DNA of 63,820 nucleotides, counting the filler, from Reclinomonas americana ATCC 50394 (lineage: Eukaryota): NCBI GenBank assembly GCA_048213135.1. It is 12 parts of 12 records of this genome, joined end to end, with 100 filler letters (N's around TTAATTAATTAA, not from the genome) between each part and the next. Parts side by side here need not be neighbours in the genome. Positions count along the whole stretch, not along the records: positions 1 to 15,905 come from PS015980.1; 11 more parts are not named here. One strand, given 5' to 3'. Both the position numbers and the translations under genes were made by a program. How positions within the stretch are numbered: the first letter of the stretch is position 1; each line of letters begins with the position of its first letter. Positions 1 to 63,820 of the stretch are shown here, piece by piece. The notes under the pieces were generated by a model. It saw only the letters and a list, made by a program, of their open reading frames with translations, had not been told where the DNA came from and made no database searches.

Positions 1-404
1 GGTGGTCGTTGTTGTTGAGTGGTGACAGTGGAGTGGGACCAGGGACTTGTGGCAGTCGCGTGCTGGCTCTCATTGGGAGTAGAAGTGGCGAGTAGAGTGG
101 CTGCGTTAGGCTCCAGAGTGCTGGATCTGGCTAGCTTTGCAACCATGCCTTGTGAAGTCGAAGCAAGTGGCTGCTCAAGGCTTCAGAGCTTCTTGAGAAT
201 CGTGAAACAACTGCAACGTCGACGATCGCGATTGTGCACGTGATCATCAGTCCAAGAGCTGAGGTTGCGTGGAGATCTGCGAATGGAGGAAGACAAGCTG
301 CTGTCAGGCCGCAATGCGATCACGAGAAGACTTTGCAGTCTCTGCGCTCAGCGAACTCATATCAACTGACTTTCATTCCTTTCCATTCAACTTGCACGAC
401 ACTG

Positions 405-3091
405 CTACTTGGCTTCAACTTCACACAGCCGCCTGCAAGCCTCCACCAAGCCACTCGCCCGACCGCCTGCCGAGTAAAGCAGCGAGATTCCAGACAGCTG
501 CATGGCGCGACGGGCCTCGTCGAGACGCAGCTGCATCTCCTCCTTTCGCTGCTGGTCACCAGCGCAGCTCAACGCCGCACCAAGCAATAGTCTCGCGCGC
601 AGCGTCTCCATCCCCTCCTCACCAAAGGTCACCAAATGGGGATGATCAACACGAGCGGCAGAGTGAGGGACGCGATCAGCAGCAAGCGCACACATGCGGT
701 CGACACAGTTGCGGAGCACAAGAGCGGCCGGCTCGAACTGGCGGTCGCACAGCAACAGGTAGCCAGACTGACACAACAGCACTACAGACAGCTCAACGTC
801 GTCGCTGGAAGAAGCACTGGCAGCTGCCTCGGCCAGCAAATCAGCCGCCTTGCCAATTCGGCCACCCTCGACCGCGCTTGCAGCCTCAGCCTGAACGACG
901 ACAGGTTTAGAAACGTGAGCTGGGCTGCAAGAGCGTGGTGCAGCAATAAACCATGTTCGCGCGGGGAAGGTCAACAAGAACTGGGTCGAGTAGCGCCAAT
1001 AGAACCGCAGTGACTCCAGACAATTCGTCAGATTGGGAAGCCGAGGAGAGCGCAGGACTGCGCCCACAAAACACGGTGAGGGGCGAGAACGCAAGGAGGA
1101 ATATGGCATGCAACAGACCACCAAGGTGATTCCAGCGGCGCTGGCCGTGCAAGACGCGTCCACACAGGGTCCTGCTCCGCCACGCACAGCACAGGTGCGG
1201 GAGGCCACAACCATGGCTTTCTCTCAGCATACGGCGGCGGATCCAAAGCAGTTCGGAGGCACAGCAAAAGGGGCTGCAGAGGAGAAAGTGAGAGACGTTG
1301 CTGGTTTGAGAGGAGGTGAGAGGCCACGCACCGCGACAGGCGTGCTGCTGTCTGACGCCTCGTCGATCCACAATTGCACCTCGCGGCAGGCCTTCCACGA
1401 TACGTTTAGCAGTATCACCAGGTCGAACTCATCCACTCGGAGGGATCCGTGCGCGCCAAGGCGACGCTGGTGGACCGGAAACGACTGGTGGACATACATG
1501 CATTAGCTACGACATTGCGCGAGACACTGGGAGACGATTGCACAGACCTCTTCGGCATTCATGCTGCTAATGCTGACATGGTTCAAGATGCGTTCTGCAC
1601 GTGGTGCGTTGACGCAGCACTGCGGCCCCACAAGCTGCATGCTGACTCCAAGAGCTTCGAGTTGATCGGAGATACCTACGAGTTGCAGTTGCAAGTGAAC
1701 ACACAATGCGATCAACACTGCAGGTGATGAACTACAGTACCGCATGCGTCCAGATATCCTTTGTCGGCAGCAAATGCGTCCACGAAGGCTGCTGACAACT
1801 CCTCAGCTTGCGTGACAATCAGCATGCGCCCAGCAGCAAGGGCGTAGGGGAGAGTCACGAGCAGAGCGGAGAGTGCCTTTGGTGACGGCAACCCCACAAT
1901 GGCACCGGTGGCGGAGGTGGACATTGGCGACAGCTTGTGCCACAGGCTCGGTTCTGGCGCATCGGACGTCTGCTGGCGCTGCTGCGTTTGCTGGCGTGCA
2001 AAGTCGCGCACTGCATGCACAACCGGTACCACCTCCGGCGGCAACCGACTCGCTGGGGAATGAAGCAACGACGACCAGACGACATGACCCCACCGCTGGA
2101 ACGGTGAAAGGATGCGAGTGCAGCTGAGCATCGTGCCCAGCGCTCCAAAGGATTCCACTTCTTCAAAGTCCATCGTAGCTGCGGAGTCAAGTTAGCTTGC
2201 GATCATGACGCGGAGAACGAATCTGATTGACGTGCCCGACCTTCTGCGGTGGTCTCCGTGCCGCTGGTAGAATCAGCAACGGCCCAGTTCCAGTATGCAC
2301 CACATGCGACGTCTTCGGTGATGCTCAGCTGGCGAAGAAACACCACAAATCGAGCCAGCTGGCCGGTGATTGGCTGTGGAGAGAGGAGAGAAATCAGGGC
2401 ATGCATTGTCGCCATATTGATGAAAATCAACGCCACCTTCACCGTCGCATCACCGTGTGCAAAAGCCAGTGAAACGGCGACAAGCCGTGCACAGTCTCCG
2501 TCGAGTGCCAGCAGAGTGCGGGGAGAGAGGCCTTGTTGCACGAGAAGCGTGGCAAATCTGTGTGCGACCTCGGACGACTCGAGCACACGCGACCACAGGT
2601 CGCTGAAGCAGCGCTCGCAGAGGCTTTGGTCAATGTCGGGGGTGAGCGAGCTCATTGGTGGAGGGTTCGCGTTCTGCTTGTGTAAATCAAGAAAGTGAGG
2701 GCGACAATTTGGATTATCGCGGAAATTGCAAGGAGTAACGCATTCTCACCTGGCGTGCAGCGGCGACACGCCTGAGTGGAAGCGATGGGAAGGTGTGTAA
2801 GCAGGAATATCCATGAAAGAGTCTGACAGCGGAGATGACGGAGAAATTCGACAAGTCCGGCGCTGCCTGGCAAGCGTGACATAGTTCGGAAAAGCACGTG
2901 GCGAGGAATTGCACGTGAGATGAGTGACCATGCTCCGGATGCACAGCAAAATAGCATGCGATCTGCGGGGGAATCGGTCATGAAGCTGACTGTCGTTTCT
3001 CAGCAATATAAGTCTACAAAAAAAACAGAAAATGGGTCGACACTACTGGGAATCACTGCTCACCAAGTCGTCGCGCTTGGCGCGACCATGG
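405..3091 (-). CDS. Hypothetical multi-exon protein, helical/TPR-like C-terminal region; boundaries approximate
   Basis: Chain of protein-like minus-strand ORF segments (2652-2981, 2203-2655, 1712-2173, 1503-1745, 1224-1499, 405-1214). No family recognised and splicing not fully resolved. Confidence 0.45.
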
Positions 3092-3206
3092 GCTCGGCGA
3101 CGTGTGGTGTTCGCAATACACCGATCCCCCATGCAGATAAGTCGTCGCCAATTCAGCGACCACCACGTTGCCAGCGACCACCTCCACTCCGTGCTGCTGC
3201 CTTGCA

Positions 3207-3358
3207 CTATGAGGGTCCAGCCGACGCCGCTCCGACCCCGCCTTCCGCAGCCACCACCGCACACAATCGCTTCAGCTCGTCGTGCACATAGGATGCCGAA
3301 ACGCGCGTCGCTTGCGGCCTCTGCATCACACGAAGATTGAGTTCCCGTTTCTCTCCCT

Positions 3359-3408
<50 letters not shown>

Positions 3409-6400
3409 CTTCCCTTCTCTTCCCTTGTCCTTACCCGACACGTTGGTCTCTCTTCGTCACTCACTCTCTCCCACCCTTCTCTCTCTTTCCCTCTCACCCC
3501 ATCTATCTCTCTCCCATCACGCAACCCAGCACTGCCGAATCAGACTGCGAACGTCCTCCGGCACAGCTGCCCGCACTTCATCGTCGTCCAGGTCACCAGG
3601 TGAAGCGCCTGCTTTCATGAGATCTCCGATTTTCATCAACGCCACTCCACTGAATGGCTCGCGGCGAGTGGCGATAAACCAGAGCAGCGAACCGAGTCCA
3701 TACACATCTGCTCGTTCATCATACTGCGAGTGGCGAATGGCAAATAAGTGAACATCGCTCTCACGGGGCACAGCGAGAATAGAGAATGACATCTATGCAC
3801 CTGCTGTTCCAACATGGCCTCTGGCGCAGCATACGCCGCCGTTCCGTGATTCGATTGCATCTTGCCGAGTGTGCCGTGAATCTTGGCCTCACCAAAGTCA
3901 CACACCTTGGCCACGAGTCGGTCCTCGCTGATGAGAATGTCTGCGGACATTTAGGGAGGAGGTAAGTGACTCGGACAGGGGCGACATGCAATCGGGGAAG
4001 GAGAGCAGGATAAGAAGCTTGGTTGACAACGAAGTTGCTCTCACTTCCCAGCTGAGTCACATTCTTCCTCAGAAGAGCAAACGACAGAGAGAGCTGGAAA
4101 AACTCGCCGAATAACTCGAACGGAATATCCACCTTCCTCGCTTGACGGAATCTGAGTTATCTCTCTCGCTCACTCAGATCGCCTTTCTCCATCTTCAGGT
4201 CACCCTCCGTGACACGCAACTCTGCGGCTTGAGATCACGATGCACAACTCGACGCGAGTGCATGTACACCACCGCCGATACCACTTGCAAGAGCAGGCTG
4301 AGCAGGTGTTGTGTCGTCGTGTGCTCATCCTTCACAAGGTCGTGCAGTGTCTCGGCGTTGCCTCGCTCTCCTTCTTGACCGACATACTCGAGAACGAGAC
4401 CGAGGCCACTCGGATCGTCGTTGCACACGGCCATCAGTTTCACAATGTGTGAGTGACTGTGCGCGCAGGCACATGAGTGACGGCGGTCAGCATTCGGGTG
4501 AGGTTAAGGCGAATGCACGCAACTCGAGCTGCATCAGTAGTGAATGCTCGTTCTCGAAGCAATCTCGAATGCGTCTCCAGTCAGCAGACTGCGCATCACG
4601 TGCCTGCTGCCTGACAAAGTAGCGCTTGTACGCCACAGTCTGCGAGTCGCCACAGAGTCGGAGAGTGGCGTGGAAGACGGCATTCTGGCCTGCGAATGTA
4701 GGTTTATATGAGACGAGCCTAGACTACTGCAAGTAAGAGCGAAAATCTCACCATTACCGATCTGTTTTGATGACAGTTCAAGCTCCGTGAAAGGCACAAC
4801 AGGAGCGCGGATGGCGAATCTCGCTGCTCTCTCCGTCACTATCTCGGCCGTCACATTGATGCGACACACATCTGCGCGCGAGGAGAACGAGATGAGAGAA
4901 TGAAGACGTATCAAATGGCATGAGCAGTCGCAACTCTCGTATGCTTGGAACAGCAGACGAATACTCTCGTGCTGTCCGTCGGGGAACAGTGTGTGGAGCG
5001 AGTCACGCACCAGTCGCATGACGCTCACGTACTCGGCGTCCTCGAGTGCAGATAGACGGGCCAGGTGAGACACGCGGTGGCGCACATCCCTCAAGCTCTC
5101 CACGGCTCGAATCTACGAAGGAGAGAATCCAGTGAGAAGAATAGGAACGCATACTGATGTCTGCACAAGTTGAAAGAAGAAAACACCAACAGAAAGGACA
5201 GTGTAGAACTCCCCGTTCCTTCCCTCTCCTCCTTCTTTCGTTCCCCTCTAATGCTGCCCTCCCTCCTTCACTCTTGCGTCTTCTTGTCCTCCCTCCTCTC
5301 CCCCACACCTTGGCTTCGTCAGCAAGCAAGCGGACGGCCAGCCGGTCTTCGTTCGTGACAGGATCGAGACGGACGCGACTCTCCAGCAGATCCTCGTCAC
5401 GACAAGCGGCGGCAGGAACAAAAGTAATGTACAAGAGCAGAGTGCTCAGCAGCGACACATCCATGCCCATTGTCACTCCACTCCGCTTGAATGTGCGAAT
5501 GGCTTCGCGGTTGGAAGGGAACAATTCGACAGAGCGCATGCGAATGTTGCCGCGCTTGTCCAGAGTCATTCGGCAGTATCTGAGATGCAGAATGAGTGGA
5601 GATGGCACAGCGCAGCTCGACAACATATCGAGCACCTCGGCGGTGGAGCTGGGAGGCAGAGTTGCTCAATGTCGAACTCGCCAGGAAAGAAGTCAGCAAC
5701 AAGTTGCTGCAGGAGGGAGCCGAGAGCCAGGGGAATGATCTCGTGCACGACTTCGGTGAGCATCAAGATTGGACGGCGGTCGCTGTGGCATTCGAGAGAG
5801 AAATGAGGAAGAAAGTCGTGCGCACGAGGCAGAGCACCTGCCATCAGGAACCTGAGAAAATCCATGTGGAAGAGGGTGCGAAGCTGGCCTTCCATCTCAT
5901 CCACCCTCCGTCGCAGCTGATCCCGTTCGTTGGCAAGATCCGCAAGCTGCTCACGAAGAGTATTCCTCTCGTCGGCGGCGACACGCTCAGCATCAGCGAG
6001 AGCTTGTTGGAGCTGACTGCGTTCGGCCGTGAGCGACTCAACATCAGCTTGGGTGGTGGTCAGTTCTTCAGTGAGCGAATGATATTCGGCAGAGATGGCC
6101 CTGACGGTGGCCTGAGATGCGGCAAATGACTCGGCGAGTTGGTCACGCTCCGCAGTGACATTGGCTGTGGAGAGTGAAGTGAGGAACGCAAGTCGGATCA
6201 CGAGCAGAAACAAAACATCAGCTGGCGAAACAACGAACCGAGGGCACGCTCATTGTCAGCCAGCTGGGTGGAGATTCGATCCCGCTCGGACTGCAACTGG
6301 GCATTCTTCTGGTGCTCTTCGACCTTGCTCAGTTGCAACTGGGCGACAACGTCTTCGTGCTCACGTCGCTGTCGATCCCATTCCCGCTGCTGCTGCTGCC

Positions 6401-7393
6401 GCTCCTGCTGCGATGCAGCAAGATCGCGCTGGAGTTGCGCAAGGAGTGCGTCCTTGTCGGCGAGCGTGCGTGCGACGGTGGGATCATCAACAGCCGACTG
6501 CAGTTTACGAGAGTGCGAGGGAGACACGGAACGGATGTGAGAAGTGAGTTTCACGAGCAACAAGAAGCAGAGAGTGGCACTCTCCGTCTCACCTGGCGTA
6601 CTGGCACTGCGTATTCGCCAGGAATGACACAGAAGGACAAACACAGATGGTGGAGCATGAGCACGAACACAGCATATGCCAACAGACATAATGGAGGGCA
6701 TAATACCTGCAGGAGGCGGGGATCGCGGCTGCTGTTGTTGCTGTTGGCGTGGTGGTGCTGGTTGCGCAGCGAGGCGGTCGAGCAAGTCGGCAACTTGCTG
6801 GTTGCCGTTGTCACGTGCCCACTGAGCCGCTGTTTTGCCCCGCTTGTTGACCATGGGAATGAGGTCGGGGAAGCCAGTGGCGAGGAGTTGCACAATGGCT
6901 TCGTGGCCTTCCCGGGCAGCATAATGCAGTGCAGTGGACTGCGGATACTCCGCACGGTCATTGGTGACGGCCCGCACCATCTCCGGCGGACATCGTCGCT
7001 CATCGGCAAGCAACCACTCCACCACTTGCAGATGCCCATTACGAGCAGCCCCCATCAGTGGCGTCCAGCCATAGTCGTTGACCATTTGTGCGAGTTCCGG
7101 ACCGACACCACTCTCCTCCCACAAATACTCCAACACAGAGTGGTGACCGCTGTTAGCGGCGAGGTGAAACGCCGAGCCGCCATTCAATCCCATCTCCTCT
7201 CTCTTCAGCAAAGTGCGTGCGCCCTCACGCGCCAGCAACTCGCGCAGTGCCTTCACATCGCCATTCGCCGCCATCTCATATGCTTTCTTCCGAGGAGCAC
7301 TGCCACCAAAGAGGCAAAAGCAGAAGCGCGAGTGAGAGAGAGATCTAGAGAGAATGCCACCTGACAACAACAGCAATGCACAGCACACCTCAT
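3207..7393 (-). CDS. Ankyrin repeats - coiled coil - HEPN-like domain - protein kinase (TKL-like), multi-exon
   Basis: Spliced in frame from ATGAG|GT (7393): MSAPRKKAYEM; ANK motifs (GWTPLMGAARNGH, STALHYAAREGH); heptad coiled coil; MDVSLLSTLLL...VESLRDVRHRVSH (Rx4H at 5065-5082); kinase IGNGQN, VAYK, HRDLKPQN, CDFG, GTAAYAAPE, DVYGLG, IRQCW; stop at 3207. Confidence 0.85.
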
Positions 7394-7740
7394 TTTCTTT
7401 GATCCAGTGATTAGGGGAAGCAGCAACAACTCTCTCTCTCTCTCTCTTTCTGCCTCGCGCTGCGCCTTCTCTTCACACTCCGTCCGTGTTCTCGTTATTC
7501 CGCGTGTCCTGCTTTGTTGCGCAGCGGACACACGCACTACTGGCTGCGACGTCGCTCGCGAGAGGGAGAGAATGTGGAGCTGGGAAGGCAAATGCACACT
7601 GAATCAGCCCATGACTGCTGACAATGATTCGTGCCTGTGCAAGCAAACATCTACGCTTCATTTGCAGGCCGCCTCACGGAACACCAACGCCAGTGTGTTC
7701 CTCTCATGCCTATTTTGACTCATTCTCACTTCCATTCATC

Positions 7741-10700
7741 TCAGAGTTCCATCGTAAACTGCCCACATGCGTCGCGCAGTGCACGCATCACATCGAGCAC
7801 TTCCTGCGATGTCGGTCGTCTCGATTGCAAGCTCATGCAGCGCAAGCCGAGTTCGAACATGGGTTCGGCTATGCGCGGCGTCCACTCTGCTCCTCTGTCC
7901 ACCAATTCCATGGGGCGCAGCGAGGCAGGCGAGTCGTCCCATTCCACCGACCACTCCACCACAGTGGCCACGGGCTTGGCAGTGACCAGCTGCACCAGCA
8001 CCACGCCCATGCTGTACACGTCGTGTTTGGGGTGTGGACGGCGCACACGCATTGCCAGTGGGTCCATGTAGCCCAGCGTGCCGGCGGCGGTCGTCGTCTG
8101 GGAGATGGGAGATAGTGAGAGAATGAGGGAAGAGAGAGGAATCGATGACAACAAACCTTGCCATCTGCAATCGACCGCGCAATGCCAAAGTCACCGAGAC
8201 ATGGCTCGAAACGGTGATCGAGAAGCACGTTGGAGGGTTTGATATCGCGGTGCACAACATCATTCTGTGAGCGGAAATAAGTGAGGCAAGGCACGATGTA
8301 TGAAACATGACAGCAAGGAGAGAATAAAGCCGAGTGGAGAGTAGAGTACACGAGAAGCAGCGGAGACATCAACAGCGAAGACTGACGAGGAGAAAGAAAG
8401 AGACGAGCACACACACAGTAAGGGAGCCTCCACAGGGAGAGGAAACGAAGCGAGGCGTCCACATCGGTTAGACCTTGTGCAAGAACGCCACGGCCTCGGC
8501 CAGTCCGAGAGCAATTTGCACACGCTGCACAACAGAGAGTGGTGCTCGACCGGCGCGCGGTAGCAGCAACAGATCCTCCAGGTTGGGAACTCTGTGTGCT
8601 TTCACAGTGAGACGATGATGGATGAGAGGAAGGAGAGGAGGGAGATGGAAAACGCACTGCAGAGCCTTGTACACGAGACAGCGTGCCTTGTCGTCGCCCA
8701 CCGAGAAGCCGACAAGAGGCACAATGCGACGATCACGCAGGCGTCCGAGGGTGGCCACCTGTGAGAAGAGGGAAGAAGAATGAGGAGAGAGAGAAGAAAC
8801 AGGAGAGGGAGAGAAACACGAACCTCGCTCTCAAAGGACTCCATCGTCCATGGTGCCTCGGGATCGAGCACCTTGATGGCCACGTGCATCTCACGAAGCA
8901 GAGTGATGAACACGGCACCCTGACCACCCTCACCGACCTTGAGGCGGGGTGAGAATGAGTCGGTGGCTTGCACAATCTCGGACCACTCAAAGCGCTGCAC
9001 GGCGGTGTCGACTGTCGAAAGAGGAGATGAGAGGTGACAAATGAGTGAGAATGAAAGGACATTGAACACTGATATGAAGAAAGAAAGAGGACAAGAGACT
9101 GACCTTGGGTGAGGAGGAGATCCTGTCGCAGCTGGGAGACGAGTTGATTGCTTTCGTGCAGCTCTGCGGTAAGGTCGTCCTTGTCACGCAGGGCCTCAGT
9201 CAGCTGAGCGGTGATTTGATCTCGCTCTGCTTTCAGTTGGGAAATCTCTTGCTCATCCTCAGCATGAGCTCGCTGCCAGTCAGCGTTGGCTCGCTGCAAA
9301 TGCGCACTTCGTTGTTGCACTTCAGATAGACCACGTCGTAGCTCTGCGTTCGCAAGCTGCAGCTCCGTCCGCTGACGGTCGAACTCTCGCTTCTGCTGCT
9401 CTCGCTCCTGCTGTGACGCCACGAGATCGCGCTGAAGTTGGGTGACGAGCGCTTCTCTCTCGGCGAGATGGCGTGCCAACGCAGGATCATCACCAACCAC
9501 CTGCACAGGAGCCCGATGTGACACGAGAGAGCAAGTTGTGCATAGAGTGAACTCCATGATCGGTACTGACGCGGAGACTGTCGATCTCAGTCTCACCTGG
9601 CGTGCTGGCGCTACAAGTATCGCGGAGCAATACACAACGACACAGTATACGGTTGAGTGAGAGCAGGAATAACATGGATCACACAAGTTAACGGACAGGG
9701 AGACCACACCTGCTGGACGAAGAGGCTTTTCCATCAGAGGCTGTTGTCGTGGTGGCGATGGTTCCAAAGCGAGGCGATCGAGCAACTCGGCGACCTGAAC
9801 ATGTCCTCTTCCACGTGCCCACTGAGCCGCGGTCTTGCCCTTCTTGTTGACGACGGGAATAAGGTCGGGATAGCGAGTGGCGAGGAGTCGCACAATAGCT
9901 TCGTGGCCATTCTTGGCAGAGACATGAAGTGCAGTGGACTGTGGAAACATGTCACGGTCATCGGTAACCGCCCGCACCGTCTCTGGCGGACATCGTCGCT
10001 TGTCGGCTAGCAACCACTGCACCACTTGCAGATGGCCAAAGCAAGCGGCCCCAATCAACGGTGTTTGCCCATAGTCGTTGGCCAACTGCGCGAGTTGCGG
10101 TCCAATGCCAGTCTCCTCCCACAAGTACACCAGCACGGAGAGACGGCCCTGATGAGCGCCACATACAAATGCAGAGCGACCGTACTTATCCATCTCCTCT
10201 CTCTTCAGCAGCGTCTGCGCACCCTCGCGGGTCACTAATTCGCGCAGCGCCACCACATCTCCTTCTGTTGCCATCTCCCATGCTTTCTTTTGTCGGCGCT
10301 GCCTTGCAGCACTGCAACTAAGAAGTGCGGTGTGGTTTTAGAGGCCTAAAAAAATTAACAGTGAGTCGATGTGAAACTCGAACAAAATCTCACCTGTCGA
10401 TCGCACGGTGTGCTACTGCGAGTGTCTGTGGTCGAGCCGACGAACCGTGAATTTTTTTCAAGACAAATGACGCATGCGCACACGACGTGAGTGCCAAAGA
10501 CACGTGCCAACTCCGGTGAACCGGTACAACTACGTCTCACCCGTTGTACTGCGCATAAGGCACAACAAAAGAGCGAAGAATAAATTAGTCGACTTGTCAG
10601 TTATACAATCACCAAAGCACGAAAAACCAACAAAACTTGATGGCGGAGTAGGGGGAACAAGAACGCGACGTGACGGTGGTTGCAAAGCGAGGCGATCGAG

Positions 10701-11328
10701 TAAATCGGCCACTTTCCGTTTGTTATTGCTGCGTGCCAACCTGAGCTGCTGTCTTGCCCATCTTGTTGACCATGGGAATGAGGTCGGGGAAACGAGTGGC
10801 GAGGAGTCGCACAACGGCTTCGTGGCCTTCCATGGCAGCATAATGCAGTGCAGTTGACTGTGGATTGTCGTGGTCACTGGAGACCGCCCGCACCATCTCC
10901 GGCGGACATCGTCGCTCATCGGCAAACAACCACTCCACCACTTGCAGTTGCCCATTGTTGGCAGCAGTCAGCAGTGGCGTAAAGCCAATGTCGTCGACCA
11001 TGTGTGCGAGTAACGGCCCGACACCACTCTCCGCCCACAAATACTCCAACACAGAGAGATGACCTTGAAGAGCGGCACAGTCGAAAACAGAGCAGCCATA
11101 CTCATCCATCTCCTCTCTCTTCAGCAGTGTTTGTGCGCCCTCACGCGCCACCAATTTGCGCAGTGCCTTCACATCGCCTTCCTCTGCCATCTCCCATGCC
11201 TTCTTCCGTCGGGAGCGGGGAACACTGTGAACAACGCAAACACATGACGAATGACAATCACGACGAATGTGAGCATGCATTCTGACAATAACCCATCCTG
11301 AAATAGACACTCCTGCAACACACCTCAT
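7741..11328 (-). CDS. Double ankyrin module - coiled coil - IRAK/Pelle(RLK)-like kinase; one apparent +1 frameshift at ~10740
   Basis: Two ANK exons (~10640-11225, ~9710-10310) joinable through two small exons. Kinase: RFEWSEIVQATDSFSPRLKVGEGGQGAVF, VAIK, HRDIKPSNVLLD, DFG, GTLGYMDP, DVYSMGVVLVQLVT. Extra G in CAG-G-TTG relative to the paralogs. Confidence 0.85.
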
Positions 11329-11848
11329 GTTCTCGATTCCAACACAATAACGGCAATGGCTCGCACAACCAACTTTATCGCTGCCGATCTAGCAGCACAC
11401 TCGCAGCTCCTCCTCTTCCCAGCGCTTGCGGTTTGCGTATGAATTGGAGAGTTTTTCCGTGTCCTTGACGCGTAAATGCGACAAAATGGACGACGTCGTC
11501 ATTTTGTGACGTCGGATGCTTGCAAAGCCCCCAAACTGAAGCATCGTTTCACTTGGTGACGCGAGACGCACCACGTCCACCCAGGAGATCTCGAGAACAC
11601 TTCAACTGTCAAAGAGTGTGCCAGCAACGATGGTTAGCACACCTTCTAGCTCCGAAACTCGCAACGCGCCTGTTGCAGGTGCGCCCATTCTACGTATCAG
11701 GCACGCATGCTCATGATGGCCATCACGCGCCATGCCAACGCATCAACACTCGATGTCGGACTGTGCACTCTGATCGCGAAGTTGAATCATTCAAACGCTG
11801 AACACCCAGCAGCATGACTGCCATTGGTCATTCTCACTTACATTCATC

Positions 11849-14800
11849 TCACAGTTCCAGCGTAAACTGTCCACAAGCCTCGCGGAGTGCACGCATCATA
11901 TCGAGCACCTCCTCCGCCGTCGGTCGCTTCGATTGCACACTCATGCATCGCATGCCAAGCTCAAACATCGGTTCCGCGATGCGCGGCGTCCACTCTGCTC
12001 CTCCATCCACCAAATCCATCGCGCGCAGCGAGGCAGGCGAGTCGTCCCACTCCACGGACCACTCCACCACGGCGGCGACGGGCTTGCCAGTGACCAGCTG
12101 CACCAGCACCACACCCACGCTGTACACATCGTGCTTGGGCTGTGGACGACGCACACGCATCGCCAGTGGGTCCATGTAGTCCAGCGTGCCGGCGGCGGTC
12201 GTGGTCTGTGAGGTGAGAGAAGGTGAGACAGCGTAGAAGAGAGAAGGAGAATGGAGCAAACAAACCTTGCCATCGGCAATCGACCGTGCAATGCCAAAAT
12301 CACCGAGACAAGGCTCCAGGCGGTGATCGAGAAGCACATTGGAGGGCTTGATGTCGCGGTGCACCACCTCATTCTGCGAGCGGAGGTAAGGCGAGGCACG
12401 GCGCATGAAACCGCAACTGGAGGGCATGTGGAGAACGCATAACGCTTGCAGTGACAAAACAGCAAAAGAGTGACAAGGAGAGAAGAGAGAATACGAGCAA
12501 CAGAAGAGAGCAAAAGTGAGCAAGAGGGAGAATGAGCGGGAGAGAAGAGTGCGGAGGTGGAGTGCACGAGAGACAGAGAGAAGTAACACAAAAAGAGTGA
12601 CAAGGAGAGAAGTAAGATAGAGTGCACCCACAAAGAGCAAGAAAAAGGAGTGAGGAAGGACAACGCGAGAAACTAGGAGATGCAAGACGAACAGCCGAGT
12701 GAAAAAGGACAGAAGAGCGAAGAACGCAATGGCATCGTGCACCAGTGACTGACTCAGAGGGTCAGCCACATTGCACAAACCTTGTGCAAGAACACCACGG
12801 CCTCGGCCAATCCGAGACCAATCTGCACGCGCTGTATGACAGAGAGTGGTGCATGACCGGCACGCGGAAGTAGCAGCAGATCCTCCAGGTTGGGAACTCT
12901 GTGTGCATTCACAGTGAGACAATGATTGAGAAAGGGAGAAAGAGAGAAATGGACACGCACTGCAGGGCCTTGTAAACGAGACAGCATGTCTTCTCGACAC
13001 CCACCGAATAACCTACAAGAGGCACAATTCGACGATCGCGCAGGCGTCCGAGGGTGGCCACCTGCGAGGATGAAATGAATGATGAGGAGAAAGAAGAAAC
13101 AGGAGAGGGAGAGAGACACAGACCTCACTCTCGAACGACTCCATCGTCCACGGAGCGTCGGGATCGAGCACCTTGATGGCCACGTGCATCTCACGAAGCA
13201 GGGTGATGAACACGGCACCCTGGCCGCCCTCGCCGACCTTGAGGCGCGGTGAGAAGGTGTCGGTGGCTTGCACAATCTCGGGCCACTCGAAACGCTGGAC
13301 GGCGGTGTCGACTGTGGAGAGCGTGATGGGGAAGAGAGAAATGGTGAGAAAGAAGGACAAAAAGCACCGAAAGGTAGAGACGGCAAGACATATACCTTGA
13401 ATAAGGAGGAGGTCCTGTCGCAGCTGGGAGACGAGTTGATTGCTTGCTTGCAGCTGCGTGGTGAGATCGTCTTTCTCAAGCAGAGCTGCAGTCAGTTGAG
13501 AGGCAATTTGATCCCTCTCGGCTCGGAGTTGGGCATTCCTCTGCTGTTCCTCGGCCACGCTGTGCTGCAGCTCCGCGTTGGCTTGCTGACATTCAGTGAC
13601 TGCCCACTGCAGTCGCGCGATCTCCTGCTGCCGGTCACCATGAGCTTGCTGCAACTCAGCATTGGCTTGCTGCACATAGGCGACAATGGCCTCGTTCTCC
13701 CGTCGCTGTCGATCCCAAGCTCGCTGCTGCTCCTCTCGCTCAAGCTGCGCTGCCGCAAGCTCGCGCTGGAGTTGGGCGACGAGAGCATCCTTCTCGCCGA
13801 GCTGGCGTGCCAATGCGGCGAGATCATCACCAACAGCCTGCAACTGAAACCAGCGTGCCCACAAACNNNNNNNNNNNNNNNNNNNNNNNNNNNNNNNNNN
13901 NNNNNNNNNNNNNNNNNNNNNNNNNNNNNNNNNNNNNNNNNNNNNNNNNNNNNNNNNNNNNNNNNNNNNNNNNNNNNNNNNNNNNNNNNNNNNNNNNNNN
14001 NNNNNNNNNNNNNNNNNNNNNNNNNNNNNNNNNNNNNNNNNNNNNNNNNNNNNNNNNNNNNNNNNNNNNNNNNNNNNNNNNNNNNNNNNNNNNNNNNNNN
14101 NNNNNNNNNNNNNNNNNNNNNNNNNNNNNNNNNNNNNNNNNNNNNNNNNNNNNNNNNNNNNNNNNNNNNNNNNNNNNNNNNNNNNNNNNNNNNNNNNNNN
14201 NNNNNNNNNNNNNNNNNNNNNNNNNNNNNNNNNNNNNNNNNNNNNNNNNNNNNNNNNNNNNNNNNNNNNNNNNNNNNNNNNNNNNNNNNNNNNNNGGCAA
14301 TATGCAAGGCAGTGGATTGGCCATCAGTGACTGCCCGCACCATTGCCGACGGGCAGCGTTGCTCCTCGGCAAGCAACCATTCCACCACCTCCACTTGCCC
14401 ATTGAAGGACGCTTCCATCAGCGGGGTTACGCGATTATCAGTGACCGCGAGTGCAAGTTGTGGCCCGACGCCACTCTCCGCCCACAAGTATTGCAACATA
14501 GCGAGATGGCCACCGGAAGCGGCATTGGAGAAAGCCGTACCACCACCACTGTCCATCTCATCTCTCTTCAACAGACTCTCCGCGCCCTCACGTGACACCA
14601 ACTCGCGCAGTGCCTCCACATTGCCACTCGCCGCCATCTCCCATGCCTGCATCCTTTGCTGTTGCCTGTGATATAAACAGAACGGGAACACCGCTGTCAG
14701 CAATCACCACAACAAAACATGTGACAGACCTTGACAAACACACCTCGGTTGTTCTGGATAACGAGAGAGGTGTGAGCAGGGCAAGCAAAAGTATGAAAAA

Positions 14801-15444
14801 AGCACAACACGCACCCAGCGGCGCAGCCAGGCGATCGAGCAACTCAGCCACTTGCTCCTTGCCATTCGAGCGTGCCGTCTGCGCCGCCGTCTTGCCCTCC
14901 TTATCGGTCATCGCAATGAGATCCGGGTAACAGGAGGCAAGAAGAAAAACAATGACTTCGTGGCCTTCGTCGGCTGCACAGTGCAGAGCAGTGGACTGCG
15001 GAAAGTCGTCGCCATCATTCGAGACAATGCGCACCATCTCCGGCGGACACCGTCGCTCATCGTCGAGCAACCACTCCACCACATGCAAATGTCCATTGTA
15101 GGCGGCCTCCATCAGAGGCGACCATCCGTGCATGTCGACCATTTGTGCGAGTTGTGGCCCGACTCCACTCTCCTCCCACAGATACTCCAACACCGACAAG
15201 TGGCCGCGTTCAACAGCACAGCAGAATGCAGAGTTGCCGTACTTGTTCATCTCCTCTCTCCTCAGCAGAGTGTGGGCGCCCTCGCGTGCCACCAACTCGC
15301 GCAGTGCCTGCACATTGCCCTCAGCTGCCATCTCCCATGCTTTCTTCTTCCTCTTGCGACGAGAACTGCGCGCGGGACAAAGAAGTGGATGTGTGAGAGT
15401 GCTGATGATGAATCCGCAGTGGTGTGAAGCACAACGTGCCTCAT
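11849..15444 (-). CDS. Double ankyrin module - coiled coil - IRAK/Pelle(RLK)-like kinase (paralog; gap at 13867-14296)
   Basis: ANK exons ~14815-15365 and 14297-14665 joined in frame by a 10-nt exon (14744-14753). Kinase exons are near-identical to those at 7741-9010 (GEGGQG, HRDIKPSN, DFG, GTLDYMDP). First intron predicted as GC-AG. Confidence 0.85.
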
Positions 15445-15663
15445 GCTTTGCTGAAGATGTCGATGAAGTGGGCTTCCACCAGCTCTCTCACGCGCTTCGT
15501 TTAGTTGTTTTTCCGAGCGCAGGACAACTTTTCGTCGACGACGAGGAAGAAGAAGGGGAAGAGGATAAGAATAGGAGCAGGAGGAGGAGGACATGGATAT
15601 CCACGGGCTGCGGCGCATGACGGGGAGATTTCGCGAGGAAATTACTGTGAATCCTGGTGTCGC

Positions 15664-15764
15664 AAAAAAACAAACAATTCTCTCTCACCAACAAACAAGC
15701 AACAGCTGTCTTGATGACCAAGTTCAACCGTATCCAAAACATCAACACAGACACCAATCTTGAG
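15664..15764 (-). mobile_element. Second copy of the short retroposon-like repeat (3' end; may extend to the gap at 15906)
   Basis: About 95 bp nearly identical to 24660-24765 (tcaccaacaaacaagcaacag...gtcttgatgacca(a/g)gttcaaccgtatccaaaacatcaacacagacaccaatcttgag). Confidence 0.65.
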
Positions 15765-16705
15765 GCAGCAGCAGGTTCCTTGTGTGTGTGTGTTCGACCT
15801 CGGAGCTCCGAACAAGTCGAGCAACAACAACAACAACAACGTTAACAACAACACAACAACAACAACAACTTTACTAATCCAAACAGCAACACAGCTGCAT
15901 GATGANNNNNNNNNNNNNNNNNNNNNNNNNNNNNNNNNNNNNNNNNNNNTTAATTAATTAANNNNNNNNNNNNNNNNNNNNNNNNNNNNNNNNNNNNNNN
16001 NNNNNTGTGTTTGCAAGCTTGGTAGAACGAGGCAGAGTGTGAGTTATGCAGGTGGGAAGAGGGTCATCCGTGGATGTAGAAAGCCAAGACGAGGCGGAGA
16101 ACACACAATTTCCGAAGTTGAAATCGCACGAAACCGGCGTTGCTGGTATTGCGCACGCGCGCTTTCGCGGAGCAATGTTGGGGAAAGACGCACGCTCGGG
16201 AAAAGGGCGAAAGAACGTAGTCAGGGGTGAACTGATGGAGTGGAAGGAGGAAACGCGAAGAGGAGAGGGCGAAGGCGAAGACGTCGAAGAAGATGAGGAG
16301 AAACGAAAGGCTGCCATTGACTGGTGGCAATTGAGGCTGACGGTTGAGCATCTCTCGCCCAGTGAGCAGCACAATGTTGTTGGTGTCCTCGCCTGTCATG
16401 AAGCCGCTGGGATCGATATCGCATGCGCAGACAACACGAGAAATCGAAATCGAACAAATTGGAGGCGAGGACAAAATCTTCTCCTCCTCTCTGCTTGCGG
16501 TCGCATGCCGCACAATGTGCATGGATTATCTTTCATTCAAACCCGTTGAAGCTGTGAGCTGAAGGGGGCTTCAAGTTTCACAGTGTCCATTGTCCACAGC
16601 GAGCAACCCGCGCGCGCGCTTTTCATTTTTTTCGTCGTTTGCCCCCCACTTGAACCTGCGTGTGTGAGGAGAGTGAGAGAGAGTGTGTGTCTCTTGTGTG
16701 TGAGT

Positions 16706-17342
16706 ATGACGCATCGCTGGCAAGGTGTTGGCAGTGGAGTGCTCATCTGGGATGGGCTCATTGCGGTGGACTCGTTTGGCGCGGTTTTGAGAGGAGAGTT
16801 GGCGGGGACGCGCGCCTACTTTCTCACACATGTGCATGCTGGTGAGAGAGAGGGGGGAAGGGGAAGAGAGCAGAGAGATGAGAGGGGAAAGAGAGATGAG
16901 AGAGCGTGTGTGTGAGCTCATGACAACTCTCTCATGACTCTCACTCACTCTCACACACGCGCGCATCTGTCTCTCTCACACACATCCACACACGCACTGT
17001 CGCTCTCTCTCTCTCCCCATCACACACATCACGCATGTGTCAGTTGCGTCATCAATTTCACTCTCTCTCATTGATCATTGATCATTCATCAATCATCAGA
17101 TCATTACACTGGAATGCGACGCGACTGGAACGGTGGGAAGATCTACTGTACGCAGACGAGCATGGACTTGTTGCGATTGCGGTTTCCGTTGCCTGTGGAC
17201 ATGTTTGTTGCGTGGGCGAGTGAGTGGAGAGAGTGGNNNNNNNNNNNNNNNNNNNNNNNNNNNNNNNNNNNNNNNNNNNNTTAATTAATTAANNNNNNNN
17301 NNNNNNNNNNNNNNNNNNNNNNNNNNNNNNNNNNNNAGGGAG

Positions 17343-17388
<46 letters not shown>

Positions 17389-19368
17389 AGAGTGTGAGAG
17401 AGAGAGATGCAAGCGAGAGAGAGAATCGCGAGTGCTGAGGAGGGTGAGACACCCCGAGGTCGACAGATGCAGGGCGTGACAGGAGGAACAGAGAAAGAGA
17501 GAGACAACTGGAAAAAGCGATCGTCATCGTTGCCAGAGAGCAAGCGAGACAAGGGGGCTGGTTGACGTGGAACACGGCGAGAGATGCAGGGTGAAAGAGA
17601 ACAAGGCAGGGCGGGGTGAGAGGAACAGAGAAAGAGAGAGAGACAACCGCCTTGCATGAAGACACGATTGTTCAGTCTCTGGGGTTTGTTGATGCAGAGC
17701 ACGGCGAGCGGTGCAGGGTGAAAGAGAACAAGGCAGATACTGGAGTTTGGCGAGAGCAGAGACAGCGAGACCTCAGGTATTGAGCTGCTGCGTCGTTCGT
17801 GGCGGCAATTGTGAAGAATGGAAAGAGTGACTGGCAGTTTGAGGGCGTGAGAAGCAAGAGACAGGTGTTGAATCACCCATGCTCTGCGTCAGTCTTCAAG
17901 AACATAGAACGTCCAACTCGATGCAGGAATGCAATGACATGGAGAGCGCTTGGCAAGAGAGAGAGAGAGATCTTATTCAATCTCCTTGTCCTTACCCTCC
18001 CCTTCCCCTTTCCCTCTCTCTCAGGTGATCCTCTGCGAGGGCATCACCGTGCTACCCATTGGCCAGCTCATGGTCTCGGTGACGGTGTTTGACGCCTGCC
18101 ACTGCCCCGGCTCCGTCATGTACCTCTTCGAGGCACCCGGCTATCCACGCACCCTCTGCACCGGCGACATTCGCTTCGATCAGGAGGAGCAGGTGGAGGC
18201 GGCGCGGCGGCTGCAAATGGTGTCGGTGCAGCAGGCGTTTGTCGACAGCACCTTTTTGCGCAGCCCGCTGGCCACGTATGCCACGAGAGATGTTGCGTGT
18301 GCGCGCGCGAAAGAGAGGAAGGCTTCGCCGACGATGCTCATCTCACCACCCCTCCCTGCAGGAATCGCAGCAGTGGCTGATCGAGGAGACGGTGCGCGCC
18401 CTCACCGTCCTCCAGCGCGACGTGTACATCACCCTCAACACGCTCGGCGAGGAGTGCATGCTGGCGCCGCTGTGTCGCGCCATCAAGAAACGAGTTTCGC
18501 GCGCGACTCTAAAGCTCACCAATGAGATTCCTCTCGACTCACTTCTTCTTCTCCGCGAAGGTCATCTTGCACCGCACCATGAAGCGCTACCGCCGCTACC
18601 AGCTGCAATACTTGCATCCGGACCTGGTGACCACCGACGAGAACTCGGTGCCGTCGCCTCGTGTGTACCTGGCGCGCACGGCACCGCAGGGACCGAAGCG
18701 CATCGCGCCACACGATGCGTTTGTGGTCGGCGTGTTTGCGTACCGCGGCCCGCTCGGCAAGGTGCCGGTGAAGACGCGGAGCGACGAGGGCCACTTTGCG
18801 CTCATTCCGTACGCACAGCATTGCACGCCGTTTGAGCTGAAGCGGTGAGTGTGGCGGCGATGCAGTGGCGCGGCGTGGAGGAGAAGAAGCTCACTCCCCC
18901 GACAGGTTTCTCTCGATGGTGCGTCCAGACATGGCGGCCACCATTATCGACGGGCAAGAGAACGTGCTCTTTCGTCGGTGGTTCCGCGAGGAGGTGCACG
19001 GTGGCGCATTTGTGGAGCCATCAGCGCCTCTGTCGTTGCCGATGCCACCACCCCCACCCCCACCACCACCCACCCCTGCTGCGCCGCCAGAGTCACCCTC
19101 CGACCTCTTCATAGAGTTGCTGGGCGAACTCGTGGACGATCGATCCTCACCTCCACTTCCTCCACCTCCACCACCACCACCCCCCGCGCCAACCGCAAAA
19201 TCATCGACACCGCCATCGCTGCAGCGGAAGCGGTCGCTGGAGTTTGCCAGCCTGCTCGACGACGACGACGACGACAACGACAACGACGAGGGAGACGAAG
19301 CGAATGACTGCGACGGTCGCTATCGATACGGCGAACCACCCCACAAGCGAGTGTCGCCCTGCAAGTGA
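16706..19368 (+). CDS. SNM1/Apollo/Artemis-family metallo-beta-lactamase/beta-CASP nuclease (DCLRE1-like)
   Basis: IAVDSF, YFLTHVHA|DHYTG (HxHxDH), IYCT, DACHCPGSVMYLFE, TGDIRF, FVDSTF, IPYAQHCTPFEL; Pro/Asp-rich tail. Confidence 0.9.
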
Positions 19369-19384
19369 TGGATGCGAGGAGGGT

Positions 19385-20686
19385 TCATTCCGGCCACGAC
19401 TCTCTCCACAGACTCTCGAGGACGCCGAGCACACGCTGTGTGTCGGTCAGGTCATCTGCACAACAACAGCGCGAATGTGTGTGTGTGAGAAGACACGCAC
19501 GACGCTCGCTGAGCCCTCTCTTCCTTACCAAGGATGTGATCGGCTGCATGAGGCGCTTGCGCTAGTGCCTCAGACGATACGTGGCCAGTGGCCACGGCCA
19601 CGCAACGCATGCCTGCGGTGGTCAGCACAATGAAAGCGAAATTCAGAAGCAACAAGCATCACGCATCACCCCAAACCATTGACTTTGGCGCACTCGATAT
19701 CCCGTGGTGTGTCGCCGATAATGACGCACGCATGCTCCGGATGCTCACGAGCCTCCTCGCCAAAGTGCTCCTCCAGGCGACGGAGCGCCGCCGGTGGCAG
19801 GTCGTTGCGATTGGCAAACTGTGACAAGAGGTTAAGAAGCGGGAGCGATGGAGTGAAAGCCGGAGACACGCACCTCATGCCCATAGGCTCCAAACAGAAA
19901 GTGTGAGGTCGGAATGCCGGCCAGCTCCAGCTTCAACAACGCACTCCGCGGTCCATCTGCCCCACCTCAATCAACAACACAGCACGAAACTCGTACAAAG
20001 AGACTCGGCTACACGCAACTTCCAGTCAACAGCGCACACTACCACACAACGCACAAACTCAGCATTCTTGTGTAAGGTGGACGCGAACTTCGCAATCATG
20101 CATACCACATATCGCTCGTCGTCGCGCAACGCCGCCAGCAAATCAAGCACGCCCGGACACTGAGTCACCGACACATCCGCACGCGTGCGTGTCTCGTGAA
20201 GTAAGTCGTCGGCGACCGCATGCAACGCCCGCGCAATGCGGTCCTGCGTGTGCTCCGCCTCAACGTCGAAGCCGGCGAGCATTGCAATGTCGCGCGCCAA
20301 GCCGAGATCAGTGCTGAAAGAGAGAGTGTGTGTGAAAGAGTGTATGTGAGTGAGCGTGTCTTTCTCTCTCACCGTCCTCCAAACTCGATCTTTCCACGTG
20401 CATTGTAGACATCGTCGGTGCCGAATGCGTTGCGCAGAGAGCGGAAGAATGCTGAGGATGAGAGGCTTTTTGTGTGTGTGTGCAAAGAGAGTGTGTGAGT
20501 GACTAGAGAGAGAGAGAGAGGAGGGGAGTGAGTTGTGTGCAAGAGCGCACCCGTGTGCGTTGCAGAGAGTGCCGTCAATGTCTGTGCGTGTGTGTGGCAG
20601 AATGAGTGAGTGACGCACTTTCTCTGTGCCTATTGCTCTGTCTCACCAAACAAGAGCAAGAGTCGTCTGTGCAACACACGCGCCAT
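19385..20686 (-). CDS. HAD-superfamily hydrolase/phosphatase
   Basis: Spliced MARVLHRRLLLLF|DIDGTL (motif I), CPGVLDLLAAL, VIIGDTPRDIECAKVNG (motif IV), CVAVATG. Confidence 0.85.
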
Positions 20687-20780
20687 CTCACACAAGATCG
20701 CAAAAGACACAATGGTTTACTCTTGTCCCACACATACAAAGAACGTCGCCTTCCTCTCTCGCTCTCCTGTCCATCCCGCG

Positions 20781-21580
20781 TCACGTCTGCAAGCACACTC
20801 CTGTTAGCCACAGCGCACATAGACACCCTCCTTCGCTTCGACTCACCGGTCCGTGCTGCTGCTGCAACTGGCGCACGCCCGAGTAATAGTCGAGATATCG
20901 ACGCTGCCATTCAAGCTCCTCCGGGGACAAGACGGCGGCCAGCTCCGGGTCAATGCCCGGTGGCAGGTCCTGCGCGGCGGGGCGTGCCGGTGGTGGCGCC
21001 GCCTGTCCACTGGCTAGTCTCTGCTGGTGCTCCATCAGCGCGCGGTGCTCCTCGACCAGGCGCAGGCGAAGTTGTTCAGCACTCTCTGCTTGGGGTGGCG
21101 GAGGCGGCTGCTGCTGCTGTGGAGGCTGACGGCGTCCGGCGGCGTTCTGTGGAGGTGGCAACGGCTGCTGCTGTGGGGCGCTCGGTTGTCGTGGTGGTGG
21201 CGGCGAGCGAGCGTTCGAGGGAGATGCTGTTGACGCCGCCGACGATGAAGGCGACTGGCCAATGGCCACGGCGGCACCCGAGGCGGCCAGCTGCGAATTG
21301 CGGCGAGGTTGGCCGGAGGGCGACGAAGCGGCGGGCGATGGCAGTGGTGAGGGTGACTGAGGCGATGCCGATCCCATATCCCCGAGGCGGTGACGTCCGC
21401 CGTGGTGATGCTGGTGGTGATGCGGTGCTTGGTGGTGGTGATAGCCGTACGGGTCGGGTTGCGGTGAGCCAGAGGCGTGCAGCGGTTCTGGTTGCGGCGA
21501 TCCGCGCGGTGCCTGATGGTGTCCAGGCACCGGGACTGGCGGCAGTTGGCCGCCCATTACCGCGGGAGGGTCGACCGAGT
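20781..21580 (-). CDS. Pro/Gln/His-rich C-terminal tail, probably the end of the kinesin gene
   Basis: Long open low-complexity frame ending ...QQQHGP|T* through a GT-AG intron; 5' end lies in the gap; same strand as the kinesin motor exons. Confidence 0.6.
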
Positions 21581-21747
21581 NNNNNNNNNNNNNNNNNNNN
21601 NNNNNNNNNNNNNNNNNNNNNNNNNNNNNNNNNNNNNNNNNNNNNNNNNNNNNNNNNNNNNNNNNNNNNNNNNNNNNNNNNNNNNNNNNNNNNNNNNNNN
21701 NNNNNNNNNNNNNNNNNNNNNNNNNNNNNNNNNNNNNNNNNNNNNNN

Positions 21748-22454
21748 GCGGACGCAGGAGATTGCTGGATTGCAGGCACGCATCGACGCCTCGAGTGAGG
21801 CCGCCGTGGAGGCCCGCATCAGTGCGATGAAGGCGGAGTATGAGGCGGAGATTGCGCGCCTCAAGAAGCTCGTGCAGGGCGCGAGTGGCGTGGCGGGCGG
21901 TGCGGCGGCCAGCGGCGCGGTTGCCGCTCCAATCCGGCAATACGAGGAGGAGCGTCTCGTGCAACAGAGCCGCATTCGCGAGCTGGAGCAGGAGGTGGCC
22001 GCCTCGAGAGCAGCCCTGCGTGAGCGGGAGGACAATGTTGCGTGCGCGTAGTAGTATCTCTTTCGTGTGTTTCCCTTCTCCAACTAACCTGGTATGCCGT
22101 GCAGGACATGATTTTGCGAGACATGGAGGACCGCATGCAGCGTATGCGGGCCGAGTTGCTGTCGACACAAGACGACGTTGGCCGCGTGCAGGCGGAGAAT
22201 CGCGAGTTGCAAGATCGGCTCATGTATCAGGAGCGCAAGTACCAGGAGCTGGACGAGGACACCTCGTTCCGTGTGCAGGAGCTGTGGAACGAGAATCTGA
22301 CGCTCAACAGAATGCTGGACGGGTACCAGGAGAATGCCGCCGCCAGTGATTTGGCGGTGGTGGCGCTGATGACGGAGCAGGAGAAGTGGGAGGAGCGGCA
22401 GCGACAATTCAAGGCCGAGCAGGGTGAATTGGTGCCGCCACCGGTGCCCGCGAG
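21748..22454 (+). CDS. Coiled-coil exons, likely the kinesin stalk on a mis-oriented contig
   Basis: Two exons with strong heptad pattern (RIRELEQEVAASRAALRERE; RVQAENRELQDRL); no start or stop; gaps on both sides. Confidence 0.6.
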
Positions 22455-22509
22455 GTGAGCAGAAGGGAAGGGAAGGGGAGAGGGAGAGGGAGGGCAGGGA
22501 AAGGGAGAG

Positions 22510-22559
<50 letters not shown>

Positions 22560-23437
22560 AGAGAGTAGAGAGAGAGAGAGAGACACACACACACACACAC
22601 ACACACACGAGAGAGAGAGAGAGAGAGAGAGNNNNNNNNNNNNNNNNNNNNNNNNNNNNNNNNNNNNNNNNNNNNTTAATTAATTAANNNNNNNNNNNNN
22701 NNNNNNNNNNNNNNNNNNNNNNNNNNNNNNNGAGAGAGAGAGAGAAGAGGTTTACGACGTCTCGCGACATGGTCGCTACAGACACACAGTGGGAGGTAGC
22801 GAAGGTGATGTGGTGTGCGTGCGTGGATTGACCACCGCCGAGTTGTTTCGAGCGAGGAAAGGGACAGCAGGGACAAGGGCCTGGAAAGCAGCTTCTCTCT
22901 GTCTCCGCCAGCTCTCACTCGCGGTCGCTCACGTCCGCAACACGAAGCTTCTCTTACCCGCTTCTTTCTCGCAAACAAACATCGAGGTTTAGACTCTTCC
23001 TCCCTTCCTGCTTCTCACCCTCGTACACACGCACAAACGCACGGAATGCTCTGCCTTCTCGCGCTCACTGCTCTTTCCTCTCTTCTCTCCCTCTCTCTCT
23101 CACACACACGCACACGCACACACTCTCCCTGCTCGTCATCAGCAAGTTGCATCTCTTGCCTAAAACTCGCCAAGCATCGTGAGAGGGACAGCAAGCGAGA
23201 CATTCCAGAAACGCAGAGTACTCAGCGCACGCGCGTGCGTGTGCTAGAGAGAGAGACTGAGTTTCGCTACGCTTCCTCCTGCTCTCCGTCTCTCCCGTCT
23301 TCTCTCTCCCTTTCTATTCTCACTCACACGCACACACTAATTGTAACACCACACAGTCTCTCAGTCGCTCTCTTCTCTCTCCCTCCCTCCCTCTCTCCCT
23401 CCATCCCTTCTCCCTCCCTTCTGCCCCATCACTCAAC

Positions 23438-63820: not shown

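What the first reader, a model, noticed from the sequence alone, without database searches (positions are those of the whole stretch)
3207..7393. Ankyrin-coiled coil-HEPN-kinase: an RNase L-like architecture in a new domain order
Seen: one spliced frame joins an ankyrin module, a long coiled coil, a ~200-aa helical domain with D-hydrophobic 'DVSLLSTLLL' and 'VESLRDVRHRVSH' (Rx4H), and a kinase with intact VAxK/HRD/DFG/APE motifs. Established: Rx4-6H is the catalytic motif of HEPN RNases, the D(I/V)xLL..LL plus LR..RN...H pattern is typical of DZIP3-type HEPN domains, and vertebrate RNase L combines ankyrin, pseudokinase and a HEPN-related KEN RNase. Inference: this is an independently assembled, ligand-triggered RNase/kinase effector for antiviral defence or cell death, with the coiled coil driving the dimerisation HEPN active sites need. 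I do not know this architecture from described proteins.
Basis: partly seen in the sequence, partly recalled or inferred. Interest (0 to 1): 0.92.

Follow-up and report, generated by a model that had tools for sequence, protein, structure and literature searches.

The report
Ankyrin coiled-coil kinase with HEPN-like insert
A twelve-exon gene of an unidentified eukaryote encodes ankyrin repeats, a long coiled coil, an orphan helical domain carrying the signature motif of HEPN RNases (not proven to be one), and an apparently active protein kinase; it is an unusual domain combination, but its function is untested.

Summary
On the minus strand, 7393 to 3207, twelve GT-AG exons give one 961-aa frame. 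It contains ankyrin repeats (Pfam E 2e-24), a 172-residue stretch free of proline and glycine that reads as coiled coil, a ~250-aa middle domain holding DVSLLSTLLL and RHRVSH, and a kinase with VAYK, HRDLKPQN, DFG and APE. A paralogue next door supports two odd splices and is colinear across the coiled-coil junction. The gene is the last member of a tandem ankyrin-coiled coil-kinase array, and the only one with the middle domain.

The HEPN reading is plausible but unproven. For it: an R-H-x3-H motif of the canonical form, and a sub-threshold language-model likeness of the motif-bearing piece to HEPN_DZIP3/DUF4559 clusters. Against it: no Pfam, PADLOC, NCBIfam, PDB or 1.84-billion-protein hit for the exon pieces. 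The tools refuse spliced proteins, so the whole domain was never folded or profiled. There is no KEN domain. The RNase L analogy, ligand triggering and a defence role are speculation. Interest is moderate.

The parts
3207..7393 (-). Whole coding region: 12 exons, 961 aa, ATG 7393-7391, stop TAG 3209-3207
   Evidence: Scripted splicing by coordinates gives one open frame with all introns GT-AG. No N runs lie in this stretch.
7389..7393 (-). First coding exon: ATGAG (Met plus 2 nt), donor GTGTGC; 89-nt intron 7388-7300
   Evidence: The phase-2 donor fits the only acceptor before the ankyrin exon and gives the N-terminus M-S-A-P-R-K-K-A-Y-E. ATGAGG is found upstream of 2 of 4 paralogous ankyrin modules, at 11328 and 15444.
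6707..7299 (-). Exon 2: ankyrin-repeat module (aa 2-200) and Q/P-rich linker
   Evidence: Pfam Ank_2 E 2.2e-24, Ank 5.9e-20. 61-75% identical to four other copies in the window.
6593..6606 (-). 14-nt micro-exon (aa 200-204); flanking introns 6706-6607 and 6592-6498
   Evidence: It is the reading that restores the frame between the ankyrin and coiled-coil exons using the strongest-looking donors and acceptors. The same 14-nt micro-exon with the same flanks restores the frame in the neighbouring paralogue.
5890..6479 (-). Coiled coil, aa 211-382 (exons 6497-6239 and 6164-5636, 74-nt intron between them)
   Evidence: 172 residues without P or G, with E/K/R/D/Q making up 29-71% of most 28-residue windows there. 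Coiled-coil Pfam families at E ~1e-4, below their cut-offs. Ungapped 38% identity over 135 aa to the contiguous coiled coil of the neighbour, E 8e-26, running across the exon junction.
4864..5889 (-). Middle domain (MID), about aa 383-640; candidate HEPN. Spread over three exons: the end of 6164-5636, 5579-5309, and the start of 5112-4752
   Evidence: Single copy in the window. No family, PDB or database relative found. Atlas lead to HEPN_DZIP3/DUF4559 for the 4753-5112 piece.
5432..5461 (-). DVSLLSTLLL, aa 507-516
   Evidence: Direct reading. Helical in the low-confidence model.
5065..5082 (-). RHRVSH, aa 568-573: Rx4H with a polar residue after R
   Evidence: Direct reading. It lies inside helix 7-19 of the model of the 4753-5112 piece, pLDDT 60. 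The rule is taken from PMC3710099 passages.
3228..4782 (-). Protein kinase domain, about aa 668-955, over six exons
   Evidence: Pkinase on three exon ORFs covering profile positions 56-127, 128-202 and 169-244. Motifs GNGQNA, VAYK, HRDLKPQN, DFG, APE, DVYGLG. 245 PDB kinase sequences match exon 4222-4455 at E <= 0.001.
3350..3405 (.). (TC)28 microsatellite inside the last intron (3525-3321)
   Evidence: Tandem Repeats Finder, score 98.

Best explanation
This is one protein-coding gene of a eukaryote. It is the terminal member of a tandem family of ankyrin - coiled coil - kinase genes. In this copy the family's IRAK/Pelle-like kinase has been replaced by a different module: an orphan ~250-aa mostly helical domain followed by a distinct, apparently active Ser/Thr kinase.

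Shown:
- the gene structure;
- the ANK, coiled-coil and kinase parts;
- that the middle domain occurs only in this copy within the window;
- that the motifs are present.

Inferred, about even odds: the middle domain is a very divergent HEPN domain of the DZIP3/CXorf38 kind, with R568 and H573 as the catalytic pair.

Inferred, weaker:
- the parallel coiled coil holds two chains together, so that two HEPN domains can form the composite RNA-binding or RNA-cleaving site that HEPN enzymes need;
- the ankyrin repeats bind the upstream partner or signal;
- the kinase regulates the assembly or relays the signal by auto- or trans-phosphorylation.

The protein would then be a signalling or conflict-type effector assembled by domain shuffling.
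For: Gene model:
- All 11 introns are GT-AG and 10 of 11 acceptors are CAG.
- The donor GTTGCGTG recurs three times.
- The 14-nt micro-exon and the ATGAG first exon recur in paralogues.
- The spliced coiled coil is colinear, without gaps, with the contiguous coiled coil of the neighbour across the exon junction.

Domains:
- ANK and kinase by Pfam.
- Kinase catalytic motifs are intact.

Family context:
- The window holds five ankyrin modules, three coiled coils and one MID.
- The kinase is only 27% identical to the neighbours' kinases.

HEPN reading:
- RHRVSH fits Rx4-6H with N/D/H after R (passages of PMC3710099) and sits in a predicted helix.
- D-V-S-L-L lies 61 residues upstream; the pair occurs in order in 0.19% of shuffles.
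- Atlas named look-alikes of the 4753-5112 piece: rank 1 a DUF4559 cluster (0.84), rank 4 a cluster with HEPN_DZIP3 in 10% of members (0.82), rank 8 a cluster with HEPN_DZIP3 in 55% and DUF4559 in 12% (0.76).
- The 2013 survey lists ankyrin among the fusion partners of DZIP3-type HEPN and describes lineage-specific expansions with varied architectures.
Against: - No HEPN or any other family hits the three MID pieces in Pfam at E <= 10, nor in PADLOC or NCBIfam. The ORFs containing them had none at E <= 1.
- phmmer of the 4753-5112 piece against 1.84 billion representatives gave 1 hit, a repeat protein that is clearly spurious.
- PDB phmmer gave nothing at E <= 10 for two pieces.
- The Atlas scores are all below 0.9 and recognition is 2083, below 2300. 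The 5309-5578 piece had no usable hit.
- The single-sequence models are poor (pLDDT 60 and 48). The second even shows strands.
- No homologue exists to test conservation of R568/H573.
- There are no expression data.
- The halves were tested apart, so these negatives are weaker than they look. They still show that the domain is not a close member of Pfam HEPN_DZIP3.
Confidence: 0.45

Rival explanations
1. The middle domain is a lineage-specific helical linker or regulatory domain unrelated to HEPN. RHRVSH and DVSLL are chance strings in an R-, H- and L-rich helical sequence. The protein is simply one more multidomain ANK - coiled coil - kinase signalling protein.
For: - No profile, sequence or structure search recognises HEPN in the pieces.
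- R[NHD]xxxH alone occurs in 11% of shuffles of this region, and nine Rx4-6H strings occur along the first, 1016-aa model.
- The Atlas hits are sub-threshold.
- The neighbours show that the family works with the coiled coil joined directly to a kinase.
Against: - The two motifs in the right order and spacing are rare in shuffles, 0.19%.
- The one family proposed from the motifs beforehand is the one that turns up among the nearest named Atlas clusters, out of all Pfam families.
- ~250 aa of ordered, hydrophobic-patterned sequence is more than a linker.
Confidence: 0.35
2. The model fuses two genes, or describes a decaying chimera. The ankyrin-coiled coil part (7393-6239) and the MID-kinase part (6164-3207) would be separate transcripts, or the locus is an untranscribed product of the local duplications.
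For: - No RNA run could be listed.
- Two of the five ankyrin modules in the array (11190, 15331) have no coiled coil or kinase of their own, so truncated copies do exist here.
- The assembly is a draft with many N runs.
Against: - The frame is open through 12 exons and 961 codons with canonical sites.
- The coiled coil aligns without gaps to the paralogue across the 6239/6164 junction, with A-E-R-D-Q conserved just after it.
- Exon 6164-5636 itself carries both coiled coil and the start of the MID, so the two halves share an exon.
Confidence: 0.08
3. The helical domain before the kinase is a membrane-acting or death-fold executioner module of the MLKL type (four-helix bundle plus brace, then kinase), not an RNase.
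For: Only the arrangement: a helical domain directly N-terminal to a kinase domain, in a gene family with an immune-like look (IRAK/Pelle-like kinases next door). What MLKL looks like is recalled, not tested.
Against: - No Pfam hit to any HeLo, MLKL or death-fold family at E <= 10.
- MLKL carries a pseudokinase, whereas this kinase keeps all catalytic motifs.
- The Atlas look-alikes point elsewhere.
Confidence: 0.05

Closest known systems
RNase L (vertebrate 2-5A-dependent RNase)
   Same: Ankyrin repeats at the N-terminus, a kinase-fold domain, and possibly a HEPN-superfamily nuclease in one chain. Dimerisation is needed for HEPN activity (PMC3710099 passages; the rest recalled).
   Different: - RNase L has the order ANK - pseudokinase - KEN. 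Here it is ANK - coiled coil - MID - kinase.
- No KEN domain is present.
- The kinase keeps VAYK, HRD, DFG and APE.
- The candidate HEPN is of another family and is unproven.
- The likeness is analogy, not homology of the architecture.
IRE1 (kinase - KEN RNase)
   Same: A kinase next to a HEPN-superfamily domain. In IRE1 the kinase controls oligomerisation of the RNase (recalled).
   Different: In IRE1 the KEN domain follows the kinase and the family is traceable to the last eukaryotic common ancestor. Here the candidate domain precedes the kinase. The gene is single-copy within the window and no relative was found in the databases searched.
DZIP3/hRUL138-type HEPN proteins (Pfam PF18738) of cnidarians, molluscs and Capsaspora
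   Same: Fusion to ankyrin repeats is listed, with lineage-specific expansions and varied architectures (NACHT fusions in cnidarians). The motif form R-polar-x3-H matches. The Atlas gives a lead to PF18738 clusters.
   Different: Kinase is not among the listed partners. The Pfam model does not hit either half at E <= 10. This is a protist-like genome rather than an animal one.
CXorf38 / DUF4559 (PF15112) family
   Same: It is the best Atlas look-alike of the motif-bearing piece, at 0.84. CXorf38 is listed as an active HEPN family fused to ankyrin, NACHT, CARD and DEATH.
   Different: That DUF4559 is the CXorf38 family is recalled, not checked. There is no Pfam hit, and no Zn ribbon insert was seen.
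The neighbouring ANK - coiled coil - IRAK/Pelle-like kinase genes (7741-10337 and 11849-14703, minus strand)
   Same: The ankyrin module is 61-75% identical and the coiled coil 38-45%. They share the micro-exon and start-exon structure.
   Different: The neighbours go from coiled coil straight into a kinase that opens with F-E-W-S-E-I-V-Q-A-T-D-S-F. They have no MID, and their kinase is only 27% identical to this one.

Membership tests
HEPN superfamily | Rx4-6H motif with a polar residue (N, D or H) after the R | tested here: met
   R568-H-R-V-S-H573. The rule is from passages of PMC3710099. One such string occurs by chance in 11% of shuffles.
HEPN superfamily | All-alpha four-helix core, with the motif at the start of the last core helix | tested here: inconclusive
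The 4753-5112 piece has pLDDT 60 with the motif in helix 7-19. The 5309-5578 piece has pLDDT 48.
- Foldseek against PDB gave 0 matches at E <= 0.001.
- Generic four-helix bundles score the same. The motif would also be out of register: model residues 11-16 against H107 of the toxin named in 7ae2.
HEPN superfamily | Conservation of the R and H among homologues | not testable with these tools
   No homologue of the domain was found: whole libraries; window; 122 stored proteins; 47 metagenome loci. No genome is held.
Pfam HEPN_DZIP3 (PF18738) | Match to the family profile above 27 bits | tested here: not met
   0 families at E <= 10 for pieces 5636-5895, 5309-5578, 4753-5112 and 4888-5112, and 0 at E <= 1 for the containing ORFs. 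Caveat: the domain is split by two introns and the tools refuse spliced sequence, so the full domain was never scored.
KEN domain RNases (RNase L / IRE1) | KEN (Ribonuc_2-5A) domain directly C-terminal to the kinase or pseudokinase | tested here: not met
   Only 37 codons follow the last kinase exon before the stop. No Pfam family at E <= 0.1 beyond noise in the six ORFs downstream of and around the stop.
Eukaryotic protein kinase, catalytically competent | Glycine loop, beta-3 lysine, HRDxKxxN, DFG and APE | tested here: met
   GNGQNA 676 (third G replaced by A), VAYK 696-699, HRDLKPQN 805-812, DFG 826, APE 850. Pkinase E 4.6e-13 and 8.4e-8 on exon ORFs. Activity itself is not tested.
Ankyrin-repeat proteins | Profile match to ankyrin repeats | tested here: met
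   Ank_2 86.3 bits against a cut-off of 27.3; Ank 70.7 bits against 21.1, in three stretches.
MLKL-like executioner kinases | N-terminal four-helix bundle of the HeLo/MLKL type plus a pseudokinase | tested here: inconclusive
   No HeLo or MLKL family at E <= 10 on the pieces. The kinase is not a pseudokinase by its motifs. The fold of the whole domain was not obtained.

The most novel reading that the evidence does not exclude
The protein is an independently assembled counterpart of RNase L/IRE1. A DZIP3/CXorf38-type HEPN RNase would be placed before, not after, an active kinase. A long parallel coiled coil would hold it as a dimer, and the ankyrin module would switch it by binding a partner or ligand. 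This would be a protist RNA-cleaving immune or stress effector in which phosphorylation and RNase activity are coupled in one chain, born by swapping the output module of an IRAK-like ANK-kinase family.
Probability: 0.12. Interest if true: 0.8.

Novelty: new variant of a known kind. Interest (0 to 1): 0.4.

Why it matters
If the middle domain is a working HEPN RNase, this would be a second, independent coupling of a protein kinase to a HEPN nuclease in eukaryotes, in the reverse order to IRE1 and RNase L and with a live kinase. It would give a natural test of whether kinase-controlled dimerisation of HEPN sites is a general design.

The locus also shows module swapping inside a young tandem family. 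The sensor half (ANK plus coiled coil) is kept while the output half is exchanged, which is the pattern described for immune-type gene expansions.

If the domain is not HEPN, the gene is one more multidomain kinase with an orphan helical insert, of local interest only.

Tried and rejected
- Whole genome: none held.
One search was a malformed request.
- Sequencing runs for 3100-7500: none was listed and no RNA holder was listed.
- The search for homologous proteins:
  - 4753-5112 piece, longer proteins: none of 310 candidates.
  - Kinase exon 4222-4455, longer: none of 386 candidates.
  - Ankyrin exon, longer: 170 hits at E <= 1e-5, of which 120 were listed. These are generic ankyrin proteins. 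None of the 120 carries PF18738. The nearest specific ones are P0008 (49% identity) and P0092 (45% identity).
- Representative search with the 4753-5112 piece: 1 hit, a repeat protein, rejected as spurious.
- PDB phmmer on two MID pieces: 0 hits at E <= 10.
- Pfam at E <= 10, PADLOC and NCBIfam on the MID pieces: 0 families.
The 5309-5578 piece gave no usable hit.
- AlphaFold on the two pieces was of low confidence.
  - Foldseek against PDB gave nothing at E <= 0.001.
- Metagenome scan with the ankyrin alignment: 47 loci, none with a MID relative. The best tblastn E was 0.084.
- The genome search for PF18738 on an E. coli record, to see the control genomes: nothing rang in 0 of 14 controls, so no family members could be fetched to build a local profile.
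- Supplement of PMC3710099: only a 7.7-kb html file is listed. It was not read, and alignments there may bear on the DZIP3 motif claim.
- Complex prediction of the two MID halves: never accepted because the queue was full. No result.
- First gene models were superseded. The first read through intron 1 (1016 aa). The second started at ATG 7274 (951 aa).
- Rest of the window: Pfam scan of 150 of the 166 further ORFs of 110 aa or more. The 16 left out had mostly been scanned or overlap ORFs scanned there. Families were found in 2 of 150, and no HEPN.
Full report
What is there. The feature lies on the minus strand. Stop-to-stop ORFs and three-frame translation showed ankyrin, coiled-coil, helical and kinase segments in changing frames, separated by short stretches with GT...AG ends.

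Working through the junctions gave a 12-exon coding region of 2886 nt (961 aa). All 11 introns are GT-AG and 56-280 nt long. Ten of the 11 acceptors are CAG, and the donor GTTGCGTG recurs three times. There are no N runs in the stretch.

Two odd splices, both backed by paralogues.
- The obvious donor after the ankyrin exon and the obvious acceptor before the coiled coil are out of phase. A 14-nt micro-exon (6606-6593), with a strong donor behind it, restores the frame. The neighbouring paralogue has the same 14-nt micro-exon with the same flanks and the same effect.
- The residues K-K-A-[WY]-E before the first ankyrin Met are conserved in all paralogues. They are reached in phase only if the start is ATGAG|GT at 7393-7389. 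The same ATGAGG lies upstream of 2 of the 4 other ankyrin modules.
- The spliced coiled coil aligns without a gap to the contiguous coiled coil of the neighbour (38% over 135 aa, E 8e-26), straight across the 6239/6164 junction. The next exon carries both coiled coil and the start of the middle domain.

The ankyrin part and the helical-kinase part are therefore most likely one gene. Transcript data could not be had, since no run was listed.

Domains that are solid.
- Ankyrin repeats: Ank_2 E 2.2e-24.
- Coiled coil: aa 211-382 has no P or G and is charge-rich. Many coiled-coil families hit at E ~1e-4, below their cut-offs.
- Kinase: Pkinase hits on three exon ORFs cover profile positions 56-244 (E 4.6e-13, 8.4e-8, 4.9e-4). 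GNGQNA, VAYK, HRDLKPQN, DFG, APE and DVYGLG are all in place. By its motifs it is an active Ser/Thr kinase, not a pseudokinase.
- Nothing follows the kinase but 37 codons. No KEN or other family lies downstream.

Context. The gene closes a tandem array on the same strand. Ankyrin modules start at 15331, 14637, 11190, 10274 and 7274, and are 61-75% identical. Coiled coils follow three of them. IRAK/Pelle-like kinase exons lie at 11849-13400 and 7741-9183. In the neighbours the coiled coil runs straight into the kinase. Only the gene under study has the ~250-aa middle domain, and its kinase is only 27% identical to theirs. The simplest history is that a young ANK-coiled coil-kinase family had its output half exchanged in one copy.

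The rest of the window holds ordinary eukaryotic genes: WD40, D123, Peptidase_S9, ELMO and two tRNAs. The organism is not identified. The nearest specific relatives of the ankyrin module are an unnamed assembly protein (P0008, 49%) and a Symbiodinium protein (P0092, 45% over 59% of the query).

The middle domain: is it HEPN? For it:
- RHRVSH (aa 568-573) has the canonical form. The 2013 HEPN survey states that the motif is Rx4-6H and that the residue after R is mostly N, D or H (passages read).
- D-V-S-L-L-S-T-L-L-L lies 61 residues upstream. Both patterns in that order and spacing occur in 0.19% of 20000 shuffles of the region. The patterns were chosen after the fact, and each alone occurs in about 10%.
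- The motif lies inside a helix in the model of the 4753-5112 piece.
- The ESM Atlas, given that piece, lists as nearest named clusters a DUF4559 cluster (0.84), a cluster with HEPN_DZIP3 in 10% of members (0.82) and one with HEPN_DZIP3 in 55% and DUF4559 in 12% (0.76). This is the family proposed beforehand from the motifs, which is why I give it some weight.

The survey also lists CXorf38 and DZIP3 as HEPN families fused to ankyrin, NACHT, CARD and DEATH, with lineage-specific expansions. That DUF4559 equals CXorf38, and that D(I/V)xLL..LL is a DZIP3 hallmark, are recalled and not verified by any search.

Against it:
- Pfam finds nothing in any of the pieces at E <= 10. PADLOC and NCBIfam find nothing either.
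- phmmer of the motif-bearing piece against 1.84 billion representatives gives only a spurious repeat protein. The PDB gives nothing at E <= 10.
- The Atlas scores are under the tool's 0.9 line and recognition is below its mark. Its own rule of thumb (3 of 10 sharing a family) reads 'probably wrong'. The other piece had no usable hit.
- The single-sequence AlphaFold models are poor (pLDDT 60 and 48), and Foldseek finds nothing.

The whole domain was never scored or folded. No homologue was found anywhere, so conservation of the R and H cannot be judged.

I put the HEPN reading at about even odds. If it is HEPN, it is a far outlier and not a regular member of PF18738.

How it may work. Shown: the parts and their order. 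Inferred:
- The long coiled coil makes a parallel dimer.
- That would bring two middle domains together. If they are HEPN, this is what a composite Rx4H site needs.
- The ankyrin module, shared with the IRAK-like neighbours, is the common input.
- The kinase regulates or relays.

The comparison with RNase L is an analogy of parts. The order differs, the nuclease family differs, the kinase is live, and there is no KEN domain. Ligand triggering, antiviral defence and cell death have no evidence here.

Novelty.
- The 2013 survey table does not list a kinase among DZIP3 partners. It lists kinase only with KEN.
- Three full-text searches gave nothing on such a fusion in the listings I saw: HEPN/DZIP3/kinase/ankyrin, 45 papers with the top 15 listed; HEPN_DZIP3, 3 papers; and HEPN domain/protein kinase domain/fused/eukaryotes/immunity, 235 papers with the top 15 listed.
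- Passages of two further papers mention HEPN with NACHT, TRADD-N and other partners, and no kinase.

If the HEPN reading holds, this is a new variant of a known kind, namely HEPN effectors in shuffled immune-type architectures. If it does not, it is a multidomain kinase with an orphan insert.

Verdict.

Noticed in passing
window 7741-15487, minus strand: Tandem array of paralogues. ANK-only copies start at 15331 and 11190. Full ANK - coiled coil - IRAK/Pelle-like kinase genes lie at 14637-11849 (interrupted by a 429-N gap) and 10274-7741. The unit 'ANK-only plus full gene' seems to have been duplicated.
   Followed up: partly
window 6593-6606 and the matching place near 9600 in the neighbour: A 14-nt micro-exon between the ankyrin and coiled-coil exons is conserved in two paralogues. 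It encodes V-P-V-R-Q in one and A-P-A-R-Q in the other.
   Followed up: yes
window 7389-7393, 11328, 15444: The coding region seems to open with only five bases (ATGAG) before the first intron. The same ATGAGG lies upstream of two other ankyrin modules. At 15444 the intron would start with GC, not GT.
   Followed up: partly
window 4523, 4220, 3525 (also 6238, 6668): An unusual recurrent donor, GTTGCGTG (three times) and GTTCGT, rather than the common GTAAGT/GTGAGT. It may be typical of this organism's introns.
   Followed up: no
window 15906-16005, 17237-17336, 22632-22731, 26706-26805, 29334-29433, 34890-34989, 38495-38594, 41734-41833, 53623-53722, 58165-58264, 62700-62799: Eleven pairs of 44-N runs, each pair separated by exactly 12 bases, plus larger N gaps (13867-14295, 21581-21747, 44389-45159, 56557-56823). 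The regular pairs look like masking of one repeated element rather than ordinary assembly gaps.
   Followed up: no
window 26758-27819 (-), 40193-41686 (+), 35448-36071 (+), 55180-55731 (+), 25819-25891 (-), 36275-36344 (-): Ordinary eukaryotic genes elsewhere in the window: a WD40 propeller protein, a D123 domain, a Peptidase_S9 fragment, an ELMO/CED-12 domain and two tRNA genes.
   Followed up: no
window 48385-49063, plus strand: Weak tblastn matches of the kinase segment (E 6.6e-6 to 0.003) suggest a further, unrelated kinase gene. Pfam at E <= 1e-5 did not hit the ORFs there.
   Followed up: no

What the first reader, a model, noticed from the sequence alone, without database searches (positions are those of the whole stretch)
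6710..15365. Five ankyrin modules vary mainly at ligand-binding positions (natural DARPin-like repertoire)
Seen: the scaffold is strongly conserved across five copies (ALRELVAREGA.TLLKREEM; LEYLW.ESGVGP.LA; VVEWLL.DERRCPPEMVRAV; QSTALH), while beta-turn and helix-1 residues differ in every copy: GLNGGSAFHLAANSG / DKYGRSAFVCGAHQG / DEYGCSVFDCAALQG / DSGGGTAFSNAASGG / NKYGNSAFCCAVERG, and DYGWTPLMGAARNG / DYGQTPLIGAACFG / DIGFTPLLTAANNG / DNRVTPLMEASFNG / MHGWSPLMEAAYNG. Established: these positions form the concave binding face and are the ones randomised in DARPins. The two Pelle kinases are almost unchanged. Inference: diversifying selection on a non-self recognition surface.
Basis: partly seen in the sequence, partly recalled or inferred. 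Interest (0 to 1): 0.8.

Follow-up and report, generated by a model that had tools for sequence, protein, structure and literature searches.

The report
Ankyrin heads diversified at binding face
A protist contig carries five related copies of a small ankyrin-repeat domain, some joined to coiled-coil and kinase parts, and the copies differ mainly on the surface such domains use to grip partners, suggesting but not proving selection for different binding targets.

Summary
Five paralogous ~170-residue ankyrin heads lie head to tail on the minus strand of one contig (window 1-15905). Every quoted motif is present.

- **Variability:** it sits at the binding-face positions that DARPin libraries randomise. 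Mean pairwise difference is 0.61 in 25 such columns against 0.27 in 144 others (p=2.5e-6).
- **State of the copies:** module 3 has a 1-base frameshift and a neutrally evolving branch, so it is decayed. Module 4 is cut by an N gap. Module 5 is intact and under purifying selection, but has no tail of its own.
- **Kinases:** the two IRAK/Pelle/RLK-like kinases are 259/289 identical (omega 0.12), not "almost unchanged". Their dS (0.41) is a third of that of their heads (1.28).
- **Codon models (my own code):** about 12% of codons have omega about 3.4 (M1a/M2a LRT 15.75; 0 of 51 null simulations reached it). 14 of the 19 candidate sites lie on published ANK binding positions. Outer-helix control positions give omega 0.35.
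- **Weak points:** the a-priori DARPin set gives omega 1.29, not significantly above 1. Without module 3 the test only reaches p about 0.04.

Positive diversification of the binding face is moderately supported. "Non-self recognition" and "repertoire" (5 copies plus 1 EST) are untested.

The parts
14822..15331 (-). Ankyrin head M5. Intact 170-codon module (N-cap, three repeats, C-cap) that starts at an ATG. There is no coiled-coil or kinase of its own downstream; M4's ATG follows about 180 nt after the module ends.
   Evidence: tblastn; Pfam Ank_2 E=7e-20. AlphaFold model pLDDT 96.2, pTM 0.90. Scaffold-site omega on its own branch is 0.148, and omega=1 is rejected at p=6e-10.
14296..14637 (-). 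Ankyrin head M4. Only the first 114 codons are present; the rest is lost in the N gap 13867-14295. It is the head of gene A.
   Evidence: The gap length (429 N) fits the roughly 417 nt that separate the same points in gene B (reading).
13394..13837 (-). Gene A coiled-coil exon (core between peptide anchors; exact splice sites not determined).
   Evidence: 83/133 residues identical to gene B, with two 7-residue indels.
11852..13312 (-). Gene A kinase, five exon cores: 13121-13312, 12960-13061, 12781-12891, 12266-12373, 11852-12205. GxGxxG, VAIK, HRD and DFG motifs are all present.
   Evidence: Pfam Pkinase; exon cores. The closest solved structures to the gene B equivalents are SYMRK, BIK1, Pto, CERK1, IRAK4 and IRAK1.
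10683..11190 (-). Ankyrin head M3, a decayed copy. A 1-base insertion near 10740 breaks the frame, and nothing resembling a coiled-coil exon follows.
   Evidence: DNA alignment; position of the insertion. Scaffold omega on its branch is 0.915 and omega=1 is not rejected, p=0.89.
9765..10274 (-). Ankyrin head M2, head of gene B.
9102..9500 (-). Gene B coiled-coil exon (core).
7744..9012 (-). Gene B kinase, five exon cores: 8821-9012, 8657-8758, 8474-8584, 8157-8264, 7744-8097.
6765..7274 (-). Ankyrin head M1, head of a third gene.
5569..6488 (-). Coiled-coil region after M1. It is longer than in genes A and B, and its first part is 42% identical to the gene B coiled coil.
   Evidence: tblastn (6488-6177, E=7e-11); translation.
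3522..4503 (-). A third, unrelated-looking kinase domain downstream on the same strand. Whether it belongs to the M1 gene is not known.
   Evidence: Pfam Pkinase on three fragments. Best solved relatives are CDK6, AMPK and RIPK1, not RLK/IRAK.

Best explanation
This is a small tandem family of cytosolic signalling proteins. Each has an N-terminal DARPin-sized ankyrin head (N-cap, three repeats, C-cap, with two family-specific conserved loops), a coiled coil, and in two genes an IRAK/Pelle/RLK-like kinase that looks catalytically competent.

The heads are old duplicates. Their fold-forming residues are kept by purifying selection. Their concave face (the beta-turn tips and the inner helix, repeat positions 2, 3, 5, 9/10, 13, 14) has been replaced faster than synonymous sites at roughly one codon in eight. 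The likely meaning is that each head has been selected to bind a different partner and brings it to a conserved coiled-coil and kinase output.

Shown here: the anatomy, the clustering of variation, the purifying selection on the scaffold, and a statistical signal for omega above 1. Inferred: that the face binds ligands, that the coiled coil oligomerises, and that the kinase signals. Whether the ligands are the cell's own proteins or foreign ones is open.
For: - **Copies and fold:** five copies; ANK Pfam hits; confident model, pLDDT 96.2, whose best solved look-alikes are N3C DARPins, TM 0.70-0.79. The repeat register was checked by HMMER alignment to a DARPin chain.
- **Variability at binding positions:** 0.61 against 0.27, p=2.5e-6.
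- **Fixed-partition codon model:** omega 1.29 for the 25 binding-face codons against 0.255 for the rest; LRT against one omega is 75.4.
- **Published ANK-N5C set** (positions 2, 3, 5, 10, 13, 33; passages of PMC4308713): omega 1.47, with omega=1 rejected at p=0.044. The union set gives 1.47, p=0.027.
- **Control:** 16 outer-helix positions (18, 21, 22, 25) give omega 0.35, the same as the background.
- **Site models:** M1a -1938.64 against M2a -1930.77, with 11.5% of codons at omega 3.4 (p=3.8e-4). M7/M8 LRT 30.6; M8a/M8 LRT 16.5.
- **Robustness:** stable over 3 topologies (LRT 14.6-15.75) and 4 codon-frequency models (LRT 11.9-15.75). It holds when the two halves get their own branch lengths (10.4 + 11.0).
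- **Null simulations under M1a:** 51 replicates, maximum 6.6, 3 of 51 at or above 5.99, 0 of 51 at or above 15.75.
- **Location of candidate sites:** of 19 sites with posterior above 0.5, 10 are in the DARPin set (Fisher 3e-5) and 14 in the union set (5e-9).
- **Scaffold constraint:** omega is 0.15-0.27 on the M1, M2, M4 and M5 branches, and all reject omega=1.
- **Kinases:** omega 0.12. Closest solved relatives are RLK/Pelle/IRAK kinases.
- **Expression:** a sixth, transcribed paralogue (P0085, an EST-derived protein that EukProt labels Reclinomonas americana) starts at the same Met and again differs at these positions.
Against: - The strictly a-priori DARPin set is not significantly above neutrality (omega 1.29, LRT 1.97, p=0.16). 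Its repeat 3+4 half has omega 0.75.
- The signal depends on sample size. Without M3 the LRT is 6.61 (p=0.037), without M4 it is 6.66 (p=0.036), and with M1, M2 and M5 only it is 2.2 (not significant). Without M3 and in two segments it is 4.7 + 6.0 (p=0.03, df 4).
- M3 is a decayed copy.
- Pairwise NG86 omega at these positions, using their own dS, is 0.44-0.83 in the 9 of 10 pairs that could be computed.
- The modules are mosaics: M1-M2 dS is 1.42, 0.58 and 0.46 along the module. Recombination can inflate site tests.
- Divergence is high, about 5.5 neutral substitutions per codon over the tree. A neutral site would also differ in most copies.
- The codon models are my own implementation, not PAML or HyPhy, and the posteriors are naive empirical Bayes.
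- These same positions are the highest-entropy positions of ankyrin repeats in general (PMC4308713 passages).
- There are no population data, no RNA data and no ligand.
Confidence: 0.55

Rival explanations
1. Ordinary paralogue drift. The concave-face residues are simply unconstrained (omega about 1) while the fold-forming residues are conserved, as in any ankyrin family. There is no adaptive diversification.
For: - The a-priori set has omega 1.29, not different from 1.
- Pairwise omega at these positions is below 1 with their own dS.
- Positions 2, 3, 5, 10 and 13 are the highest-entropy positions in natural ankyrin repeats (PMC4308713 passages).
- The signal falls to p about 0.04 or becomes non-significant with fewer sequences.
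- High divergence and mosaic history.
Against: - M2a and M8 fit significantly better than M1a and M8a, which already allow a neutral class.
- 0 of 51 simulations under that neutral-class model reached the observed LRT.
- The signal persists in both halves analysed separately and under four codon-frequency models.
- Outer-helix positions stay at omega 0.35, so the effect is not simply that of any helix-surface position.
Confidence: 0.3
2. One reading: an immune-type repertoire. The heads would be intracellular sensors of foreign proteins (from prey bacteria, symbionts or viruses) in an arms race, with the coiled-coil and IRAK-like kinase as the alarm output.
For: - Selection signal on the binding face.
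- The kinase is closest to the RLK/Pelle/IRAK kinases. Their central role in plant and animal innate immunity is established knowledge, recalled here.
- Precedent: ankyrin repeats of fungal NOD-like receptors show positive selection on the concave face (PMC4986451 passages).
- Other contigs in the window carry WD40 repeats with a highly conserved scaffold and a few variable positions, as in fungal NLR-type proteins.
Against: - Only 5 genomic copies plus 1 EST paralogue are known.
- The copies are old (pairwise dS 0.3-1.3) and the tree is star-like. That does not look like rapid birth-and-death turnover.
- There are no allelic data.
- No NOD, death, TIR or other immune signalling domain was hit in the ORFs of the three genes that were scanned.
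- The same statistical pattern is expected from neofunctionalisation towards different endogenous partners.
Confidence: 0.15
3. Artefact of a draft assembly. The frameshift, the gap and the apparent extra heads (M5, M3) would come from mis-assembly of fewer real genes, and the selection signal from misjoined or erroneous sequence.
For: - The window is a concatenation of contigs with many gaps.
- M4 is cut by a gap.
- M3's frameshift could be a sequencing error.
- The assembly broke inside WD40 repeats elsewhere in the window.
Against: - The five heads differ by 18-32% at the nucleotide level, so they are not collapsed or duplicated reads of one gene.
- Each has unique flanks.
- M3's branch is neutral on scaffold sites independently of the frameshift.
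- A separate EST-derived paralogue exists.
Confidence: 0.05

Closest known systems
Ankyrin-repeat domains of fungal NOD-like receptors (Dyrka et al. 2014, PMC4986451; passages read)
   Same: Natural ankyrin repeats in which the polymorphic and positively selected positions map to the concave surface (inner helices and beta-hairpin). They are read as a recognition surface.
   Different: In fungi the variation is between near-identical repeats within one protein, with repeat-number polymorphism and concerted evolution, behind a NACHT/NB-ARC domain. Here whole five-repeat heads are the diverging unit, and repeats within a head are not alike. No NOD domain was hit in the ORFs scanned. The output is a coiled coil plus a kinase.
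DARPins and the ANK-N5C library (synthetic; PMC4308713 passages; PMC8683736 passages; Binz et al. 2003 recalled)
   Same: Same size and fold: the best Foldseek matches are N3C DARPins (TM 0.70-0.79). The natural variable positions coincide with the randomised ones: 2, 3, 5, 13, 14 and also 10.
   Different: This is a natural family with few members. It has a 4-residue insertion after repeat 1. It also has a conserved insertion of about 10 residues (ERRCPPEMVRAV) between repeats 2 and 3 that is invariant rather than variable. Positions 2, 3 and 5 of repeats 3 and 4 are mostly conserved.
IRAK / Pelle / plant RLK-RLCK kinases
   Same: The kinase exons find SYMRK, BIK1, Pto, CERK1, FERONIA, BRI1, IRAK4 and IRAK1 as closest solved relatives. 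It is an RD kinase with all catalytic motifs (reading).
   Different: The N-terminal part is an ankyrin head plus a coiled coil, not a death domain or an extracellular receptor domain. E-values are modest (1e-5 to 1e-4 on single exons). No phylogeny was made, so family membership is not established.
Ankyrin-plus-kinase proteins such as ILK, TNNI3K, RIPK4/ANKK1, DAPK1 (recalled, not tested)
   Same: Ankyrin repeats and a kinase domain in one polypeptide, with the repeats used for partner recruitment.
   Different: They have different kinase families and domain orders. They are single conserved genes rather than a tandem family with diverging heads.

Membership tests
Ankyrin repeat domain | Matches ankyrin profile HMMs above the curated cut-off. 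| tested here: met
   Ank_2 E=1.9e-24 to 7e-15 in four heads, all above the 27.3-bit cut-off.
Ankyrin repeat domain | Stacked helix-turn-helix repeats with beta-turns (fold). | tested here: met
   AlphaFold2 model pLDDT 96.2, pTM 0.90, with paired helices per repeat. 500 or more Foldseek matches, led by DARPins.
RLK/Pelle/IRAK kinase family | Protein kinase domain with intact catalytic motifs. | tested here: met
   Pfam Pkinase. GEGGQG, VAIK, HRDIKPSN and DFG read in both genes.
RLK/Pelle/IRAK kinase family | Closest relatives are family members. | tested here: met
   For the C-lobe exon, all 46 PDB sequences at E<=1e-3 are plant RLK/RLCK or IRAK4 chains (the two entries titled only 'Protein kinase' I take, from recall, to be tomato Pto). 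For the N-lobe exon, 7 of 8 hits are LysM-RLK, CERK1, IRAK1 or a lectin-RLK; the eighth is a designed repeat protein.
RLK/Pelle/IRAK kinase family | Placement inside the family in a kinome phylogeny. | not tested
   No tree was built. Single-exon queries only; a search for longer relatives found none.
   Site models say yes (null simulations). The a-priori set gives omega 1.29, p=0.16. Without M3 the test gives p about 0.04.
   No genome is held and no sequencing runs were listed. Only 5 copies plus P0085 and the distant P0195 are known.
   No ligand is known.
Fungal-type NLR with highly conserved ANK repeats | NACHT or NB-ARC domain in the same protein. | tested here: not met
   No such Pfam hit in the ORFs of the three genes that were scanned.
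Fungal-type NLR with highly conserved ANK repeats | Repeats within one protein at least 85% alike. | tested here: not met
   Repeats within a head share only the generic ANK consensus (alignment). The similarity is between heads.
Variable-first-exon cluster (protocadherin / UGT1A type; recalled) | Several alternative 5' coding exons, each with its own start codon and splice donor, upstream of shared constant exons. | tested here: inconclusive
   M5/M4 and M3/M2 are pairs of head exons upstream of one coiled-coil and kinase tail. Each has an ATG, and M1, M2, M3 and M5 show a homologous phase-1 G|GT donor candidate; M4's lies in the N gap. M5 is under purifying selection.
Variable-first-exon cluster (protocadherin / UGT1A type; recalled) | Transcripts that join an upstream head to the constant exons. 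| not testable with these tools
   No RNA runs were listed. The one EST-derived protein ends inside the head.

The most novel reading that the evidence does not exclude
The locus would be a 'variable head, constant tail' receptor-kinase system in a free-living flagellate. Tandemly duplicated ankyrin 5' exon cassettes (M5 before M4, M3 before M2) would serve as alternative heads spliced onto one coiled-coil and IRAK-like kinase tail. Their binding faces would be driven apart by diversifying selection against foreign proteins. That would be an innate-immune-like sensor family outside plants, animals and fungi.
Probability: 0.12. Interest if true: 0.8.

Novelty: new variant of a known kind. Interest (0 to 1): 0.5.

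Why it matters
If the selection signal holds up, this is a natural case in which whole DARPin-sized ankyrin domains are diversified at the same positions that protein engineers randomise. Here they would be wired to an IRAK/Pelle-like kinase in a deep-branching protist; the nearest database relative is labelled as a jakobid.

That would bear on two questions. One is how old the pairing of variable repeat sensors with IRAK-type kinases is. The other is whether free-living bacterivores carry receptor families of the immune type.

It also gives a compact test system. Five heads on a 9-kb stretch could be expressed and screened for partners. If the signal does not hold up, this is an ordinary tandem gene family.

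Tried and rejected
- **Whole genome:** not held, so 'all genomic copies' could not be collected.
- **Homologue searches with the head:** the 'longer' search gave only generic ankyrin proteins at 25-38% identity (56 hits). The 'near' search gave 5 hits, only P0085 close. Of the best 150 in the representative library, only P0085 (66%) and P0195 (47%) are single-stretch family members; the rest are giant ankyrin proteins scoring through many repeats.
- **Kinase C-lobe exon, 'longer' search:** nothing.
- **Metagenome scan with the head alignment:** 1 locus at 28% identity, not used.
- **Earlier findings of this scan:** nothing by place, sequence or words.
- **Literature:** a search for Reclinomonas nuclear genome plus ankyrin listed nothing relevant (10 of 422 papers listed). 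I found no description of this family, but that is one search only.
- **Splicing models:** I first thought serial splicing of M5 into M4 was out of frame. A phase check showed that the best-looking acceptor (14665) is out of phase. One of six candidate acceptors (14693) is in phase and open, so neither serial nor alternative use can be excluded.
- **M1 and a Pelle-like kinase:** rejected. The kinase downstream (3522-4503) is closest to CDK, AMPK and RIPK1 and may be a separate gene.
- **Window context beyond 15905:** dropped as evidence, because the window is a concatenation of contigs.
- **Complex prediction for the coiled coil:** not run, because oligomerisation is a generic inference here.

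Full report
**What is there.** The window is a draft eukaryotic assembly. It holds 26 runs of N, and 22 of these form 11 linkers of the form N44-TTAATTAATTAA-N44. These are six-frame-stop spacers that join separate contigs. The finding lies within one contig (1-15905), which has one internal gap (13867-14295).

A tblastn search with one module finds five copies, all on the minus strand:
- M5 at 15331-14777
- M4 at 14637-14296
- M3 at 11190-10615
- M2 at 10274-9768
- M1 at 7274-6771

Each copy starts at an ATG preceded by about 20 conserved bases. Upstream of that there is no similarity. Pfam calls ankyrin repeats in all four heads that were scanned.

An AlphaFold2 model of M5, built with a seven-row alignment, is confident (pLDDT 96.2, pTM 0.90). 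It shows an N-cap, three repeats and a C-cap. Its best solved look-alikes are N3C DARPins with TM 0.70-0.79. A HMMER alignment to a DARPin chain fixes the repeat register I used.

**Gene structure.** M4 and M2 are each followed by an intron or introns, a coiled-coil exon and five kinase exons. The kinase has GxGxxG, VAIK, HRD and DFG motifs. Its closest solved relatives are SYMRK, BIK1, Pto, CERK1, FERONIA, BRI1, IRAK4 and IRAK1. 'Pelle-like' is therefore reasonable, though no phylogeny was made.

M1 is followed by a longer coiled coil. Further down there is a kinase domain of a different kind, closest to CDK6, AMPK and RIPK1, which may be another gene.

M5 and M3 have no tail of their own. 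They sit just upstream of M4 and M2 (M4's ATG follows about 180 nt after the end of the M5 module). They carry the head exon, a homologous phase-1 G|GT donor candidate and remnants of the first intron.

M3 has a 1-base insertion near 10740 that breaks the frame. On the 140 scaffold codons its branch evolves neutrally (omega 0.915; omega=1 not rejected, p=0.89). M5, M2, M4 and M1 have omega 0.148, 0.147, 0.265 and 0.216, and all reject omega=1. So M3 is decayed, while M5 is a functional coding exon whose use is unknown.

**The observation.** I took the DARPin-randomised positions as an a-priori set: 2, 3, 5, 13, 14 and 33 in repeats 1-4, plus 13 and 14 of the N-cap, 25 columns in all. The position numbers are recalled from Binz et al. 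2003; the one DARPin paper I opened (passages) does not list them.
- Mean pairwise difference is 0.612 in the set against 0.269 in the other 144 columns (p=2.5e-6).
- Invariant columns are 4/25 against 76/144.
- Adding the two outside relatives gives 0.666 against 0.335 (p=1e-6).

**Kinases.** Between genes A and B the kinase is 259/289 identical (dN 0.049, dS 0.413, omega 0.12). The coiled coil is 83/133 identical with two 7-residue indels (dS 0.81, omega 0.30). The heads of the same two genes have dS 1.28 and omega 0.23.

The difference in synonymous divergence between head and kinase is significant: 52/84 against 69/217 synonymous differences, Fisher p=3e-6. Introns between the kinase exons are 65% identical with many gaps, which fits the kinase dS.

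The heads are therefore older than the tails, or the tails were homogenised. Part of the 'variable head, constant kinase' contrast is age, not selection.

**Selection tests.** PAML and HyPhy are not installed, so I wrote a GY94 codon likelihood (F3x4) with M0, M1a, M2a, M7, M8, M8a, fixed-partition and branch models.
- The tree of the five heads is star-like. The six best of 15 topologies lie within 1.5 lnL units, and M0 omega is 0.35.
- The fixed partition gives omega 1.29 for the a-priori set against 0.255 for the rest (LRT 75.4). Omega=1 for the set is not rejected (LRT 1.97, p=0.16).
- A published natural-entropy-based set (2, 3, 5, 10, 13, 33; PMC4308713 passages) gives 1.47 (p=0.044). 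The union gives 1.47 (p=0.027). I found that paper only after I had the site-model results, so this set is not blind.
- Post hoc subsets: repeats 1+2 give 1.91; repeats 3+4 give 0.75; position 13 alone gives 6.2; position 10 alone gives 2.5.
- A control set of 16 outer-helix positions (18, 21, 22, 25) gives 0.35. Their solvent exposure is assumed from the ankyrin consensus, not measured on the model.
- Site models: M1a -1938.64 against M2a -1930.77 (LRT 15.75, p=3.8e-4; 11.5% of codons at omega 3.4). M7 -1945.84, M8 -1930.55, M8a -1938.81.
- Nineteen sites have posterior above 0.5. Eight are at or above 0.90: M5 residues 37, 41, 42, 70, 118, 121, 129 and 155. Ten of the 19 are in the DARPin set and 14 in the union set (Fisher 3e-5 and 5e-9). 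Ten lie in the inner helix of a repeat, at i and i+3/4 spacing.

**Robustness.**
- Other topologies give LRT 14.6-15.4. Columns with all five sequences give 11.96.
- F1x4, equal and F61 codon frequencies give 11.9-12.6.
- Two segments with their own branch lengths give 10.4 and 11.0. This matters because the modules are mosaics: M1-M2 dS is 1.42, 0.58 and 0.46 along the module, while M1-M3 is even at 0.34, 0.21 and 0.36.
- In 51 data sets simulated under the fitted M1a, the largest LRT was 6.6. Three of 51 reached 5.99 and none reached 15.75.

**Against.**
- Without M3 the LRT is 6.61 (p=0.037). Without M4 it is 6.66 (p=0.036). With M1, M2 and M5 alone it is 2.2.
- Without M3 and in segments it is 4.7 + 6.0 (p=0.03).
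- Pairwise NG86 omega at the set, with its own dS, is 0.44-0.83.
- The posteriors are naive empirical Bayes, and the code is mine.

**Relatives.** Only two family members turned up anywhere.
- P0085 is a 154-residue EST-derived protein that EukProt labels Reclinomonas americana. It is 61-76% identical to the five heads and starts at the same Met. Its C-terminal tail runs in another reading frame relative to the heads. It differs from the five heads at the same variable positions.
- P0195 comes from an unnamed assembly. It is 45-50% identical and has the same two insertions.

The window therefore probably comes from that jakobid or a close relative (inference). The family has at least six members.

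**Interpretation.** The best reading is a small tandem family of cytosolic proteins made of an ankyrin head, a coiled coil and a kinase. Their heads have been pushed apart at the binding face, while the scaffold and the kinase are conserved.

The alternative is adaptation of each paralogue to a different endogenous partner.

The closest precedent is positive selection on the concave face of ankyrin repeats in fungal NOD-like receptors (PMC4986451 passages). This family differs from that one in three ways: no NOD domain was hit in the ORFs scanned, the repeats within a protein are not near-identical, and the output is a kinase.

The arrangement of an intact, constrained head (M5) directly upstream of another head and one tail raises the possibility of alternative or serial head exons. 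In-phase splice combinations exist for both. No RNA evidence could be obtained.

Noticed in passing
window 15906-16005, 17237-17336, 22632-22731, 26706-26805, 29334-29433, 34890-34989, 38495-38594, 41734-41833, 53623-53722, 58165-58264, 62700-62799: Eleven identical 100-base spacers of the form N44-TTAATTAATTAA-N44 (stop codons in all six frames). The window is a chain of separate contigs, so order, orientation and neighbourhood across these points mean nothing. Many contig ends are GA/CT or CA dinucleotide repeats.
   Followed up: yes
window 25935-26705 and 26806-27819, minus strand (two contigs): WD40 proteins with at least 5 + 4 repeats of 42 residues. The repeats share a near-identical scaffold (LASGEEVRRLEGH..V.AVAVTPDGQHIVSGS.D.TVRVWS) and differ at a few positions; repeat DNA is 72-79% identical. 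On one contig the repeats follow a pentapeptide-repeat-like stretch. The assembly broke inside the repeats. This resembles the highly conserved WD repeats of fungal NLR-type proteins. No NACHT or NB-ARC domain was seen in the ORFs that were scanned.
   Followed up: partly
window 3522-4503, minus strand: A further protein kinase domain in at least three exons (HRDLKPQ, DFG, AAPE), closest to CDK6, AMPK and RIPK1 rather than to RLK/IRAK. It lies downstream of the M1 coiled coil on the same strand. Whether it is the same gene is unknown.
   Followed up: partly
window 9597-9710, 6593-6705, 10540-10640, 14744-14815 (minus strand): After each head exon there are two successive donor-like sites. In M1 and M2 they flank a possible 14-base mini-exon that keeps the frame (…PAG / xPxRQ / coiled coil). 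M3 and M5 keep degenerate versions of 8 and 10 bases. This rests on reading the sequence only, with no RNA support.
   Followed up: partly
window 7296-7310, 10296-10310, 11212-11226, 14659-14673, 15353-15367 (approximate; 22-35 nt upstream of each head ATG): Each head ATG is preceded by a pyrimidine-rich stretch ending in CAG, which looks like a 3' splice acceptor. This hints at a 5'-UTR intron or a leader exon.
   Followed up: no
window 35448-36071 (+), 40193-41683 (+), 55180-55731 (+): Other contigs carry fragments of a prolyl oligopeptidase (Peptidase_S9), a D123 family protein and an ELMO/CED-12 domain protein. These are ordinary eukaryotic genes.
   Followed up: no

What the first reader, a model, noticed from the sequence alone, without database searches (positions are those of the whole stretch)
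7741..15444. Cytosolic ANK-ANK-coiled coil-IRAK/Pelle-like kinases in a protist-like genome
Seen: the kinase begins RFEWSEIVQATDSFSPRLKVGEGGQGAVF and has GTLGYMDP and DVYS.GVVLVQLVT.KP; no signal peptide or TM segment. Established: these are hallmarks of the RLK/Pelle/IRAK family, central to plant and animal innate immunity and patchily distributed elsewhere. Inference: a variable ankyrin sensor fused directly to the kinase makes a one-component intracellular receptor kinase. All three array genes share the same ANK-coiled-coil front end, so they could hetero-oligomerise, with the Pelle kinases activating the HEPN-kinase neighbour as a sensor/executioner pair.
Basis: partly seen in the sequence, partly recalled or inferred. 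Interest (0 to 1): 0.72.

Follow-up and report, generated by a model that had tools for sequence, protein, structure and literature searches.

The report
Ankyrin-headed Pelle/IRAK kinase repertoire
Two predicted genes join ankyrin-repeat heads, through a coiled coil, to a kinase of the plant-receptor/animal-IRAK type; they belong to a family of roughly 100 copies whose heads vary mainly on the binding face, so they likely act as internal recognition receptors, possibly for invaders.

Summary
Both genes have canonical splice models with catalytic residues and a tyrosine gatekeeper. Their kinases fall inside RLK/Pelle/IRAK: tree support 100/96, and 58 of the best 60 PDB rows. An AU test only nearly rejects a TKL placement (p=0.08). 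ANK-ANK fits gene B; gene A's first block carries a 1-base insertion.

The window is a small part of a large expansion: 96 complete kinase models, 89 unbroken with all catalytic residues. 78 carry ankyrin heads; others have WD40, TPR, UEV or USP7 heads. The 16 most variable ankyrin columns all lie on the binding face while the kinase is conserved. Coiled-coil length varies in steps of 7.

Best reading: a repertoire of cytosolic receptor kinases, likely activated by dimerisation. An immune role is inferred only. The HEPN-like neighbour shares the head pool and co-clusters (13 of 42 loci), but a 90-94% identical copy of this locus lacks it, so an obligatory pair is unsupported.

Pelle kinases in protists are known; I found no paper on this architecture or expansion. 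The scan reported this family before on other DNA of this genome.

The parts
9710..10274 (-). Gene A ankyrin block (N-cap plus four repeats, about 172 aa) and Pro/Gln linker
   Evidence: Pfam Ank_2 E 1.7e-15; register matches DARPins in PDB; model
9597..9610 (-). Gene A 14-nt micro-exon joining the ankyrin exon to the coiled-coil exon
   Evidence: AG/GT bounded, restores the frame; an equivalent 14-nt exon lies in the neighbour
9104..9500 (-). Gene A coiled coil (132 aa)
   Evidence: Hydrophobic period 3.52; lengths differ by multiples of 7 in 37 of 43 measurable paralogs
7741..9011 (-). Gene A RLK/Pelle/IRAK kinase; exons 9011-8824, 8758-8658, 8591-8474, 8264-8157, 8097-7741; VAIK, alphaC Glu, Tyr gatekeeper, HRD, DFG present; APE Glu replaced by Leu
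   Evidence: tree; PDB ranking
10720..11328 (-). Upstream ankyrin block with its own 5-nt start exon (11328-11324); either the first block of gene A or a separate short gene; 1-base insertion near 10741
   Evidence: Pfam Ank_2; stop when read straight; comparison with C388; alternative splice path
10394..10425 (-). Candidate 32-nt linker exon between the two ankyrin blocks of gene A
   Evidence: AG/GT bounded and in frame in both the window and C388 models; predicted only
14744..15444 (-). Gene B start exon (15444-15440, GC donor), first ankyrin block (15365-14815) and 10-nt exon (14753-14744)
   Evidence: Pfam Ank_2 E 1.5e-20
14298..14665 (-). Gene B second ankyrin block, cut by a run of N
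   Evidence: Pfam Ank_2 E 3.7e-16
13396..13837 (-). Gene B coiled coil (147 aa)
   Evidence: 82 of 132 identical to gene A's
11849..13311 (-). Gene B RLK/Pelle/IRAK kinase; exons 13311-13124, 13061-12961, 12898-12781, 12373-12266, 12205-11849; same four intron positions as gene A
   Evidence: Pfam Pkinase on the C-lobe E 3.7e-19
5852..7393 (-). Neighbour gene (917 aa, 14 exons): ankyrin block and long coiled coil homologous to those of genes A and B
   Evidence: Open splice model; identities; period 3.52
4935..5782 (-). Neighbour gene: HEPN-like domain (DZIP3/Swt1 type) with R-H-x3-H (Rx4H)
   Evidence: No Pfam hit for the window's own exons; sub-cutoff HEPN_DZIP3 or HEPN_Swt1 hits in 6 of the 9 paralog pieces scanned; Atlas lead; motif kept in all aligned copies; fold search inconclusive
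3207..4871 (-). Neighbour gene: kinase outside RLK/Pelle, TKL-like, 29% identical to gene A's kinase
   Evidence: Groups with oomycete TKLs, 98/88; identity

Best explanation
Genes A and B are members of a lineage-specific expansion of about 100 predicted cytosolic RLK/Pelle/IRAK kinases in which a fast-diversifying ankyrin head likely binds a ligand, a coiled coil likely holds or brings two chains together, and the conserved kinase would then switch on by trans-phosphorylation, most likely as a non-self recognition repertoire. Shown here: gene structure, kinase family, catalytic residues, family size, variation concentrated on the ankyrin binding face, heptad-stepped coiled coil, alternative heads on the same kinase. 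Inferred: dimerisation (from the heptads), trans-autophosphorylation (by analogy with IRAK4 and plant receptor kinases, recalled), and that the ligands are foreign (from the evolutionary pattern). The HEPN-like kinase family is a second output that draws on the same pool of heads; it may act in parallel rather than as a fixed partner.
For: Family: profile versus PDB gives 58 of the best 60 rows as plant receptor(-like) kinases or IRAKs, best 103.7 bits, first other kinase PknB at 58.1; both lobes rank the same way alone; tree clade 100/96; Tyr gatekeeper in 96 of 96. Expansion: 152 matches from 150 scored of 500 candidates; 96 complete models from 118 anchors, nearly all with the same four introns; 89 of 96 unbroken with Lys, Glu, Asp, Asn, Asp. 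Sensor pattern in 67 genes: identity 72% for ankyrin against 86% for kinase; 2.78 bits at 23 binding-face positions against 0.64 at 145 others, 16 of the top 16 columns on the face; face amino-acid change exceeds silent change elsewhere in 29 of 33 disjoint pairs. Coiled coil: period 3.52; 37 of 43 genes and 13 of 18 distinct lengths in one class modulo 7. Head swapping: of 17 ankyrin-less copies examined, 7 have WD40, 1 TPR, 1 UEV, 1 USP7 C-terminal domains upstream, 7 nothing recognised. ANK, WD40 and TPR with selected concave faces are the sensor repeats of fungal NLRs (PMC4986451, passages).
Against: No ligand, expression, activity or interaction data. The APE glutamate is absent in 96 of 96 copies, so activity may be atypical. 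95 of 96 are RD kinases; the non-RD signature of many pattern-recognition receptor kinases (recalled) is missing. Silent sites inside face codons are also more diverged (four-fold sites 0.44 against 0.25), so dN/dS within the face alone is 0.7-1.4; local hypermutation or conversion could contribute. The face positions were fixed after I had seen the entropy profile (positions 2, 3, 5, 13, 14 recalled from DARPin libraries, 10 added; the recalled set alone gives 2.82 bits). The AU test does not reject grouping with TKLs (p=0.078), and tree outgroups were oomycete TKLs, the neighbour family and bacterial kinases only. Most head-kinase links rest on adjacency, not transcripts.
Confidence: 0.55

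Rival explanations
1. Sensor/executioner pair: Pelle kinases hetero-oligomerise with the ankyrin-coiled coil-HEPN-kinase neighbour through the shared coil and activate its RNase.
For: 13 of 42 HEPN-kinase loci lie within 10 kb of a Pelle locus, all on the same strand, 7 directly downstream as here, against at most 1.6% of the genome. The first half of the coiled coil is homologous (40 of 77). Ankyrin heads are intermixed between families: nearest head is Pelle-attached for 13 of 17 HEPN heads, down to 6.5% DNA distance; 16 label changes on the tree against 15.7 shuffled.
Against: 106 of 127 Pelle loci have no HEPN-kinase within 10 kb, and 29 of 42 HEPN loci no Pelle (short contigs inflate both). 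The near-copy locus on C388 lacks the neighbour. The neighbour has its own variable head (2.36 against 0.68 bits) and its own kinase, so it looks self-sufficient. Shared arrays and shared exons explain co-clustering without binding. Separate head clades are not rejected (AU p=0.45).
Confidence: 0.2
2. The ankyrin head selects substrates rather than sensing ligands: a constitutively dimeric kinase is aimed at many different proteins, for example effectors of intracellular parasites, and phosphorylates them directly.
For: Same variable-face and conserved-kinase pattern. The kinase lacks the APE glutamate and has a short activation segment, which could mean altered regulation. UEV and USP7 heads are protein-binding modules.
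Against: A 100-190 residue rigid coil between head and kinase suits signal transmission better than presenting a bound substrate to the active site (inference).
Confidence: 0.12
3. Self/non-self recognition between cells of the same species (allorecognition, mating or kin discrimination), or prey and developmental signalling, rather than defence against parasites.
For: Internally conserved 42-residue WD40 repeats with a few variable columns (21 repeats) resemble fungal allorecognition NLR repeats (PMC4986451).
Against: The window/C388 gene A pair and the other closest pair have no amino-acid change on the face (0 of about 58 sites each); an allorecognition locus would be expected to differ between haplotypes, if these pairs are alleles.
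Confidence: 0.08
4. Neutral tandem duplication with relaxed constraint or local hypermutation on exposed ankyrin residues; no recognition function.
For: Raised silent divergence in face codons; some broken copies (3 of 96 complete models, plus fragments).
Against: 89 of 96 copies are intact; non-face ankyrin codons are under purifying selection (dN/dS 0.24-0.48); face amino-acid change is about three times silent change elsewhere in closer pairs; heptad register is kept.
Confidence: 0.05

Closest known systems
Plant U-box kinases (records named U-box domain-containing protein 51 or RING-type E3 ligase; the label RLCK-IXb/PUB-VI is recalled and also used in earlier notes)
   Same: Highest kinase-domain scores among 379 fetched proteins (186-175 bits against at most 160 for others); same weakly supported subclade (93/83); no membrane segment and a coil before the kinase (recalled).
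   Different: Most have a C-terminal U-box and no ankyrin head; they keep the APE glutamate.
Animal IRAK/Pelle kinases (IRAK1, IRAK4; Artemia IRAK4-like P0411)
   Same: Cytosolic, Tyr gatekeeper (PMC7955167 passages), high PDB ranks, same clade.
   Different: They use a death domain and adaptors (Tube-type death domain hit in P0411) and are few per genome (PMC10868138 passages); here the sensor is fused and there are about 100 copies.
Capsaspora TKL/IRAK kinases (P0261) and oomycete IRAKs
   Same: Pelle-type kinases in unicellular or non-plant, non-animal eukaryotes; P0261 has a repeat (LRR) head.
   Different: P0261 has LRRs and three kinase domains; Phytophthora has five IRAKs, four with membrane segments, all predicted inactive (PMC3019232 passages). 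No ankyrin-coil head: my ankyrin profile hit 0 of 392 fetched proteins, most of them kinase hits.
Fungal NLR-like proteins (ANK/WD40/TPR sensors with swappable effectors)
   Same: Same three repeat types, variation on the concave face, combinatorial heads and effectors (PMC4986451 passages). Works like them in logic.
   Different: No NACHT/NB-ARC domain in these genes; a coiled coil is the likely oligomerisation device.
RNase L and DZIP3-type HEPN proteins (for the neighbour)
   Same: Ankyrin, kinase and HEPN-type RNase in one chain; Rx4-6H motif with a polar second residue (PMC3710099 passages).
   Different: Order is ankyrin-coil-HEPN-kinase; the HEPN is DZIP3/Swt1-like rather than KEN; matches are below curated cut-offs.

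Membership tests
RLK/Pelle/IRAK kinases | Kinase domain groups with plant RLKs and animal IRAK/Pelle, apart from other TKLs | tested here: met
   IQ-TREE, 64 rows: clade of 31 plant, 3 Capsaspora, 2 Artemia and 9 own rows at 100/96. Caveat: AU test on a 51-row subset (11 of 22 RLK rows and 2 long bacterial rows left out) does not reject own+TKL, p=0.078; no Raf/MLK/RIPK/TK rows in the tree.
RLK/Pelle/IRAK kinases | Best matches among solved kinases are RLK/IRAK | tested here: met
   58 of the best 60 rows (2qkw, 3hgk, 5xd6, 8hoa and 8hod carry generic names and were assigned from memory); searches agree
RLK/Pelle/IRAK kinases | Tyrosine gatekeeper | tested here: met
   96 of 96; aligns with BRI1 LLVY; described for IRAKs in PMC7955167
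RLK/Pelle/IRAK kinases | F-x-x-x-E-[IL]-x-x-AT-x-x-F segment before subdomain I | tested here: met
   Conserved across paralogs; aligns with LysM receptor kinase and IRAK1
Active protein kinase | VAIK Lys, alphaC Glu, HRD Asp, catalytic-loop Asn, DFG Asp | tested here: met
   Genes A and B have all; 89 of 96 family models have all and no break
Active protein kinase | APE glutamate pairing with subdomain XI arginine | tested here: not met
   Glu in 0 of 96 (Leu 76, Met 18, Val 1, Ile 1); Arg kept in 96 of 96. Lowers certainty of normal activity, not family membership.
Animal IRAK proper | N-terminal death domain | tested here: not met
   Pfam finds only ankyrin and coil-like models upstream of the kinase
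Plant transmembrane receptor kinases | Signal peptide, ectodomain and membrane helix | tested here: not met
   Maximum hydropathy window 1.63 inside the kinase; no dedicated predictor run
Plant U-box kinases | C-terminal U-box | tested here: not met
   Both genes stop at the end of the kinase domain
HEPN RNases (neighbour) | Rx4-6H motif | tested here: met
   RHRVSH in the window, RNRVSH or RNEVSH in diverged paralogs
HEPN RNases (neighbour) | Profile match over the curated cut-off, or HEPN fold | tested here: inconclusive
   Best HEPN_DZIP3 19.3 bits against cut-off 27; genome search with PF18738 found no locus of this family; models at pLDDT 39.8 and 53.1 gave no clear fold match
Innate immune receptor | Binds a non-self ligand and triggers a defence response | not testable with these tools
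   No ligand, expression or phenotype data

The most novel reading that the evidence does not exclude
A microbial eukaryote has built a genome-encoded intracellular immune repertoire of more than 100 receptors, a third independent recruitment of Pelle kinases to immunity: natural DARPin-like ankyrin heads, WD40/TPR heads and decoy domains (UEV, USP7) plug through one coiled-coil standard into either a Pelle kinase or a HEPN RNase-kinase, and mixed dimers turn recognition into RNA destruction.
Probability: 0.18. Interest if true: 0.87.

Novelty: new variant of a known kind. Interest (0 to 1): 0.6.

Why it matters
Large RLK/Pelle expansions are thought of as a streptophyte-plant feature built on membrane receptors. 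A roughly 100-copy expansion of soluble Pelle kinases with diversifying binding heads in a microbial eukaryote would show the same kinase being expanded for recognition independently, and inside the cell. It offers a testable entry into how protists detect invaders, and bears on whether the immune use of Pelle/IRAK kinases is ancestral or convergent. The heads are also a natural library of ankyrin binders on a fixed scaffold.

Tried and rejected
No RNA holder was listed for window 6000-15800, so splice models and ANK-ANK are unconfirmed. Word-based homolog searches scored only 8000 candidates each and returned plant RLKs and bacterial kinases, no close relative; this is weak evidence of absence. 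The representative search was dominated by multi-kinase proteins, so I re-scored domain by domain. A search for TKL outgroups gave only 2 more oomycete proteins among 13 hits. Alignment A2 misaligned three rows and was dropped. HEPN structure models were low-confidence and fold searches showed only generic helical bundles; RnlA appeared at Z 5.2, not above background. A PDB sequence search with the HEPN profile found nothing. The Atlas search with the ankyrin-coil frame gave only generic ankyrin clusters. Allelic inflation of the copy count: 6 pairs among 93 unbroken kinase genes are at least 90% identical in DNA with introns; the window/C388 pair falls just outside that filter, so the true share is somewhat higher but cannot explain the expansion. 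Literature searches listed no paper describing ankyrin-coil-Pelle kinases or such an expansion in a protist; the library lacks most subscription papers, and I opened no supplements, including the species tables of the kinome preprint, which could list such expansions.
Full report
Setting. Window 1-15905 is contig C1035 of a 108-Mb, 16,441-contig intron-rich eukaryotic assembly; the rest of the window is other contigs joined by N spacers. I did not place the organism.

Observation. Gene A splices with GT-AG throughout into an open 615-aa ankyrin-coiled coil-kinase protein. Gene B has two ankyrin blocks joined in frame, a run of N, then a coiled coil and an open kinase with the same four introns. 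The quoted motifs are exact for gene A; gene B reads FEWPE and GTLDYMDP. The kinases are 260 of 290 identical, the coils 82 of 132, the ankyrin blocks 58-67%. No membrane segment is present. Gene A's upstream ankyrin block has one extra base against the near-copy contig C388. ANK-ANK is therefore reachable in the window only through a predicted alternative donor, while C388 allows an open path. C388 also shows the end of gene B's second block and a 14-nt exon. No RNA run was listed to check any of this.

Kinase family. Each lobe searched alone against PDB sequences ranks BRI1, IRAK4, IRAK1 and LysM receptor kinases first among kinases. A whole-domain profile built from unspliced paralog frames gives 58 of the best 60 rows as plant receptor(-like) kinases or IRAKs, best 103.7 bits, with PknB at 58.1. 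Among 379 fetched proteins the best single domains are plant U-box kinases. In a 64-row IQ-TREE the 9 own rows are one clade (100/100) inside a 100/96 clade with 31 plant, 3 Capsaspora and 2 Artemia rows; the subgroup with U-box kinases and Artemia IRAK4-like is 93/83, not firm. The neighbour's kinase falls outside, with oomycete TKLs. Against this: forcing own+TKL+neighbour together costs 34 log units but is not rejected (p=0.078, 51 rows), and no Raf, MLK, RIPK or tyrosine kinase was in the tree. The tyrosine gatekeeper is in 96 of 96 copies; the APE glutamate in none.

Family. The own-genome search scored 150 of 500 candidates and gave 152 matches, a lower bound. I took 118 places, fetched 94 stretches (places with under 1.8 kb of sequence were left out) and aligned 118 anchors with a spliced aligner. 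96 gave complete kinase models, 3 with breaks; 89 are unbroken with all five catalytic residues. 78 of 96 have an ankyrin block upstream, 9 of them two adjacent blocks, four of these being the window's and C388's genes. A single block is the norm. Of 17 ankyrin-less copies examined, 7 have WD40 repeats upstream (two of them a 95% identical pair that also has FN3), 1 TPR, 1 UEV, 1 USP7 C-terminal domains, and 7 nothing recognised. The USP7 and one WD40 head run into the coil in one open frame; the others are linked by adjacency.

Variable face. In 67 genes the ankyrin block averages 72% identity and the kinase 86%. Entropy is 2.78 bits at 23 positions numbered 2, 3, 5, 10, 13, 14 in the repeat, against 0.64 at 145 others; all of the top 16 columns are in that set; 0 of 100,000 random sets reach it. 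I chose the set after seeing the profile, from recalled DARPin positions plus position 10; the recalled 19 alone give 2.82. The register agrees with DARPin alignments. Amino-acid change on the face exceeds silent change elsewhere in 29 of 33 disjoint pairs, by about threefold in closer pairs; non-face codons have dN/dS 0.24-0.48. Silent sites in face codons are also raised (0.44 against 0.25), so dN/dS within the face is 0.7-1.4. The two closest pairs show no face change. Diversifying selection is the likelier reading but is not proven.

Coiled coil. The hydrophobic period is 3.52 in gene A and in the neighbour. The distance between two anchor motifs falls in one class modulo 7 in 37 of 43 measurable genes and 13 of 18 distinct lengths. 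Register is being conserved, as expected of an oligomerising coil.

Neighbour. It splices into an open 917-aa ankyrin-coil-X-kinase protein and has 42 matches in the genome. Domain X keeps an Rx4H motif. Six of 9 paralog pieces give sub-cutoff HEPN_DZIP3 or HEPN_Swt1 hits, in collinear model positions, while the window's own two exons give none; the Atlas points the same way; folding was inconclusive. HEPN-like is reasonable; RNase activity is inferred. 13 of 42 loci lie within 10 kb of one of 127 Pelle loci, all co-oriented, against at most 1.6% of the genome; but only 21 of 127 Pelle loci have such a neighbour. C388 is colinear with window 7742-15636 at 90-94% and then joins sequence matching window 3-166, with no HEPN or neighbour-kinase match in C388 1-24400. 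The heads of the two families are intermixed, though separate clades are not rejected. Shared arrays and exchanged heads are the simpler account; a partnership stays possible.

Mechanism. Most likely a ligand binds the ankyrin face, the coil couples two chains, and the kinases activate in trans, as recalled for IRAK4 and plant receptor kinases (0.55). The architecture, family, variation and heptads are shown; dimerisation, activation and foreign ligands are inferred. Rivals: fixed sensor/executioner pair (0.2), substrate-targeting head (0.12), allorecognition or other signalling (0.08), neutral expansion (0.05).

Known context (all papers seen as search passages only). RLK/Pelle is one clade with IRAK and Pelle, patchy in chlorophytes and present in a glaucophyte (PMC10868138). 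An IRAK4-type kinase is placed in the last eukaryotic common ancestor and noted as much duplicated (10.1101/2020.01.27.920793). Phytophthora has five IRAKs, and an ankyrin-headed TKL of another subfamily (PMC3019232). Fungal NLRs use ANK, WD40 and TPR sensors with selected concave faces (PMC4986451). DZIP3-type HEPN domains fuse to ankyrin, TPR and NACHT, and KEN to kinase and ankyrin (PMC3710099). The tyrosine gatekeeper is described for IRAKs (PMC7955167). PMC6389260 describes DARPins but not the positions I used. Ten searches listed no paper on this architecture.

Verdict. A real, mostly intact, new variant of a known kinase kind. The notable points are the size of the expansion, the binding-face variation and the interchangeable heads, not the presence of a Pelle kinase. 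The scan has described the same family on other contigs of this genome. Interest 0.6.

Noticed in passing
L083:1610-4876 (G000:C102, minus strand): USP7 C-terminal domains run in one frame into the family coiled coil just upstream of a Pelle kinase, with USP7 ICP0-binding and UCH pieces further upstream; looks like a captured deubiquitinase or an integrated decoy.
   Followed up: partly
L070:1381-2454 (G000:C175, minus strand): A UEV domain (TSG101-like by recall) sits directly upstream of the coil and kinase; possible decoy head.
   Followed up: partly
L087:2691-4253, L107:2070-3023, L056:2941-4017, L102:700-3019, L091:3247-4167: WD40 heads made of near-identical 42-residue repeats with a few variable columns; two have a candidate Met-Gly start that could be myristoylated.
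   Followed up: partly
window 98-7741 versus G000:C388: The whole 7.6-kb interval, with the HEPN-like kinase and one more gene, is missing from the near-identical copy of this locus: a presence/absence difference between haplotypes or recent duplicates.
   Followed up: partly
window 7741-10274 versus G000:C388: The gene A pair has ankyrin blocks 98.8% identical but kinases that differ at many more positions, suggesting gene conversion among kinase exons.
   Followed up: no
window 405-2900, minus strand: Multi-exon gene downstream of the neighbour; six open frames gave no Pfam match.
   Followed up: partly
L142-L144 (G000:C33, C105): Diverged HEPN-like kinases carry four or more tandem ankyrin blocks instead of one.
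   Followed up: no
window 25935-27819, minus strand (other contigs): WD40 repeat frames on both sides of a contig spacer.
   Followed up: no
window 40193-41683 and 35448-36071, plus strand (other contigs): A D123 (Cdc123-like) match and a peptidase S9 match.
   Followed up: no
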